NCBI GenBank assembly: GCA_051003195.1 | Contig: JBPCLP010000016.1 | Span: 3,158-67,157 of the forward strand | Source: Candidatus Sumerlaeaceae bacterium | GTDB taxonomy: Bacteria; Sumerlaeota; Sumerlaeia; Sumerlaeales; Sumerlaeaceae | DNA length: 64,000 nucleotides | Direction of reading: 5' to 3' | Part shown: piece after piece, positions 1-64,000 of the stretch | Position numbering within the stretch: position 1 is the stretch's first letter | How the letters are laid out: every line of letters starts with the position of its first letter | Position numbers and translations under genes: made by a program | The notes under the pieces: generated by a model | Told to the model about the DNA's origin: nothing | Databases searched by the model: none | The model's input: only the letters and a program-made list of their open reading frames with translations

Positions 1-1041
1 CGCTTCCTTGCGGGAATTGCAATTGGAGCGGTGTCGATGACCAGTCCGATCTATATAGCGGAGATTGCACCGACGCGCGTGCGCGGGCGACTGGTTTCGC
101 TGTACCAACTGGCCATTGTGACGGGTATCTTCGTGGTGTTTTTTGTAAACAGCCTCATCCAGCGAATGGGCGACGACGCATGGAATACGGAAACTGGCTG
201 GCGGCTGATGTTTGGCGTGGGTGCGCTGCCCTCGTTTCTGTTCGCATTGCTGGCGTTGATTGTGCCCGAGAGCCCGCGCTGGCTGGTACAGGCGGGACGC
301 CGGCAGCAGGCGATGGACATTCTGACGCGTGTGGCTGGCCGCCCCGAAGCCGAGCGCCAAATGTTGGAGATTGAGACGACAATCGCGCAGGAAGAGGGCG
401 GCATTCGCGAAATTTTTTCCGGCGGCTATCTTGTCGCACTGGTCATCGGCGTAATGCTCGCCGTTTTTCAGCAGTTCAGCGGCATCAACTCCATCATGTA
501 TTATGCGCCGGAGATTTTTAAGTCGGTGGGCTCATCCTCCGACAGTGCGTTTTTACAGACGGTTTGCGTCGGCGCGGTGAACCTGATTTTCACATTAGTT
601 GCGGTGGCGTGGGTGGACAAGGCCGGCCGAAAGGCATTGCTGATTGCCGGAACAGGCTTGCAGGTGCTTACACTTGGGGCGGTGGGTTACCTGTTCCACA
701 CCCATGGTAGCCCATGGGCACTGCTCGCGTGCATCCTTCTCTATGTCGCGGCGTTCGCGGCGGCCATGGGGCCGATTGTATGGCTCGTGATCGCGGAGAT
801 TTTCCCCAATCGGGTGCGCGGACGGGCGATGTCGATCGCTATTCTTGCGCTGTGGGCTGCCTGCTATGTTGTCTCGCAGACTTTCCCGATCCTCCTTGAA
901 CGCATCGGCCCGGCAAAGACGTTCTGGTTTTACGCGGTGTGCAGCTTACTGAGCATGATTTTCGTCGCGGTGTTTGTACCGGAGACGAAGAACCGGAGCC
1001 TGGAGGAGATCGCGCAGAGCTGGCGGAGGCAGAAGCATTAG
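1..1041 (+). CDS. MFS sugar porter family transporter (sugar:H+ symporter), 5' end truncated by the window
   Basis: The reading frame is open from base 1. It carries the PESPRWL and PETKNRSLEEI sugar-porter motifs and multiple TM segments. Six-frame ORF 31..1041. Confidence 0.85.
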   Translation, partial: RFLAGIAIGAVSMTSPIYIAEIAPTRVRGRLVSLYQLAIVTGIFVVFFVNSLIQRMGDDAWNTETGWRLMFGVGALPSFLFALLALIVPESPRWLVQAGRRQQAMDILTRVAGRPEAERQMLEIETTIAQEEGGIREIFSGGYLVALVIGVMLAVFQQFSGINSIMYYAPEIFKSVGSSSDSAFLQTVCVGAVNLIFTLVAVAWVDKAGRKALLIAGTGLQVLTLGAVGYLFHTHGSPWALLACILLYVAAFAAAMGPIVWLVIAEIFPNRVRGRAMSIAILALWAACYVVSQTFPILLERIGPAKTFWFYAVCSLLSMIFVAVFVPETKNRSLEEIAQSWRRQKH

Positions 1042-1162
1042 CCACAAAAAGGCACAAAAGGCGCAAAAAACTCGGATGGCGCAGAGTTGTAGACGCGGAA
1101 AGTAGTTCGACCAATATGAACCACAGAGTCACAGAGATACAGAGCGGGCGCAGAGGGGATAA

Positions 1163-1375
1163 ATGGATTACCTGGCAGTAATCGAAGGCGAACCGGGAAA
1201 CTATAGTGCCTGCGTTCCTGACCTCCCCGGGTGCATTACTGTTGGGGAAACTGCATCCGAGATTCGCGACAATATACGCGAAGCTATTGCAGCTTACCTT
1301 GAAGAAACGACCCGCCGAGGCCAGCGGGTTCCCGCGCCGTCGACCACGGCAATCACCGTCTCTGCTGCCGCTTGA
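1163..1375 (+). CDS. HicB-family (UPF0150) type II antitoxin-like protein
   Basis: A 70-aa protein beginning MDYLAVIEGEPGNYSACVPDLPGCITVGETASEIRDNIREAIAAYLEE, which matches the HicB N-terminal domain signature. Its stop overlaps the downstream start (TTGA). Confidence 0.65.
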   Translation: MDYLAVIEGEPGNYSACVPDLPGCITVGETASEIRDNIREAIAAYLEETTRRGQRVPAPSTTAITVSAAA

Positions 1376-2346
1376 ACCGGGTGTACTACTACCTGGGCAT
1401 TGACGGCGGTGGTACTGGCACACGCGCATTTCTTGCTGCTGCGGATGGTAGCATCATCGGACGCGGCGAGGCGGGACTTAGCAGCCTGCACCACGCCAGC
1501 GACGAGGAAGTTCGCGCGCATCTTAACACCGCGTTCGCGGCCGCGTTCTCACAGGCTGGTGCGAAACCAGCAGAATGCGTCTCGGTGTTTGCCGGCATGG
1601 CAGGGGTAACGGTGGCGAGTACGGCTGCGCGGTTTGAGAAATTGATTCGCGAGTGCGGGCTGGGGCACGCGACTATTGGTGTTGATCACGACATCCGGAT
1701 TGCGTTGGCCGGCGGGCTGGGCGGTAAGCCGGGCATCGCGTTGATCGTTGGAACCGGATCGTCCTGCTATGGGCGCACAGGGGATGGGCGCACGTGCCAA
1801 ACCGGCGGCTGGGGATCGCTGATTGCCGACGAGGGAAGCGGCTACTGGCTGGCGCTCAACGCGATAATTACTGCGGTCCGCATGGCGGACGGTCGAATGG
1901 AGGAGTCACCGCTGCGCGCTGCTGTTTTCGAGTGGCTCGGAATCTCGGATGTCTCGGAAGTGTTAAAGCGACTGTATGAGGATGGCATCACGCGGACCGA
2001 GATCGCGGCGTTTGCGCCGCAGGTGATCGGCCATGCGGAACGCGGCGATGAGGCGGCGCTGGAAATACTCGCGCGCGGGGCGGATGAACTGGCGGAGTTG
2101 GTTGCGGCGAATCACAGGCGCCTGCCGACCGGCCCTGGGCCTGACCTTGCCATTACCGGTGGGCTGGGTACTGCGCGTACGATTTATCGTGAGAAACTGG
2201 AGGCTGCGTTGCGACGTGAGTTGCCCACGATCTTAATTAGCGAACTATTTATGAGCCCGACCGCAGGCGCGGTGCTACTGGCCATGGAGCAGGGAGGCGT
2301 GCAGACTACAGCGGAGGTTCTGAGCAACTTGAGGAGTTCGTCATGA
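1372..2346 (+). CDS. BadF/BadG/BcrA/BcrD-type ATPase, N-acetylglucosamine-kinase-like sugar kinase
   Basis: The N-terminal glycine-rich motif GIDGGGTGTRAF and the GTGSSCYG and DEGSGYW motifs are typical of COG2971 sugar kinases. The start is an alternative codon (TTG 1372 or GTG 1381). Confidence 0.7.
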   Translation: MNRVYYYLGIDGGGTGTRAFLAAADGSIIGRGEAGLSSLHHASDEEVRAHLNTAFAAAFSQAGAKPAECVSVFAGMAGVTVASTAARFEKLIRECGLGHATIGVDHDIRIALAGGLGGKPGIALIVGTGSSCYGRTGDGRTCQTGGWGSLIADEGSGYWLALNAIITAVRMADGRMEESPLRAAVFEWLGISDVSEVLKRLYEDGITRTEIAAFAPQVIGHAERGDEAALEILARGADELAELVAANHRRLPTGPGPDLAITGGLGTARTIYREKLEAALRRELPTILISELFMSPTAGAVLLAMEQGGVQTTAEVLSNLRSSS

Positions 2347-2909
2347 TTTCAGCGGAGCTGGCTGCGTCGTTAGATCTGGACAGCGGCAGCATCGCCGGTG
2401 CGCCCGTCACCACGCGTTACCTGTCGGACCTGCGTGGGTCGTTCCTGGATGCGACGGCGTACGAGGCGGAGCGGGGAAAAGGAAACCCGGTGGTCTACAC
2501 AGTATCATCATGGGAGAGGGCCAGCGGCGACGGGCAGTTGCACTATGGCCTGGGTGTGCTGATGCCTGGCAAGATTGGCGACGAGTACTACATGACCAGG
2601 GGCCACTACCATTCGTGGAGGCCCGCTGCGGAAGTTTACATCGGCTTGCGCGGCGGCGGATGCATGCTGCTGGAAGACGAAGCGACTCGCGAGACACGCA
2701 TGGAGCCACTCGGCGCGAACCAGGTGGTGTACGTGCCTGGGCACACCGCGCATCGCACCATCAACACCGGCACGGAACCGCTGGTGTATGTCGGCGTCTA
2801 CCCCTCTGCCGCCGGCCACGACTACGGCGCAATCGCCGAGCGCAATTTTCGGATGATAGTGGTTGAACGCGAGGGGCGTCCGGTCCTGCTGGAGCGGCCG
2901 CAAGTATGA
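2343..2909 (+). CDS. Cupin-type glucose-6-phosphate isomerase family protein
   Basis: Cupin motif 1 is GHYHSW..EVYIGLRGGG and motif 2 is PGHTAHRTINTG. The ATGA start overlaps the upstream stop. Confidence 0.55.
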   Translation: MISAELAASLDLDSGSIAGAPVTTRYLSDLRGSFLDATAYEAERGKGNPVVYTVSSWERASGDGQLHYGLGVLMPGKIGDEYYMTRGHYHSWRPAAEVYIGLRGGGCMLLEDEATRETRMEPLGANQVVYVPGHTAHRTINTGTEPLVYVGVYPSAAGHDYGAIAERNFRMIVVEREGRPVLLERPQV

Positions 2910-3298
2910 GTTACGTTACTAAACCCATTCCGGAAAAGAAGCCAGACGTCGCGTTGGTGGAACGGCCGTGGGGTAGCTTTAAACAATACGCATTTAACCA
3001 GGACACCACGGTCAGCTTGATGACAGTGAAGCCGGGTCAGCGGCTTAGTCTGCAGTCGCACATGGGCCGTGCGGAGTTGTGGATCGTGCTGGATGATGAA
3101 GCGCAGGTTCAGGTGGGGGATAACGTGCGCACGTATAACTCGGGTGATGAGATTTGGATTCCGGCGACGGAGAAGCACCGCCTGGCCAATGCTGGTGACA
3201 AGCCGGTGCGCGTGTTGGAAGTCGCATTCGGCAACTGGCAGCAGGAAGACATCACGCGCTACGAGGACGACTACCAGCGCCCGGACCGCGGAGAGTAA
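2906..3298 (+). CDS. Cupin domain protein, mannose-6-phosphate isomerase type-II C-terminal-domain-like
   Basis: It carries the ERPWGSF...LSLQSHMGRAELWIVL...GDEIWIPATEKHRLAN cupin signature. Its start and stop overlap the neighbouring genes. Confidence 0.6.
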   Translation: MSYVTKPIPEKKPDVALVERPWGSFKQYAFNQDTTVSLMTVKPGQRLSLQSHMGRAELWIVLDDEAQVQVGDNVRTYNSGDEIWIPATEKHRLANAGDKPVRVLEVAFGNWQQEDITRYEDDYQRPDRGE

Positions 3299-5055
3299 TG
3301 CGCCAATCCAATTACGACAAGTTTCCGGTTTGCCACATCGATGGTTTTGATGACCAGTGCTGGGCCGGGTGGGAGGAGATTGGGGCGCAGCTGCGCGCAA
3401 CAGTCGATCAACGTGGTACTAAGGCTGTCATTATAGAATGCTACCCGGGAGCTCACGATGATGAACTGCTGCCAGCCCTGAGCCAGCAGTTGAAAGCGGC
3501 TCGGGTAATAAACATGCGAGACCTGCTGCTGCCGCCAGAGGAAATCGCAAAGCTGGTCGAGCGCGATGTCACCGACGATCCAGTCTTTGGCTATCTAAGC
3601 AGCCTCGAACTACTTGATTGTTTTAATACGGAAAAATTCTTTGAACAGCTTCGCGAGGTGCAAAATGGAGCAGGACTAATGCTCGTGTATGGTGCGGGTG
3701 CGTCCTTCTTTAGTTCGGCACAGCCGCAGAGCAACATTCTAGTCTACGCCGACCTCGCCCGCTGGGAACTCCAGATGCGTATGCGGCGCAACGAGATCAG
3801 CAACCTGGGAGCGGACAACGCGGACGAGAAGTGGTCGCTTCAGTATAAGCGCGCATTCTTCGTCGACTGGCGTGTCGCTGACAAACATAAGAAGCACGCG
3901 CTCAAGCGCGCCGACTTCGTCCTGGACACCAACACAGCAGGCCAGCCCAAACTCATTACACGCGAAGCTTTTCGCGGCGCACTCGACCAGGTTTCTTCTC
4001 GCCCATTCCGCGTCGTGCCGTTCTTCGATCCTGCGCCGTGGGGTGGGCAGTGGATGAAAGAAGTCTGCGACCTGGACCGCTCTGCGCCCAACTACGGCTG
4101 GTGCTTCGATTGCGTGCCCGAAGAAAACAGCCTGCTGCTTGGCTTCGGCGGGCACACGGTCGAAATCCCCAGCATCGATCTCGTGTTCTTTCGACCTCGC
4201 GAGCTACTGGGCGAAGCAGTGCACGGCCGCTTCGGAACCGAGTTCCCAATCCGCTTCGACTTCCTCGATACGATGGGCGGCGGTAAGCTGAGCTTCCAGG
4301 TGCATCCGCTCACCGAGTACATCCAGGAAAAGTTCGGAATGCACTACACGCAGGACGAGAGCTATTACATGCTCGATGCCGGCCCGGATGCGTGTGTCTA
4401 TCTCGGGCTGAAAGACGACATTGACCGCAGCGAAATGACGCTGGAGCTGGTGCGCGCCGAAACAGGCGAATGCACCTTCGATGATACAAAGTACGTGAAC
4501 CGGTATCCGGCGAAAAAGCACGACCACTTTCTCATTCCGGCGGGCACTGTGCATTGCTCCGGTGCCGAGGCCATGGTTCTGGAGATCAGCGCCACCCCTT
4601 ACAATTTCACATTCAAAATGTGGGACTGGGGCCGAATGGGACTCGATGGAAAACCGCGACCCGTGCACCTCGCCCATGGCATCGCGAACATCGGGTGGGA
4701 CCGCACCACTGCCTGGGTGCAGCGCGAACTCATCAACACGGTCAGCGAAATCGCTCAAGGCGAAGGCTGGCGCGAAGAGCGCACGGGCCTGCACGAGCGC
4801 GAGTTCATCGAGACCCGCCGCCACTGGTTCACTGGCACCGTACCGCACGACACCAACGGCGGCGTCAACGTGTTGAACCTCGTCGAAGGTGAAGAGGCCA
4901 TCGTAGAAAGTCCCACGGGTGCCTTCGCACCTTTTGTCATCCACTACGCCGAAACCTTCATCGTCCCGGCGGCGGTCGGCCCCTACACCATCCGCCCCCA
5001 CGGCCCCGGCAAGGCGCAGCAGTGCGCTACGCTAAAAGCCTGCGTGCGCAACTGA
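3298..5055 (+). CDS. Class I mannose-6-phosphate isomerase-like protein with extra N-terminal domain
   Basis: It has an LSFQVHP zinc-ligand motif, a downstream ESYYML motif and a later HCSG motif, as in type I PMI. At 585 aa it is larger than ManA. Its start overlaps the upstream stop by 1 nt. Confidence 0.55.
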   Translation: MRQSNYDKFPVCHIDGFDDQCWAGWEEIGAQLRATVDQRGTKAVIIECYPGAHDDELLPALSQQLKAARVINMRDLLLPPEEIAKLVERDVTDDPVFGYLSSLELLDCFNTEKFFEQLREVQNGAGLMLVYGAGASFFSSAQPQSNILVYADLARWELQMRMRRNEISNLGADNADEKWSLQYKRAFFVDWRVADKHKKHALKRADFVLDTNTAGQPKLITREAFRGALDQVSSRPFRVVPFFDPAPWGGQWMKEVCDLDRSAPNYGWCFDCVPEENSLLLGFGGHTVEIPSIDLVFFRPRELLGEAVHGRFGTEFPIRFDFLDTMGGGKLSFQVHPLTEYIQEKFGMHYTQDESYYMLDAGPDACVYLGLKDDIDRSEMTLELVRAETGECTFDDTKYVNRYPAKKHDHFLIPAGTVHCSGAEAMVLEISATPYNFTFKMWDWGRMGLDGKPRPVHLAHGIANIGWDRTTAWVQRELINTVSEIAQGEGWREERTGLHEREFIETRRHWFTGTVPHDTNGGVNVLNLVEGEEAIVESPTGAFAPFVIHYAETFIVPAAVGPYTIRPHGPGKAQQCATLKACVRN

Positions 5056-5338
5056 ACTCGGGGGAAATTCGGGACGGAAATTCGGGACGGGTAACATTTC
5101 ATTCCCAGTTGCGATACTGCTCGAATCCCATCCGTCGTACGCATTGCACTTAAGCTCCACACAGCGACCCGCTGCACGATCAACGAAGTCCGAAGGACGT
5201 CCCTGTGCTTTTAGCCACGTACGCAGTGCGTGGGACCCAATGTTCGCATTCCACTTGAGCTGCCTGCAGCGACCCTTGGAGCCTGGACAAACGACCTCAC
5301 AAAATTGCGGGCGTTAAACTGCCGCGCGATTCACAAAG

Positions 5339-5548
5339 TTACAGGCTGTCATCGTGTAAAATGACAAAACCTCCACCATGAGGTTCCCGTATAAACTCCG
5401 CGTGGTAGTAGGATTTAGACGGGATTCCCAATTCCGCAAAAAGCGCTTTTCTGAGTTCCTGCGCCTGGCCGAATGTAAAGCCCGGCCCGTCTTTTTGGCC
5501 CAGCGGCAAGCGGGTTTGTGAAATCAGCGCCAACATCTGCGCCTTCAC
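5339..5548 (-). CDS. Small hypothetical protein (69 aa)
   Basis: This is an ORF only, with no recognisable family. It abuts an iteron-like repeat, so it may be non-coding. Confidence 0.2.
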   Translation of the reverse strand: MKAQMLALISQTRLPLGQKDGPGFTFGQAQELRKALFAELGIPSKSYYHAEFIREPHGGGFVILHDDSL

Positions 5549-5558
5549 GGAGCCGGCG

Positions 5559-5820
5559 CATGCATAACCCGTCCCCTCAAAACTCGTAACTGAGCTTGTG
5601 TCGAAGCATCCATAATGATAGCAAATTAATTAGTTAATACGTCAACCGTACCCGAATTCGTTCGCCATTTGTCGAAAAACTAGAAGCCGCACTGGGGCGC
5701 CTGCTCAGCCACCAAAGACAGGTCGAAAACCAAAACTCGAGCAGCCCGACGCGACCCCTGACCCCTTTGACCCGCTCAATGCATAACCTGTCCGCTCAAA
5801 GCGTCCCCTCAAAGCGCAAT
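5559..5820. repeat. Iteron-like short direct repeats (ATGCATAACCYGTCCSCTCAAA, three copies of GTCCNCTCAAA) flanked by AT-rich DNA
   Basis: I read the repeats directly at 5560-5590 and 5779-5820. AT-rich blocks lie at 5590-5660 and 5820-5945. Confidence 0.5.
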
Positions 5821-6045
5821 CAATACAACAATCAATACAATATAAGGTGTGATAAGAGATTTATTTGTATCCTGATGGTCAACCCTGCGACGAAACTTTT
5901 CGTCTAAATCAGCGGTTCTATAATTTTATCTCTATATAGGAGTTCAGACGATGTCGATCTTCAGATTTGCATGTGGTATGTGCAGAATCTTATTTGTCGC
6001 CCACCGGCCTTCCAAAGCGAATAAAACTCGAAATGAGAACGCATC

Positions 6046-6777
6046 GTGATGGACCAGATCATTACTATTATTTTCCCGCTGCGCGGAAAATCTCTTTCTA
6101 ACCGCACTTCTTCCCACCCGCAGGAACCCAGTGACAGCTACGCGCGGCTTTATCAGGCACATGGCTGGCCGGCGCGCTCACTCGCTCTTTATCTAACCCT
6201 TAGCCTGGCCGCCGGTTCCGCCTGCGCGGCGGGATGGTCCACCAGCCCGCTAATAAATAATCCCGTATGCACCGCCGCCAATAACCAGGAACGCCCCCAG
6301 ATCGCGACCGACGGAGCGGGAGGCGCCATCATCATATGGCAAGACTTGCGTGGCGGAACCACCACTTACGACATCTACGCCCAGCGCTACGACGCCGCCG
6401 GAGCGCCGCAGTGGACCGCCAACGGCGTAGCCGTCTCCACCGCCGCCAATCACCAGCGCGACCCCCAGATCGCGGCCGACGGAGCGGGAGGCGCCATCAT
6501 CACATGGCACGACGACCGCAGCGGAACAGGTTCCGACATCTACGCCCAGCGCGTTAACGCCGCCGGAGCGCCCCAGTGGACCGCCGACGGCGTAGCCGTA
6601 TCCACCGCCGCCGATGACCAGCTCGACCCCCAGATCGCGGCCGACGCAGCGGGAGGCGCCATCATCACCTGGCGCGACTTGCGCAGCGGAAACTACGACA
6701 TCTACGCCAGTCGACTGGACGGCAGTGGAATGCTTGTGTCCTTTACCTCAGCAGCAGACTGGACGCTGTGGCTGTGA
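6046..6777 (+). CDS. Secreted tandem-repeat protein (3.5 copies of a roughly 57-aa unit), possibly 3'-truncated
   Basis: It has a signal-peptide-like segment, ARSLALYLTLSLAAGSACAAG. The protein repeat is YDIYAQR..AAGAPQWTA.GVAVSTAA..Q.DPQIAADGAGGAIITW.D.RSG. The true start may be an alternative codon downstream of 6046. Confidence 0.55.
   Translation: MMDQIITIIFPLRGKSLSNRTSSHPQEPSDSYARLYQAHGWPARSLALYLTLSLAAGSACAAGWSTSPLINNPVCTAANNQERPQIATDGAGGAIIIWQDLRGGTTTYDIYAQRYDAAGAPQWTANGVAVSTAANHQRDPQIAADGAGGAIITWHDDRSGTGSDIYAQRVNAAGAPQWTADGVAVSTAADDQLDPQIAADAAGGAIITWRDLRSGNYDIYASRLDGSGMLVSFTSAADWTLWL
6292..6777 (+). repeat. 171-bp tandem DNA repeat at about 90% identity (2.8 copies) inside the repeat-protein gene
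   Basis: Units at 6292-6462, 6463-6633 and 6634-6777 are near-identical at the nucleotide level. The third unit diverges and then ends in a stop. Confidence 0.8.
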
Positions 6778-6958
6778 GGTAATGTTGCGAAGGGGCCGTA
6801 GTCATACCGAATAACGGGGCGGTTGACGTTATCACTAATTAATTTGCTAGCGTCAGCAAATACTTCGCGACAAGATCAGTTACGGCGAAGGGTTAAGTGG
6901 CCGGGATTTGGAGTTCGAGGGGACAGGCCCTTCAAAAGCTGACCTTCTGGAGCAGCAG

Positions 6959-7789
6959 TTAGAAAGACTCTGGTTCCTTACATAAGTCGATGATAATATT
7001 GGATTCCTGAAGCCACGGTTTAATCCCAGCCCAAAACCGTTCCATTGCCTGGGTGGTTTCTGTTGGATCGCTGATATTACCCTGAGACACTAACCGGCAT
7101 AGTTGCTTATAACCATCTGGAATACGGGGCAGCGTAGCCGATTCTGTCAGCATGGTGGAAGCACTGGAATACAGAAACCGGTGTGCCAGGCCTAACAGGA
7201 GCGCGCCAGACTTTGTAACGTCACAGGCCAGCGACGGAAGCGAAACACTGTCACAGCTGCCGTCCAGGTTGCGAAGCTTACCCATACCCTCGTACAGGTC
7301 GGCAAGAATGATCTCACGTATGGCAGCAATGAAGAGCGGCTGGGCCGCATTCAACACCGTCTCGCGAAGCTCTTCAAATAATGTCAGTTCCTCAGTCAGG
7401 GGAAGGCACCGGACAAATCGCGAGTGGCTAAGCGACCAATTCAGTGGAACGGAAGCAGCTTTACAGCGCACTACATCCAAGCCATAAATGTTTAACTCCG
7501 CCTTTCCCCAACGGGTTACCCATTCATAGCTAACACTGACCTTTGGCGAGTTGACGACAGCAAACATTTCGAAGTCGGAATAGGGTTTGTCGGTTCCTTT
7601 AGCAAAAGAGCCATAGGCCGCTGCGGCCAGGAGGTTTTCTCCAAGCTCAGCGCGCAGCCGTCTCAGGAGGTGATTCGCAAGTTGTTGTCGATCAGTCTGA
7701 CTGCGAGCCTGCGGACCGGCCCATTGATTTAGAAGAGGATCGTGCAGCTTTAGTTCCACGCCAAATAAGGTCGCGATGCTAATGTGCAT
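6959..7789 (-). CDS. Aminoglycoside 4'-nucleotidyltransferase ANT(4')/kanamycin nucleotidyltransferase family protein
   Basis: It aligns along its full length with KNTase. Matching blocks include YGSFAKGTDKPYSDFEMFAVVN (nucleotidyltransferase GS..D.E motif), SYEWVTRWGKAELNIYG, AQPLFIAAIREIILADLYEGMGKLRNL and SLPSLACDVTKSGALLLGLAHRFLYSSASTMLTE...PDGYKQLCRLVSQGNISD...FWAGIKPW. GC here is lower than in the neighbouring DNA. Confidence 0.8.
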   Translation of the reverse strand: MHISIATLFGVELKLHDPLLNQWAGPQARSQTDRQQLANHLLRRLRAELGENLLAAAAYGSFAKGTDKPYSDFEMFAVVNSPKVSVSYEWVTRWGKAELNIYGLDVVRCKAASVPLNWSLSHSRFVRCLPLTEELTLFEELRETVLNAAQPLFIAAIREIILADLYEGMGKLRNLDGSCDSVSLPSLACDVTKSGALLLGLAHRFLYSSASTMLTESATLPRIPDGYKQLCRLVSQGNISDPTETTQAMERFWAGIKPWLQESNIIIDLCKEPESF

Positions 7790-8026
7790 TGGTAGATAAT
7801 TTCAATTATTTGAGAACGCTGGTGTCCGGTTGATGCGCCGACCCGGTAGACGTTTACTTCATCGTGATCCATGGGCCGATTTAAAGCCGTTGCCTGAGAG
7901 ATACGCAATTGTTTTACGGGAGATTTTTTACGTGCATGTCACCTCACCGAGCGGGGTGAACCGGCGACCGTCCCCTCTGCGACGCTCGACGATCAAACTT
8001 CTCACAGAAGGCACTTAGCCCGCCCC

Positions 8027-8168
8027 TTACCACAGAGGCACAGAGACTCAGAGCTTTCACAGAGGAAAACACTTCTGCAATTTGTAAGAGTTCTTACCAC
8101 GTTATGCACAATAAGCAACTCGGTGCATACTCTGTGGCATACTCTGTGACTCTGTGCCTCTGTGGTAA
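8027..8168. repeat. Large imperfect palindrome with a 19-bp perfect inverted repeat (TTACCACAGAGGCACAGAG) plus multiple CACAGAG/CTCTGTG motif copies and a tandem GCATACTCTGTG x2
   Basis: The left arm is 8027-8053 and the right arm is 8142-8168, within an AT-rich intergenic region. I read it directly. Confidence 0.6.
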
Positions 8169-8479
8169 AATACGTTAATATTTTTCCGAATTTGCTTGTT
8201 GCCCAGCCTGACACGTCGAGGCAAATTCACAGGGACGCGTACCGCGAATGCCCGGGTTGTTCGGTGCGGCACGCGGTGACGCACTCCCAGGGCGGCGTGG
8301 GATTTTTGGTCGCGTGCGTGGTCGTTTCGCCGGGTTGAATGGATCAGACGCGGGGTGCGACCTGGCGCGAGGGTGGTAATTCATTAACCCCCAAGGAAGC
8401 GGAGGAGAAGTTCCGGGGCGGTTGCTCTGCGAACCTGGCAAATTCGCAGGTGATGCGTAAAAGCGGGGGACCCCAACAG

Positions 8480-8914
8480 CTACAATCCCCCGCAAAGGCC
8501 CTGGTACTGCAGAACCAGCGCCGCCAGGGCGATGCCGCAACAGGAGTGCAGGAAGTCCACACGCCGGAATTGCCGGGTTCGGCTACGCAACTGGTGAAGC
8601 TCGTCCAGCAGCGCCGCGATGGCGCACAAAGTAGCAATGATAGCTGCGGGCACGGCATCAAACCTCAGTTGCGCGTGAGCCCACAGGGCGTCGTACAACC
8701 AATACAGTACCAGGAACAATCCACCAAACTCGAAGTAATGTCCGGCTGCGCGGATTTTGCCGTGGTGGCGGTCCAGCAAAGTGAACAGCCGGGGGTGGTT
8801 GCGCATCCGGTCGATGATCGCCTGCGTTTGCGCGCGGCCAAATTTCCCTGTGCCCAGGTACCAGATCACGACGATCATCGCGCCGAGCGCGGCGAGTGGA
8901 AGTAGTGCATGCAT
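8480..8914 (-). CDS. VanZ-like family membrane protein
   Basis: It has four predicted TM segments. It carries the KIRAAGHYFEFGGLFLVLY and LLDELHQLRSRTRQF...D...G motifs that are characteristic of the VanZ family. Confidence 0.55.
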   Translation of the reverse strand: MHALLPLAALGAMIVVIWYLGTGKFGRAQTQAIIDRMRNHPRLFTLLDRHHGKIRAAGHYFEFGGLFLVLYWLYDALWAHAQLRFDAVPAAIIATLCAIAALLDELHQLRSRTRQFRRVDFLHSCCGIALAALVLQYQGLCGGL

Positions 8915-9005
8915 TAACGTGCGATGCGTGCGTGCAGTCTTCGATCATCGCAACGGCGAAATCGTTGAGCAGTTTTTGGCTTAATGGGAGATGCGACGGT
9001 TACAG

Positions 9006-9692
9006 TCAGCGTGCACGGCGCGTTTTGCCGGTTTGCTTGCGCGTATCTGTGGTCGCGGGTTCGACAAACTCGACTTTGATAAGATCTGGATTGCCCGGTG
9101 GGCGCAAGGATGTTGGTTCGGGTTCCGGCGTACTCGTGTCCACGGAAGCGGTTGCGGCCGACTCGTCGCCGTCCGTCCGTGTGCTGCGCCCGATGATCGG
9201 CGGGGGTTCCGGGCCTTGTGCGTTCGTGCGATTTCGCTGAACGTTGTCCATCGCGCGGTCACGCCGGTACGTATGGTTGGAACTGTAGACGTCACCCGTC
9301 AGGTCGGGGATCGGGTTTGGAGCCACGGTATCCACGATTTCCTGCAGTAGATCGTCCGGCCGACGATTCGCACGCTTTGCGGCATCACGTACCCATGAAC
9401 GGAACCGCTCGGGTGCAGCCAGGCGTACGGTCTGGTAGTCGTTCAGCCGGTGCTCATCCACGTAGTCTTTGATGGCGAGCTTCACCATCTCGAATTCCAG
9501 CCCGGGCTCTTTGGTTTTCGCGGCCTCAAGACGCGCTTTCGAAATCTCAGCGTCCAGTGTACCAAGCGAGATGACGCCCTTCGAGTTCAGGTAGGGATCG
9601 ACAATGACGACTTGCCCGTGCGTGACGTGAACTGGGGTGACGAAGATGAGGATGCCAACGGCGCGGAATGCAATGATGTTTGCGCGAATCAT
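9006..9692 (-). CDS. Hypothetical membrane-anchored protein with Pro/Thr/Glu-rich C-terminal tail
   Basis: An internal Met (MIRANIIAFRAVGILIFVTPV, a single TM segment) is the likely start. Its ATGA overlaps the upstream gene stop. No family was recognised. Confidence 0.4.
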   Translation of the reverse strand: MIRANIIAFRAVGILIFVTPVHVTHGQVVIVDPYLNSKGVISLGTLDAEISKARLEAAKTKEPGLEFEMVKLAIKDYVDEHRLNDYQTVRLAAPERFRSWVRDAAKRANRRPDDLLQEIVDTVAPNPIPDLTGDVYSSNHTYRRDRAMDNVQRNRTNAQGPEPPPIIGRSTRTDGDESAATASVDTSTPEPEPTSLRPPGNPDLIKVEFVEPATTDTRKQTGKTRRAR

Positions 9693-10012
9693 GATAGCTT
9701 TTGCTGCTTCGCCGCTTTCATCGCAGCGATCTCCATCTCGATCATCTGGCATACCGGCACTGAGGTCGTTCGGCGCGCGCATGAGCCCAGCGTACCGAGC
9801 CAGTAGGCGGCCGCATCCCGGCATCCCTCACCCTGCACGATGAAACTGCGCGCGCTATCCAGGACGTTGGACGTGCTGGCCGAATCGACCCGGTCGCAGG
9901 CCTCGTGCAACTTTCGAGCGAGTTCCACAAGGTCGCCGTGGACCTCGAATCCGCCGGTACTCACTTTGAGTGCTCGCTCATGGGTTGCCTGAAGATAGTG
10001 TACATCACTCAC
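9689..10012 (-). CDS. Hypothetical protein (107 aa), translationally coupled to the downstream membrane protein
   Basis: This is an ORF whose stop overlaps the start of the 9006..9692 gene. No family was recognised. Confidence 0.35.
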   Translation of the reverse strand: MSDVHYLQATHERALKVSTGGFEVHGDLVELARKLHEACDRVDSASTSNVLDSARSFIVQGEGCRDAAAYWLGTLGSCARRTTSVPVCQMIEMEIAAMKAAKQQKLS

Positions 10013-10355
10013 GCCCTTGTGACGCAGGAAATGTAAGGTAGTCGCGATGCCTTAGGCTTGAGTCTGGCGTGTTTGTGCGACGAAGGCGGGACGTACTCCC
10101 ACACGCATTAACCCATAGACTAGGCATTTTATAGAGGTTATCACATTGAGTTTACACATTTTATGTTGACGTCCCTCCCTTCATGGGAGAGCAAATAATT
10201 TACTCTTTAACCGGTCTAAGAAGTTACCTGCTACCCGAAAGCTGGCAAGGGGTGGTGATCGGATTCAGGGTCAGGGCCATTTCTGGTCGCTGGTGGGCGG
10301 TACACGGAATTACAACTCGGGTGGATACACCCCAACTTTGTTCAGGAGGTCTGAT

Positions 10356-12101
10356 GTGAAATTCAGGCATTTTATCAGTTCAGCAGCGTTGGCGATGGCG
10401 GCAATCGGTTTTGCGCCAGCCGAAGCGAGCGCGGCAACGTTTACGGCCAACCTTGGCGTTGGCTCTTCCAACGTGGGCCCCGGAGGTGATTACCCGGATT
10501 TGGCCTCGGCGGCCGAGGATTTTACAACCGGCTCGCAGGCAGTAACCGGGAACTACACTTTCTTTATCACCGGCAGCACGACCGAAACGCGGCAGATGGC
10601 ATTCGGCAAAGCGACGAACGGGTTCACAATAACCATCAAGCCGGCACCCGCAACGACGGCGACAATTACCTTCGCGTACGGGACACAGAACAACAACGCC
10701 AGCACCTTTGGGCAGACGCAGGGTTGCCCGGGCCAGATTATCGTCGGCCTTAACAACCTGGCAAATACGAACGCTGCAATCGAGGGCGGATTTGTACCCA
10801 CAAACAATTTCGTCGTAGATGGCTCGAATACGAACGGTGGTACCACCCGGGATTTGACACTTCAAACGCCGAATGCCGGGCTTATCAATAGCCGGACCGT
10901 CCACATTCTCGGCAGCAACAACTGCGTCGTGAAGAATTGCAATATCACCAATGGCGCGCAAGGCTCGCCTTCTGTGGGTGTGTTTGTCACTACGGTCAAG
11001 TTACCGATTTCCAGCACCGGTGCTCCTACTACGGTAGCCAGTCCGCTGAATACCGTTATCGATAACAATCTGATATCGGCAAGTGGCAACGGGTCCGCCG
11101 CCGGCATACTGTTTAACGCCTTTTACGATGGGCAGCTCAATACAACGAACTTCCCCGCGGCAGGCAGCGGCGCGGCTGGCTATGTAATCAGCAACAATAC
11201 GGTAGTTGGCCGCAACCGTGGTATTGCATTAAGCCTGGGGCTGAGTGGTACGATCACCAGTAATACAGTCAGTGCGGGTAACAGCTCGTCGGCATACAGT
11301 GGTGTTGGCACATCGGGCATCGCACATATCAACAGCTTTAACAGCACCGGCTGGACCATCGATATTACGAAGAACTGGATTACGTCGCTTGCCGGAACCA
11401 ACACGGGTTCGGGGCTTGGCGCAATTGCGCTGGGTGTTGCGGCACAGGGCGCCGGCACCTACAACGTGTCCAACAACATGATGGCGGGCTTCACGAACGG
11501 TGCCGGCAATAATCATCATCACGGAATTTTCTGCCGAGCAAACGCTTCGGATTATAATCTGCGGCACAACTCGATCAACGTCTCGAACACGAGCGCCACG
11601 GCTGCGACGGCCGATTTTGTTGCGGCGATCCTTATCGAATCGACTGCAAGAACCGGCATCTCGCGAGTACACAACAACCTGGTCCGACTGGCGCAGGATA
11701 ATGGGATCGGGATCAGTCACGTTACCAATGACACCACTAAACTCATCACCGATGGCAATGACATCGCGCTGGTTGGTGCTACTACAAACTTCGGCCGATT
11801 TGGCGGCACCAATGCTGCAACGCTCGCAGCGTGGAAATTGGCCACCAACAACCAGGAAGCTCTTGGTCAAACCGTTGATCCAGCGGCTACAACGGGTTCG
11901 AAGTGGGTTTCAGCTGACGCAATCGATCTGCATTTTGTACCGATTCACACTGTTCCAGTCGGGATCAGCGGTGGCGTTCCAGTTGCAACAACGGGAATCG
12001 CAACCGACATCGACGGTCAGCCGCGCAGCGCTTCTGCTCCGCTGCCAGGAGCCGACGAAGTCATCGCAGGCACAGGTGTCCTGGAGTGGCAGTTGTTCTA
12101 A
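10356..12101 (+). CDS. Secreted Ser/Thr/Asn/Gly-rich right-handed beta-helix repeat protein (adhesin or pectate-lyase-fold like)
   Basis: A GTG start at 10356 follows AGGAGG at 10345-10350. The signal peptide is KFRHFISSAALAMAAIGFAPAEASA. The composition is repetitive (NNxxxG/T-rich). Confidence 0.55.
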   Translation: MKFRHFISSAALAMAAIGFAPAEASAATFTANLGVGSSNVGPGGDYPDLASAAEDFTTGSQAVTGNYTFFITGSTTETRQMAFGKATNGFTITIKPAPATTATITFAYGTQNNNASTFGQTQGCPGQIIVGLNNLANTNAAIEGGFVPTNNFVVDGSNTNGGTTRDLTLQTPNAGLINSRTVHILGSNNCVVKNCNITNGAQGSPSVGVFVTTVKLPISSTGAPTTVASPLNTVIDNNLISASGNGSAAGILFNAFYDGQLNTTNFPAAGSGAAGYVISNNTVVGRNRGIALSLGLSGTITSNTVSAGNSSSAYSGVGTSGIAHINSFNSTGWTIDITKNWITSLAGTNTGSGLGAIALGVAAQGAGTYNVSNNMMAGFTNGAGNNHHHGIFCRANASDYNLRHNSINVSNTSATAATADFVAAILIESTARTGISRVHNNLVRLAQDNGIGISHVTNDTTKLITDGNDIALVGATTNFGRFGGTNAATLAAWKLATNNQEALGQTVDPAATTGSKWVSADAIDLHFVPIHTVPVGISGGVPVATTGIATDIDGQPRSASAPLPGADEVIAGTGVLEWQLF

Positions 12102-12127
12102 ACTTCCCGGCAAACTGAAAACACAAT

Positions 12128-12170
12128 CCCGGCGGCGCACTGCACCAGCAGGCGTCGCCGGGTTTTTTTT
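12128..12170 (+). terminator. Rho-independent terminator
   Basis: The GC stem is CCCGGCGGCGC...GCGTCGCCGGG, followed by T8. Confidence 0.7.
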
Positions 12171-12201
12171 CAGTTATTACTACTCGAACGACGCGAAGGA
12201 A

Positions 12202-12369
12202 ATGCTGCAGTTCGACCTGGACGCCGAAAACGAAACGATCCAGAATTACCGGGATCGCATCCAGCAGGCGGAGGCGTTACAGGAATATGCCCTGAGCGAG
12301 GAACTGCGAGAGATCATCCGGCAGGAGCAGGACCACAAGATTGACCTTGAGGCCGCCCTGGGCATATAA
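12202..12369 (+). pseudogene. Bacterioferritin/ferritin-like C-terminal fragment (55 aa), probably a gene remnant
   Basis: ETIQNYRDRIQQAEALQEYALSEELREIIRQEQDHKIDLEAALG resembles Bfr helices C and D with the ExxH diiron motif. The N-terminal half is missing. Confidence 0.4.
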
Positions 12370-12461
12370 ATCGGATACCGTCACCACCTCACGCCGATCT
12401 ATCGACATCGGCATCGCTTTCCATCTGAACGCGATGCCGATATCGACACACCAACGGCGTG

Positions 12462-12758
12462 TTATAGAAACCTCAGCTTGCCCTTTCGCACGATTCCCAT
12501 CAGCGCAAGCGCACGGATGAACACGACAACCGGCCCGTCTTGCGGAATTTCGCCGAACGTATTGTCCAGGCCGTCGATTTCGGTCTGCAGTTTTTTGCGG
12601 AGCGGACCGCATAGTTCTTCCACGAGGTTCGATGCAGCTTCTGCTTCTACTTCGTACAGCGGTCCCAACTGGCTTCGGCAGTCCGCGTACGCTGCGGCCA
12701 TCTTAAATACTCCAGTGGGAGCCGCCTCCCACTTAAGAACCGGCATCTTCGGAAACAT
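12462..12758 (-). CDS. Hypothetical small protein (98 aa) with hydrophobic C-terminus
   Basis: An AGGAG RBS lies 8 nt upstream of the ATG at 12758. No family was recognised. Confidence 0.35.
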   Translation of the reverse strand: MFPKMPVLKWEAAPTGVFKMAAAYADCRSQLGPLYEVEAEAASNLVEELCGPLRKKLQTEIDGLDNTFGEIPQDGPVVVFIRALALMGIVRKGKLRFL

Positions 12759-12923
12759 ATACTGGGCTCCTGAGTAACGATGCGGGCTACTAGGGGCAAT
12801 GTGCGTGCCAACGAAATCCACAGGCGGTTTATGCCTGTCATCCCGCCGCCATTTAGTAATTGCACGCGCGCAACGCGGGTGAAAGAAACTGCTCCGCATT
12901 TGGGCGCTAGAAAAGGGCTAAGC

Positions 12924-14888
<1,965 letters not shown>

Positions 14889-15017
14889 TCGCGAGTGCGG
14901 ATTGCGGAATGCAGATTGCCGAATACAGGCACACCTGACCCCTTTCGCAGAAGCAGCTGAATTGCCTCGGGCGGCTTTACTGGCACTTCCTGGCTACATC
15001 GTGCCCGAAAATTACGA

Positions 15018-17669
15018 ATGAAAATGGCTGAGCGGCCGGACCTCAGCAGGTCTGCTGGAAGTGCGGGTTTCTGGTGCGGTGGTGCCGTGGTTGCACTGAT
15101 CGGCGTTGCTGCGGCATTGCTTCTGCACGGAGGCGGCAGTTACTACTTCGGCGGTGCGGATTCGGATCTCGTCAGCCAGTTCTACCCCTGGCGGGTGTTC
15201 GTAAAGCGGTGGCTGGACCGCGGAGTGATTCCACTATGGGATCCGCACGTGTTCGGCGGCTACCCGGTGCTCGAGACGCAGCAGATGTTTGCGCTGAATC
15301 CGATTCGCCTCCTCTTCACGTTTCTGCTGACCCCACGCATCAGCCTGCTGGCAGAGGCCACGGGTTATGTCGCGATTGCCGCGCTTGGCAGCTGGATCAG
15401 CCTGCGTCGCTTCATGCGATGTTCGGCGCCCGCGGCGATGGTTGGAACGGTGGTGTATGTGTTCGGCGGGCTTTTCACCATTCGTGTCGGAGCGGGACAC
15501 TTCACAGTGCTTGCGGGTTTGTGCTGGTGGCCGCTGGCAATGGGCCTCGCGTTTAACCTGGCGAGAGCTCTGCGGCCGCGCTTTCAGCCGTTCGGCCTGG
15601 GGGCGCTGATCCGCAATTCGTGGGGCAACTCAACGTCGCGAAACGCAGTGCTGCTGCTGGGTGTTGTGAACGCAATGGCGCTCCTGGCAGGCGGACCCCA
15701 ATACGTCGTCTATCTTTTCTGGATGGAGTTGCTGGTCGTTGCCGCAGTTTCACGCGTACGCATTGCAGCTATGATTGCCAGTGGCTTTGCCTGGGCAATA
15801 GCGCTATGCCTGTCCGCGCCACAGTGGTTGCCCACGCTGTCGTACCTGCCGTTTTCAGGGCGTGGAGAAAGCGGCAGCAGTTCGATGCTGGGACCCGCCG
15901 TGATGGATCTCATGGTCATTGGTCTCGAAACGCTGATGCCGCATCCGCTTGGCGATGACTTGGCGCAGCCGCATCTCTACGAAAAAGCCGCATGGGAAAC
16001 ATGCTTGTATCCCGGTACTCTGGCGCTGGTGCTTACGTGTGTGCTTCTCTGGCGCACGGCTGGTAATTTGGGCCGGCTTGGTATCGTGGGTGTGAAGAGG
16101 CAAATGGCTTCGCCTCCCCGGATGCTGATGGACGCATCAGCGGTCGCTCCTTCCGATGAAAGACAGCTCGAGGAGCAGCAGCCTTTGCAGTCTCGCGAGC
16201 TTTCGTATGCCATGGCACGTCGGCTGTTGTGTGCGATTCTGATCTTTCTCGGGCTGTATCTGATGATGGGCTGGTGGTTGCCTGGGTTTGCGAGTTTTCG
16301 TGAACCGATCAAGGCCCGCGCGATTGTCGCTTTGGGAATGGCATGGGCCGCCGCCGTGGAGTTCCACACGCTGCTGCAATTGTGGAAACACTTCCGCAGG
16401 CGCAGACTAAGAATCTGCATTCCCTACGTCACTGCTGCAGCGATCATCGCGGCGTGCGCTCTCTGGTTCTGGTGGCGGGCGTCGCAGCCGGGTTGGTTTG
16501 AACAACTGTTGCGTCGGTTTCCGAATCCTTTCGACCCCACTGCTTCGAAATTCTTTGGCGCTGTCCTCGCAAATCCAGAACTTGGCAGCCGGCCTTTTGC
16601 GCATGCCGCGGCGTGGACCGTCATGTTTGCCATCGCAACGGGCGCTGGTGTTCTCGTTGCCATTGCATCGCGCCGCGCCGCACATGGAATTGCAGTGGTA
16701 GCGTTGCTGGCACTCTGTTGCGGCGACCTCGGGGCGTCACACTGGATCGCCTTTTATGCACGGCACGAGTTTGAAAAGGTCGAGCTTCAGCCAGTTATCC
16801 GCAATGCCCTGAGGACGAGGCTGGCAGAGTCTTCATCCCGCAAGGAAGTCCCGTGGCGCGTGATGCTGCCGCCGCAGGCAGCCAACCAATCCCACCACGT
16901 GGAAGGACTTTTCGAGACGGGCGGCTACGATCCGCTGATGCCGGCGCGTGCGAACTCGCGAGTCGTCATTGAGCCGCTCGTTCCGGAGGGAGGCATCAGA
17001 CCGCCGATGGACCTGGTACACACCGCAATCGGAAGGCGCGTGGACTGTTCCGGATATTTCGACTCAGTCGATTCCCCTGCAACCTCATCCCCGTGCCACC
17101 GGGTGGCGGGCCGCGGGCAAATCGTAGACGTTGAGCGCAAGGTAACTATTGGAGTTCCCGGGCGCGCAGAGACATTCGGCCCAAGAACCGACAACCTGAA
17201 TTATGTGGCCCAGGGCACCGCGGAGTGGCTGTCGGGCGAGCCGCCGGAAGTGGGGGCGGAAGTTCGCAAACAGGTCGCGGCAATCCATGTGCTGCCCACA
17301 GCCCCGGATGGACATGGGACTGTGGCAGGCGAAACTCTGGATGTGAGCGGGCCGTCGGCGCCACATCTGATGCGCTTGCACACAAAACTTAAAGCCCCGG
17401 CGTTGCTGGTGTACCGTACCACGTGGTTGCCCGGGTGGAAGGTGAAGGTGGACGACGGACCCTGGAACACCGCCCTTTGCGCCAACCGTTGGATGGTCAG
17501 CACAATCCTGGATGCGGGCGAGCACCAGGTGGAGTTTCGCTATACGCCGGTTGGGCTTCGCTTCAGTTTGTTGCTCGCGGCGCTCGCGTGGCCCGGACTT
17601 TTGACAATGTTGGCACTAAATGCATTATTTTCCGAAGCTTTGCGGCGCAAAGTTATATCCCCTACTTAA
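15018..17669 (+). CDS. YfhO-family membrane protein (GT-C-like putative glycosyltransferase)
   Basis: The N-terminal motifs DSDLVSQFYPW...PLWDPHVFGGYP and many TM segments match the YfhO family. Confidence 0.55.
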   Translation: MKMAERPDLSRSAGSAGFWCGGAVVALIGVAAALLLHGGGSYYFGGADSDLVSQFYPWRVFVKRWLDRGVIPLWDPHVFGGYPVLETQQMFALNPIRLLFTFLLTPRISLLAEATGYVAIAALGSWISLRRFMRCSAPAAMVGTVVYVFGGLFTIRVGAGHFTVLAGLCWWPLAMGLAFNLARALRPRFQPFGLGALIRNSWGNSTSRNAVLLLGVVNAMALLAGGPQYVVYLFWMELLVVAAVSRVRIAAMIASGFAWAIALCLSAPQWLPTLSYLPFSGRGESGSSSMLGPAVMDLMVIGLETLMPHPLGDDLAQPHLYEKAAWETCLYPGTLALVLTCVLLWRTAGNLGRLGIVGVKRQMASPPRMLMDASAVAPSDERQLEEQQPLQSRELSYAMARRLLCAILIFLGLYLMMGWWLPGFASFREPIKARAIVALGMAWAAAVEFHTLLQLWKHFRRRRLRICIPYVTAAAIIAACALWFWWRASQPGWFEQLLRRFPNPFDPTASKFFGAVLANPELGSRPFAHAAAWTVMFAIATGAGVLVAIASRRAAHGIAVVALLALCCGDLGASHWIAFYARHEFEKVELQPVIRNALRTRLAESSSRKEVPWRVMLPPQAANQSHHVEGLFETGGYDPLMPARANSRVVIEPLVPEGGIRPPMDLVHTAIGRRVDCSGYFDSVDSPATSSPCHRVAGRGQIVDVERKVTIGVPGRAETFGPRTDNLNYVAQGTAEWLSGEPPEVGAEVRKQVAAIHVLPTAPDGHGTVAGETLDVSGPSAPHLMRLHTKLKAPALLVYRTTWLPGWKVKVDDGPWNTALCANRWMVSTILDAGEHQVEFRYTPVGLRFSLLLAALAWPGLLTMLALNALFSEALRRKVISPT

Positions 17670-17700
17670 TGTGTATCGGTTGTAAACGTAAGGTTCGCAG

Positions 17701-18891
17701 GTGAGCCTCTTCTTTATCGTGTTTCTTTCCATGCCGCTGGTAGACCTCGCGTGGTGGCGCTGGGCGGATGTGCGGCTTCGCAAACTGCCGGCGAAGCGCT
17801 GGCTGCGTATTCTGCTGGCGGTGTTTATCACTGCTCAGATCGCGCAGTTCCTTTATTTACTGATGGGACGCGGGTTTGGCGTGAAATTGCAATCGCCCAT
17901 GCTGTTGCTTGGCTCGGCGTATTTGTGGCACCTGATCATTCTTCCCGTGCTGGCCTCCTGCACCTTTGCAGTGTTCCTCTTGAGCGCGGGCTGGCGGGGC
18001 GTTCGCAGCATTACTCGCCGCACAGCAAACAAACCTGCGACGGTCCCGATTGCCGAAAGTTCACCCGCGATAAGCCGGCGCCAGTTTCTTTTGACCGCCG
18101 GCATTCTCGCTCCGCCCGCGCTTTGCCTCGCAGCAACCGGGTACGGAATCAGCCGTCGGGATAATTTCCGCACCCGCCGCGTCGAAATCCCAATGCGGGC
18201 GCTGCCGCGTGAACTCGATGGCATGACGATCGCCCACGTCACAGACATTCACCTGGGCAAGTTCACAGACGAAAGAGTTCTAAAGCAGATTGTCGCGCGT
18301 ACGAACGATCTGCGGAGCGACGTGATCCTGATGACGGGCGATCTCATCGATTTCGATCTTGGTGATCTCGGGCCAGCGCTTGAGCACGTTAAAAAGATGG
18401 ATAGCCCAGGCGGAGTCTTCATGTGCGAGGGCAATCACGACCTGTTCCAGGGCCGCACCGCCTTCGAGACGGGCGTCAAGAACAGTGGCGTTCCACTCCT
18501 GCTCGATGAGGCCGCGACAATACGCGTGCGGGGGCGCGATGTACAAATGCTCGGAATGAAATGGGATGCAGTGTATCGCCGGCATTTGGAGCGCATGCAG
18601 CCGTTGCGCGATCCCGACGCGTTCCAGATTCTGCTGGCGCATCATCCACACGCGTTTGACCCGGCGGCCGAGTTCGGTATTCCGCTTACGCTGGCGGGCC
18701 ATACTCATGGTGGCCAGCTTATGCTGACGCCGGACTTTGGCGCGGGTCCGATGATGTTCAAGTATTGGTCGGGACTTTATCGCAACGACGATGCCGCGCT
18801 CGTCGTAAGTAACGGCGTCGGCAACTGGTTTCCGCTGCGTGTAAATGCGCCGGCTGAGATCCTGCACATCACGTTGCGCGCCGTGACTTAA
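17701..18891 (+). CDS. Membrane-anchored calcineurin-like metallophosphoesterase
   Basis: It has DIHLG, GDLIDFD, GNHD and GHTHGGQ motifs, with N-terminal TM helices. Confidence 0.85.
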   Translation: MSLFFIVFLSMPLVDLAWWRWADVRLRKLPAKRWLRILLAVFITAQIAQFLYLLMGRGFGVKLQSPMLLLGSAYLWHLIILPVLASCTFAVFLLSAGWRGVRSITRRTANKPATVPIAESSPAISRRQFLLTAGILAPPALCLAATGYGISRRDNFRTRRVEIPMRALPRELDGMTIAHVTDIHLGKFTDERVLKQIVARTNDLRSDVILMTGDLIDFDLGDLGPALEHVKKMDSPGGVFMCEGNHDLFQGRTAFETGVKNSGVPLLLDEAATIRVRGRDVQMLGMKWDAVYRRHLERMQPLRDPDAFQILLAHHPHAFDPAAEFGIPLTLAGHTHGGQLMLTPDFGAGPMMFKYWSGLYRNDDAALVVSNGVGNWFPLRVNAPAEILHITLRAVT

Positions 18892-19166
18892 CAGCACCGG
18901 GTGTTCTACGGGCGCGGCAGAACGCTGAATGTACATTGGCGTCATCGTAGTCCAGTGTGCCGCCAATCCTGACTGGACAGGTCCATATGGAGCTGCATCC
19001 CGGTTCGGGACAAATAACCAACTAAATGTGCCAACAGACTACGAAGGCAGTGTTAGCGATTCCGCGCTTCCCGTAAAACCGTGCGCTAATGCGGCCTCAG
19101 CACCGCTGAAAAGACTAGGCATTGGGCTATTTTGTTTATACGCTTTAAACAAACTCACTCTAGTTT

Positions 19167-20123
19167 CTAGTTGCGTTCATGGAACTCGCCGCGCGCTGTC
19201 CGCAGGTTTCTGGTTCCATCAGGCTGAATAAAGGCATCTAGCGAAACCAATGGTAGGATCTCTAGGACGGACTTCTTACCGTACCATAATCCAATCTTGC
19301 CGTAACAGCCAGTTACCCGAAAAAATACAAAGACCGGTTTGGCTGAAAGAAGTGCTGTTGGAACGTTGACTTGGGTTGTATAGCCTGTATCCACTGCCAT
19401 CGATGTCTCTGGTGGAAATACTTGATTGTTTGTTGCACCAGCACCACAAGATTGGATGAATAAACCGTCTTTGGGGCCAGGATTTGCCAGCTTCAGTTGG
19501 AGCTGCCATGATGTATTCGTTAGCATGGTCGCATCGAGAGCAAGCAGGGGTCCAGTGGTGGGTAACAATTCAAGTTCGGTAAACGGAAAGCTAAGCCGTC
19601 GCACACTAGTTGTAAGCTCTACAGCAGAGAACGAGGTCTTTGAATCAGTAGAGCTGATCGCGAGCAGTTGAACCCTATCCCGAACTGCCCCAAACAAAGT
19701 CCTTACGTGAGAAAGCTTAGGGAGGGACGGTTCTCGTGGCCAGAGGACCACGGACCGCTGCCAACGCCCCCAAATTGGGTCGGTCGTAAAGCGGTCGGTG
19801 TGTTGAAGATCAATATCATATTTTGATGTATAATAGCCATCCTTACTAAACCGCAATTCTAGCTCGGCTAGTTTTGTCTGCTTAATTTCAAAGGTTCCAT
19901 TGATAGCTAAATCGTATGAGTCGTCATTATTAAGCCCAAAAGTGCGTACTCCGCAAGTCACTTCCGTAAGTAGTGTGCCAGACGAATCACGCACGTCACC
20001 AAAAGCGTGAATAGATTTACATAGAGGCTGAGTGGTTAAGACCCCGTGGTCTGGATGAATGAGCGCCGCAATATTTCCGCTCAGCAAACACAAACTAGCC
20101 GAAAGCAGCCACGTCGCGTTCAT
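19167..20123 (-). CDS. Hypothetical secreted protein (318 aa) in a low-GC segment
   Basis: The signal peptide is MNATWLLSASLCLLSGNIAA. No family was recognised. GC is about 45-50%. Confidence 0.5.
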   Translation of the reverse strand: MNATWLLSASLCLLSGNIAALIHPDHGVLTTQPLCKSIHAFGDVRDSSGTLLTEVTCGVRTFGLNNDDSYDLAINGTFEIKQTKLAELELRFSKDGYYTSKYDIDLQHTDRFTTDPIWGRWQRSVVLWPREPSLPKLSHVRTLFGAVRDRVQLLAISSTDSKTSFSAVELTTSVRRLSFPFTELELLPTTGPLLALDATMLTNTSWQLQLKLANPGPKDGLFIQSCGAGATNNQVFPPETSMAVDTGYTTQVNVPTALLSAKPVFVFFRVTGCYGKIGLWYGKKSVLEILPLVSLDAFIQPDGTRNLRTARGEFHERN

Positions 20124-20451
20124 TAGTGTTTCCTCTCAAGTAAGTTTTCCATAAACGCCTTGTCGAACCATGTCCAGGTATTGTATATTTTTTGTTGAAA
20201 TAAGTAGCTATGTTCGAATTTTTTCGCCACCCCGTTTCAGCAAAGGCAACTAAGTCAGTGCTATTGGGTTCGTAGTGGTTAGGCGGGGATCCAAAAGCTG
20301 GATTTAAGGTAGGGATCTCCACGCCAGGGAAGTCGATTAATTCATCTTTGGCTAGTTGATTTGGATTAAACCCGGTTGCCAGCATGGAAAAACTTCCGTA
20401 TAAATTTGAGTTCGGGGCAATCGACATCGAGCCGTGTTTAGACGCCATCAA
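20095..20451 (-). CDS. Hypothetical protein (118 aa), low-GC segment
   Basis: This is an ORF that overlaps the downstream gene by 29 nt. Confidence 0.35.
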   Translation of the reverse strand: MMASKHGSMSIAPNSNLYGSFSMLATGFNPNQLAKDELIDFPGVEIPTLNPAFGSPPNHYEPNSTDLVAFAETGWRKNSNIATYFNKKYTIPGHGSTRRLWKTYLRGNTNERDVAAFG

Positions 20452-20475
20452 CCAACCGTATTGCCGGGCTCGCTT

Positions 20476-21351
20476 CTACGGGGCGAGTGCATACGTGCGT
20501 AACTTGTAATGACGGCCATGTACGAGACCGCTGCCTGTAGCGAACAGCATTTTGCGCGCACGGACATCCCATCGCCACTGCGGCGCGCAGCAAAGCGCCA
20601 CTGCTTCGGCCATGTTTGCGAGGCGCCTGCTCTCGTCGTGTGTCGCTGTTACTTTCAGCGAAGCCAGTGCGCGTTCATGCCGTGAGCTCCAGCCGCCGTT
20701 CTGCACGGCGACGTCGAACAGGAACGCGTGAGCGGAGACTGAGGTTAGTTTTAATTTCTTCGCCATGCGAAGCCCGGGTTCCCAGAAGCACCTGCGGGTG
20801 AGCCCCTTTTGCACGCTCTGCATCTCCGGCGTATCGCCCCATGCGCGAATAGCTGCCTTCCATTCATTCTTCACGTGCTCGCCTGCATAGAAGAGGCTTT
20901 TCCACGCTTCGGCATTGACTGCATCACTGGCGAGCAGAGTTCGCAAGCTTGCGTCGCATTCCGAGGACACGAATTCTGCAGCTCGGGGATTCGCAACGAA
21001 GAAGTCGCGTAGAATTTCCTGCACTTCACCATGCGCTGTGGTGAATCCGGCTACCCCCATCGTTAAACCGGCGCCGTCGATATCCGTTGCGTTACAGTCG
21101 CCGAAACTTGTCCCTTCCAGGCACGAGGTGACGTTGAGGCAGCGCTCGAACTCTTCCGGCCATTGCAGCCGAATGGCCCTGTAGGTCAACTCGTCCGCTG
21201 CACCATCGATTGAGAGTGCATGCGCCTTTTGTACGGCTGACACCGCAGCCTCGGTACGTGCCCCATAGCGACCGTCGCAATTCACTTTCAACTGCGACTG
21301 GAGCTGCCGCACCAGGTACCCGCTCGCTCCGCTTCTGAATGCCAAAGCCAT
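20476..21351 (-). CDS. Peptidoglycan-binding domain protein with GH46 (chitosanase/lysozyme-fold)-like catalytic domain
   Basis: The PG_binding_1 motif is GASGYLVRQLQSQLKV..DGRYGARTEAAVSAVQK. The GH46-like core is CLEG...ATDIDGAGLTMGVAGFTTAHGEV, with FLFDVAVQNG aligning to the chitosanase E/D catalytic region. There is no signal peptide. Confidence 0.6.
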   Translation of the reverse strand: MALAFRSGASGYLVRQLQSQLKVNCDGRYGARTEAAVSAVQKAHALSIDGAADELTYRAIRLQWPEEFERCLNVTSCLEGTSFGDCNATDIDGAGLTMGVAGFTTAHGEVQEILRDFFVANPRAAEFVSSECDASLRTLLASDAVNAEAWKSLFYAGEHVKNEWKAAIRAWGDTPEMQSVQKGLTRRCFWEPGLRMAKKLKLTSVSAHAFLFDVAVQNGGWSSRHERALASLKVTATHDESRRLANMAEAVALCCAPQWRWDVRARKMLFATGSGLVHGRHYKLRTYALAP

Positions 21352-21499
21352 CGAATTTCTCCTTGTTTTAGGAGGAACGTGGCAACTCTGCGGGCGCTTG
21401 CCTATTCCCGCACGGGAACTACGCACCGCTCAGCTTGACGCCGACGTGCAGGCAAGTTGTGCTTGTACATGCCGAACGCCTTCGGCAGGCCATTTCGAA

Positions 21500-22474
21500 A
21501 TGTTCGACTTCGCCGCCCTTGGTGTGAGCACGCTCCGCATTTCGATGCCGTACGCTGCGGGCGCGCTTGGCGGCACGATGAGCGAGCGCGGTGGGGTGGT
21601 GAACATCGCGCTGGAAGGGCTGATGCTGGGCGGCGCCTTTGCGTTCGTCACCACGTCCTGGGCGCTGCAAACGCACTACTTTCCGACAGGTGCGCCACCA
21701 ACCGGCAGCTGGATCTACTGGGTTGCCCCGCTGGCCGGCCTGCTTGCCGCGGTCGCGACCGGCGTCGTGCTTTCATTCATCCATGCCGTCGCGACGGTCC
21801 TGTTCAAAGCGGATAATATCATCTCCGGGTTTGCGATCAATATTTTCTCCCTTGGCGTTACGAATTTCCTGCTGAAGAAGATTTTTGGATCATCCAGCAA
21901 CTCGGAGAAATGCCTCACATTCACAAACTGGAATTTGATCTCGGCCGATTCGCCGCTGCACATCCTCAACCAGGTTCTGCACCCGCTGATATTGATTATT
22001 ATCCTGATGTTTGCGCTCATGCATTGGTTGATATATTACACGCGTTTCGGTCTGCGCCTGCGAGCGGTCGGAGAAAACCCCCAGGCGGCAGATTCACTCG
22101 GCGTTAATGTGTCCCGCTACCGCATTTCGGGCGTATTGCTTGGGGGGGCAGTTGCGAGTCTCGGGGGTGTGTGGCTTGCCTCTGACCAGGGATTGTTTAC
22201 GAGCAACATGACGGCGGGACGCGGTTATATCGCGCTTGCAGCCATGATTATTGGCAAGTGGCGCCCATGGGGTGCAGCCGCGGCTTGTCTTATCTTTGGA
22301 CTGGCTGAAGCGATACAGAACCAGATGCAGGTGCATAGCGGCGGTGGAGCTATTCCGACCCAACTCATCCAGGCGTTTCCTTATTTGCTGACGATTATCG
22401 TGATCGCAGGTCTCATTGGGCGCAGCTCGCCCCCAGCGGCGGACGGGATCCCGTACGAGAAAGAGCGCGAGTAA
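21500..22474 (+). CDS. ABC transporter permease (BMP/nucleoside-type or branched-chain-type inner-membrane subunit), orphan
   Basis: It has the VNIALEGLMLGGAFAFV motif and 8-10 TM segments. No ATPase or substrate-binding gene is adjacent. Confidence 0.6.
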   Translation: MFDFAALGVSTLRISMPYAAGALGGTMSERGGVVNIALEGLMLGGAFAFVTTSWALQTHYFPTGAPPTGSWIYWVAPLAGLLAAVATGVVLSFIHAVATVLFKADNIISGFAINIFSLGVTNFLLKKIFGSSSNSEKCLTFTNWNLISADSPLHILNQVLHPLILIIILMFALMHWLIYYTRFGLRLRAVGENPQAADSLGVNVSRYRISGVLLGGAVASLGGVWLASDQGLFTSNMTAGRGYIALAAMIIGKWRPWGAAAACLIFGLAEAIQNQMQVHSGGGAIPTQLIQAFPYLLTIIVIAGLIGRSSPPAADGIPYEKERE

Positions 22475-22498
22475 TTACGACTTCTTAAAGTTTTCAGG

Positions 22499-23530
22499 CT
22501 ACTCGCCGCCGAGCAGGCCGCCGAGAAGCGATCCCTCTTCCTTGGCAGCGCCGCCGCGGGTGCCCACGATACGGCCGGCAAGCCGACTGAATGGCAGACT
22601 CTGCAGCCAAATTCTTCCAGGACCCGTGAGCGTGGCGAAGAAGAGTCCCTCACCGCCGAACAGCGTGTTCTTAATGCCGCCCACCATCTGGATGTCATAT
22701 CCGACGCTCGGCTGAAGTGCCACAATGCAGCCAGTATCGACACGCAATGTCTCGCCGTGACTGAGTGTGCGTTCCATGATATTTCCGCCGGCATGCACAA
22801 TCGCGACTCCGTCACCGGTCAGGCGCTGCATAATAAACCCTTCACCACCAAAGAGCCCGACACCGATCTTTTTCTGGAACGCGATATTGATGGTCGTTCC
22901 GCGCGCGGCACAAACAAAGGCATCGCGCTGCACGATGAGTTCGTGGCCAAGTTCATCGAGGTGCATTGGGATCAGCTTGCCGGGATAAGGTGCTGAAAAC
23001 GCGACATCCTCGCGGCTTCCGCTGGTGCAGGTGAACGTGGTCACAAACAGCGATTCGCCGGTCAGCGCGCGTTTGCCTGCGGACAACAGCTTGCCCATCA
23101 CGCCCTGGTTCTGCGCGGAAGGGTCACCCAGCACCGTGTCCATTTTTACGCCGGGAGTCATGTACATCATCATGCCCGGCTCAGCGATCACCATTTCGCC
23201 CGGGTCGAGCATTACGTCCACATACTGCATTTCGCCGCCATGGATTTTATAATCGATCTCGTCAGAGCGCTTGCCGGAGGCACTCTGGGTGGAAGATGTC
23301 GATCCAGCTGGAACAGGCGGCGGGGGCGCGCTGCCGGGGCCGGAATTTGCCAGACGCGCGGCGACTTCTGGCACGCTTGACGCAGATTTCCATTCGGGAG
23401 TGCCGGGCCCGTACACGAGCGCCGAGTTTCCGCCCGCCCCCGGGATCCGCTGAACCAGTTCGTCGAGGCTCATAGGCCCGAGTGTCTGTCCATTTTGTGC
23501 AAGGTACCATACCGGTCCGCTCGATGACAT
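22499..23530 (-). CDS. DUF4339 (GYF-like) + TIGR00266/AIM24-family protein
   Basis: The N-terminus WYLAQNGQTLGPMSLDELV matches DUF4339. The C-terminal part has an AIM24-like Gly-rich beta architecture. Confidence 0.55.
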   Translation of the reverse strand: MSSSGPVWYLAQNGQTLGPMSLDELVQRIPGAGGNSALVYGPGTPEWKSASSVPEVAARLANSGPGSAPPPPVPAGSTSSTQSASGKRSDEIDYKIHGGEMQYVDVMLDPGEMVIAEPGMMMYMTPGVKMDTVLGDPSAQNQGVMGKLLSAGKRALTGESLFVTTFTCTSGSREDVAFSAPYPGKLIPMHLDELGHELIVQRDAFVCAARGTTINIAFQKKIGVGLFGGEGFIMQRLTGDGVAIVHAGGNIMERTLSHGETLRVDTGCIVALQPSVGYDIQMVGGIKNTLFGGEGLFFATLTGPGRIWLQSLPFSRLAGRIVGTRGGAAKEEGSLLGGLLGGE

Positions 23531-23903
23531 ACCAATTACTCCCTTTAGAATCTCAGCCCTCAATGCGGTTCCTGTCGAAGCACAGGTTCAATTGCTTTTT
23601 TGGCTTCGCGCCAAAATCGGATCTGGGGTTAACTCCCAAACTATTCTGCGGCTGGTTGCCTCATGACAGCCTTTGCGTCACTCTCCAAAGTAATCCAGAT
23701 CGACCTTCTGCACTTTGAAGCTGATCCGGAGCTGACCCCAGATCTCCCGTCGCCTCAAACTCCTGCACGGACGTAGCCCCCGCATTTTTCTTGTCTTTGT
23801 ACCGGCCCTGCCGTCTCTCTCTATAATGCAGGGTTGCAATCACATTGGTTAGCACGGTGGCATCCCGCTGACCGCCGCATAGAGAGGTTCGTCCAAGCAT
23901 CAG

Positions 23904-26900
23904 ATGTCCATGGCGCCCGCGCAAAGTTATACGCTAACCAGCATCGTTGATAACCGTGGTGAAAACACGCTCTGCAATGCCATCGATCAAATTACGGAGA
24001 ACGGACGCGAGCTGTGGATTGCCACCGCCTTCTTCTCACTCGATGCCCTTAATATGGTTGGCAAGAATCTGCAATCCGCTGAGCGCATTCGTCTTCTCTT
24101 CGGCGACGACGCCAGCGCGAAACAGCGTAACGCGCTGCTTGCCGCGATGCGTAACCGTTCCGATGCCGACCTGCTGCGCCAGCGCGATGTGGACGCGCTG
24201 CTTCAGGGGCTTCGGCGCGCCTTACAGCTCATCAACGACGGAAAGCTCGAAGCCCGCGTGTACACACGCGAAAAGTTTCACGCTAAGCTGTACATTTCCC
24301 ACCGTACCGGCTACCCGCCAGCATCCAGTATTGTAGGCAGTGGCAATTTTACGCGCTCGGGCCTGACACAGAATATCGAGCTCAACGTCCGCCTTATCGA
24401 GGACCAGACAGAGAAGCTGATTTCCTGGTACCAGGATCGCTGGGACGAAGCAGAAGAGGACGACGTAACTCTTGTCTTAAAAGCCGAAATTGAACGCCAG
24501 ATTCGCCTCTACGCTCCGTACGCCATTTATCTTAAAGCGCTGCTTACATGGGGAGACTATGTACAGGGCCGCGATCCCTTAAAGCAGCTTCAGATCTTAC
24601 CATTGCTTGACCCGCACCAGGAGCACGCATACCGGCAGGCGCTTCGCATCCTCCAGCGGGAACCCGGCGTCATGATTTGCGACGGCGTTGGCCTTGGTAA
24701 ATCCTTCGTCGCCCTGGCTCTGATGGAACACTGGCTGTCCGAAGGATCGCGTGTACTGCTGGTTGCCCCCAAGGCTATCCTGAAAAGCTCGTGGGAAGGT
24801 TACCTGAGGAGGTATCTATCCAGGTACAGCCGCGGTTTCACAAACCTCCACTGTAAGCCCATGACCTGGTTTGGCTTCGACCCTGAAGAGGATTCTAACG
24901 ACCTTGAGCAACTAGTCGAATACGCCACCCAGGCGGACGTGATCATTATCGACGAGAGTCACAATTTTAGAAATTCTGCAAGCCAGCGGTACGAGAACCT
25001 TTACCGCGTTGTTGCCCCAAACGAGCGCGGCAGAAAGAAAATCGTCCTTCTGACGGCCACTCCAATCAACACGCGTTACGAGGATCTATCCAGCCAGTTT
25101 CAGATCCTCACCCATGACACGGGCGCAATTTCAGGCATCCCCCGGCTGCAAATCAATAAGCTGGCGCGTAACAAAGATCGCGAGATCATGAAGAAGGGCG
25201 AGCCGCTGGAGCAAGGCGATTTCCTTGACCTTCAAGGCGTCATGCTGGAAGACCTGCTTGGCATCGCTCTCAAGGCTGTCGCCATTCAACGCTCCCGTAA
25301 AACCTGCAGGGGACTTGCTGATGCCGCAGGGCGACACCTGCGTTTTCCTAAACGACAGAAGCCGACAGAAGTATCGTACGAACTTGGTTACGGGCACGAG
25401 TCCCTGATTAAGGAAGCCAGCCTTCGCTTCAAAGAGTTGGGCGCATACATTGCAGCCTATCGCGACGAAGTGACGGAGGCTTCTGAAAAAGATCGTGCAG
25501 TAAAGAAGACCTTCGGTAAGCAACCGCAGCACGGACTCAAATTCAGCGGCTACCTTCCGAATTTGTTCTCACGCAATAAGGCGATTTCAAATCGCCAGGC
25601 GCAGGTGGAAGCATTCCTGGCAGCCATGGTGTTCGTGAACGTGATGAAACAGCTGGAAAGTTCAACGCCCGCGTTTCAGTCCATCATCGAGTCTCTGGGT
25701 CGTGGCCTTGCGTTGCGGCTGCGCCATTTCTGTGGGGACGAAGAAAAGGTGCAGGCTGCACTGCGCCGACATGAAAAGTGGGTCAAGCTACCCGCAAACG
25801 TTGAGCCCGACGATCAAATTTCAGATGAACCTGAAGACGCCGTCGCGGATGAAGCCAGCGGTGGTGAAACAGACGATTATATCTGCCGCGAAGAACGTCG
25901 CGCGATTAAGCGTCTCAAGGCCCTCGGTTTCAGCAATGAAACACACGACGTCGCGCGGTGGCGAAACGATATTCTTAATGATCTCGAACACCTGCAAAGC
26001 ATTCACGATAAATGTCTTCATGCACGCGAAGAGCAGGACGCGAAGCTTGTCGAAATCTCAAAGCACGTTAGGGAGCAGCGTTCGCTCGGACGCAAAGTGC
26101 TGATCTTCAGCCAGAGCCGGCTCACGGCGCAATATATCCAGTCCGGGCTTGAAGCAATCCTCGGCGAAAAAGTCGCAATGGTCACCTCGGAGATCGGCGG
26201 CGATATACGCGCACGCATCCTGAACGCTTTTTCGCCGCATTATAATGATTTGCACACGCGTAATATGAAGCCGCTCGACGAATTGAACATCCTTGTTTCG
26301 ACGGACGTGCTTGCCGAAGGCGTCAACCTGCAGGAAGCCGGCTGCGTTCTAAATTACGATCTGCACTGGAACCCAACCCGGTTGATCCAGCGGATCGGTC
26401 GCGTAGACCGTCGCCTCAAACAGGGTGAACCCGATCACGAGTTCGACATTCTGAACGTCTTCCCGCCAAAAGCAATCGACGAAGTGATCTCCCTGGTCGA
26501 CACCGTTGAGCATCGCAAGCGCAAGATCAGTCACCTGCTTGGCATTGATGTTTCATTCTTCAAGGCGACCGATGAGGAAGACACTCTCAAAGAGTTCAAC
26601 CGGCTTTACGAGGGCGAAGAGAGTCCCCGAGACAAGCAGCTCATCCAGTATGTGCGCCAGGTGGAGTTAAGCAGCGAGCAGAAGGCAATCGCTGAAGCAC
26701 TCCCGCCAGGTGCGCTCGGCGTCTGGTCCGGGGCTCCGTGTGATGGCGTGTTTGCCCTGTTTTTAATTGTGTGGCGCAAACCTGAGGCTGCCCCTGAGCA
26801 CTGGAATCCGGAACAGACCATACCCGAAGCCGATCTGAAGCGCTTCCGCTCACTTATAGGAGCCCCCAAATTGCTGCTTGGCCGTTCAGGACCCGAAATT

Positions 26901-27092
26901 GAAACCGACGCTCCTTCCGTGCTTGAGCTACTCGCGAAGGTCAGCCCGCAAGAAAAGAGCGGGTTCCCTCGCGACATTGAAGCGCTTCAAAAGAATCTCA
27001 AGCGCCTGCGTTCCGCTGCGCTTTCCTCCATTCCCGACCGTACGCAGAACGTAACCGTGGAGCTCGTGTGCTGGATGGAACTTCAAACCTGA
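23904..27092 (+). CDS. Fused phospholipase-D-like nuclease + SNF2-family (SF2) helicase
   Basis: The PLD HKD motif is HAKLYISHRTGY..IVGSGNFTRSGL. Helicase motif I is ICDGVGLGKS, motif II is IIIDESHNFRN, and motif VI is NPTRLIQRIGRVDRR. Confidence 0.85.
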   Translation: MSMAPAQSYTLTSIVDNRGENTLCNAIDQITENGRELWIATAFFSLDALNMVGKNLQSAERIRLLFGDDASAKQRNALLAAMRNRSDADLLRQRDVDALLQGLRRALQLINDGKLEARVYTREKFHAKLYISHRTGYPPASSIVGSGNFTRSGLTQNIELNVRLIEDQTEKLISWYQDRWDEAEEDDVTLVLKAEIERQIRLYAPYAIYLKALLTWGDYVQGRDPLKQLQILPLLDPHQEHAYRQALRILQREPGVMICDGVGLGKSFVALALMEHWLSEGSRVLLVAPKAILKSSWEGYLRRYLSRYSRGFTNLHCKPMTWFGFDPEEDSNDLEQLVEYATQADVIIIDESHNFRNSASQRYENLYRVVAPNERGRKKIVLLTATPINTRYEDLSSQFQILTHDTGAISGIPRLQINKLARNKDREIMKKGEPLEQGDFLDLQGVMLEDLLGIALKAVAIQRSRKTCRGLADAAGRHLRFPKRQKPTEVSYELGYGHESLIKEASLRFKELGAYIAAYRDEVTEASEKDRAVKKTFGKQPQHGLKFSGYLPNLFSRNKAISNRQAQVEAFLAAMVFVNVMKQLESSTPAFQSIIESLGRGLALRLRHFCGDEEKVQAALRRHEKWVKLPANVEPDDQISDEPEDAVADEASGGETDDYICREERRAIKRLKALGFSNETHDVARWRNDILNDLEHLQSIHDKCLHAREEQDAKLVEISKHVREQRSLGRKVLIFSQSRLTAQYIQSGLEAILGEKVAMVTSEIGGDIRARILNAFSPHYNDLHTRNMKPLDELNILVSTDVLAEGVNLQEAGCVLNYDLHWNPTRLIQRIGRVDRRLKQGEPDHEFDILNVFPPKAIDEVISLVDTVEHRKRKISHLLGIDVSFFKATDEEDTLKEFNRLYEGEESPRDKQLIQYVRQVELSSEQKAIAEALPPGALGVWSGAPCDGVFALFLIVWRKPEAAPEHWNPEQTIPEADLKRFRSLIGAPKLLLGRSGPEIETDAPSVLELLAKVSPQEKSGFPRDIEALQKNLKRLRSAALSSIPDRTQNVTVELVCWMELQT

Positions 27093-30000
27093 TGATTGAC
27101 CCGCAACTACTTCACGACGTACACGACCGCGATTCGCTGGTAGCACTACTCAAGAAAAGCGAAACCCAGCAGGGGCTCGGCTGGCCGGTGGATCCCGACG
27201 CGCCGTTCCAGTTTGAACCAGAGATCGCAAAAGGCATCAAAAGCGGTTTAAACGTAGCTATTTCGCGATTGGTTCCGGCCTCTTCGGAAGATAAACACCT
27301 GGTGCTACTGGCGGAATTCCCACAACCGTATGTCCGACGCGACCTGCGCGAACTCCTCGCCTCCCTGCGCAAACATATTCGGGACACCAAGCGCTTCGCC
27401 GACCACACCGGAATCGGCGATACCGTATTCATTGTCGCAGGCCCGGCATACGACGACGTGCGCTTTGTTCTGTTCGAGGAACGTGAACGCCGGCTCCCGC
27501 GCATCCGCTCCTTCGGCTGGAGTCGCGCGCACATTGGGCGCACCGTTCTTACGCACAACCTGGGGCGTCTCGTATGGAGCAGCCGTGAGAAATGGGAATC
27601 TGCCTGGGACGTCGAGGCGCTCACCGATGAATTCTACCAGGAGTTCGTCAAAGTTTTCGACGCGGTAAAAGCCGCAACCACTCATCCCGGCAACAACGAA
27701 AAAAAACATGCCTATGTCCAGCAGCTCCTCAATCGCATGCTGTTTATCGCATTTATCGAACGCATGGGCTGGCTCAAGCTGCCGTGGCCTGACGCTACCA
27801 AACCTACCACCGACTATATGCACGCGCTCTGGATACGGCACCAGCAGGAAGAGGATCCGGCGGCATACTACAAAAGTGTCGTAGAACCATCCCTCGCCCC
27901 GATATCCTTCAACTCCGTTTTAGGTAAACTCTTCTTCGATGGGCTAAATCGCGCCGGCGGGATTGCCCACGGCCACACGCTATACAAGCTTTTGGGTGAC
28001 GTGCCATATCTTGACGGCGGACTGTTCGAAGAGGAAGCCACGCTCGACGTTCCTGGCGTGTCAGTGCAAGATGAAGTCTTCGATCTGATACTCGGCGATA
28101 GACGCCCTGGCTTTGACGGCGGCCTCTTCCGCCGCTTTAACTTTACCGTTACGGAATCCACACCGCTCGACCAGGAAGTCGCAGTCGATCCGGAAATGCT
28201 TGGCAAAATTTTTGAAAGTATTATTTTGGATGTGGAACGTCACAGCACGGGCACGTATTACACACCACGTCCTATTGTCGAGTTCATGGTAAACGAGGTG
28301 CTCAAGGACTACCTTACCGAAAAAGGGTTAGCAGCGGATAAAGCCGCACTCCTCGTGGATGAGGACAACGTGGAGTCCGACGAGTTGTCATTCAAGCCTT
28401 CCGAGATGCAGGATACCTTGAACTTGCTGTTTGAAGTGCGTGCCGTTGACCCTGCCTGCGGATCGGGCGCGTATCTACTTACGCTACTGCAGCGGCTGTT
28501 CGAACTGGTGGACCGGCTGGAAGTCGTGCACGACAAAGGACGCAATACTGACCCGCGACATTTTTATAATACAAAACTGCGGCTGTTGCACCGATGCATA
28601 TACGGTGTCGACATCAGCGAAATTGCCATCCGTATTGCGCGCCTACGCCTATGGTTGTCGCTGGTCATCGAAAACAAAGGGATCATACCCGAGCCGCTGC
28701 CGAGTTTCGACTTTCTGATCATGTGCGGTGATTCACTGGCGTCGCCAGTGGAACAAAACGAGGCAGGATTAGCGTATCCTCATAATACGATTCAGGACTA
28801 TACGGTCCTTAAACAGCGATGGTTCCACCCATCCAACAATACACGTCCAGAACGAGAAGTTCTTACCCGCAAACGTGCCGAAATAGCAGCTGCATTTGAG
28901 CATGAGCTCGCAAGCAGTAGGTTCAGAGCCGCTGCGCAAAATCCATTCGATTGGGAGGTCGAGTTTGCCGAAGTCTTTGATCCGAACTTTGACAATTCAC
29001 CGGGGTTCGATATCATCTTAGCAAATCCCCCCTACGGTATTGCCGTCGAGTCACAATACCGAGTCTCGATCAACAGCAAGGAATCTTACGCAGCATTCTT
29101 AGCATTGGCTCACGCACTTAGTACGCCCGGCGGAACGTGCTCGTTTATCGTACCCACCTCTTGGCAAACTGGAGAACACTTTTTCCAATTTAGAAGTTGG
29201 TTGTTCGGAAACAACATCGTGCATTCAGTGGTCAATCTTCCCTATGATATGTTTGCAGCTGCCTATGTTGATACGTGTATTGTTACATTCCGTGCCAGAG
29301 CGCGAACAGTATCCGGTAGAGAGATATCGATAGCTGTTCTTCCAAAGCATGCGGAGTATAGGCGGGAGGATATTGCTTCAGCTCTACGGAAGTTACCCTT
29401 TAAAGCCATTGAGTCAGATTCCCGCCTTCGAATCGTCGTAAATCCAGACGCCGTCGACTTGATAACTAAGGTCAGTGTAGGTTCGCGCTTAGATAGTAAG
29501 GCAGTCGTAAAGCGCGGGATCGAGGCCTACAACTATAAAATTGCCCTGAAGCCGACCACGCCATCCATGTTGCCTTTTTATGAAGGTACGGTGCGACGCT
29601 ATTACGCCGGTTCGCTCATGGAAGACAAATGGGTCCAGCCAAAACCTAGGGAGGTTGAGCTGCACTGCGGGGAGCGCATTCTTTTAAGACGTTTGGTCAG
29701 CCGTTCAAATCGGCTGATGGCAGCCCGAGTTAACTTCGATGCAGTCGTTAAAAAAGATCTGTATATAGTTAGAACGGAAGGTACGGAGATGTTGCTATTC
29801 CTGCTTGGATTGCTGAATTCGTCATTGTGGTCCTACTTGTATTTGTCACGTTCAGCGTCTGCTCAGAAGGATGACTTCCGTCAAGTGACACTCGAAGGTA
29901 TCCGCGGATTACCTCTGCCAGAGAGCAGAGCTCAGAGGGGTGCAATAGCGGAACTTGTCTGCGCGATCGAGCGCAGAGTAGCTGCAAATGAGTCATATGA

Positions 30001-30100
30001 CCTGCTTGATGCGGAACTCGACACGCACATCTACGCTTTGTATGGAGTCTCCAATGAAGAACAAAGCGCCGTACTAAAATATCTGGATACGCGTGGATAA
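27092..30100 (+). CDS. PglX/Eco57I-family N6-adenine DNA methyltransferase with C-terminal target-recognition region
   Basis: Motif I is VDPACGSGAYLL and motif IV is ILANPPYG. Upstream helical-domain blocks (LLNRMLFIAFIERMGWL, DPEMLGKIFESI, GTYYTPRPIV) are typical of MmeI/PglX-type enzymes. The start ATG at 27092 overlaps the helicase stop (TGATG); a GTG at 27068 is an alternative. Confidence 0.85.
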   Translation: MIDPQLLHDVHDRDSLVALLKKSETQQGLGWPVDPDAPFQFEPEIAKGIKSGLNVAISRLVPASSEDKHLVLLAEFPQPYVRRDLRELLASLRKHIRDTKRFADHTGIGDTVFIVAGPAYDDVRFVLFEERERRLPRIRSFGWSRAHIGRTVLTHNLGRLVWSSREKWESAWDVEALTDEFYQEFVKVFDAVKAATTHPGNNEKKHAYVQQLLNRMLFIAFIERMGWLKLPWPDATKPTTDYMHALWIRHQQEEDPAAYYKSVVEPSLAPISFNSVLGKLFFDGLNRAGGIAHGHTLYKLLGDVPYLDGGLFEEEATLDVPGVSVQDEVFDLILGDRRPGFDGGLFRRFNFTVTESTPLDQEVAVDPEMLGKIFESIILDVERHSTGTYYTPRPIVEFMVNEVLKDYLTEKGLAADKAALLVDEDNVESDELSFKPSEMQDTLNLLFEVRAVDPACGSGAYLLTLLQRLFELVDRLEVVHDKGRNTDPRHFYNTKLRLLHRCIYGVDISEIAIRIARLRLWLSLVIENKGIIPEPLPSFDFLIMCGDSLASPVEQNEAGLAYPHNTIQDYTVLKQRWFHPSNNTRPEREVLTRKRAEIAAAFEHELASSRFRAAAQNPFDWEVEFAEVFDPNFDNSPGFDIILANPPYGIAVESQYRVSINSKESYAAFLALAHALSTPGGTCSFIVPTSWQTGEHFFQFRSWLFGNNIVHSVVNLPYDMFAAAYVDTCIVTFRARARTVSGREISIAVLPKHAEYRREDIASALRKLPFKAIESDSRLRIVVNPDAVDLITKVSVGSRLDSKAVVKRGIEAYNYKIALKPTTPSMLPFYEGTVRRYYAGSLMEDKWVQPKPREVELHCGERILLRRLVSRSNRLMAARVNFDAVVKKDLYIVRTEGTEMLLFLLGLLNSSLWSYLYLSRSASAQKDDFRQVTLEGIRGLPLPESRAQRGAIAELVCAIERRVAANESYDLLDAELDTHIYALYGVSNEEQSAVLKYLDTRG

Positions 30101-30153
30101 GAATGACCGGTCGTGATTTACAGGACTGGCTCAGCCAGCGCGAGCGGTAGCGG

Positions 30154-30744
30154 ATGGCCGGAAACAACATATTCTGCCTCGAAGGTGATTGGTCAGGCAA
30201 CCTGAAGAAGCCAAATTCCGTTCGGCCGATACTGGAACTGCTTTCCAGGACGGAACCGTATGCTCCAAAGCATATCTATCGTGGACTGGGTACCGTAGAA
30301 GAATTTGAATACTACCTGCGCGAGTGGAGGAAAAAGCAGTACCGTGACTACCCCATTCTTTATCTCGCGTTCCACGGCGACTGCGGGGAGCTTTGCGTTG
30401 AGGCAACGCGTGGTGGGAGTATACGCGTTAGCCTGGATGATCTGGAGACGCTACTGCAAGGCAAGTGCCACCGGCGTATGATTCATATAGGCGCCTGCGA
30501 TTCCGCAATGTGGCATGGCAACAGGGTGCAGACGTTTCTTAGAACAACCGGTGCTGTGGCGCTGATGGGCTACGAAGCCCAGGTCGACTGGACGGTCTCG
30601 ACTGCTTTTGAGCTACTTCTATTTGACTGCATCCAAGAATGGTCGATGACTAAGCACGGTGCTAACGCGATAAAGAAGCGCATGAAGGCCCACTACCCGG
30701 ACATGGTAAGAAAGCTTGGGTTTAAGGTCGTGGTACGTAAGTAA
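30154..30744 (+). CDS. Hypothetical protein with clan-CD (caspase-like) His-Gly/Ala-Cys dyad pattern
   Basis: The hydrophobic strand ILYLAFHGDCG and a later strand IHIGACDSA fit the caspase/gingipain catalytic-dyad spacing. It is co-directional with, and 53 nt downstream of, the MTase gene. Confidence 0.35.
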   Translation: MAGNNIFCLEGDWSGNLKKPNSVRPILELLSRTEPYAPKHIYRGLGTVEEFEYYLREWRKKQYRDYPILYLAFHGDCGELCVEATRGGSIRVSLDDLETLLQGKCHRRMIHIGACDSAMWHGNRVQTFLRTTGAVALMGYEAQVDWTVSTAFELLLFDCIQEWSMTKHGANAIKKRMKAHYPDMVRKLGFKVVVRK

Positions 30745-31149
30745 TTTTTCGCCGGGACGCGGCGACCGTCGACGATCAAACTTTCTTACTGAAGCTCTCA
30801 TCAGCATGGCACGACGAGCAACGGCCCTCAGCCGGAGTTGCAGCCACGCACCAGCGCACGTTCGTCCCAAAATCTTTTTCGACTTTATTGGAGTTAGCCC
30901 ACCCTAAGGTGACGCCAGGGAAGTGACACGTCCCCCCAAACTGGTGTAAACGTGACCACGTAGTAAAGCTGAACACGTTCTTTGACAACTATGCAGCCCG
31001 AACGCCGTGACCGACGGCAGAGGGACCTCTGCGCCCAATCCACGTGGCATTTTGCGTCCCTGCGACTGGCGGAAAAAGCCGCGCATCCGGCAAGCCCCAC
31101 TACACAGGGCACCACTGGGCCCTGGCGAATTCTTACGCGAGGATTACCG

Positions 31150-31505
31150 TTTTTCAAGTGGCGAAATTACCCCACTTGAAAAACTTGAATACATGTCCAA
31201 CCCTTTCAAGCTTCTACACCTCAAACTTGAAAAAAAACTTGAAAAACTTGAAAACTTGAAAGCGTCCACCACCACCGCCCGCGCCCTCGCACCCTCACAT
31301 CATTCCAGCATATTCGTGTGCATTCGTGGATAAAAACTACCGCCGCGCCTTACTGCCGTCCTTGCCGCCGACGATTCCGAGTCCGGACGGAAATCAAAGG
31401 GCGAAATTACCCGTTTTCGCCTGTTTGATTTATCTGAAACACTTTCAAGCTTCCGCGCCGCAAGTTTGAATTCCTTTGAAAACTCTTTGAAAACTTTGAA
31501 AAGCC
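31150..31505. repeat. Two roughly 100-bp direct repeat units (GCGAAATTACCC...CTTTCAAGCTTC...) each followed by (A)AACTTGAAAA tandem repeats
   Basis: I read them directly in the 830-bp intergenic tract. Confidence 0.6.
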
Positions 31506-31577
31506 TCACCGCAGTCTGACTAACCGGGGACGACTAACCGGGCAGCTACACTTACATGACTACCTGCGGGATCACGA

Positions 31578-32423
31578 TCACGCCCGGGGCGGTATCGGCT
31601 CCACCTTGGCGGATAAACCGGGCTCCGGCTCGGGGCCCCGCGCACGAAGATCGTTCTCTTTCATTCCTCCGAACACCCGCAGCATTTCCATCGGAACCGG
31701 GAATATGATGGTGCTGGATTTTTCGGCTGAGATTTCCACCAGCGTCTGCAGGTAGCGCATCTGCATGGCCATGGGATGCTGGCCCATCATGTCGGCTGCC
31801 ATCACGAGTTTCTCGGCGCTCTGGTATTCGCCTTCCGCGCCGATTACCTTCGCGCGGCGTTCGCGCTCGGCTTCGGCCTGGCGGGCCATGGCACGCTGCA
31901 TTTCCTGCGGCAGATCGACTTTCTTGATCTCCACGGTGCTGATTTTTACACCCCAGGGTTCCGTCTGGCGGTCGAGGATCGTCTGAAGCTCCAGGTTCAG
32001 CTTCTCCCGCTCCGTCAACAGCTCATCCATTTCCTGCTGCCCGAGCACGCTTCGCAATGTCGTTTGCGCCATCTGGCTGGTCGCGAACAGGTAATCTTCC
32101 ACGGCGACGATGGACTTGGCCGGGTCTACCACCTGGAAATAGACGACCGCGTTGACATGGACAGAGACGTTATCGCGCGTAATGATGTCCTGCGGCGGCA
32201 CATCCAGCGCCACCGTACGCAGGCTTACACGGACCATGGTATCAATGGGTTTCAGCACAAGAATTACGCCCGGACCCTTGGCACGCGGACGCAGCCGGCC
32301 CAGCCGAAAAACGACGGCGCGCTCGTACTCCTGCAGGATTCGAACGCACATGAGCAGATAGACTGCCAGGATCAAAAACACGACGAACAGAAGACCGGTT
32401 ATATCAGGAAACTGCGGGTTCAT
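31578..32423 (-). CDS. SPFH/band-7 (stomatin-like) membrane protein
   Basis: An N-terminal TM helix is followed by an SPFH core ([22 protein letters not shown]...) and a coiled-coil C-terminus. Confidence 0.85.
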
Positions 32424-32528
32424 ACGTGTGCTCCTCGCATTGTTGTTTGGCAGCACTTATCCGCAGCCCAACTGCGGGTGACAAGCAAATAGCAGAACCG
32501 GTATTTGTCCGACCGTCCGGCAGTCTCA

Positions 32529-32873
32529 CTATGGCCTGCGGTCCCCAGTCAAACCCGGTGCCGCCGGCACATTGTCCAGCTCGATAACCTTCATGCCCAG
32601 CGCGCGGGCGATGTGTACCTCCAGCGATGCTCCACGGGAGTGTTCCCATCCGGGTAAAACCGCCAGCGTTTGGCACCGAGTGACGATGAGCGCGATGTCG
32701 CGGCGCAGACATCCCGCCCAATCGACGCCCGAGAACTCGTCCTCAATCCGCGCAGGGTTAATGACAACATAGCCCAGCGCGGTGAGGCGCTCTTCGGCTT
32801 CATGAAATGCGGTGTGATTCATCCCGGGTATGCCGCGCATCGGTCCGGCTATGTAGATGCAGTCGTAACTCAA
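32529..32873 (-). CDS. DUF4406 domain protein (nucleoside 2-deoxyribosyltransferase-like fold)
   Basis: It has the IYIAGPMRG...FHEAEERLTALGYVVINP...LPGWEHSRGASLEVHIARALG pattern typical of DUF4406. Confidence 0.5.
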   Translation of the reverse strand: MSYDCIYIAGPMRGIPGMNHTAFHEAEERLTALGYVVINPARIEDEFSGVDWAGCLRRDIALIVTRCQTLAVLPGWEHSRGASLEVHIARALGMKVIELDNVPAAPGLTGDRRP

Positions 32874-33074
32874 AACATCTCATCCTGTTCGGATTCAGGT
32901 TCGTACGGTCTGGACGGAGACCATATCAAACGGATTTACACAACAGCCGGCTCTTTGCAAGTGCGTCTCGCGGGGGTGCGTGCAGTTCGATACGGCTGCC
33001 ACAGCACATCTACGTCATTACATGTTTGCACTGGCGATTGCGCAATTGACGAAATGATCTGAGTCGCGAAGCTT

Positions 33075-34826
33075 TTGGAGGGGCTTGTCTTGAATATATT
33101 GATTTCGTCTCGTGGTTGTTTATCGCGGACTTTCTGGGTATCTGTTTTCCTGGCGGCATCTCTGCACGACGTCGCTGCGCAATCGGCCGCAGGGGCTTCG
33201 ACCACTGCGACGACTGGCCAGCGGCGCCGAGCGCCCCGCGTGTCGGATCTGGAGACACCCGCGCCCACTCCCAAGCCTGGGGAAGTGGTCTCCACGCCCG
33301 CAATACCGCTGGGTGCACAACCGGTGGAGAAGTCGGCTGATACGACATCAAGCAAGGGTGCCGAGAAGAAAGACGAAAAAACAAAAGCATCGGACGCCAG
33401 CACTTCGGCCAGTGAGGAGCCGGTCGTTACCAGGCACACACTCAAGCTGAGTTCGGGGGCACTCGATTACACGGCCACGGCAGCATTTCTGCCACTGAAA
33501 AACGAGAACGGGGATACCGAGGCAAAAGTGTTCCACATGTTTTACGCTCTGGGCGACAAGCCGGAGGGTCACACCACGCGACCCCTGGTGTTCCTGTTCA
33601 ACGGTGGGCCGGGTTCCTCATCCATCTGGCTGCACATGGGTGCTTTTGGTCCGCGGCGCGCGCGGTTGCGGGACGACGGTACGCTTCCCCCGCCGCCGTA
33701 TGAGCTTGTCGACAACGAAGAGACGCTATTGCGCGACGCGGACCTGGTGTTTGTTGATCCGGTAGGTTCCGGCTTCAGCCGTCCGAGTAAACCTGAGAAA
33801 GGTAAGGATTTCTGGGGCGCACGGCAGGATCTGGAATCGATGAGCGAGTTTGTGCGGCTGTTCCTGGTGCGTAATAGTCGCATGCGATCCGCGCTTTTCC
33901 TTGCGGGTGAAAGTTATGGAACGTTTCGCGCCGCGGGATTGACGAACAAGCTGCTCGATAAGAATATTGCGCTTAATGGAATCGTGCTTGTCTCGACGAT
34001 CCTGGATTTCCGGCCGCAGAGCGCGTCGCGCGGCAACGAGGTGCCTTATGCCATCTATCTGCCGACATTTACGGCGGCAGCCTGGGTGCACAAGAAGCTG
34101 CCCGCTGACCTGCAGCGGCGCAGCCTGAACGAAGCACTCCGCGAAGCGGAGCAGTGGGCCATGACAAGCTACACGCTGGCGCTGGTAAAAGGGGCGGGAC
34201 TTGCTCCTGCGGAACGCGACGCGATCACCACCGGGCTGGCGCGCTACACCGGGCTGTCGCCGCAGTTCATTACCGATTGTGATCAGCGCATCGACGAATG
34301 GCGTTTCCGCAAAGAACTGTTACGGCAGACCAGGCGCAGCTTATCGGCCTATGATGCGCGGCTGCTGGCCATCGAGCCGCACGCCATCGGCGACGCACCC
34401 GATTATGATCCGCTGCTCAACGTCATGGGCGCTCCGTTCACGATGCTGTTCAACGATTACGTTCGCAATGAGCTCGGTTACAAGACTGACGCGGAATACG
34501 TGACGATCAGCGGGAAGGCAAATGGCGCATGGGATTACGGCAATCCGCGCGAAGATGATTTCATGGACATGACCGAGAATCTGCGCCGCGCGATGAGCCG
34601 CAACCAGGCAATGCGTGTGCTGGTTGCGCGCGGATTGTACGATTTCGCGACTCCGTATTTCGCTGCCGCCTACACGTTCGGTCACCTCGGGCTGGATCCC
34701 GCTGTGCAGGCCAACGTTGAGACGACCGATTATGAGGGCGGGCACATGATGTATATAGACAAGGCCGGACGGCAGAAACTGACGAACGATGTGAGTGGGT
34801 TCATTGGCAAATCGCTGGGGCGCTGA
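33075..34826 (+). CDS. Peptidase S10 serine carboxypeptidase family protein
   Basis: It has NGGPGSSS and GESYG catalytic-serine motifs and a signal-peptide-like N-terminus. The exact start is uncertain. Confidence 0.7.
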   Translation: MEGLVLNILISSRGCLSRTFWVSVFLAASLHDVAAQSAAGASTTATTGQRRRAPRVSDLETPAPTPKPGEVVSTPAIPLGAQPVEKSADTTSSKGAEKKDEKTKASDASTSASEEPVVTRHTLKLSSGALDYTATAAFLPLKNENGDTEAKVFHMFYALGDKPEGHTTRPLVFLFNGGPGSSSIWLHMGAFGPRRARLRDDGTLPPPPYELVDNEETLLRDADLVFVDPVGSGFSRPSKPEKGKDFWGARQDLESMSEFVRLFLVRNSRMRSALFLAGESYGTFRAAGLTNKLLDKNIALNGIVLVSTILDFRPQSASRGNEVPYAIYLPTFTAAAWVHKKLPADLQRRSLNEALREAEQWAMTSYTLALVKGAGLAPAERDAITTGLARYTGLSPQFITDCDQRIDEWRFRKELLRQTRRSLSAYDARLLAIEPHAIGDAPDYDPLLNVMGAPFTMLFNDYVRNELGYKTDAEYVTISGKANGAWDYGNPREDDFMDMTENLRRAMSRNQAMRVLVARGLYDFATPYFAAAYTFGHLGLDPAVQANVETTDYEGGHMMYIDKAGRQKLTNDVSGFIGKSLGR

Positions 34827-34930
34827 GTATGGACCCAGCTAAACTCCGGAAAGTAGCTATTGTATTGGGAACCGCTATTACTTAGAGGTGTCTATCAAAG
34901 GGCTCACGTTCCCGCTGGAGGTTTGCTGAC

Positions 34931-36388
34931 TTGTTGACGTTACGCGCGGCTGTTGCCGCGCTGCTGGCTTGCTTTTGTACCGGGGTGTTCGCAGCCCCCA
35001 CGGAATATCGCGCGCTCTGGGTGGATGTATTTCATAAAGGCCTGCGCACGCGCGCGGAAGCCGACGACATGCTCGCGACCGCGCGTGCCGCAAATTACAA
35101 TGCGATCGTCATCCAGGTGCGCAAAGCGTGCGACGCCTATTACGACAGTGGAGTGGAACCGAAAAACCCTGCCGTTGAGCCCGGTTTCAACCCGCTGGAG
35201 TACATCATTCAGCGGGCGCACAGCACCGCGGGCAAGCAACGGCGCATCGAGGTGCACGCATGGCTGGTCGCGTACCGCACACGTCTTCCGAACGATGATC
35301 TGTGGAAGAGTCCGAACCACATCTTCCAACAGCACCCGGAGTGGCTGGGCATGCGGGCGGACGGATCGCGTGAGGACAAGGGCGAGAACCCAGGTCGTTA
35401 CTACCTGGATCCCGGAATTCCACAGGTAATCGATTATAATCTGAGCGTCGTGCGTGACATTCTTTCGCGCTACGATATCGATGGAATTCACTACGATTAT
35501 ATCCGCTACCCAGAGGGAAAGGGCGATGGGAATCCCTGGGGGTATAATCCAGTTTCCCTGGCGCGCTTCAATGCGCAGTACGCCCGCACCGGCAAGCCTG
35601 CTGCGGATGATCCGCAGTTCTCCGAATTTCGGAGGCAGCAGATTTACGACCAGGTGCGAAAGGTGTACGCACATGTGCGTGCGTGGCGGCCGCGCGTGAA
35701 GGTGAGCGTCGCCGCGATTACCTGGGGTGATGTGGATAAGGGATTTGAGCGGAGCAGCGCGTACACTAACATCATGCAGGACTGGCCGCAGATGGCGCAG
35801 GATGGTTTTTTGGATGTGATCTTTCCCATGAACTACAAACGGGAGAAGGTATCGGCGCAGGCCCGGTCGCATCGCACCTGGGCCCGCTTTCTTGGAGAAG
35901 TGGCGGAACGTTCGGGCCGCTTTGGTGTGAACGGCGTGGACGGTGAGGAACTCAATAGCGTCGACGGAATCCTCGCCCAGATTCGGGATACGCGCAGTTT
36001 GCCGGGTATCGATGGCATCATCACATATTGCTACGCGCAGCCGCGTGCCGGGTCCGGGCGAAGGCCAACACCCGACATCGAATTCTTTAACACCATCCGG
36101 CAGCAGGCGTTTCCGGATGTGATCGACGTCCCGGATGCGATGTGGCTCAGCCGGCCTTCCGAGGGTTTGGTGAAGGGAATCGTCACTCGTGGCGGTATGC
36201 CGGCGGATGGCGCAGTCGTGCGCATGGGCGGACGCAGTGCCCGGACGGACGGTACAGGCTTCTATGCATTTGCGCGAGTGCCCGCGGGGCAGGTACAGGT
36301 GCGCGCCGAAGATGCGCAGGGAATTATCGGTGGTAGATCGGCACAGGTGCAGCCGGGCGCCGTGGCGGAAGCGCCGATCGGGGGCTAA
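34931..36388 (+). CDS. Glycoside-hydrolase-like family 10 (YddW/YngK-type) lipoprotein with C-terminal carboxypeptidase-regulatory-like domain
   Basis: It has a signal peptide and the LWVD and IDGIHYDYIRYP motifs. The C-terminus carries a GFYAF..VPAGQVQV beta-sandwich. Confidence 0.7.
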   Translation: MLTLRAAVAALLACFCTGVFAAPTEYRALWVDVFHKGLRTRAEADDMLATARAANYNAIVIQVRKACDAYYDSGVEPKNPAVEPGFNPLEYIIQRAHSTAGKQRRIEVHAWLVAYRTRLPNDDLWKSPNHIFQQHPEWLGMRADGSREDKGENPGRYYLDPGIPQVIDYNLSVVRDILSRYDIDGIHYDYIRYPEGKGDGNPWGYNPVSLARFNAQYARTGKPAADDPQFSEFRRQQIYDQVRKVYAHVRAWRPRVKVSVAAITWGDVDKGFERSSAYTNIMQDWPQMAQDGFLDVIFPMNYKREKVSAQARSHRTWARFLGEVAERSGRFGVNGVDGEELNSVDGILAQIRDTRSLPGIDGIITYCYAQPRAGSGRRPTPDIEFFNTIRQQAFPDVIDVPDAMWLSRPSEGLVKGIVTRGGMPADGAVVRMGGRSARTDGTGFYAFARVPAGQVQVRAEDAQGIIGGRSAQVQPGAVAEAPIGG

Positions 36389-36531
36389 GAAGGAGCCACT
36401 GAAATTGGTACAGGCTTACGGTGTTTCCGGCGGTGTGCACTCTGACATTATCCCAGTGTGCCGAATCAATAGTTCGTTACCAGACCGAAGTCAAACTTAC
36501 CCTCGATTCGGCACACAGAACTGATTACGAA

Positions 36532-36927
36532 CTAGCGGTCGACCACACCAGCATTATCCAGTACCACAACTGCTGCGGCGTGGCTGTTTGTATGGGTGAG
36601 GCTCACGTGCATGTGCGTGATTGCCCGTTCGTTGGCCAGTTCCAGGGCGCGACCAATTACTCGCAGCTCGGGTTTGCCACTGGGCAGGTTTTCAATTCCG
36701 ACATCTTTCCAGCTGATAGCATTGCTTAGCCCTGTCCCCAGCGCTTTCAGAAATGCTTCCTTTGCCGCGAAACGTGCCGCGAAGTGCAACGGCGGGTGCG
36801 GCAGCCCGTTGCAGTACGCACGCTCGACCTCTGTGAAGATGCGCTTTTGAAAACGCTCACCGAAACGCTGCAGGCTTTCCTCGATTCGCGCGACCTCGAC
36901 CATATCGAGGCCAATGCCGTAGATCAT
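36532..36927 (-). CDS. acpS: Holo-[acyl-carrier-protein] synthase
   Basis: MIYGIGLDMVEVARIE matches the AcpS N-terminus. The start overlaps the upstream stop (ATGA). Confidence 0.85.
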   Translation of the reverse strand: MIYGIGLDMVEVARIEESLQRFGERFQKRIFTEVERAYCNGLPHPPLHFAARFAAKEAFLKALGTGLSNAISWKDVGIENLPSGKPELRVIGRALELANERAITHMHVSLTHTNSHAAAVVVLDNAGVVDR

Positions 36928-37976
36928 CAGGCCGAAGCGCCAGTCCATAAGGGTGGATCCAGGTGCGGAAGCGCGCCATTGTACTTACGAATGCCATCGA
37001 GTATTTTATACCCGTGGTCGCGACTGTTTTCGATGAAGATCTCATTACTGATGTCACCCGCGGCAATGACACCGGCAACGAACAGGCCGGGAACATTGGT
37101 CTCGAATGTGTCGGGATCGATCCGTGGCCGGCGCGTTACAGGATCCACCACCACGCCGGCGCTGCTCAGCAGGCCCGTCTCTGGACGGTAGCCGGTCATC
37201 GCGAGCACAAAATCGTTCTCGAGCCGTTGCGTCGTGCCACGCGAGTTTTGCACGACGATTTCGTGCGGCAGAATTTCGCATATCGTCGTCCCCAATAGCG
37301 CGCGAATTTCGCCATTCCTGATGCGATTTTCGAGGTCGGGCTGGAGCCACCATTTCAGCGGCTCCAGCTTTTCGCCGCGGTAAATCAGCGTGACTTCAGC
37401 GCCGGCCCGCCATAGCAGAAGTGCGGCCTCTGCCGCACCGTTGCGTCCACCCACGACCGCCACCTTCTGCCCCACGTACGGATGCACTTCCCTGTAGTAG
37501 TGAGAGACCTTGTGCAGCTCCTCGCCGGGAACGTTCATGAGCTTCGGAAGTTCGTACGCGCCGGTCGCTACGACGACAAATTGCGCACGGACTATAAACG
37601 ATCGCCCCCATTCATCAGTTCCATGCACAACGAAGCCGCTGTCCGTTTCACGTTCGAGGGTGTCGACTCGATGGCCTGTCAGCACCTGGATTTGTTTGTC
37701 ACGCATGTAGCGGCGAAGGTAATTCAGGTACTCCTCGCGCGTGGGCTTGTCTTCCGTCAGCACGAGCGGATAACCCGGCAGTTCCACATTCGCCGCGGTC
37801 GAGAAGAACTTCATGTAATACGGCCACTGCGTAATCGCCTGCGCCAGCGCACCTTTTTCATAGCACGCAACCCGCAGCCCGGCCTGCTGCAGTACCGCGG
37901 CCGCGGCCAGCGCGGCCGGACCTGAGCCGACTATGAGGACGTCGATAGGCTGGCGGGGGCGGCTATTGTCCTGCAT
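36927..37976 (-). CDS. FAD/NAD(P)-dependent oxidoreductase, thioredoxin-reductase-like (YpdA-type)
   Basis: It has the DVLIVGSGPAALAAA FAD motif and a second Rossmann motif, VAVVGGRNGAAE. Confidence 0.65.
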   Translation of the reverse strand: MQDNSRPRQPIDVLIVGSGPAALAAAAVLQQAGLRVACYEKGALAQAITQWPYYMKFFSTAANVELPGYPLVLTEDKPTREEYLNYLRRYMRDKQIQVLTGHRVDTLERETDSGFVVHGTDEWGRSFIVRAQFVVVATGAYELPKLMNVPGEELHKVSHYYREVHPYVGQKVAVVGGRNGAAEAALLLWRAGAEVTLIYRGEKLEPLKWWLQPDLENRIRNGEIRALLGTTICEILPHEIVVQNSRGTTQRLENDFVLAMTGYRPETGLLSSAGVVVDPVTRRPRIDPDTFETNVPGLFVAGVIAAGDISNEIFIENSRDHGYKILDGIRKYNGALPHLDPPLWTGASA

Positions 37977-37993
37977 GGAGTTCGACTTTCACT

Positions 37994-38026
37994 AAAATGG
38001 AAAAGCGGTCCGCCGGTGCGGACCGC
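37994..38026 (-). terminator. Rho-independent terminator downstream of ndk
   Basis: A perfect 9-bp stem, GCGGTCCGC/GCGGACCGC, is followed on the minus strand by a U-rich tract. Confidence 0.65.
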
Positions 38027-38096
38027 ACTCCAGGTTCGATGTTCGACCACTTACGCATTCTTTTCTGCTATCGCGGCTACGGACTTGTATGCGTAA

Positions 38097-38513
38097 TTAC
38101 GCGAGTTCGCTGTCTTTGAAGAAGTTGGCGATTTCGATTTTGGCGCGTTCCGGGGAGTCGCTGCCGTGCACCAGGTTCTCGGTGGTACTGAATGCGAAGT
38201 CGCCGCGGATGGTTCCAGACGCCGCTTCGGTGTGTTTGGTTTTTCCCATCATGGCGCGGGTGAGGGCGACGACATCATCACCTTCGAGCACCATTGCGAC
38301 GACAGGGCCGCTGAGCACAAAATCTTCAAGCTCCGGATAGAATGCCTTCTCCACGTGCTCTTCGTAATGCTTGCGCGCGAGGTCTTTTGTAAACGTCAGC
38401 ATTTTTATTCCGACGAGACGCAGGCCCTTCTTCTCGAAGCGCGAGACAATCTCTCCAACAAGCCCGCGCCGTACGCCGTCGGGTTTTACAAATATCAATG
38501 TCCTCTCAGCCAT
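38097..38513 (-). CDS. ndk: Nucleoside diphosphate kinase
   Basis: [29 protein letters not shown]...NLVHGSDS is the canonical NDK sequence, including the active-site His. Confidence 0.95.
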
Positions 38514-38551
38514 TGGCTTATGCTTCTCCTCATGTAGTGTATTACTGCTTG

Positions 38552-39694
38552 TTACTGCTCCCTCAGTTCGAACAGCGAAGTCGAAACTTCGGCTCCTCCG
38601 CGGGGCCGCGTTCCACGCAGTCCCCGCCGGCGTGAACCGCTGGGCAGCAGGCCTTCCGGTCGAAAACGGATCATCAGCACCAGGATGATGCCGTAGGAAA
38701 TCATGCGCATATCGGGCACCCAGGGCAGGCCGCGCAGCCACGTTGCGCCTTCCGGCCACCACTTCATTACGTCCGCCAGGTACATCGCCGGGCTCTGTCG
38801 CAGCAGCTCACCCAACGCGACCAGAACAACCGCTCCAACCACCGGGCCAATGACCGTTCCCATGCCTCCGAGCACCAGGTAGGCGAGGACCGACACGCTT
38901 ACCATGAAATCGAAGTTACGATAATCGGCCATGGTGAAGTATGAGACCACAAATGCGCCCGCAAGGGCGCCGATGGCTGCGCTAATCGCAAACGCGATCG
39001 TCTTATACCACATCGCATTGATCCCGCAGGCTTCGGCGGCGACTTCGTCTTCGCGCAAAGCGGTCCACGCGCGGCCAAGCCGCGAACGTAGCAGCCGATG
39101 CGCCACGAACATCGTCACCCCCAGCAGCGCTGCCACGAGATACCAGTACGCGTTGCGGTGCGTCCCGAGAATGGAAAATTCGTAATGACCAACACCCGGA
39201 ATCCACAGGCTGGGCCTAGGCACACGCGGGAAACCGCGAGGCCCGCCCGTTATGCTGACCGAGTTGCGTGCGACCATGTTGACCAACTCGCCAAATCCGA
39301 ACGTTACGATCGCAAAATAATCGCCCGTCAGACGCAGCGTCGGCAGCCCAAGCACCACCCCCCAGAATGCCCCATGCACAACACTGGCCAGCATTGCGAG
39401 CCAGAACGAAAAATGAAAATCGCGCATCAGAATGCCCGCGGTGTACGCGCCAATCAGCATGAAGCCGGCGAACCCCAGGTTCAATAAGCCGCAGTAACCA
39501 ACGATAATGTTTAATCCCAGTGCACCAATGGCCGAGTAGCCGCCGAGGATAAGAATGTTAATACCGTTGGTGTAGCCGGTGGGGGAGAGAAGACTGTGCA
39601 GCATCCAGGGTGCGACAAAAACAAAGGCGACAAAACCAACGATCGGAAGTGCGCGCCGCAGCACCAGCAGCTTTCGAGAAGCCTGGTCCATCAT
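38552..39694 (-). CDS. Branched-chain amino acid ABC transporter permease (LivM-type)
   Basis: The TM profile and conserved LivM-like blocks fit. Its stop and start overlap with livH. Confidence 0.8.
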
Positions 39695-41037
39695 GCGCGC
39701 TTTGCCGAAGCCTTGCCCAAGAGCCCGGTTGGTTTGAAGACGATTACGAGGATCATAAACGCATAGGCGACGCCAAGCTGGTACTGCCCTGGGCGTCCAA
39801 GGTTAGTGCCCATACGGTTCCAGCCTTCTTCTGTAAGCCATCCCCACCTCTCGAGGGTGCCGAAAATGCGGAATGTATCGAAGGAATCGAAGAGCGGCAC
39901 AAAGCTGTAAATCGTTCCGATGATCAGTCCTCCGAGCATCGCACCACTGATGTTGCCGATGCCACCGAGTACGGCTGAAGCAAACGCGAGAATGCCTACG
40001 ATATATCCCATTGTGGGAATGATGAACGTGCCGCGCAACACGTAGAGCGGCGCCACAATGGCAGCCAGCCCCGCACCCAGGGCAAACGCCAGTGCCACCA
40101 CCCGGTTCACCTGGATGCCCATCAGGCTCGCAGTGATGCGATCCTGTGCACATGCCCGCATGGCTTTCCCTGTGCGCGTGTGATGGATGAAGAGCTGAAG
40201 CGCGACCAGCAACACGATGGCTGTCATAATGATTGTCAGATCCAGGAGCGGCATCTGAATGATCGTCGGCTCGCCATTTCGACCCTGCGCGCTGAAAAGC
40301 TTAATCATTGCAGGCTGTTGGATGGGAATCGAAGTATGGGATGCGTGCTCGTAATGCCAGAAGAGGTGTGGGCGTGCGTTGGCGGGAAAGTCCCGGCTGG
40401 CCGACCCCCAGATTGACTGCGCATAGCTTTGCAGGAATAGCGAGATTCCGATCGCCGTGATCAGCGGGATCAGGCGCGGGGAATTGCGCAGCGGGCGGTA
40501 TGCCAGAAGGTCCATGGTTACGCCAAGGCAGCAGGAGTACACCACGGCAATGGCAATGGCGGCGAAGAACGGCATTGGGTTGCGACCGCCTGTTTTGGGG
40601 AGAAGATAAAAATTGGCGACCGCAAACGCTACGCCCGCGCCGATCGCCACCAGCAACCGCAGCCAGCGTGACTGCAAAAGCCCGGAAACCGCTACCCAGA
40701 TTGCGCAGGCAACCAACAGCCCAACTGTGGCGGAGACCACCTTCATGGAAAAAATATCGTGCGAACCCGTCGGCACCAGGAACATCAGGGTGAAGTACGT
40801 AGAGAACATGAAGACTTCGCCATGCGCGAAGTTGATGAGCTGGATAATTCCATAGACCATGGAATAACCCACCGCTAGAAGCGCAATGATGGCGCCCTGC
40901 GGCAGTCCTAGCGCAAGGTACCTCAGGTACGTCGCCAGGTCCTTGTTGAGGATAACAAAGAGCGAAAACGCCAGAAACCCGGCCCCCCAAAGCAGGGCAG
41001 TGCGAACCAACGATGCGCGTAGTGAAACTGCGGCCAA
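39691..41037 (-). CDS. Branched-chain amino acid ABC transporter permease (LivH-type)
   Basis: It has the IQLINFAHGEVFMFSTYF motif. Confidence 0.8.
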   Translation of the reverse strand: MAAVSLRASLVRTALLWGAGFLAFSLFVILNKDLATYLRYLALGLPQGAIIALLAVGYSMVYGIIQLINFAHGEVFMFSTYFTLMFLVPTGSHDIFSMKVVSATVGLLVACAIWVAVSGLLQSRWLRLLVAIGAGVAFAVANFYLLPKTGGRNPMPFFAAIAIAVVYSCCLGVTMDLLAYRPLRNSPRLIPLITAIGISLFLQSYAQSIWGSASRDFPANARPHLFWHYEHASHTSIPIQQPAMIKLFSAQGRNGEPTIIQMPLLDLTIIMTAIVLLVALQLFIHHTRTGKAMRACAQDRITASLMGIQVNRVVALAFALGAGLAAIVAPLYVLRGTFIIPTMGYIVGILAFASAVLGGIGNISGAMLGGLIIGTIYSFVPLFDSFDTFRIFGTLERWGWLTEEGWNRMGTNLGRPGQYQLGVAYAFMILVIVFKPTGLLGKASAKRA

Positions 41038-41131
41038 ACTTAAACCTCGGAAAAAATCAGCTAGGAGCGAGCGCGACGTGCGCGAACCGAGAGCGCAATG
41101 TCAAACTCTCCTGCGAGAGGCCCACAACCCA

Positions 41132-43105
41132 CTATTTCGTGTTGGAAGTTGGATGATCCCGCCGTTGGACTAAGCTGTCACTGGAAGCAAAATTCAGGCG
41201 AATCGTGGAGCTCGTCCCACCTTTGGTGCTCACCGTGGCGCTGCTCAACATATCCCCAGTGTGCCGAATCGGTAGGCTCGTGTCCAGTGTACTACTCGTC
41301 AACGTTGCATTCAGGAACACAGCCGTGCCGGTGGTTCCGGTGATCGATACAGGCGCGGGTTCCTCAGTCGAAGTGGTTTCGTCATCCTGTGAAGGCACCG
41401 CTTCACTGCCAGCCCCCTGGGTCGCAAATAGATCCGAGACATTCTCGATTTCCAGGCGCTCGTTCATCGCGAGCCCATCATCTGTATCATGCGGCGCGAT
41501 CGGCGCATCGTTTCCGTAGCCAATGAAAATCAGCCGTTCCGGATCGAGCCCGAACTTCTGCACCAGGTATCCTTTCACGCTCCATGCGCGGCGGCGAGTC
41601 AACGTGCGGGCTTCCTCATCGTCCAGGCTGTCATTCAAATGCGCTTCAATACTCACCAGCGTATTTTCGAGAGGCTCATCCAGCAGGGCCTCACCAAGCG
41701 CATTCAGCATTTCGAAGCTCTGCGGCAGAATCGCGTAGTCGTCGTCTTCGAACTGCACCTGCTGTGTCGCGTACACCGGACCCGCATAGCGATTGTCCGG
41801 ATCCCGCTCGCGAGTCAGGGCCCGAATGATATCGTCTACCGTAGTATTCCTTTCCAGCGTGGGCGGCTCCTCCGGAAGTGGTCGTTCAACGGCCTGCCAC
41901 TCCTCGTCCATTTCCTCATCTTCCTCGGTGATCTCCTCCGCCACGAGATCGGACGGCGTGTACGGCTCTTCGGGTTCGATCTCCTCTACCAGGTCAGGCC
42001 GTGCGATGCCGGGAGTCACTACCACAATCGCCGGATCACATACCTGATACGACCCGTACTCCTGGCGTGGAAGGTAGTACCAGCCTGGCGGAGTGACGAA
42101 ACTCGGCGGCGGGACCCAGCGGGGCGGTATAACCCACCCGCGCCTGGGTACATAGCACCACCCCCACTTGGAGAGCCGTAGTACCCAGTTCCTGGGCGGT
42201 TTCCATCCTGGGGGAGTTACCCACCCGCCTGCAGGGGCCCAATTGGATGGAGGCTTCCAGCCCGCGGGAGGAACCCAGCCGGACGGCGGCCTCCACTGGT
42301 CCGGCGGGTGAAAGTTGGCCGGGGTCGGTGTCGCAGCGGACGGCGTAGGCACAGGAGTAGGACCCGGCGTCGGCTGCAGCTTGCGCTTCTTCAGCTTTTG
42401 CTGCTTCTCAACCGACGGAGTTGGGCTGGGTCGTGGTCCGATGCCCCGTACCGGGGTTGCTCCTGCCGAGGGAGGCGGCATGCCTGCCGGCACGAAAACG
42501 GTAGGGCGGGCGAGGGCAGGCGTGCGCTGTGCCCTCCGCTGGTCTCGACGGGACTTGCGAGTAGGATGAGGATCTTCCGTTTCTTGTTCTGCGGTGCCTT
42601 CTATCATCACGGCAGCACCCGGGTTAATTGTCCCATGATCGGGTTGAGGAGTCTCGCCTGGAGTCGCATCGTCTGAGGGTGTAAAATCCGTGGCCGGCTC
42701 CGTGATCTCGGGAACGACATCGGGGCCCGTTGGTGTCGTCACGAGAGGTCCCGCTGCCTGGTCAGGTCGGTTCTGCTTCTTCTCTTTTTCTTTTTGTTTG
42801 CCGAATTTGTCACGGTCGCCTTTGCGGCTCTCGCCCGATGTGGATGATTGCCCCGGTGCGGTTGGCTCTTGCTTATCCGCCTTGCTTCGCTTGGCAGACT
42901 CCTTCGCGGGAACCGTAATTGGCGTGAGATTCGGCAATACAACCAGCGGCGTCGCCACAGGCGCGGGCTTGCGCTCTTGCAATTGAGCCGCGCTTTCGCG
43001 GTCGCTCCGGCGCGACTCATCCCCGCCTGCTTTCCCTTCGTCTTTACGCCCATGCGAAGGTAAGACTAGGAGCAGCAAGGCGGCAGATAGAAACCTGGTT
43101 CTCAT
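41132..43105 (-). CDS. OmpA-family protein with long Pro-rich PPxGW-repeat linker
   Basis: It has a signal peptide and an OmpA-like C-terminal domain (NTLVSIEAHLNDS...RRRAWSVKGYLVQKFG). The central repeats are PPSGWVPPAGWKPPSNW.... Confidence 0.55.
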   Translation of the reverse strand: MRTRFLSAALLLLVLPSHGRKDEGKAGGDESRRSDRESAAQLQERKPAPVATPLVVLPNLTPITVPAKESAKRSKADKQEPTAPGQSSTSGESRKGDRDKFGKQKEKEKKQNRPDQAAGPLVTTPTGPDVVPEITEPATDFTPSDDATPGETPQPDHGTINPGAAVMIEGTAEQETEDPHPTRKSRRDQRRAQRTPALARPTVFVPAGMPPPSAGATPVRGIGPRPSPTPSVEKQQKLKKRKLQPTPGPTPVPTPSAATPTPANFHPPDQWRPPSGWVPPAGWKPPSNWAPAGGWVTPPGWKPPRNWVLRLSKWGWCYVPRRGWVIPPRWVPPPSFVTPPGWYYLPRQEYGSYQVCDPAIVVVTPGIARPDLVEEIEPEEPYTPSDLVAEEITEEDEEMDEEWQAVERPLPEEPPTLERNTTVDDIIRALTRERDPDNRYAGPVYATQQVQFEDDDYAILPQSFEMLNALGEALLDEPLENTLVSIEAHLNDSLDDEEARTLTRRRAWSVKGYLVQKFGLDPERLIFIGYGNDAPIAPHDTDDGLAMNERLEIENVSDLFATQGAGSEAVPSQDDETTSTEEPAPVSITGTTGTAVFLNATLTSSTLDTSLPIRHTGDMLSSATVSTKGGTSSTIRLNFASSDSLVQRRDHPTSNTK

Positions 43106-43203
43106 CAATCCATCCAAAACTTTAAAGGCTGGCGCTTATTGCTGCAATCACAATGCCGAACTGCGCAAGAGGAAGCAAAGCGCAACCAAGTCAGCGACGA
43201 AAT

Positions 43204-45753
43204 CTATATTTGGATTGAAGGCGCGTTCCAAGCAGAAACCGTGCATTTAGTTCCGGCTGCGGCCACTGCGCGGCTGCCTTTCGGCGGCAGGCAGAAGTAA
43301 CCCTGCTGCAATGAAGTCTCGTCTCCCCTCACACGTATCATGAGAGCTGGAAAATCGCATTCGTTCTCTATCACCAGCAAACGTTCATCCGTTCGCGCGT
43401 GAAGGCTGACCTCCGGTGAATTCAGCATGGCTTCAAAGGCAGGCTGCTGCGTTGAAAACACGTATTCGTTTTGTGCAACGATGCCCCCTTTAGAATCCTT
43501 CAGCGTCAGGAAGGCTGCTACCGTACCTGCCTTGGCGGGCAACACCTGCTGCACGCGCTTCGCCATTATAGCCTTGTCGCGGGAGAGATTAATTTGCCCT
43601 TCTGCCTCCTGTAGTCTGGCACCCGATAAATCGTACAACTCGAACCGCCACTGGTACGGCTGCTCCGCTGGCGCGCTGCTGACGGCCCACACCTCCGCGC
43701 TCCATTGCTCGCCCGGCTTCCATGTAAGCCGCTCATAGCGCAGACTGACAGAGGTCGGCGCATATGCCTGCCGCACCCACCAGTACACGGGTTTGCTGGT
43801 CAGCAGGTAATCGATCGCGTTCGTGCAAACCGCGTTGGGATACGCCTCATTGAATTGCCACGGCAGCACCCCGCTGCATGGTCCGCTGCGCCGTCGATGC
43901 GCTTCCACACCATAGCGCAATCCTTCCGCGTGCAGCCACTGGCTCGCGCGAACGTACGTTTCCAGCTTGTCTATTTTCCCGAACACCTGCTCGATCATCT
44001 CGCGCTGCAGCCACCACGACGCATGGTGCACCCATACCGGGTTCGTGCTATCCGCCGGCCACTGATGCTCCGGCGAGAAGAACTGATGGATTGTCTCAAG
44101 GTTCGCCGCGCCTTCGACTCCAAATTCCGAGTGCAGCAGCGGATCGATCGCATTATAGAGCGCATAGTGATTCTCCAACCCGGCGTATTTCCAGGGGCCG
44201 TGCACGTCATGCATTCGCCCAGTGCCGGCCTTTTCGATCGAAGTGGACCACTCCGGCCCCGACGGCGAGGTTGGCACCCAGGCGCGATCTGGATCCAGCT
44301 CCGCGACAACCGATTTAAGCTTCGCCAGTGCGGGATGTGCATCGGACAAAGGTGTGTAGTCGTCAGCAATCAGTTCATTGCCACCGCACCACACCGCGAA
44401 ACATGCGTGGTTGCGTCGTTGCGGGATGATTTCCCGCGCCCGTTCCTCGATGTATGTGAGGTACGCTTCGTCTTCGGGGGGGCGGTTATCGATTCCGGAA
44501 GATGATTGAGGAAACTCCTGCCAGACCAGGATGCCGAGGCTGTCGCAAAGGTCATAGAATTTTCGCGACTCCTGCAAGCCCCCGCCCCACACACGCAAAA
44601 GATTGCAGTGCGCGTGCGCAGCGAGGTTCAGCGCGCGCTCGTACCGATTCTGTACCGGATGCTGCGCGGGAGGGTTGTCCCCATGGTCGCGGCCATACAT
44701 ATGGTCCATCGGCACCCAGTTCCAGCCGCGTATCCACAGCCGCTCCCCATTCACCTCCATCGTGTAAGGAAGCGCATCCTTCGCGCCTTCGTTTTGCACC
44801 ATACGCAGATTGCGCATGCCGATCCGTTCGGTACGCGTGTCGCTAACCGTGGACCCAGCCAGCACGCTCGTGCGAACCGTATAAAGGTGCTGCTCGCCCA
44901 TCCCGTTGGGCCACCACAGCTTCGCACCGGCTACCGATAGCTTTACCTCCGCGACGTGATCCGTTTCTCCCACAACTGGATGCGTCGCTGAGGCTACGAT
45001 CTTGTCGCCGTCCAGGATTTCGACTCGGACTGCCGATGAAGCCATGCCCTCCGCTGCGCCAACCTCCACCCGAGCCTCCACCTCAGCATCGCCATTGTTG
45101 TTCACGCGCGGGCGCAGCCACACTTCTTCAACCCAAAACGGGCCAGTACGCACCAGCGTAACACTGCGGTAAACACCGACCGGAATCAGGCGCGTACACC
45201 AGTCCCACCAGTAGGCAAAACGCGATTTCCAGATGCGCGCCTTGCTCGTGCGGCCAATCTGCCCCTGGACCAGGTCAACCGAGGGCGCGTGCTGCACAAC
45301 CACCACCAGCCGGTTCTGCTTACCCGCACGCACCTTCTGCGTCACGTTGAACTCAAAAGGTGCGAACATGCCCTCGTGTTCGCCCAGCAACTCGCCGTTC
45401 AGATAAACGGTACATGCGTAGTCGACACCCTCGAAATACAACCGCAACACCTCGCCGCTTGCGAGGTCCGGCCCTGTGAAGTCCTTGCGGTACAGCCAGT
45501 CGCGCTCGCTCAGCCATTCACATGCACGGCTGTTGAGGTCCTTGTACGGGTGCGGGATCAACCCGGCATCGAGCGCATCGGCAATTACATCGCCCGGGAC
45601 GGTTCCACGAATCCACTGGCCGACCGCGGGACTGGACTTATCAGCCTCCCAGTCTTCCTTCCATACCTTCTGCTGCTCCCATTCGCGGGGCATCAGCCCA
45701 AGTAGCTTCCAGTCGTCTCCGTCCAGCGGCATCACCAGCACACGCTCATCCAT
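43204..45753 (-). CDS. Glycoside hydrolase family 2 protein (beta-mannosidase/exo-beta-glucosaminidase-like)
   Basis: Its length and domain order fit a GH2 enzyme, with a sugar-binding N-domain followed by a TIM-barrel block. Confidence 0.6.
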   Translation of the reverse strand: MDERVLVMPLDGDDWKLLGLMPREWEQQKVWKEDWEADKSSPAVGQWIRGTVPGDVIADALDAGLIPHPYKDLNSRACEWLSERDWLYRKDFTGPDLASGEVLRLYFEGVDYACTVYLNGELLGEHEGMFAPFEFNVTQKVRAGKQNRLVVVVQHAPSVDLVQGQIGRTSKARIWKSRFAYWWDWCTRLIPVGVYRSVTLVRTGPFWVEEVWLRPRVNNNGDAEVEARVEVGAAEGMASSAVRVEILDGDKIVASATHPVVGETDHVAEVKLSVAGAKLWWPNGMGEQHLYTVRTSVLAGSTVSDTRTERIGMRNLRMVQNEGAKDALPYTMEVNGERLWIRGWNWVPMDHMYGRDHGDNPPAQHPVQNRYERALNLAAHAHCNLLRVWGGGLQESRKFYDLCDSLGILVWQEFPQSSSGIDNRPPEDEAYLTYIEERAREIIPQRRNHACFAVWCGGNELIADDYTPLSDAHPALAKLKSVVAELDPDRAWVPTSPSGPEWSTSIEKAGTGRMHDVHGPWKYAGLENHYALYNAIDPLLHSEFGVEGAANLETIHQFFSPEHQWPADSTNPVWVHHASWWLQREMIEQVFGKIDKLETYVRASQWLHAEGLRYGVEAHRRRSGPCSGVLPWQFNEAYPNAVCTNAIDYLLTSKPVYWWVRQAYAPTSVSLRYERLTWKPGEQWSAEVWAVSSAPAEQPYQWRFELYDLSGARLQEAEGQINLSRDKAIMAKRVQQVLPAKAGTVAAFLTLKDSKGGIVAQNEYVFSTQQPAFEAMLNSPEVSLHARTDERLLVIENECDFPALMIRVRGDETSLQQGYFCLPPKGSRAVAAAGTKCTVSAWNAPSIQI

Positions 45754-46025
45754 TCTGCAGGGCCTTCTTTGTATGAGTGTAAATGATCTTAGTTAAAATC
45801 CGCTAAACGCGAAGCACGGGCACAACACGCAACCAAGAATAATGCGAAGCGACAATATCACGAACCACGGGCGATGCCGTGCTGTCACCGGCAGCCAGGC
45901 GTCATGATTCGGCAATGCCCGCTGCTCACTCACTCTTATTATCTGATAAATTATGAAGCGGCCGGGATGAAAATTGCTGACAATTGTAGAATCCTTCCGC
46001 CTAACCCGCATCAAGGAGTAATGCT

Positions 46026-48092
46026 TTGCCCGAACTGCCCCTTCCATCGGCAACCATGGAACAGAACGCCGATCCGCTCACCCGTGAACCGGGCGGAGAC
46101 TCGAATCCTATGCAGTTGAGTAGCAACTCCACCGCTGTGGGCGCTGCCCAGGTTGCAATACGTGAAAGTGACTGGACCGTCGACGATGCCATAAAGACGT
46201 ACAACGTCGACAGATGGGGCCTCGGGTATTTTGGGATTAACGAGCACGGGCACGTAACCGTAAACCCGCAACGCAACGGCGCCGCCATCGATATTATGGA
46301 TGTCATAGCCGAAGCGAAAGACCAGGAACTCAGGTTTCCGCTCGTCGTGCGCTTCCAGGATCTGTTACGCGACCGGGTAGTCGCGCTGAACACCGCATTT
46401 GTCTCCGCAATCGAGGACCTCAAATTCAATGGCAAGTACCTGGGTGTTTTCCCAATCAAGGTGAACCAGCTACGCGAAGTCGTTGAGGAGATCGCCGATG
46501 CAGGCCGACCGTTTAATTACGGCCTCGAGGCCGGATCAAAACCAGAGCTCTTCGCAGCGCTTGCCGTTCACGATAACCCCGACGCACTCCTCATCTGCAA
46601 CGGCTACAAAGACACACAGTACATCAGGACCGGCCTGCTCGGAAACCGTCTCGGCAAGAAGGTCATCATGGTCGCCGAGAAAGTCGAAGAGGTCAAAGCC
46701 ATCGTCACCGTCTCAAAGGAGATGGGTGTCGAGCCGATCATCGGCATCCGAGTCCGGCTGGGCGCAAAGAGTTCCGGCATCTGGGCGCTTTCGGGCGGCG
46801 AGAGCGCCAAATTCGGGCTCAGCACAATGGACCTCATGGAAGCCGTTAATTATTTGCGCGAAGCCGGAATGCTGCACGCCTTCAAGCTGGTGCATTATCA
46901 CATTGGCTCGCAGATACCCGACATCCTGACCATCAAACGCGCCACCCGCGAGGGCGCGCGCTACTATGCCAAGCTGCGAAAGATGGGATGTGACGGGCTG
47001 GAGTACCTAGACATGGGTGGCGGGCTCGCAGTCGATTATGACGGCAGCCGCACCAGCTTCCACTCTTCCTCCAACTACACGCTCGACGAATATGCGGCCG
47101 ACACCATCTACAACATCATGGATGTTTGCGACGAAGAGAAAGTCGCCCACCCGCACGTAACCAGCGAGAGCGGACGCGCCATCGTGGCGCATCACTCCAT
47201 GCTGGTCGTCGAGGTATTTGGTTCGATCGAAAAAACGAAAGCACAATACGATCTCAGTGTCGCTCCCGATGACCACAAATGGGTAAAGCAACTCGCCGAG
47301 AGTAACGAGCGCATTCAGATCAACCCCACAGAGACGCTGCACGACGTTCAGCAGATCAAGCAGGACAGCCAAAGCGCATTTGACCTCGGCATCCTCGATC
47401 TTCGCACAAAGGCCAAGATCGAGACGTTTTACTGGCACATTGTCGAGGAGATCGTGGAGTTGTTCCACCAGCGTGCGAAAAGCGGCGAACTGGAGCCGGA
47501 GGAAATCCCGGAAGACGTTGCCGACCTTACCCCGCACATGGCGGACCAGTACGTTTGTAATTTTTCCGTGTTCCAGAGCCTGCTCGATCACTGGGCCCTC
47601 GGTCAGCTTTTCCCCATCATGCCGCTGCACCGGCTGCACGAGCCGCCCAATGCACAGGGAACGCTTGTCGATATCACGTGCGACTCGGACGGGAAGGTCA
47701 GCAAGTTCATTGACCTGAAAGACGTTCGCCACTCGCTGCCCATGCACACACTACGCGGTGACGAGCCCTACTACATCGGATGCTTCATGACCGGAGCCTA
47801 CCAGGACATTATGGGCGACCTGCACAACCTTTTCGGGCGCGTAAACGAGGCGCACGTGTTCCTCGACGATGACGAAGAGAGTGGCTGGTATGTGGAGGAA
47901 ACCATTCCGGGGCACTCCATCACACAGGTCCTTGAGATGGTGCAGTACCACGGCATCGACCTGGCGCGCCGAATGAAAGGTCAGATCGACGAAGCAATTA
48001 AAGCCAACACCCTGCGACCCAACGAAGGAATGAAGCTACTTGCCGAATACGAACGCGGATTGCAGGACCCGACTTACCTGAGGTTCCATTAG
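46026..48092 (+). CDS. speA: Biosynthetic arginine decarboxylase
   Basis: It matches SpeA along its full length, including the PLP-binding region. The exact start is uncertain. Confidence 0.88.
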   Translation: MPELPLPSATMEQNADPLTREPGGDSNPMQLSSNSTAVGAAQVAIRESDWTVDDAIKTYNVDRWGLGYFGINEHGHVTVNPQRNGAAIDIMDVIAEAKDQELRFPLVVRFQDLLRDRVVALNTAFVSAIEDLKFNGKYLGVFPIKVNQLREVVEEIADAGRPFNYGLEAGSKPELFAALAVHDNPDALLICNGYKDTQYIRTGLLGNRLGKKVIMVAEKVEEVKAIVTVSKEMGVEPIIGIRVRLGAKSSGIWALSGGESAKFGLSTMDLMEAVNYLREAGMLHAFKLVHYHIGSQIPDILTIKRATREGARYYAKLRKMGCDGLEYLDMGGGLAVDYDGSRTSFHSSSNYTLDEYAADTIYNIMDVCDEEKVAHPHVTSESGRAIVAHHSMLVVEVFGSIEKTKAQYDLSVAPDDHKWVKQLAESNERIQINPTETLHDVQQIKQDSQSAFDLGILDLRTKAKIETFYWHIVEEIVELFHQRAKSGELEPEEIPEDVADLTPHMADQYVCNFSVFQSLLDHWALGQLFPIMPLHRLHEPPNAQGTLVDITCDSDGKVSKFIDLKDVRHSLPMHTLRGDEPYYIGCFMTGAYQDIMGDLHNLFGRVNEAHVFLDDDEESGWYVEETIPGHSITQVLEMVQYHGIDLARRMKGQIDEAIKANTLRPNEGMKLLAEYERGLQDPTYLRFH

Positions 48093-48099
48093 CGCGGCT

Positions 48100-49182
48100 T
48101 CAGTCGAACGGGGTCTGGTCGCTCTGTGTTTCATCCACACTTTTTACGCGCCCAAGTCCGGGGTCGTAGCAGCATACCCGATTCCTGCCCAGTCGCTTCG
48201 CCTCGTACAGTGCCGCGTCAGCTCGCGCGAAAAGGCGCGCAGGCGTCATATCGAAACCCAGCGGCAGGGTAGAGGCACCGATACTTGCCATGATCCGGAT
48301 AGCTGAACTGTGTGTGCTCATCGGTTGTCCACCAATCGCCAGGCGCACACGTTGAGCAACGCGTATGGCATGATCCAGGTCGGTTTCCGGCAGGATGATG
48401 CCAAACTCATCGCCACCCAATCGGCCCAGAAGGTCCGGATCCCGCAGTTTCGAGGCAATACGATCCACCAGCTGCCGCAACACCTCGTCGCCCGCGGCGT
48501 GTCCCATTGAATCATTCACTTCCTTGAATCCGTCGAGATCCAACATGAGCACGGACAGCGGTCTCCCGTATCGCAACGTGCGGTTCATCTCGATATCCAG
48601 CGCCTGGAGGAGCGCCCGTCGATTCAGAATACCGGTCAGATCATCGTGCGTAGCTATCTTCTGCAGCAGCCGTTTCTGGTCCTCAAGCTGCGTCATCAAT
48701 GAGCGCACCCGCAGGTGTGTCTTCAACCGGGCAAACAGCACCGGATAGTTGAACGGCTTTGTAACGTAATCGTCCGCACCGAATTCCAGGCCGGTAACCT
48801 GCGTGCTGCTTTCGTGGCGGGCAGAGATCAGCAATACTGGAATCGAGTGGGTGCGCTGCTCGCGCCGCAGCTCCTGCAGGTAAGTCAATCCATCCGTGCC
48901 AGGCATGGTAAGATCGAGCAGAATTGCGTCCGGCGTTCTCTTATCTAAAATGGCCCGGGCCGCGGCAACGCTGGACGCGGAAAGCGGTTCATATCCGCGG
49001 GCACCCAGGCGTCGACTCAGCAACTCCCGACAGTCGGGATCATCGTCCACGACAAGTACGACGAACGGGTGGTCTGGATCGGATGGGACGCTCAGGGCGT
49101 GAAGCTGCTGAACTGCTTCGCTCAGAGCATTATCGACCTCGGCGTTGTTCATCTCGGGCACAGGCGATGTTCCTTCTGTCAT
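48100..49182 (-). CDS. Response regulator receiver + GGDEF diguanylate cyclase
   Basis: The REC domain is VVLVVDDDPDCRELL...DAILLDLTMPGTDG, and the GGDEF motif is RLGGDEFGIIL. Confidence 0.85.
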   Translation of the reverse strand: MTEGTSPVPEMNNAEVDNALSEAVQQLHALSVPSDPDHPFVVLVVDDDPDCRELLSRRLGARGYEPLSASSVAAARAILDKRTPDAILLDLTMPGTDGLTYLQELRREQRTHSIPVLLISARHESSTQVTGLEFGADDYVTKPFNYPVLFARLKTHLRVRSLMTQLEDQKRLLQKIATHDDLTGILNRRALLQALDIEMNRTLRYGRPLSVLMLDLDGFKEVNDSMGHAAGDEVLRQLVDRIASKLRDPDLLGRLGGDEFGIILPETDLDHAIRVAQRVRLAIGGQPMSTHSSAIRIMASIGASTLPLGFDMTPARLFARADAALYEAKRLGRNRVCCYDPGLGRVKSVDETQSDQTPFD

Positions 49183-49338
49183 CTGGCCAAGGTTTGTAGT
49201 CAGCCCCCGCATGTCAAATGGTGGGGACAGCTCACAAAACCTGGACTTGTATCTTACTTTACGTATACCATTTGGTTCGAATTTGTGCGGATCAATTAAC
49301 ATTTAATGCTTCTAAAATGCGGTAGATAAGGCGCATAG

Positions 49339-49944
49339 ATGCACCTCTCGGATTGCTGTGCAGCCATCCTGGTCGGCGGCGAAAGCAGACGCATGGGACA
49401 GCCCAAGGCCCTTGTGAAGCTGCACGCCAGGCCCCTCGTCAGCCATATAGCAGGAGCACTGGAGCCTGAGTTTGCCGAGCTGGTTATCGTTGGCTCGCTG
49501 GTTTTGCAGGGGGAACTCGGGGATGCCTTCAGGTTTCGTCAGGTACCTGACCGCTTCGAGGATCGCAGTTCCCTCAATGGCGTATTAACCGCAATTCTCG
49601 CAAGCTCCACCACCTGGACAGCCATCTTTGCGTGCGATGCGCCCATGCCGTGCATTCCACTGCTGAGGAAAATGGCCGCCACTGTGGATCACCAAACCGA
49701 GGTAGTTCTTTGCAGCGATCCCAACGGCCAAATGCAGCCATTTCACGCTTTCTGGCGCCGGGACTCTGCGAACGTTCTCACGGAAGCACATCAACACGGA
49801 GAACTAAAACTCGCGCAGGTGCTCAAGCAGCTGAAGTGCAAAGTAATGCCGCCGGAAACCTGGCGTAAATACGATAAGGTGGGTCAGTTTTTACAGAATC
49901 TTAACACACCCGCGGAGCTCAGGGAGTTTCATGCAAATACCTGA
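49339..49944 (+). CDS. mobA: Molybdenum cofactor guanylyltransferase
   Basis: The AAILVGGESRRMGQPKAL motif is present. Confidence 0.75.
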   Translation: MHLSDCCAAILVGGESRRMGQPKALVKLHARPLVSHIAGALEPEFAELVIVGSLVLQGELGDAFRFRQVPDRFEDRSSLNGVLTAILASSTTWTAIFACDAPMPCIPLLRKMAATVDHQTEVVLCSDPNGQMQPFHAFWRRDSANVLTEAHQHGELKLAQVLKQLKCKVMPPETWRKYDKVGQFLQNLNTPAELREFHANT

Positions 49945-50361
49945 CTACTGCGCGGAGCCCTTGATGGGCCGAAAGCCGGTCGGTTTGCCCGCACTTTCTT
50001 CGTAAATCCAGTGCTCCGGTTTTTCACACGCAGAGCCAGGCCGATCCTTCTCGATAAAAAAGATAAATCTTTCGCCGTCCAGCCGAGGCAGTTCGCTGGG
50101 GCAATAAACTCCTTCGCGGCTATCGTCCTTCAACAACTGCAAATCGCGTTCGCAAAGTTCCGCGATGATTTGGTCACCCGTAAACCGGATGCGGCTTTCG
50201 TGCGCATCGCGCACCGAAGTAATGCCATAACTGAGCACATGAGCTTCACGAGTTCCCGGAAATGCAGTCCGGCTGATGATGGCTCCATCCGCCAAGAGCG
50301 TCTCGAGCTCTTTAATCGTTATACGAAACCTGACGGAGTTGTCCTGGATTCGGATTTTCAC
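49945..50361 (-). CDS. Hypothetical protein (138 aa)
   Basis: This is an ORF with no recognised family. Confidence 0.35.
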   Translation of the reverse strand: MKIRIQDNSVRFRITIKELETLLADGAIISRTAFPGTREAHVLSYGITSVRDAHESRIRFTGDQIIAELCERDLQLLKDDSREGVYCPSELPRLDGERFIFFIEKDRPGSACEKPEHWIYEESAGKPTGFRPIKGSAQ

Positions 50362-50469
50362 AGTTTGTAGTTTTCTTCAGACATATGCACTTCGTTAATC
50401 TACCGTCCATCTGCTCTTTCAGTCGGGCGAAGAAACCCCTGGGTACGTCGCGAGCCCCGACAGCGCCTC

Positions 50470-52371
50470 TCACGTGCCGGCCCGTGTGGCCAGTTCTTCC
50501 CAGCGTACAATTGCTGCCTCGAGACGTTTTCCTAAGTCCATCTGCTCATGAGTCAGCTCCTGCAGGCGCATGTAATCGGTTGCTGCTGCTGCAATTTCAA
50601 TTTCGAGCTGCTGCTGGCGCTCTTCCCACGCAGGAATATTCTTCTCAAGATCTGCCAGCTCGCGCTGCTCCTTGAACGACAGCTTTCTGGATGTTGTTGC
50701 GCCGACGACAACAGAAGCAACGGCGGGTGCCGCCGAGGGCATTTTGCTGGTTGGTGACACTGTAGCTTCCCGCTGCTCGTGCATTTGCTGGTAAACGGAG
50801 TAATCCCCTGGATAATCTCTTATCCTGCCGCCCGGCTCGATTGCGAGCACATGTTCGATCGTCCGGTTCAGGAAATACCTGTCGTGGCTCACGACAAGCA
50901 GACAGCCGGCAAAGTCGTCCAAAAAATCCTCCAGCGCCTGCAACGTCGCAATATCCAGGTCGTTAGTCGGTTCGTCGAGGATCAGGAAATTAGGATCCTT
51001 CATAAGTACCTGCACCAGGTGCAGCCGCCGCTTCTCTCCGCCAGAAAGCTTGGCGATGTCCTGATAGAGCATCTGCGTTGTGAAGCCGAAGCGCTCCATC
51101 ATGCGTTCTGCGGAAAGGATGGCGCGATCTGCTGCGCGCAGGTACTCGCCCCCGGTGCGCTTTACAAAATCCAGCGCGCGCTCACCACCCTCGAGTTCAC
51201 TACTCTCCTGGTCAAACAGGCCAAAGTGCACCGTGCTGCCGACTTCGATCTTGCCGTCATCCTGCCTCACGCCGCCGGTAATCAGGTTCACCAGCGTCGA
51301 CTTGCCCGCGCCGTTCGGCCCAATAAGACCAACGCGCTCACCCGGGGGAAACGTGTAGGTAAAATCATCGATGACCCGCTTATGCCCGAACGACTTTGAG
51401 ACATTCTCCATCTCAACGATCTTGGACCCGAGCCGGCGTGTTCCCGATTCAAATTTCAGTGCGTCCGCTTTTCGGCCGGGCACCGCGGCCTGCATTTCTC
51501 CGATCCTATCAATGCGGTGTTTCTCTTTAGTTCGGCGTGCGCGCGCGCCTCGGCTCAGCCAGTCCATCTCCTTGCGCAGAATGCTGCGGGCTCGTTCATT
51601 TGCGCGGACTTCTGATGCGGCCTGCTCCAGTTTTCTTCCCAGGTAGTAGCTGAAATTACCGTCGTAGCTGAGAAGCCGGCCGCTCTCCAGCTCGATGATG
51701 CGCCGCGTAACGCGATCCAGGAAATAGCGGTCGTGCGTGACCACAAGCAAAGCCCCGGGCATCCGCTTGAGATAGTTCTCCAGCCACGCTATCGTGTCCG
51801 CATCGAGGTGATTCGTCGGTTCGTCCAGGATCAGCAGGTCGGCCTCGGCCAGTAGCGCGCGTGCCAGTGCCAGGCGCTTGCGGTAGCCACCTGAGAGTTT
51901 GCCTACCTTCACAGTAAGGTCGCGCACGCCAAGCTTTCCCAACACCACACGAGCCCGACTCTCATACTCCCACGCCTGCAGCGCGTCCATTCGTTGGGAA
52001 AGCTCGTCCAGCTGTTGAAGCTTTCCTGCGTCCTCCGGACTCGCTTCCAGTTCTAGAAGAACCCGTTCGTATTCACCCACGGTATCGGCCAGGTTTGTGT
52101 GCGCGAAGAAGACGTATTGCAGCACCGTGTGGTCCGGGTCGAAAGCCGGGTTTTGCGCGGCGTACTGCACTCGCACTCCCTGGCGCAAAACAACCTGCCC
52201 GGTATCCGGCTTCTCTCCGCCGGAAAGCACCTGAAGCAGGGTGGACTTTCCGCTTCCATTGGCGCCGATCAGCCCGACCCGGTCATCATCTTCGATACCG
52301 AATGAGATTCCACGAAATAATTCCTTAATTCCGTGGGACTTCGAAATTTCCTGGGCCGAAAGAAGATTCAT
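50470..52371 (-). CDS. ABC-F family ATPase (tandem ABC domains, EttA/Uup-like)
   Basis: It has two Walker A motifs (GANGSGKST and GPNGAGKST), two LSGG signature motifs and a C-terminal coiled coil. Confidence 0.9.
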   Translation of the reverse strand: MNLLSAQEISKSHGIKELFRGISFGIEDDDRVGLIGANGSGKSTLLQVLSGGEKPDTGQVVLRQGVRVQYAAQNPAFDPDHTVLQYVFFAHTNLADTVGEYERVLLELEASPEDAGKLQQLDELSQRMDALQAWEYESRARVVLGKLGVRDLTVKVGKLSGGYRKRLALARALLAEADLLILDEPTNHLDADTIAWLENYLKRMPGALLVVTHDRYFLDRVTRRIIELESGRLLSYDGNFSYYLGRKLEQAASEVRANERARSILRKEMDWLSRGARARRTKEKHRIDRIGEMQAAVPGRKADALKFESGTRRLGSKIVEMENVSKSFGHKRVIDDFTYTFPPGERVGLIGPNGAGKSTLVNLITGGVRQDDGKIEVGSTVHFGLFDQESSELEGGERALDFVKRTGGEYLRAADRAILSAERMMERFGFTTQMLYQDIAKLSGGEKRRLHLVQVLMKDPNFLILDEPTNDLDIATLQALEDFLDDFAGCLLVVSHDRYFLNRTIEHVLAIEPGGRIRDYPGDYSVYQQMHEQREATVSPTSKMPSAAPAVASVVVGATTSRKLSFKEQRELADLEKNIPAWEERQQQLEIEIAAAATDYMRLQELTHEQMDLGKRLEAAIVRWEELATRAGT

Positions 52372-52509
52372 TAATAGTAGAAGCGCGATCTGCTACAGGA
52401 GCACATCAACCGCATTCCCGCTCATGAAATGATTGCGTGAACGATTCGTGCCGCACAGCGTGCCCCCAAATCAATGGCCGCCGATGGCGGACTTGGGGTA
52501 ATACACGGT

Positions 52510-53940
52510 ATGGCAGAGACATTGACCGGGGCGGAACCCGGTACATTTCGGGCTGATAAGGATGCACTCGGCGAGGTGCAGGTGCCCGCCGATCACCTGT
52601 GGGGCGCGCAGACGCAGCGCTCGACTGTAAACTTTGCGATCGGGGTAGGCAGATTCGTGTGGGGCCGCCCGGTGATACGTGCGCTGGGAATCCTGAAGAA
52701 GGCCTGCGCCCTCGCAAATGGCGCACTGGGGCAATTGCCAAAGGAGAAGGTCGACCTGATCGTTCGCGCGGCGGACGAGGTCATCCAGGGCCAGCTCGAC
52801 ACCGAATTTCCACTCGTAGTGTGGCAAACCGGTTCCGGCACGCAGTCGAACATGAATGCAAACGAGGTCATCGGGAACCGCGCGATCCAGCTTGCAGGCG
52901 GGCTTGTCGGCAGCAAAACGCCGATTAACCCAAACGACGACGTGAACCGCGGGCAATCGAGTAATGACACGTTTCCGACAGCCATGCACATCGCGACGGT
53001 CGAGCAGCTGCAACGTGTACTTCTCCCGGCTGTGCGGCAACTGCACGACACGTTCGCGGCTAAGAGCAGCGAATTCAAAAATGTGATCATGGTCGGTCGC
53101 ACACATCTGCAGGATGCAACGCCGGTAACGCTGGGACAGGTAATAGGCAGTTGGGCAGCCCAGCTTCACCAGGCCATCGATACAATCGGCCGGTCAATAC
53201 CCGGTGTGTGCGAACTCGCCATCGGCGGCACCGCCGTCGGCACCGGCCTCAACGCGCACCCCATGTTCGGCGAAGTTGCGTCGAGATATATCGCGCAGGA
53301 AACCGGGCTTCCGTTCGTCTCGGCAGCAGATAAATTCGCCGCGCTTTCCGCGCATGATGCCATGGTGAACGTGAGCGCAGCTCTTCGTACGCTGGCGGGC
53401 GCCATGATGAAAATCGCAAACGATGTTCGCTGGTACGCGAGCGGCCCGCGCGCAGGCATCGGCGAACTAAAGATCCCGGAGAATGAGCCAGGGTCTTCGA
53501 TCATGCCCGGCAAAATAAACCCGACGCAGAGCGAAGCTGTGACCATGATTGCAGTGCAGGTGTTCGGCAACGATGCAGCAGTTGCTTTTGCCGGATCGCA
53601 GGGCAATTTTCAGCTTAACGTCTTCAAGCCCGTCATGCTGCACAACGTGCTCGAGAGCATCGAATTGCTGGCAGACGGCTGCCGCGCATTTAACGATTAC
53701 TGCGCTGTGGGAATCGAGCCGAACCACGAAATTATAAAGCGGCATCTCGAAGAAAGCCTCATGCTGGTCACCGCGCTCAACACACACATTGGCTACGACA
53801 AATGCGCGAAAATTGCCCTCATGGCGCATCGCGAGGGCAGCAGCCTGAAAGAGACAGCGCTAAAACTCGGCTATGTCACCAGTGAGCAGTTTGATGCGTG
53901 GGTGAAGCCTGAAGAGATGACGCGGCCGCTGGATGTGTGA
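52510..53940 (+). CDS. fumC: Class II fumarate hydratase
   Basis: It has the [16 protein letters not shown] signature and a WGAQTQRS N-terminus. Confidence 0.93.
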
Positions 53941-53958
53941 AATCTCCGGAGGAATACA

Positions 53959-55419
53959 ATGATCAGGTTCGCAGTGATAAACGGTTATTCGGCACTGTTG
54001 CTGGTTACGGTATTATGCGCTTGTACGCGAGCGAATGCGGAAACTACTTCGCCGTCGTCCAAACGTCCCAACATCCTCTACATCATGTCGGACGACCACG
54101 CCGCGCACGCGATCAGTTGCTATGGGAGCAAGATCAACAAAACGCCCAACATCGACCGCATTGCCGCGGAGGGCATGAGACTGACCAACTGCTTTGCGAC
54201 AAACGCCCTTTGCGCTCCCAGCCGTGCAACGATTCTTACGAGCAAATACAGCCATCTGAACGGCGTTCGATCCCATGGCAGCCCGCCGTTCGATGGAACA
54301 CAGGTTACCTTCCCCACCATGCTGAAGCAGGCTGGCTACCAGACCGCAGTGATCGGTAAATGGCACCTGAAAAGCAATCCGATGGGATTCGATTATTACA
54401 ATGTGCTGCCCGGCCAGGGACAGTACGTGAACCCGCGCTTTATCGACATGGGTACCACGCGCACGGTGAAAGGATATGCAACCGACCTGATCACCGATTT
54501 CAGCATCGACTGGCTTGAGAAGCGCGATCCGGGCAAACCGTTCCTGCTATTGTGCCACCACAAAGCACCGCATCGCGAGTGGACTCCGGATGCAAAACAC
54601 GCCACGATGTATGAGAATGAGGAGATTCCAAAACCGCCTACCTTTGATGACGATTATTCGCATCGCGCATCACCAGCGCGCAATGCGAAGATGCGGATTG
54701 AAAGCGACCTGAGCACCACCGACGTGAAGACCACGCCGCCGCAGGGACTCGCCGCCGCAGAACTCAAAAACTGGCACTATCAGCGCTACATCAAAGATTA
54801 CCTGCGCTGCGTCGCATCCGTGGACGACAATGTCGGGCGACTGCTGGACTACCTGAAGGCGAACAACCTGCTCGAGAACACGATCGTGATCTATACATCC
54901 GACCAGGGATTCTTCCTCGGCGACCACGGATGGTACGACAAGCGTTTCATGTACGAAGAATCAATGCGGATGCCGTTCGTTGTCCGGTACCCGAAGGAAA
55001 TAAAGGCGGGCAGCGCTTCGGACGCGTTCATTATTAATGCCGACTTTGGCCCAACACTTCTCGACTTCGCGCAAGTACCCAGGGCCGCGGAAATGCAGGG
55101 CGAATCGTTCCGGCCATGGCTGCGCGCTCAAAAGCCCGCGAAATGGCGCGACGCCGTCTATTACCATTTCTTTGAGTACCCCGACCATGACCACCTGGTC
55201 GCGCGGCACTACGGTATCCGCACGGATCGCTACAAGCTGGTCCACTACTACCATCCCGTCGATGAGTGGGAACTGTTCGACCTGGAAAAAGACCCACAGG
55301 AGCTGCGTAGCGTTTATGATGATCCGGCGCAGGTGGAAAATATTGCGCTGCTGAAAACCAGGCTCAAAGCGCTCCGCGAACAATACCAGGACCCCGAGGA
55401 CAAAGAACTGCTGAAGTAA
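53959..55419 (+). CDS. Sulfatase (formylglycine-dependent)
   Basis: It has a signal peptide, the SDDHA motif and the CAPSRATILT C-x-P-S-R motif. Confidence 0.88.
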   Translation: MIRFAVINGYSALLLVTVLCACTRANAETTSPSSKRPNILYIMSDDHAAHAISCYGSKINKTPNIDRIAAEGMRLTNCFATNALCAPSRATILTSKYSHLNGVRSHGSPPFDGTQVTFPTMLKQAGYQTAVIGKWHLKSNPMGFDYYNVLPGQGQYVNPRFIDMGTTRTVKGYATDLITDFSIDWLEKRDPGKPFLLLCHHKAPHREWTPDAKHATMYENEEIPKPPTFDDDYSHRASPARNAKMRIESDLSTTDVKTTPPQGLAAAELKNWHYQRYIKDYLRCVASVDDNVGRLLDYLKANNLLENTIVIYTSDQGFFLGDHGWYDKRFMYEESMRMPFVVRYPKEIKAGSASDAFIINADFGPTLLDFAQVPRAAEMQGESFRPWLRAQKPAKWRDAVYYHFFEYPDHDHLVARHYGIRTDRYKLVHYYHPVDEWELFDLEKDPQELRSVYDDPAQVENIALLKTRLKALREQYQDPEDKELLK

Positions 55420-55461
55420 AATCTTCCTGCTAATCGCAGGTGCAATGTTTGCGAAACCTGA

Positions 55462-57495
55462 TTGCGTTCTTCTGCGTCAGAATCGAATTGCACATGCATG
55501 CCCGTCCTGGCCACAGCCGCCGAGCGCTTTCACCGGAACCCGCCTCCGTGGATCGCACTCCTTGTGTTCGCCACTACTCTGCCCGTTCTCATTCACAACG
55601 CCGCGCCGGGGTTAAGCTTTCACGACAGCGGCGAGTTCTCACTCGCGGCGGCCTCTTATGGCCTGACGCATCCACCAGGCGCGCCAACCTACACACTGCT
55701 GGCTGCTCCGTTTGCACACATATTCGGATTCTCCGATTTCGCACGTGCCGCAAACTGCTTTTCCGCGGTGATGGGTTCAGCGGCGCTGGCGCTCCTGTTT
55801 GTTCTCGCGGACCAGGTCTTATCCCAGTTGTTCGGCAACCTCCGACCAGCTCGCAGGATGTTATGCGCACTGGTGGCTCCGCTGTTTCTGCTGAATTCTG
55901 AAAGCTTCCTCGAGCAATCTTTCGTGGCCGAACAGTACACACTGCTCACCGCACTGATGATATTGTTCCTTCTGTGCGCAGTTGCGAGCTGCGTTGCGAT
56001 CCGGAATCCAACGCAGATACGCGAACGTCGTGGATTGCTCTTCGCTACGGGTGCTGTCACAGGATTGGCCATTGGCAACCATCCCAGCCAGATCTGTTTA
56101 ACCATCGGAACGCTGCTGATCATCGGCATCGCGCTGAAACATCGCGGATTCAAAGCCGCGGTTAGCGTTGGCCTGTGGTGCGCGTCCGGTTTATTTGCAG
56201 GGTTACTGGTATTCCTGTACCTGCCGCTGTGCGCGGTGCGTCGCCCCGTGCTCGATGCCGTCGGTGCGACGTCCTGGAAGCGAATGGCGGCAGCCCTCAC
56301 GAGGCAGGTCTATGACCGCCGTCAATGGTCCGCCTTACCGGAGCAGTTCGTGCCCGAACTGCTGCTCAGCTATGATTTCATTGGTGAAATCAGCCTGCCT
56401 GGATTCGTACTCGCGCTGGTTGGACTCGCCGCGCTCATTGTCCGACGTACTACGACAGCATTGTTGCCATTCGCTGTAATTACAGGTTTCGGCGCAGGGA
56501 TGTTTTTGGCGTTTGTGCGCCATAACTTCGACGTTCTTTACCTCAGGCTCTACGGGGTGCGTGACTGGCATTTACCCTTGTATGCCGGCGCCGCGCTTCT
56601 TGCCAGCATTGGCACCGCGGCAGCGGTGCACTGGCGCCCCATGCAACGTCGTGGCGTTGCGGTCGCTGCCATTGCATTGATTCTACTGATTGGCGCCACC
56701 TCCGCCAGCTTATCCGTGCGAAGGGCGTCCCTGCGCGACTTCTCTGCACCACAACGTTTCCTTCAGGAGATGTGGAGCGCACTACCTGCCGACAGTATTG
56801 TGCTGGCGGGCACGGACAACGGCTCCATGATGCTCAGCTACTACTCCTGCCGGACAGGTAAACCCGTCGAGCCCCAGCGAATCTTTCACGGGCAACTATC
56901 CGAACTGGCTGCCGCCGTGCCTTCCCGCGATGGCACCTGGACAACTGAGACAAAAGTTGCCTGTCTCGACGCGCTGGACGACCCTGACATCCAGCCGCTG
57001 AAGCTTCCGAAGATCGACGATAAGCGGCTGCGCAATGCGCCGGTTTTTGCGGATCACCAGGACGGTGCAGGCGTGCTTTCCCCAAACCTGCTTCCGGCAG
57101 GCATGATGTTCCTGCTGACCGACCACCCGGTTACTGACAAGGAAATTGTCGAGGCCGAACTGGAAGGGCGACGAAAGTCTCCGGAAACATATGAGCTGCC
57201 GGAAGGCCAGGTGCACCGTTTGGAGCGCGAGGCCCGAGGGCTGGCATTCTGGCAACGCGCCGGCTATTTTTATCAGCGCGAACTGTGGAGGCTCGCAAAA
57301 GAAGATTTCCAGCGCGCTCTGCAATGGACGCCTAACAACGGCGAATGCTGGTATGGGCTGGGCCTCTGCTTTGAAAAAACCGAGAGCGGCACTGCGTCGG
57401 CAGTCGCCGCGTATCGGGAAGCCCTGCATCATCAAAGCTGGCTGGCCGGACCAAAGCAGCGGTTGGCTGCACTTGCTGAAGTTCCCGGTCCTTAA
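55462..57495 (+). CDS. DUF2723 (TMEM260-like) membrane protein with C-terminal TPR-like region
   Basis: It has the FHDSGEF...HPPGAPTY motif and many TM segments. Confidence 0.55.
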   Translation: MRSSASESNCTCMPVLATAAERFHRNPPPWIALLVFATTLPVLIHNAAPGLSFHDSGEFSLAAASYGLTHPPGAPTYTLLAAPFAHIFGFSDFARAANCFSAVMGSAALALLFVLADQVLSQLFGNLRPARRMLCALVAPLFLLNSESFLEQSFVAEQYTLLTALMILFLLCAVASCVAIRNPTQIRERRGLLFATGAVTGLAIGNHPSQICLTIGTLLIIGIALKHRGFKAAVSVGLWCASGLFAGLLVFLYLPLCAVRRPVLDAVGATSWKRMAAALTRQVYDRRQWSALPEQFVPELLLSYDFIGEISLPGFVLALVGLAALIVRRTTTALLPFAVITGFGAGMFLAFVRHNFDVLYLRLYGVRDWHLPLYAGAALLASIGTAAAVHWRPMQRRGVAVAAIALILLIGATSASLSVRRASLRDFSAPQRFLQEMWSALPADSIVLAGTDNGSMMLSYYSCRTGKPVEPQRIFHGQLSELAAAVPSRDGTWTTETKVACLDALDDPDIQPLKLPKIDDKRLRNAPVFADHQDGAGVLSPNLLPAGMMFLLTDHPVTDKEIVEAELEGRRKSPETYELPEGQVHRLEREARGLAFWQRAGYFYQRELWRLAKEDFQRALQWTPNNGECWYGLGLCFEKTESGTASAVAAYREALHHQSWLAGPKQRLAALAEVPGP

Positions 57496-57502
57496 GGGCC
57501 CT

Positions 57503-58042
57503 CTAAAGGAACCGGATCGAGCCCGGATACGGCCACACCTGGCCATCATTGGCTTTGATTGCCCCAATTATAGCGAACAGAATTCCACAGAATACCAGCA
57601 GTATCAATAGCGGGACGCCAATGAAGACGAAGCAGAGCAGGAAGAATACAAATCCCGCAATCAGTTCCGTGATGAGCCAGTTTAGAACGACTTTGCCATG
57701 CGCATCGACCTCGGCTGATTGTTCCTTGTTCACCGCCCACATGACGATGGGGAGAGCCAGGCCAAGAAACGGAATCATGAATCCTGCAAATTGGGAGAGG
57801 TGTAGCAGCATGCAGTAAACATTGGGCTCCATTCCCCAAATCTTTCCGTCTGTGGACGTCGGACTCCCCTCAGACGGGGTAGCTCCCAGGAACGGTGGCG
57901 GCGGAGGCGGGGCGATATTGGAGAAGGTCGATGCAGGCTCAGGGGAATTGAGTAATCGCTGCTTCTCGGTCTGAAATTCCTCTTCGCTCAGCACGCCCTG
58001 GCTTTTGAGTTCCTGCAGTTTCTGTAGCTCGTCGTATCGGGA
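57503..58042 (-). CDS. SHOCT-domain + DUF4870-like membrane protein
   Basis: The SHOCT domain reads MSRYDELQKLQELKSQGVLSEEEFQTEKQRLL. A Pro-rich linker and two TM helices follow. Confidence 0.5.
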   Translation of the reverse strand, partial: SRYDELQKLQELKSQGVLSEEEFQTEKQRLLNSPEPASTFSNIAPPPPPPFLGATPSEGSPTSTDGKIWGMEPNVYCMLLHLSQFAGFMIPFLGLALPIVMWAVNKEQSAEVDAHGKVVLNWLITELIAGFVFFLLCFVFIGVPLLILLVFCGILFAIIGAIKANDGQVWPYPGSIRFL

Positions 58043-58171
58043 CATTATGTTCCTTCCAGCCTTTTTCCAAATCGAATGACGCCATGGCACAGTTGGACGT
58101 GCAATGGCAATTCGGGCATAGAATTCACATACATCAGCATCGTCGCGGGCGAGAGTACAGACACGCAGAAA

Positions 58172-58981
58172 ATGAAGGAGACTCAAATGCAAAAGACAGA
58201 ATCACCACGCACCCGCGAGCTCGCATTGGTTACGGGTGCCTCCATGGGCCTTGGCGAGGAGTATGCGCGGCAGTTGGCCGCTCGTGGAGTCGACCTTGTC
58301 CTGACTGCCCGCAGCACGGATCGTCTGAACTCTGTGGCGCAGGAACTACGCGGTGCCGTGCAGACTCACGTCTTTTCGTGCGACCTCTCGGCCCCCGGAG
58401 CAGCAAAGCAGATCGTCGATTTTCTTGCCCTCGAAAACTTACAACCCAACTGGCTGATCAACAATGCGGGATTTGGCGACGCCGGCGCGTTCGAGAAACT
58501 TTCACCAGAACGCGTGCGTGACATCTGCATGGTTAATATCGTCGCACTTACGGAGCTCACATCGCGTTTGCTGCCGGTGCTGAAAGCTGCCCCACCAGCA
58601 ACCGCGCGGATAATAAACCTCTCCAGTGTAGCGGGTTTTCAGCCTGTACCCTACTTTAATGTGTATTCCGCCAGCAAAGCCTATGTGCTGAGTTTTTCCG
58701 ACGCCCTGCACGAGGAACTAAAGCCTCAGGGAATACGTGTGCTCTGTGTCTGCCCCGGATACACGGCCACGAATTTCGCCGCCAATAATGGCATTAGTAA
58801 AAAGCACTTCTCCCGCACGCAGTCTGCTGCGGAAGTGGTTCGCAGGTCGCTCATTGCCAGCGACGCAGGTAAATCTGTGCTGGTTACACGCAGTCACGCG
58901 CAGGTGCTGGCTGCCAAGTTCGCTCCCCGTCTACTTGTACGTAAACTGGCGGCCTCTGTAGCTCGAACTTACACTGAGTAA
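58172..58981 (+). CDS. SDR family oxidoreductase
   Basis: It has the TGASMGLGEEYARQLA Rossmann motif and a YxxxK-containing core. Confidence 0.85.
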   Translation: MKETQMQKTESPRTRELALVTGASMGLGEEYARQLAARGVDLVLTARSTDRLNSVAQELRGAVQTHVFSCDLSAPGAAKQIVDFLALENLQPNWLINNAGFGDAGAFEKLSPERVRDICMVNIVALTELTSRLLPVLKAAPPATARIINLSSVAGFQPVPYFNVYSASKAYVLSFSDALHEELKPQGIRVLCVCPGYTATNFAANNGISKKHFSRTQSAAEVVRRSLIASDAGKSVLVTRSHAQVLAAKFAPRLLVRKLAASVARTYTE

Positions 58982-59229
58982 AACCTGCTAAAAGCTGTTG
59001 CCAGAACGCTTTCGCGTATCGTAGCCAATTAATCGTAAACAGTAAAGCATATGTGAATTGCATAGGCATTGCGATTCGCTGCGACTCAACGAACTGCTTC
59101 AAGTTCCTTGCGTCCGCACTCACCGGCCGTGGTTGAAAGCTTGCTCGCAAAACAAGGGAGCTTCCGACCTCGGGCGGTGAAGCTGTCGGCAGACGTAGCG
59201 GCCGCATTGCCGCAGGAGAATGTCCGCCC

Positions 59230-60978
59230 ATGCCAGAAACCAACCCTACCGACGAGAACATCGATCCAATTTTGGATGCCGGCACACTAGCTGGAGGCGA
59301 ATCGGAACAGTTCGACGACCTCATGTCCGACTACCTTGAGTCTATGTCCGAGCTCGAAGTAGGGCAGCTCGCCAAGGCAACGGTGGTCGAGATCAAAAAG
59401 GACCAGGTTCTTCTCGATGTTGGCGACAAGGCAGAAGGCGTGGCGGACGTTCGCGAGTTCACGGACTTCAAGGGCAACGTAACGGTTCAGCCTGGCCAGC
59501 AGATTGAGGTCGTGATTGAGAGCCGGGATGCGGATACTGGCCAGGTAAACGTCTCCTACCGCAAGGCGCGCCAGCGGGTGGAGTGGAACCGCGTCGTTGA
59601 AGCGTTCGAGAAAGGTCATACCATCCGCGGACAGGTCGTGCGGGCCCTTAAAAACGGGGTGCTCGTCGATGCGGGAGTACCATGCTTTCTCCCAGCTTCT
59701 CAGCTGGACGTGAACCGCGTCGAAGACCTCGAGACGTTCGTTGGTCAGGATGTTGAATGTTATGTCATCGACGTCGATCGCCAGCGCAGGCGGGGGGTGC
59801 TATCTCGCCGACGTCTTCTGGCAGAAGAGCAGAAGAAAAAACGCGCCGACATACTGGCGGGCCTGGAAGAGGGCCAGACGCTCGAAGGCCGCGTCAAAAG
59901 CATACTCGATTTCGGGGTTTTCGTAGATATGGGAGGCATCGATGGACTGGTGCCCCGTGAAGAAGTCGCATGGGAAAAACGCGTCAATCTGTCGGACGTA
60001 CTAAAGCAGGGAGTCCGTTACAAGTTCAAGATTATTGGCATAGACCGAGACCGGGAAAGAGTGACGCTAAGCCGCAGGCAACTGAAGCCTGATCCATGGC
60101 AAAAGATCGAGACCGATTATCCGCGCGAACTGGCCGTCAAGGGCACTGTGACGAACCTCACCAATAACTGTGCGTATGTCGTACTCGCGGATGGCGTTGA
60201 AGGGCGCATTCACCGCAATAATCTCAGCTGGAACCCATCGATAAAAAAACCAAGCGACCTTCTGAAGAAGAACGCCGAAGTGCAGGCCACTGTCCTGGAT
60301 TATGATAATGATAAACGCTTGCTGGAGCTCGGCGTGAGGCAATTGACCAGCGACCCGTGGGAGAACATTGAGGGACGCTTTCCCCCTAAATCGCGCCAGA
60401 CTGTTACGATCTCCGATGTCGTTTCGTTTGGGGCTTTTGTGCAGCTCGACGAACACACAAAGGGGCTCATTCACATTTCTGACATGAGCTACGACCGGAA
60501 CTTCAAAGACCCGAAACAACTGGTAAAGCCCGGAGACGAGGTTGAGGTCCTGGTTCTCAAGATCGACAAAGAAGCCCGCCGCATCAACTTCGGCATGAAG
60601 CAGCTTGAGGAAGATCCGTTCACCGCTTTCATTAAGAAACATCCTAGCGGTTCGACGGTAACGGGCAAAATTAAGTGCGTTGCCAGTTTTGGCGCCTTTG
60701 TGGAACTGGCGCCCAGCCTCGAAGGTCTGCTGCACATTTCGCAGTGGTCGAATGAAAAACTGGACTCACTTGAAAATGTAGCCAAGCCGGGCGATGAGGT
60801 GACGGTCAAAATTATCAAGGTTGAGAAGCCCATTAAGAAGATCAGCCTGAGCCGCAAAGCGCAAATGCATGATGAAGAACGCCGGGAAGTTCAGCAGTAC
60901 AAGCAGTCCAGCCCTGCGAAGGCGACCACCAGTCTCGGCAGCCTGCTCAAAAACCTTAACATTGACGTAAAACACTAA
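59230..60978 (+). CDS. rpsA: 30S ribosomal protein S1
   Basis: It contains six S1 domains. Confidence 0.9.
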   Translation: MPETNPTDENIDPILDAGTLAGGESEQFDDLMSDYLESMSELEVGQLAKATVVEIKKDQVLLDVGDKAEGVADVREFTDFKGNVTVQPGQQIEVVIESRDADTGQVNVSYRKARQRVEWNRVVEAFEKGHTIRGQVVRALKNGVLVDAGVPCFLPASQLDVNRVEDLETFVGQDVECYVIDVDRQRRRGVLSRRRLLAEEQKKKRADILAGLEEGQTLEGRVKSILDFGVFVDMGGIDGLVPREEVAWEKRVNLSDVLKQGVRYKFKIIGIDRDRERVTLSRRQLKPDPWQKIETDYPRELAVKGTVTNLTNNCAYVVLADGVEGRIHRNNLSWNPSIKKPSDLLKKNAEVQATVLDYDNDKRLLELGVRQLTSDPWENIEGRFPPKSRQTVTISDVVSFGAFVQLDEHTKGLIHISDMSYDRNFKDPKQLVKPGDEVEVLVLKIDKEARRINFGMKQLEEDPFTAFIKKHPSGSTVTGKIKCVASFGAFVELAPSLEGLLHISQWSNEKLDSLENVAKPGDEVTVKIIKVEKPIKKISLSRKAQMHDEERREVQQYKQSSPAKATTSLGSLLKNLNIDVKH

Positions 60979-61094
60979 TGTGCCGTCCCAGAAGTTCATA
61001 GCTATACTTCAGGAAGCTTTCGAGCTGACGGCACACAAAAACCAGTGAACGAATTAATGGGACACCACACCAGGCCACGGCTAACGCGCAGCAG

Positions 61095-61967
61095 CTATTC
61101 TTTTACCGCTCCCAGCTGGATGCCGCGTATAATAAACTTCTGCGCAAATACGAACATGAGTATTAGCGGCAGCAGGCTCATCAGGCTGGCTGCCATGATC
61201 AGGTTCGTCTGGCGCCCATAGACCGTATCGAAGTACATCATGCCAATTGGCAGCGTCCTTAGGTATTCGCTCTTAATCATCACGAGCGGCCAGAAAAACA
61301 AACCATAGTTTCCCATGAAGGTGAGAACCGCCAGGGTGGTCATTCCCGGGCGCACCAGCGGCATGATCACTTCCCAGAAAGTCTGCCAGTGGGTTGCTCC
61401 GTCCATGGCTGCGGCTTCATCAAGCGAGCGATGAATCGTAAGCATGAACTGGCGCAACAAGAACGTCCCGAACGCAGTGAATGCAGACGGCACGATCAGC
61501 CCGATATAAGAATCCAGCATGTGAAGCTTCACCATGAGCGTGTAATTCGGAATCATGACCACCACGCTCGGCACCATAAGTGTTGTCAGGTACAGCCGGA
61601 ACACAACATCGCGCCCTGGCCATTGAATGCGTGAAAACGCGTAGGCTGCCATGGCACTTGTGAAGACCTGTAGAAATGTAACCCACAGTGCGACAAAGAT
61701 GCTGTTGAAGAAGTAGCGCGCAAAAGGGATGTCTCGGAAAACATCCGCGTAATTATCGGGTCGCCAGTTTCTCGGCCACGGGTTCAGGCGCGAGACCTCC
61801 TCCAGCGGCTTGAAGCTCACGAGCAGCATCCAGGCAAACGGCAGGAGAATCGCCAGTGAGACCATGATGAGAACCGCATGGCTCAGCAGGAACCGGCCGT
61901 ATATCCACCACAAGCGCAGCAAGGGTATGTCTGACCGGCCTCGTCTCATTTGATCACCTGTTTTCAA
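61095..61967 (-). CDS. Carbohydrate ABC transporter permease (MalG-like)
   Basis: It has 6 TM segments and the EAA-loop pattern. Confidence 0.85.
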   Translation of the reverse strand: MKTGDQMRRGRSDIPLLRLWWIYGRFLLSHAVLIMVSLAILLPFAWMLLVSFKPLEEVSRLNPWPRNWRPDNYADVFRDIPFARYFFNSIFVALWVTFLQVFTSAMAAYAFSRIQWPGRDVVFRLYLTTLMVPSVVVMIPNYTLMVKLHMLDSYIGLIVPSAFTAFGTFLLRQFMLTIHRSLDEAAAMDGATHWQTFWEVIMPLVRPGMTTLAVLTFMGNYGLFFWPLVMIKSEYLRTLPIGMMYFDTVYGRQTNLIMAASLMSLLPLILMFVFAQKFIIRGIQLGAVKE

Positions 61968-62040
61968 CTGAGCTGCATCCAGCTATTCATCGAGTCCGCC
62001 TGACGAAGCAGCTGCGCACCATGATGGGAAAACAAAAATG

Positions 62041-63033
62041 TCATTCAGTTTCCCCGCTGTTTCCGTAGCGCCAGTGCAAGAGCGTCACGGCAAAAATGGC
62101 TACAAAGACTACCCAGGCGACTGCCGAAGCGTACCCGATCTGAAACTCCTCGAACCCCTTATTATAGATATAGGCAGTCAGCGTTGTCGTTGTACCCGCC
62201 GGCCCACCATTTCCCGTCATGATGCGACCTTGTTCAAAACCTCCCTGCAACCCGCCGATGAAACTCATCACGACGATGAAAAACGTGGTCGGTGCCAGCT
62301 GTGGCCATGTGACATTCCGGAACATCTGCCATCGGCTCGCACCGTCTATGGAAGCTGCTTCCAGCAGATCCCGCGGCACGTTACCCAGCGCCGCCATGTA
62401 GAGCAGCATGTTATTGCCTCCAATGGCTATCCATATTCCCATAACGACAATCGCATCGCGAGCTCCAACACCCCATTGACGGCTGGTTAGACCTACGCGC
62501 TCCACTTCCAGGCCGAGTAGATTTCTTGTAGAGAGCAGCCATTGCGGTGCTCGAGCTGGCGAGATTCCTAACGCGCCCAGCAGATCGTTCACATGCAGAT
62601 GATGAAGTGCCCAATTGATCCCTGCGTTGATCGGGCCGAATTCAGGGTTGTAGAGAGCCTTCCACAAAATCATCAGAGCCACTCCGCTCGTGATGCTCGG
62701 CAGGTAGAAGATTGTTCGGTAAAAGGTAACGCCGCGCAGGGGCTGATTGAGCAGAAGCGCCAGCACCAGCGAGCCAGCAATCGCCAGCGGAATACCCAGC
62801 ATCAGGTAGATCGTGTTGATTACATAAAGCCAGAACTCGGAATTATGAGCGAGTGCTGTAAAGTTGTCCAGCGCGATCCATCGGAAAGGGACTGTGCGCT
62901 GCAGATTCCAGTTTGAGAGGCTTACAACCAGCGAGAAGAGCACTGGACCTGCCGTGAAGACGACAAAGCCGACTAGATTTGGCGCGAGAAACCCTGCCGC
63001 TGCGGCATAATCGCTTCTCCGCGTACTTCTCAC
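62041..63033 (-). CDS. Carbohydrate ABC transporter permease (MalF-like)
   Basis: It has TM segments and an EAA-loop. Its stop overlaps the upstream gene. Confidence 0.85.
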   Translation of the reverse strand: MRSTRRSDYAAAAGFLAPNLVGFVVFTAGPVLFSLVVSLSNWNLQRTVPFRWIALDNFTALAHNSEFWLYVINTIYLMLGIPLAIAGSLVLALLLNQPLRGVTFYRTIFYLPSITSGVALMILWKALYNPEFGPINAGINWALHHLHVNDLLGALGISPARAPQWLLSTRNLLGLEVERVGLTSRQWGVGARDAIVVMGIWIAIGGNNMLLYMAALGNVPRDLLEAASIDGASRWQMFRNVTWPQLAPTTFFIVVMSFIGGLQGGFEQGRIMTGNGGPAGTTTTLTAYIYNKGFEEFQIGYASAVAWVVFVAIFAVTLLHWRYGNSGETE

Positions 63034-64000
63034 TTTGGCTGCCTTGCCACTCGTGCGTCGTATTCCCGTTTCAAGTCGGGATTGTTCGCGATGTTTTCCT
63101 GGATCTGCGCGTTGATTTGGGCCGCCAGTTGGCGCATGGCATCCGCCGCCGATTTCTGGTTTATTTTTACCAGGTCGATTTGTTTGTTAAGCCAGCCATA
63201 GGCTTGTACCGCATCGATAAACGGGCTGACCGCTTCCTGTTCCGTGTGGTTCATGACCTCACGCCAGACTGTATTAAAGTCTTCGTCCGGGTAATCCGGA
63301 TCGTGTAAGAAATCATCCGTGTAGCTATACTTTTTCACGGGTCCAACGGCGTCTGCCTGGTGGTTGATCAACTGGTTGTATTCTTTTGAGGCCATGTACT
63401 GCATGAATCTTAGCGCCTGCTCACGGCGTGGGCTGCTTTTATTAATAATAATACTTTTACCGTAGCCATAAAACACGCGGCGTTTCGCGTGCGGACATTC
63501 CACGGCTCCAAGTCTTAGTCCTTTGATTTCCCGCAGCCGCACGAGCCACCATCTTCCGCCCACCGCCATCGCCGATTTGCTTTCGCCAAAAAGCGTCATG
63601 ATGCCGGCGCCCCAACCACCCTGCGTCGCGATCGCCAGCTCTTCATTAGGGTTCGGCGTCACATGGTACTTGTAGACAAGGTCATGCATGAATTGCGTAG
63701 CCGCGATGACTTCCGGGCTGTCCGTGACGCAGCGGGTACCATCCGCGCTATAAAAGTGCCCCCCCCATTGAATAACGAAAAGCCGCCATTGCTGGATCCA
63801 GTCGAAGGCGAGCGCATAACACACTATTTTGCCTTGCGCGTCCCGCTGTACGAGGCGTTGCGCGAATGGTACAAACTGCTCCCAGGTCCATGGTCCCGTG
63901 GGATATTGCACGCCAAGCTTGTCCAGAATGTCCTTGTTAAACCAAACGGCGTCCGCGGCGGCATTGCACGGGAATCCAAAAACGCGATCCCCTACGCGGA
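63030..64000 (-). CDS. ABC transporter extracellular solute-binding protein (sugar), 5' end outside window
   Basis: Its C-terminal portion matches the SBP_bac_1 family, and the ORF runs to the window end. Confidence 0.7.
   Translation of the reverse strand, partial: RVGDRVFGFPCNAAADAVWFNKDILDKLGVQYPTGPWTWEQFVPFAQRLVQRDAQGKIVCYALAFDWIQQWRLFVIQWGGHFYSADGTRCVTDSPEVIAATQFMHDLVYKYHVTPNPNEELAIATQGGWGAGIMTLFGESKSAMAVGGRWWLVRLREIKGLRLGAVECPHAKRRVFYGYGKSIIINKSSPRREQALRFMQYMASKEYNQLINHQADAVGPVKKYSYTDDFLHDPDYPDEDFNTVWREVMNHTEQEAVSPFIDAVQAYGWLNKQIDLVKINQKSAADAMRQLAAQINAQIQENIANNPDLKREYDARVARQPK

Follow-up and report, generated by a model that had tools for sequence, protein, structure and literature searches.

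The 64-kb stretch of DNA analysed here, called the window in what follows, contains on its minus strand an intact ORF of 276 aa, with an ATG start and a TAA stop, that spans exactly positions 6959-7789 (Table 1). Its product is identical to the NCBI protein MGI8905923.1, which lies on a 101-kb contig and bears the name [quoted passage not shown]. A Logan contig of 1,081 bp, assembled from SRR33880242, matches window positions 6912-7992 at 100%, the ORF included.

The upstream part of the window holds a sugar-utilisation cluster made up of an MFS sugar transporter, a BadF-type ATPase, a cupin-type glucose-6-phosphate isomerase and a 585-aa protein, the last of which gave no family match. This cluster is common, in varying part, to loci from many phyla. 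It is followed by about 1 kb of low-GC non-coding DNA and then by the gene of a secreted repeat protein (6046-6777), which is convergent with the nucleotidyltransferase gene. On the other side, a 690-nt spacer separates the nucleotidyltransferase gene from a VanZ-family gene, and this is followed by the gene of a 272-aa protein of unknown function. Two repeat structures lie nearby. The arms of an imperfect inverted repeat bracket the neighbouring repeat-protein gene and not the nucleotidyltransferase gene, while a self-contained hairpin upstream of the ORF folds at -73 kcal/mol (z = -7.3). An Rfam scan of positions 5000-10400 at E <= 1 returned nothing, and hence no riboswitch, leader or RNA family for either the hairpin or the inverted repeat.

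Table 1. Features of the nucleotidyltransferase locus, in window coordinates. Bit scores are followed by the cut-off of the model.
Feature	Position	Strand	Remarks
KNTase / ANT(4')-I-family nucleotidyltransferase ORF	6959..7789	-	276 aa, ATG-TAA, = MGI8905923.1
N-terminal extension, residues 1-24	7718..7789	-	absent from KNTase and most homologues; predicted disordered, pLDDT 47-52
N-terminal Pol-beta-type nucleotidyltransferase domain, residues 25-136	7382..7717	-	Pfam, alignment, model
G60-S61	7607-7612	-	in nucleotidyltransferase domain, alignment to KNTase
D72-x-E74	7568-7576	-	in nucleotidyltransferase domain, alignment to KNTase
E89, K96, E98 (= KNTase E67, K74, E76)	7496-7525	-	in nucleotidyltransferase domain
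C-terminal helical KNTase_C domain, residues 137-265	6995..7381	-	Pfam, model
E167 (= KNTase E145, general base)	7289-7291	-	in KNTase_C domain
K171 (= KNTase K149)	7277-7279	-	in KNTase_C domain
VanZ-family gene	8480-8914	same strand as nucleotidyltransferase gene	NF037970, 33.1 bits (cut-off 20)
Right arm of ~76-nt imperfect inverted repeat	6808..6884	.	partner 5585-5660; 75 nt past ORF stop codon
Very stable self-contained hairpin	8015..8180	.	27-nt arms, 93% complementary, CACAGAG-type 8-mer arrays, ~240 nt upstream of ORF start

A phmmer search of the PDB matched the product to kanamycin nucleotidyltransferase (KNTase; ANT(4')-Ia, PDB 1KNY) at E = 1.2e-46, with residues 25-271 placed on KNTase 3-249. 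The alignment covers 247 residues without a single gap, 80 of which are identical (32.4%). The C-terminal half was recognised by Pfam KNTase_C (PF07827) with 106.4 bits (E = 1.3e-30, gathering threshold 26.4 bits), over profile positions 3-131 of 132. The N-terminal half gave weak matches to the generic NTP_transf_2 and Polbeta models, as expected for a domain that is conserved at the level of motifs. The collinear two-domain architecture, with the Pol-beta nucleotidyltransferase domain ahead of the KNTase_C helical domain, is present at full length, and it is the same in ANT(4')-Ia (aadD/aadD1; PDB 1KNY, 1KAN, 6NMK, 6UN8).

The AlphaFold2 model, built as a monomer from a 49-sequence alignment, had a mean pLDDT of 93.2, with disorder limited to residues 1-20. 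In KNTase the active sites are reportedly shared across the dimer interface. The best PDB matches of the model were all KNTase entries, with a target-normalised TM score of 0.94 and an rmsd of 1.6-1.7 A over about 250 columns, so that the predicted fold is that of KNTase. The next structural family was ANT(4')-IIb at TM 0.56-0.59. The initial annotation had claimed block-by-block homology to KNTase/ANT(4')-Ia, a GS...D.E motif and a C-terminal helical domain; all three were recovered, the motif as G60-S61...D72-x-E74 and the helical domain in the Pfam match, the model and the structural match alike.

Because the alignment is gapless, residues of the product are numbered as in KNTase plus 22. 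With KNTase numbering, the positions kept are G38, S39, S49, D50, E52, E67, K74, E76, E145, K149, R151 and N152, and those changed are R42 (to K), E63 (to S), E141 (to A) and E142 (to D). The nucleotide- and Mg-binding motif G38-S39...D50-x-E52 is present, and 119-123 of 125 family members have the conserved residues there. The general base E145, its back-up E76 and K149 are also present, as E167, E98 and K171. Among the full-length family members, E67, K74, E76 and E145 are conserved in 96-117 of 125, and the active-site positions of the product as a whole in 96-123 of 125. The 4'-OH of kanamycin is activated by E145 as the general base, and E76 can stand in for E145, since activity was lost solely in the E76Q/E145Q double mutant (mutagenesis cited in PMC6361787). 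More broadly, the product agrees with the family consensus at 18/18 columns with a conservation of 90% or more and at 35/36 columns with one of 80% or more, the one miss being L to I. With these consensus residues kept, the gene looks functional rather than decayed.

The 5' end of the gene is less regular. Within the first 40 codons the possible start codons are the ATG at codon 1 and a GTG at codon 11, with no others, and homologues begin at about residue 20-26 of the product, so that the N-terminus is longer by 12-24 residues. No convincing Shine-Dalgarno-like sequence was found in front of the ATG. Promoter and terminator consensus scans at the ORF gave matches no commoner than in shuffled sequence, and the sole promoter-like match overlaps the start codon. 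Such an upstream region, together with the unusual, predicted-disordered extension and the atypical codon usage described below, could belong to a silent or decaying gene, that is, a remnant that is unexpressed or inactive. We hold this to be quite improbable: the ORF is intact and full length, the conserved columns are retained, the model is confident (pLDDT 93) and the identical sequence in the Logan assembly of SRR33880242 represents an independent recovery.

The ORF product has a net charge of -4 (pI 5.8), compared with -19 for KNTase and a family mean of -8.7 (sd 7.4). Of the acidic-pocket positions, E67 and E76 are kept, as is K74, whereas E142 is replaced by D, E141 by A and E63 by S; E63 and E141 are residues that we take to line the pocket in the KNTase structure 1KNY. 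It is a real possibility, one that falls short of likely, that the protein has the same fold and the same nucleotidyl-transfer chemistry and that its physiological substrate is not a clinical aminoglycoside. The candidates would be an endogenous or environmental amino sugar or a polyamine-like metabolite, and the gene would then be a proto-resistance or housekeeping gene conferring little or no resistance. The far less acidic protein and the changes at E63, E141 and E142 speak for such a substrate, as do the score under the curated ANT(4')-I cut-off and the position outside the validated clade (see below for both) and the occurrence of family members as single genes in unrelated chromosomal contexts. 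There is also a precedent for shifted specificity among divergent ANTs: EanT-1, predicted to be ANT(6)-like, confers resistance to kanamycin, while ANT(6)-I enzymes are described as giving resistance to streptomycin and not to kanamycin (PMC12990473). On the other hand, the catalytic residues and the contacts to ring A of kanamycin (E67, K74, E76 and E145) are all kept, and kanamycin is hydrogen-bonded in KNTase by E67, E76 and E142 (PMC6361787). The gapless alignment also implies pocket-forming loops of equal length, which argues against a different substrate.

Placement within the family bears on the same question. The NCBIfam model ANT_4p_I (NF033061), an ANT(4')-I equivalog with a curated cut-off of 350 bits, matched the product over positions 2-247 of 253 at E = 4e-60, with a score of 203.5 bits that is below the cut-off. 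The allele-specific ANT(4')-Ia model gave 149.5 bits against a cut-off of 500. For comparison, proteins of Paenibacillus, Brevibacillus and Lysinibacillus named "ANT(4')-I family" scored 433, 445 and 390 bits on NF033061, and seven other homologues that were tested scored 192-294 bits. In neighbour-joining trees, KNTase formed a clade with the Lysinibacillus, Paenibacillus and Brevibacillus proteins (74% bootstrap), and the product grouped with the KNTase/Bacillales proteins in a clade of at most 10 leaves in 0/100 bootstraps. Its weakly supported sister (40% bootstrap) was the metagenomic protein P0005. Judged by sequence, the product is a divergent member of the KNTase_C family that lies outside the curated ANT(4')-I resistance equivalog.

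Relatives were collected by an exhaustive HMMER scan and a profile search. The family is small, with 228 clusters at 50% identity that reach E <= 1e-3 among 1.84 billion representatives. The nearest relative found in the exhaustive scan of these representatives, P0002, is 42% identical, and among about 15 billion proteins none exceeded this value. Similarly, a word-indexed search of 5.8 billion proteins returned the product itself as its sole match. The relatives that carry a name are from Paenibacillus, Brevibacillus, Lysinibacillus, Geomicrobium, Bacillus and Leptolyngbya, the remainder being mostly metagenomic proteins without a name. Plasmids yielded no closer relative: all 196 plasmid matches were of the aadD1 type, at about 32% identity and in every case below 60%. 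In the literature we found no characterised KNTase-family member from the subclade of the product or from Sumerlaeota; a paper on Sumerlaeota MAGs names kanamycin solely among the antibiotics that multidrug resistance proteins cover. The protein is a new, very divergent KNTase_C member, for which a generic family annotation already exists at NCBI.

The assignment to an aminoglycoside-resistance family made in the initial annotation is robust at the level of the family, but the product stays at 203.5 bits where 350 are needed and falls outside the Ia/Ib clade. The accompanying wording, "environmental reservoir variant or a proto-resistance gene", is therefore the appropriate level of claim.

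Chromosomal ANT(4') homologues are well known in environmental Bacillales. ANT(4')-Ib (aadD2, Bacillus/Shouchella clausii) and the Paenibacillus, Brevibacillus and Lysinibacillus proteins resemble the present gene in being single chromosomal genes of environmental bacteria and in belonging to the same family. They differ from it in that the latter three score 390-445 bits on NF033061 and fall into one clade with KNTase, which the product, at 203.5 bits, never joins. The aadD2 gene of B. clausii is described as intrinsic and non-transferable, with a host-like GC content (PMC5615088), whereas the GC content of the present gene is below that of its host. ANT(4')-Ia itself is plasmid-borne in Bacillota, on staphylococcal and Bacillus plasmids, while the present gene is chromosomal in an uncultured Sumerlaeota bacterium. 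Apart from the charge and pocket differences given above, the product differs from ANT(4')-Ia by its 12-24 additional N-terminal residues; it resembles it in the G-S...D-x-E motif, the E145/E76 bases, K149, E67 and K74, and in the predicted fold.

The metagenomic KNTase_C proteins (P0002, P0005, the P0014 cluster and the Leptolyngbya protein P0164) stand at the same subfamily level as the product. They score 190-294 bits on NF033061, have 250-265 aa and are encoded by single chromosomal genes without conserved neighbours. All are at most 42% identical to the product, and most are more acidic (-8 to -19). Unlike the present gene, the loci examined have the GC content of their host. P0005 adjoins a MacB/FtsX transporter and P0014 lies within a patch of glyoxalase, GST and AHSA1 genes; both are single chromosomal genes with unrelated neighbours. 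In tblastx comparisons of these two loci with the window, the sole match was the KNTase homologue, and nothing in their contexts pointed to an operon or to the taxonomy of the host. Neither the architecture of the present ORF nor its context holds anything unexpected.

Two more distant systems were also compared. ANT(4')-IIb of Pseudomonas aeruginosa (PDB 4EBJ, 4EBK) shares the named activity, and its nucleotidyltransferase and helical-domain fold is distantly similar. It belongs to a different family, with 18-20% identity to the product in the structural alignment, and 4EBJ and 4EBK were absent from the phmmer matches at E <= 10. The two-gene MNT/HEPN pairs ("bipartite aminoglycoside nucleotidyltransferases", type VII MntA/HepT) have domain types that correspond to the two halves of KNTase (PMC7005997). 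They consist of two separate genes, whereas the product unites both domains in a single polypeptide, just as KNTase does.

The latter resemblance raises the question of a fused MNT-HEPN-type module, kin to type VII toxin-antitoxin and anti-phage systems and acting on a protein or nucleic-acid target rather than a small molecule. Weak signals in this direction were obtained: the MntA antitoxin model matched at 16.5 bits (E = 0.006, cut-off 60), two PADLOC candidate families matched at 21 and 16 bits, and the predicted structure had distant matches (TM 0.25-0.5) to Hailong HalB and to MNT/HEPN complexes. These matches are limited to the generic nucleotidyltransferase motif and lie far below threshold, and the full-length KNTase match is about 40 orders of magnitude better. 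Moreover, no HEPN partner gene is adjacent and no defence gene lies next door, the neighbours being the repeat protein and the VanZ-family protein. Such a module is very improbable. A role in a defence system was rejected, the PADLOC matches being weak and covering the nucleotidyltransferase motif alone.

The composition of the gene was compared with that of the genes of the 64-kb window. Its GC content is 51.7%, against a mean of 57.9% (sd 3.2) for the 35 other ORFs (z = -1.96). The deficit is concentrated at third codon positions, where a GC3 of 53.8% contrasts with 66.8% (z = -2.36, second lowest of 36 ORFs). The codon-usage distance to the pooled genes, 0.384, ranks third of 36 (z = 3.0) and exceeds all 1000 resamplings in which the protein sequence was kept. 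The tetranucleotide deviation, by contrast, is unremarkable, at the 83rd percentile among equal-sized windows. The lower GC relative to the neighbours that had been noted in the initial annotation is real. The "high-GC" genome is GC-rich, but moderately so (56.8% for the window). Likewise, the "AT-rich repeat" flanks do contain genuine repeats and are below average in GC, but at 48-51% GC they are not AT-rich, and the repeats do not bracket the gene. Of GC and tetranucleotide deviation, the two measures named there as a check, only the first departs from the background.

The horizontal acquisition that had been suggested on these grounds is therefore upheld in part. In its favour are the atypical GC3 and codon usage, the patchy distribution of the family and the lack of a close relative of the product; in addition, the homologues in two other hosts (loci L082 and L083) are no lower in GC than their surroundings. 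Against it stand the tetranucleotides and the missing vehicle. No integrase, transposase or relaxase was found within about 10 kb on either side of the gene, there is no tRNA anywhere in the 64-kb window, and no convincing repeat pair or target-site repeats bracket the gene. The hallmarks of a mobile resistance determinant (mobility genes, a tRNA/att site, bracketing repeats and near-identical mobile copies) are absent.

We also searched for a related genome that would allow a presence/absence comparison, and none was found among scans with the 585-, 602- and 883-aa neighbours. The contig scan with the upstream 585-aa protein gave at least 80 loci from many phyla at 56-64% identity, and among those listed neither the downstream genes nor a KNTase homologue occurred. 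The 602-aa neighbour has relatives at 35-56% identity, which lay in unrelated contexts, and the metagenome contig scan with the 883-aa neighbour yielded one irrelevant fragment. A donor cannot be named, because the relatives found on plasmids are without exception aadD1, at about 32% identity. From the atypical composition and the absence of close relatives, the gene is most likely an accessory gene that was horizontally acquired at some time. A foreign origin is plausible, perhaps somewhat more likely than not; no mobile-element vehicle is visible now, and the transfer is not recent in any demonstrable sense.

Taken together, the ORF is intact and collinear with KNTase, its product is predicted to fold in the same way, and the catalytic residues are retained along with most of the substrate contacts. 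Weighed against these are the score below the cut-off, the position outside the clade, the charge of -4 and the changed E63, E141 and E142. On balance we favour, with reservation, a functional, divergent KNTase_C / ANT(4')-I-like protein that is chromosomal in Candidatus Sumerlaeota and was most likely once acquired horizontally. It likely adenylylates aminoglycosides, and its most likely function, by analogy with ANT(4')-Ia, would be that of a Mg-ATP-dependent O-adenylyltransferase acting on them.

The mechanism proposed by homology with ANT(4')-Ia is as follows. The enzyme would be a homodimer, as KNTases are homodimers of two-domain subunits (PMC7005997), and Mg-ATP would be bound by the N-terminal Pol-beta-type domain through G60-S61, D72 and E74. 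The putative aminoglycoside substrate would be held by E89, K96, E98 and D164. E167, backed by E98, would then deprotonate a sugar hydroxyl of the aminoglycoside, presumably the one at position 4'. AMP would be transferred to this hydroxyl with release of pyrophosphate, and the modified drug would no longer bind the ribosome. Expression of the gene is likewise presumed, as is any resistance phenotype.

It is also conceivable that the KNTase-family subclade outside the Bacillales ANT(4')-Ia/Ib group, the present protein included, does not consist of aminoglycoside-resistance enzymes and nucleotidylates a different, less cationic natural substrate. This broader proposal is favoured by the weakly acidic surface (-4 versus -19) and by the loss of the pocket acids E63 and E141; we regard it as rather unlikely. 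If it were true, the clinical ANT(4')-I enzymes would have branched off, as specialists, from a rare and older family with a metabolic or detoxifying role.

The practical significance of the gene is small, because it shows no link to a mobile element, is a singleton and resembles uncharacterised KNTase_C proteins that are already annotated. Standard resistance-gene callers would miss the ORF, since it lies below the NCBIfam/AMRFinder-type cut-off. If the enzyme is active, it would add the candidate phylum Sumerlaeota to the known hosts of ANT(4')-like aminoglycoside modification, and the environmental resistome would gain a very divergent member, whose identity is at most 42% to anything sequenced and 32% to the clinical enzyme. 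Its main value would lie in testing how far the function of the ANT(4')-I family extends.

At residue 102 (codon 7484-7486), which corresponds to the site of the classic thermostabilising mutation D80Y of kanamycin nucleotidyltransferase (KNTase), the native residue of the nucleotidyltransferase ORF is a tyrosine. Tyrosine is also the commonest residue at the D80-equivalent position, being found in 21 of the 125 aligned full-length family members.

The VanZ-family gene shares its strand with the nucleotidyltransferase gene, from which it is separated by 690 nt on the upstream side, and its product scored 33.1 bits with NF037970 (cut-off 20) and 29.4 with the Pfam VanZ model (cut-off 30.1). Two "resistance-associated" families thus adjoin here; the length of the spacer and the hairpin that it bears argue against an operon.

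The convergent neighbour encodes a repeat protein with a hydrophobic N-terminal segment, in which a 165-nt (55-aa) unit of the form PQIAxDGxGGAIIxW...DIYAQR is repeated in tandem about 2.6 times. Its codon usage is the most atypical among the window ORFs, and its GC content (64%) is at the top of the 36 ORFs examined. The protein gave only weak matches, to a PDIAV-motif lipoprotein model (38.5 bits, cut-off 90) and to a beta-propeller repeat model. This gene and its low-GC leader make up the 1.15-kb segment between the arms of an imperfect inverted repeat, detected as two adjoining arm pairs of 42 nt (81% complementary) and 25 nt (84%). Both arms carry the perfect 12-nt palindrome CTAATTAATTAG inside a 16-mer whose only two sites within the window are the arms themselves. 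No recombinase gene was found near the inverted repeat. The repeat may serve as a paired operator or promoter, or else its arms may mark where an old insertion begins and ends.

The 318-aa ORF exceeds the nucleotidyltransferase gene as a compositional outlier: its GC is the lowest of the window, and its codon usage ranks second for atypicality. It matched nothing in Pfam or PADLOC. Lower GC was also observed in an apparent restriction/defence module, which encodes a 1062-aa protein with PLD-nuclease and SNF2/ResIII helicase domains, then a 1010-aa Eco57I/MmeI-type N6-methyltransferase with a TaqI-like specificity domain, followed by a DUF6642 protein.

Coordinates and properties of the features mapped in the window
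Feature	Position	Strand	Properties
CACAGAG array	1122-1144 (element listed as 1118-1144)
HicB-like antitoxin family ORF	1163-1375	+	70 aa; PF15919, 50 bits
585-aa protein	3298-5055	+
Perfect tandem repeat	5063-5090		13-nt unit, 2.2 copies
Imperfect inverted repeat	5585-5660 and 6808-6884		arms of ~76 nt
Repeat protein	6046-6777	+	243 aa
CACAGAG hairpin	8015-8180		-73 kcal/mol, z = -7.3 (very stable)
VanZ-family membrane protein	8480-8914	-
ORF of 318 aa	19167-20123	-	GC 48.5%, GC3 46%
Apparent restriction/defence module	23904-30744	+	GC 52-55%

The 585-aa protein is an unclassified, widely shared sugar-metabolism protein. It had no Pfam or NCBIfam match, and among the matches listed its relatives (56-64% identity) occur in at least 80 genomes from widely separated phyla; Planctomycetota, Verrucomicrobiota, Acidobacteriota, Bacteroidota and Vibrio are among the hosts. 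Many of these listed relatives are encoded close to a gene for an MFS sugar transporter or a cupin-type glucose-6-phosphate isomerase homologue. Directly after the stop codon of the gene lies a tandem repeat of GGAAATTCGGGAC. Further upstream, genes for an MFS transporter and a BadF-type ATPase flank the HicB-like antitoxin ORF.

The hairpin is built from the 8-mer CACAGAG(N) in inverted arrays. The window holds six copies of the sequence CTCTGTGNCTCTGTG, where chance alone would give 0.01, and all six sit either in the hairpin or in the array directly upstream of the HicB-like ORF. In the Sumerlaeaceae genome, the CACAGAG-type sequence may represent a dispersed element with a regulatory role or of the REP-like kind.

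Follow-up and report, generated by a model that had tools for sequence, protein, structure and literature searches.

ATP-dependent restriction enzymes of Type ISP (LlaGI, LlaBIII) carry a nuclease, a motor, a gamma-class N6-adenine methyltransferase and a C-terminal target-recognition domain (TRD), in that order, on a single polypeptide (PMC3874165). A PLD-family nuclease fused to an SF2 ATPase is the proven or proposed restriction motor of SauUSI and of MtsD in MANTIS (Gao_RL, the BREX-related type 2; MtsA-D), and the MANTIS methylase is unable to load on DNA without an AAA+ loader (bioRxiv 10.64898/2026.09.23.753747), being inactive without MtsA and MtsB. Here we describe a locus from a Candidatus Sumerlaeaceae bacterium whose first two genes, judged from their sequences, are likely to form a self-contained two-subunit ATP-dependent restriction-modification (R-M) system. 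The pair would in effect be a Type ISP/Type I-like enzyme split in two, with an HKD nuclease in the place of PD-(D/E)XK or Mrr.

The first gene is predicted to encode the R subunit, a single-HKD (PLD-family) nuclease fused to an SNF2-like SF2 ATPase/translocase, and the second the MS subunit, a gamma-class N6-adenine DNA methyltransferase with its own TRD. Compared with Type ISP, the layout and fold of methylase followed by C-terminal TRD are the same, whereas the single polypeptide is split over two overlapping genes, the Mrr/PD-(Q/E)xK nuclease is replaced by HKD/PLD, the motor has SNF2-type signatures (HWNP, with RapA as the nearest solved sequence) and the methylase has an extra N-terminal domain of ~146 aa. 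MANTIS has in common with the pair an N-terminal HKD nuclease fused to an SF2 ATPase and the combination of this PLD-plus-SF2 protein with an N6-adenine methylase, but its DUF499 AAA+ loader (MtsA) and small MtsB are found neither here nor in 85 related loci; since the MANTIS methylase needs both, the pair must load on DNA in another way. Class 1 DISARM (DrmD, DrmMI, DrmA, DrmB, DrmC) likewise brings together an N6-adenine methylase and a PLD nuclease with a helicase of the SNF2 type, but here the PLD domain is fused to the helicase and the DrmA and DrmB (DUF1998) core is absent, and for BREX the resemblance of the methylase to the PglX fold is real but PglZ, BrxC and BrxL are absent. Type IIG/IIL enzymes (MmeI-DrdV) join a conserved N-terminal PD-ExK nuclease to the methylase, and none is found here. 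Type I systems have a separate HsdS and a PD-(D/E)xK nuclease in HsdR, whereas here there is no HsdS gene, the TRD (TaqI_C) being within the methylase, and the nuclease is HKD with no HSDR_N. The two-gene logic is that of Type III Mod/Res, although Mod is beta-class with an internal TRD, as against gamma-type order and a C-terminal TRD here, and Res is an SF2 helicase with a C-terminal PD-ExK nuclease rather than an N-terminal HKD. SauUSI (Type IV) and CglI/NgoAVII are ATP-dependent and HKD-based like the pair, and form a single PLD active site from a dimer; unlike the pair, SauUSI has its own TRD and cuts modified DNA, and CglI has its PLD and its motor in separate subunits, alongside an ordinary Type II methylase.

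The window analysed is a 64,000-nt stretch of contig JBPCLP010000016.1 (GCA_051003195.1; positions 3,158-67,157 of the forward strand), and all coordinates are given within it (Table 1). The helicase gene ends with TGA at 27090-27092 and the methylase begins with ATG at 27092-27094, the two codons overlapping by one base in TGATG; an alternative methylase start, GTG at 27068, would give 1010 aa. A gap of 53 nt, as initially annotated, separates the methylase stop from a third gene, and no terminator-like site was found in either intergenic junction of the three genes (23904-30744). The lower GC of this module is genuine but modest, at 53.5% compared with 57-58% in the 10-kb flanks, with GC3 of 56-63% compared with 68-72% in the adjoining housekeeping genes, and it reaches its minimum (49.3%) in the TRD part of the methylase. 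Hence signs of the horizontal acquisition proposed in the initial annotation are present, and the adjoining repeat-rich non-coding tract that it reported was confirmed at 30745-31577. The flanking genes encode AIM24, a permease, GH46, Band_7 and peptidase S10, and the window's large ORFs are either housekeeping or without assignment.

Table 1. Coordinates of genes and domains in the window
Feature	Position	Strand	Details
Gene 1 (R subunit, predicted)	23904..27092	+	1062 aa; ORF and translation
HKD/PLD nuclease domain	23982..24428	+	aa 27-175; Pfam PLDc_2 and RE_NgoFVII; one HKD motif
SF2/SNF2-like motor	24606..26411	+	Pfam: N-lobe aa 235-403 (ResIII/DEAD/SNF2-rel, SNF2-rel_dom), long insert, C-lobe aa 720-836 (Helicase_C)
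Gene 2 (MS subunit, predicted)	27092..30100	+	1002 aa from ATG; start overlaps helicase stop
Methylase N-terminal alpha/beta domain	27092..27529	+	aa 1-146; secondary structure of model
Methyltransferase catalytic domain	28442..29296	+	aa 451-735; motif I DPACGSG, motif IV NPPY; Pfam
TaqI_C-type TRD and C-terminal helices	29321..30097	+	aa 744-1002; Pfam TaqI_C; most divergent, lowest-GC part
Gene 3 (DUF6642 protein)	30154..30744	+	196 aa

The nuclease residues of the helicase protein (H126-x-K128, G145-S-G-N148, E159 and N161) are invariant among 40 homologs, and with a lone HKD motif its active site would need a dimer. The motor motifs are invariant in the same homologs, comprising Walker A (GxGK266S), the DExH box (D350-E-x-H353), HWNP (821-824) and QRxGRxxR (829-836; Q829-R-x-G-R833), and Pfam detected no separate target-recognition domain in this protein. 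More than 600 full-length homologs were found at 43-75% identity. The best library match was the PADLOC 'HKD+Snf2' model C3a139 (2.3e-42); thus the initial description of the protein as DrmC and DrmD fused was overstated, because the same PLD plus SF2 motor also occurs in SauUSI and MANTIS MtsD. Among curated NCBIfam models, the top match was MtsD (NF042964), at 131 bits against a cut-off of 1100, and the DISARM models gave 103 bits against 610 for DrmD, 81 against 950 for DrmD_b and 15 against 133 for DrmC. Because every curated defence model scores the helicase weakly, the R-M assignment is based on architecture and context and not on membership of a characterised family.

The methylase matches Pfam Eco57I (1.7e-24), N6_Mtase, MmeI_Mtase and TaqI_C, and motif I precedes motif IV with the TRD at the C-terminus, which is the gamma-type order. 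Among 48 homologs, DPACGSG (453-459) and N645-P-P (645-647) show no variation and Y648 reaches at least 90% conservation. The nearest folds are PglX, CamA, M.BseCI, LlaBIII (Type ISP), DrdV and MmeI, and enzymes of these types read asymmetric sites via a C-terminal TRD. Closest homologs of the methylase align over only the first 65-81% of the protein, and the TRD, with a column conservation of 0.33-0.44, is the part that diverges among homologs otherwise 50-67% identical, as expected for a predicted TRD when restriction specificity is exchanged. At the other end of the protein, the N-terminal domain has no conserved catalytic residues, the first invariant column among the 48 homologs being R150; its acidic candidates E75, D110 and E129/E130 reach a conservation of only 50-73%, and the candidate catalytic positions showed no conserved Lys. 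The HKD domain is thus the only nuclease of the pair, and the methylase N-terminal domain may be a coupling or assembly domain. The best PglX NCBIfam model reaches 46 bits, with its cut-off at 500, and PADLOC matches to DrmD and DrmMI cover only part of each protein. Overall, the domain assignments initially proposed for the three proteins were borne out.

We then surveyed 85 loci with an HKD-SNF2 homolog, at 67-75% and ~28-32% identity, from many bacterial phyla and one archaeon. A large Eco57I/PglX/MmeI-like methylase is present on the same strand in 75 of them, downstream in nearly all, often with a gap of <70 nt or with overlapping genes; in all 10 loci without a methylase the contig ends <2.3 kb past the helicase. 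These paired methylases form one large cluster (median 1087 aa), and precomputed neighbourhoods show the same pairing. No other gene recurs in more than ~7 of the 85 loci within 7 kb around the helicase. The near-obligate pairing and the lack of any other recurrent gene therefore point to a two-gene ATP-dependent R-M system as the core, and because no DISARM, BREX or MANTIS gene recurs within 7 kb in these 85 loci of many phyla, the two-gene state appears conserved and not a remnant. The homologous pairs occasionally contain inserted genes (DUF3800, YhcG/DUF1016, ORF6N), which are usual R-M hitch-hikers, so that the operon behaviour is R-M-like. In one locus (L006) an intact HKD-SNF2 gene lies beside a methylase remnant of ~107-130 aa, which is consistent with an R subunit doing no harm when its specificity partner is missing. 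The arrangement accounts for 571 confirmed stretches of one-genome-per-species GTDB contigs and more than 600 protein clusters, and no paper describing the two-gene pair was found among those searched; the pair is widespread yet uncharacterised. Hence the pair, part of a candidate unclassified defence module in the initial annotation, is more aptly called a two-subunit ATP-dependent R-M system than a new principle of defence.

The third gene matches Pfam DUF6642 (8e-22) and encodes a stand-alone minimal caspase/CHAT-fold (clan CD-like) protein, a putative peptidase. The clan CD feature, a caspase fold with a His-Cys dyad after adjacent central strands, is present. The family, whose members are stand-alone caspase-fold proteins of 200 aa, comprises ~1,000-1,600 sequence clusters, and no paper mentioning DUF6642 was found. 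Compared with the clan CD immune proteases SAVED-CHAT and Craspase TPR-CHAT, DUF6642 is only ~200 aa long and lacks a sensor, TPR or SAVED domain and a fixed partner. The initial annotation had treated the three genes as one module, but as a chance neighbourhood should they never be co-localised elsewhere. The trio indeed recurs nowhere, so that the three genes are not one module: DUF6642 is present on the window's own contig but in none of the 84 other helicase loci; conversely, the helicase is missing from all of 85 DUF6642 loci, and only the helicase-methylase pair recurs.

A three-gene system could nevertheless be envisaged, in which DUF6642 is an unrecognised minimal caspase-like immune effector placed behind R-M operons, here or generally, and acts as a second-line or guard protease activated by inhibition or engagement of the R-M complex. 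The PrrC anticodon nuclease, held by the Type I enzyme EcoprrI, is a model for such an effector. Besides the short same-strand gap with no intervening terminator-like site, the nearest solved fold of DUF6642 is the immune protease SAVED-CHAT, and other putative effectors (a SLFN_AlbA_2 fusion, DUF3800 or YhcG) fill the slot after the methylase in homologous pairs. In independent lineages, DUF6642 also comes immediately after other R-M operons, as hsdM-hsdS-DUF6642 with a 16-nt gap (L171, L096, L104), as hsdM-hsdS-hsdR-YgjP-DUF6642 (L119, L123) and within hsdRMS-DUF3644-x-DUF6642-AAA_15/DUF3696 ATPase-x-EVE/HNH (L149), and it occurs in other defence-island settings (L147, L131, L174 and weakly L009). 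Such contexts amount to ~7 of 28 non-redundant metagenome groups and 1-2 of 7 long contigs, as raw counts, and because about a quarter of lineages show them a backup-effector role is possible. However, DUF6642 contexts are mostly housekeeping (amidase, GCV_T, CLC channel, Bat/TPR operon, dnaA region), each neighbour family is limited to at most 3 of the 28 lineages, and the protein has neither a sensor domain nor a PADLOC model; together with the failure of the trio to recur, this makes a three-part locus unlikely. DUF6642 is probably co-transcribed cargo in a variable slot downstream of the methylase and not a core subunit.

Considerably less probable is a chance adjacency of two independent systems, one a modification-dependent (Type IV) HKD-helicase nuclease resembling SauUSI, the other a methyltransferase that is either Type IIG/IIL-like or an orphan. 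SauUSI acts alone with the same PLD-plus-SF2 core, and the methylase is best matched in PADLOC by Type IIG models and has MmeI and DrdV among its structural neighbours, but the near-obligate co-occurrence, fixed order and overlapping genes speak for a joint function, the helicase protein has no TRD of its own found by Pfam, and the methylase is not a complete Type IIG enzyme because no conserved nuclease residues are found in its N-terminal domain. That the locus is an incomplete or reduced copy of a multi-gene class 1 DISARM, BREX or MANTIS/Gao_RL system, with the remaining genes elsewhere or lost, is very improbable: MtsD, DrmD, DrmMI and PglX are among the best-scoring curated models and MANTIS too has PLD-plus-SF2 with an N6-adenine methylase, but the scores are far under the cut-offs, and DrmA/DrmB, PglZ, BrxC and DUF499 genes are absent within ~8 kb and among the window's large ORFs, which agrees with the initial view that the locus is not canonical DISARM, BREX or Type ISP.

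For the two-subunit R-M system, a working scheme can be drawn by analogy with the enzyme families named above. The methylase-TRD protein would recognise a short asymmetric DNA site and methylate one adenine with AdoMet, so that host DNA is marked by hemimethylation. At unmodified sites it would recruit or license the HKD-SNF2 protein, which probably dimerises to form one PLD active site, would move along DNA by ATP hydrolysis and would cut away from the site, most likely on meeting a second complex or site. This simple scheme, in which MS recognises and R cuts, may miss a step, because the MANTIS methylase needs a loader and none is present here.

Possibly, the pair is a distinct and widespread ATP-dependent R-M class that matches the function of MANTIS and DISARM without a loader ATPase. 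If the two-gene reading is true, no HKD-nuclease/SNF2-motor restriction system of simpler arrangement is known, and this one is present in hundreds of species of many phyla. The variability of its TRD suggests that many new specificities are available. Because DUF6642 is repeatedly placed in R-M operons and defence islands, it can be put to the test as a possible new module of protease-based defence or regulation. The pair raises the question of how a PglX/MmeI-like methylase loads on DNA without an AAA+ loader, and would offer a stripped-down model for the coupling of site recognition to a motor nuclease in MANTIS, DISARM and BREX.

The three co-directional ORFs were recovered exactly as the initial annotation had described them, with the same coordinates, sizes, TGATG overlap and 53-nt gap between the methylase stop and the third gene, and its domain calls also proved right: Pfam finds PLDc_2 and SNF2-related domains in the helicase, Eco57I, MmeI_Mtase and TaqI_C in the methylase, and DUF6642 in the small caspase-like protein. 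The last base of the helicase TGA (27090-27092) is the first base of the methylase ATG, and the two genes are predicted to be translationally coupled. No terminator-like site was found between the methylase and the third gene; promoter and terminator scans gave results no better than shuffles. The lower GC noted for the locus was confirmed, with 53.5% for the module versus 57-58% in the 10-kb flanks, and a GC3 of 56-63% versus 68-72% in housekeeping genes nearby. The flanks hold ordinary metabolism and envelope genes (AIM24, ABC permease, GH46, Band_7, peptidase S10 and GHL10). Exact copies of protein 3 (on a 101-kb contig) and of the methylase are present in NCBI under ‘MAG: Candidatus Sumerlaeaceae bacterium’.

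Coordinates of features in the window, in the encoded proteins (aa) and at homologous loci on other contigs (L-numbers)
Feature	Positions	Strand	Description
Helicase gene, protein 1	23904-27092	+	ORF, 1062 aa
PLDc_2, protein 1	aa 27-175		Pfam
ResIII/DEAD/SNF2-related, protein 1	aa 235-403		Pfam
Helicase_C, protein 1	aa 720-836		Pfam
Methylase gene, protein 2	27092-30100	+	ORF, 1002 aa from ATG, 1010 aa from upstream GTG at 27068; Pfam Eco57I, N6_Mtase, MmeI_Mtase, TaqI_C
Methylase part 1	aa 1-146		N-terminal alpha/beta domain (model)
Methylase part 2	aa 150-450		Helical domain (model)
Methylase part 3	aa 451-735		Rossmann methylase domain (model)
Methylase part 4	aa 744-1002		TaqI_C-type TRD (model)
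DUF6642 gene, protein 3	30154-30744	+	ORF, 196 aa; Pfam DUF6642, 8e-22
Low-GC ORF	19167-20123	-	318 aa
Large ORF	15018-17669	+	883 aa
Large ORF	3298-5055	+	585 aa
Large ORF	10293-12101	+	602 aa
Non-coding tract	30745-31577
Composite repeat	31149-31510		Two copies about 240 nt apart
L001-L003	11256-15083		Methylase of closest pairs
L005	10258-14160		Methylase of closest pair
L006	7001-10535		Helicase, methylase remnant
L004	8001-19213		Interrupted pair
L093	2021-12858		Reversed order, Nostoc plasmid NZ_CP117770.1
L149	3-16567		hsdR-hsdM-hsdS-DUF3644-(104 aa)-DUF6642-AAA_15/AAA_21/DUF3696 ATPase-(351 aa)-EVE+HNH-(1257 aa, no Pfam)
L176	5418-6639		HTH_3 gene, DUF6642
L177	141-6612		TPR protein, DUF6642
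L010	4989-6597		TPR protein, DUF6642

Other large ORFs of the window are housekeeping genes or have no assigned family, and the three large ORFs listed give no Pfam match at E <= 1e-5. The 318-aa ORF matches no Pfam family and, at 48.5%, has a lower GC than anything else in the area; gene calling on the Logan contig also predicts it, and it is possibly a further acquired gene. Inside the non-coding tract that follows the third gene lies a composite non-coding repeat, each copy of which contains a perfect-spacing hairpin, GTTTTTCAAGTGGCGAAA / TTACCCCACTTGAAAAAC or a GGGCGAAATTACCC...CGCC variant, as well as a CTTTCAAGCTT box and consecutive (A)CTTGAAAA units; a small RNA, a protein-binding array and the end of an element are candidates for it. 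Neither an Rfam search (18-34 kb, E up to 0.1) nor a scan for tRNAs gave an island-border marker or a match that explains the repeat tract.

The catalytic residues of both large proteins are strongly conserved. Across 40 aligned full-length homologs of the helicase (44-75% identity), no variation occurs in the single HKD motif (H126-x-K128, G145-S-G-N148, E159 and N161), the motor motifs (Walker A GxGK266S and DExH 350-353), the SNF2-type HWNP (821-824) or motif VI (Q829-R-x-G-R833-x-x-R836). Among 48 homologs of the methylase, DPACGSG (453-459) of motif I and N645-P-P of motif IV are invariant and Y648 is conserved in at least 90%. The structure model of the methylase (pLDDT 88) has four parts, and its N-terminal domain has no invariant residue; conservation of the candidate acidic residues is only 50-73%, and a conserved lysine is missing from those positions. 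Thus this domain is not a conserved nuclease, and a complete Type IIG enzyme, which has a conserved N-terminal nuclease of its own, was rejected for the window's methylase on the same ground. The HKD domain of protein 1 is predicted to be the only nuclease of the pair.

The helicase family comprises more than 600 protein clusters at E <= 1e-10, the best 120 being mostly full-length with 43-75% identity, and 571 confirmed stretches with a helicase homolog were found on one-genome-per-species contigs. We sampled 85 loci, five of them close relatives and 80 at ∼28-32% helicase identity, from Armatimonadota, Chloroflexota, Planctomycetota, Verrucomicrobiota, Acidobacteriota, Poribacteria, Proteobacteria and one archaeon, and clustered the ORFs called within 7 kb of the helicase. 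A large methylase on the same strand, forming one cluster (median 1087 aa), is present in 75 of them, and all ten loci that lack it are on contigs ending less than 2.3 kb beyond the helicase. The methylase lies 3′ of the helicase for 84 of 86 cluster members, often with a gap that is below 70 nt or negative. No other gene cluster within 7 kb occurs in more than 6-7 of the 85 loci; the recurrent extra genes are DUF3800, YhcG/DUF1016 and ORF6N, which are typical passengers of R-M operons. Precomputed gene neighbourhoods agree that the pair is near-obligate and that the trio is not recurrent.

Several individual loci show variations of this arrangement. A C-terminal SLFN_AlbA_2 (Schlafen/AlbA_2) domain, missing from the window's methylase, is present in many of the homologous methylases; the methylases of the closest pairs (L001-L003, L005 and many further proteins) have it and measure ∼1,250-1,310 aa, and the DUF6642 gene follows the window's methylase at the place of this domain. 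In L004, an inserted UvrD-family helicase separates the methylase from the HKD-SNF2 gene; downstream lie transposase genes, a gene for SLFN_AlbA_2 and another Eco57I/TaqI_C methylase, and upstream several resolvase genes. A distant helicase homolog (27% identity) on the Nostoc plasmid (L093) is found in reversed order, with the TaqI_C methylase first, then two hypothetical genes and the helicase, adjoining genes for an EVE-domain protein, a deoxynucleoside kinase and a viperin-family radical SAM protein.

The initial annotation had proposed an unclassified three-gene module, with co-localisation of the homologs in other genomes as its own yardstick. The part concerning the pair stood, but the third gene is not a recurrent partner: DUF6642 is absent from the 85 helicase loci except on the window's own contig, and no helicase homolog occurs near DUF6642 in any of 85 DUF6642 loci. 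Because the trio is absent elsewhere and the pair is near-obligate, by that yardstick the trio does not recur as a unit, and we rejected a conserved trio. The DUF6642 family is large (clustered at 50% identity, ∼1,083 clusters reach E <= 1e-10 and 1,602 reach E <= 0.001), and its members are almost without exception stand-alone proteins of ∼200 aa. A full-text search for ‘DUF6642’ returned no paper, PADLOC and NCBIfam have no matching model, and a sequence search of the PDB gave chance-level matches only. In neighbour clustering and a pooled Pfam scan of 104 neighbours, every family was confined to at most 3 of the 28 non-redundant lineages; large blast clusters of neighbours were discounted as spurious ORFs on very high-GC contigs of related organisms.

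The contexts of DUF6642 are mixed and many are housekeeping, and roughly a quarter of lineages have an R-M or defence-island setting, a raw share that is suggestive only. DUF6642 lies directly 3′ of hsdM-hsdS in L171, L096 and L104, 3′ of hsdMSR-YgjP in L119 and L123, and 3′ of a PglZ-domain gene in L131; it is part of an R-M-containing defence island in L149, in L147 comes after a patatin-like protein and is directly followed by an ATPase of the L149 type, and in L174 is found amid HNH, Schlafen-ATPase, HicB, ORF6N and transposase genes. It is also directly 3′ of a TPR protein in two unrelated lineages (L177 and L010), in the former with a 19-nt gap and with the TPR protein ending a BatA/VWA-BatD operon, which may be a second, non-defence association. 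A few members have an N-terminal XRE-type HTH (for example the protein P0496, HTH_3), and in L176 a divergent HTH_3 gene adjoins DUF6642 near dnaA; the fusions and this setting hint at a regulatory role (repressor/protease switch) rather than an effector role. A functional link of DUF6642 to the pair, for example as a backup protease that blocked restriction would set free, is unlikely. We conclude that the caspase-like gene is probably a passenger and not a subunit, and the most economical reading is mobile cargo in a variable accessory slot behind the methylase, which in homologs holds Schlafen fusions, DUF3800 or YhcG.

When the proteins were scanned with PADLOC, NCBIfam and Pfam, none of the models for DISARM, BREX, MANTIS, Dpd or Zorya passed its curated cut-off, and membership in these was rejected on that basis; the scores were 103 bits versus 610 for DrmD, 46 versus 500 for PglX and 131 versus 1100 for MtsD. 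The defining genes of class 1 DISARM (DrmA/DrmB), BREX (PglZ/BrxC) and MANTIS (DUF499/MtsB) are absent here and in related loci. Because these genes are absent and the cut-offs are widely missed, the three families are ruled out, in agreement with the earlier statement that no canonical DISARM or BREX is present. Type ISP is a single polypeptide with an Mrr nuclease, whereas the pair consists of two proteins with an HKD nuclease; the pair also lacks the separate HsdS of Type I, and the beta-class Mod and the Res with C-terminal PD-ExK of Type III. The best model match of the helicase is PADLOC C3a139, ‘HKD+Snf2’, a cluster in a 2018 list of genes near type III CRISPR cassettes that also contains the ‘methyl transferase’ cluster C3a159 (PMC6546367), and the two clusters may correspond to the present pair, recorded there as a defence-island neighbour. 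HKD endoDNases have been called established restriction factors of systems of this kind (PMC12839542), hence the kind of system is already recognised. Our literature search found no description of, or experiment on, a two-gene HKD-SNF2/methylase family, and matched instead DUF499-containing systems (Hma, BR types and MANTIS), CxC-ABC/Pbe and the ‘HKD+Snf2’ cluster near type III CRISPR.

Judged by sequence, the core is probably a widespread, uncharacterised two-gene ATP-dependent R-M system. Its functions are ordered as nuclease, SF2 motor, gamma-class N6-adenine methylase and C-terminal TRD, split into R (helicase) and MS (methylase) proteins. Type ISP enzymes have the same function order and are ‘half Type I’ enzymes that use an asymmetric site and ATP translocation, and cleave after two enzymes collide (PMC3874165). 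HKD-plus-SF2 is the restriction motor in SauUSI and in the proposed MANTIS effector MtsD, which dimerises and has a single PLD active site (bioRxiv 10.64898/2026.09.23.753747); both resemble protein 1 by domain architecture only. From this function order and these motors we infer that MS would hemimethylate an asymmetric site on host DNA and, at unmodified sites, would license a dimeric R, which would translocate and cut at a distance. This division of labour is supported by the TRD, which is the segment that diverges among otherwise similar methylase homologs and has the lowest GC, by the predicted translational coupling, and by L006, whose HKD-SNF2 gene is intact, with all catalytic residues and 74% identity to that of the window, and is followed 3′ by only a ∼107-130 aa methylase remnant and then unrelated genes. 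Such a state is expected if R alone cannot find DNA targets. The MANTIS methylase does not bind DNA without its AAA+ loader and a small co-factor (bioRxiv 10.64898/2026.09.23.753747). Since this locus has no equivalent of these, DNA loading would have to differ from that of MANTIS, and possibly proceeds via the extra N-terminal domain of the methylase or the helicase itself.

The unusual three-gene combination is itself not conserved. Both the two-gene HKD-SNF2/methylase system, in its minimal form, and the family of stand-alone mini-caspases are uncharacterised and easy to test.
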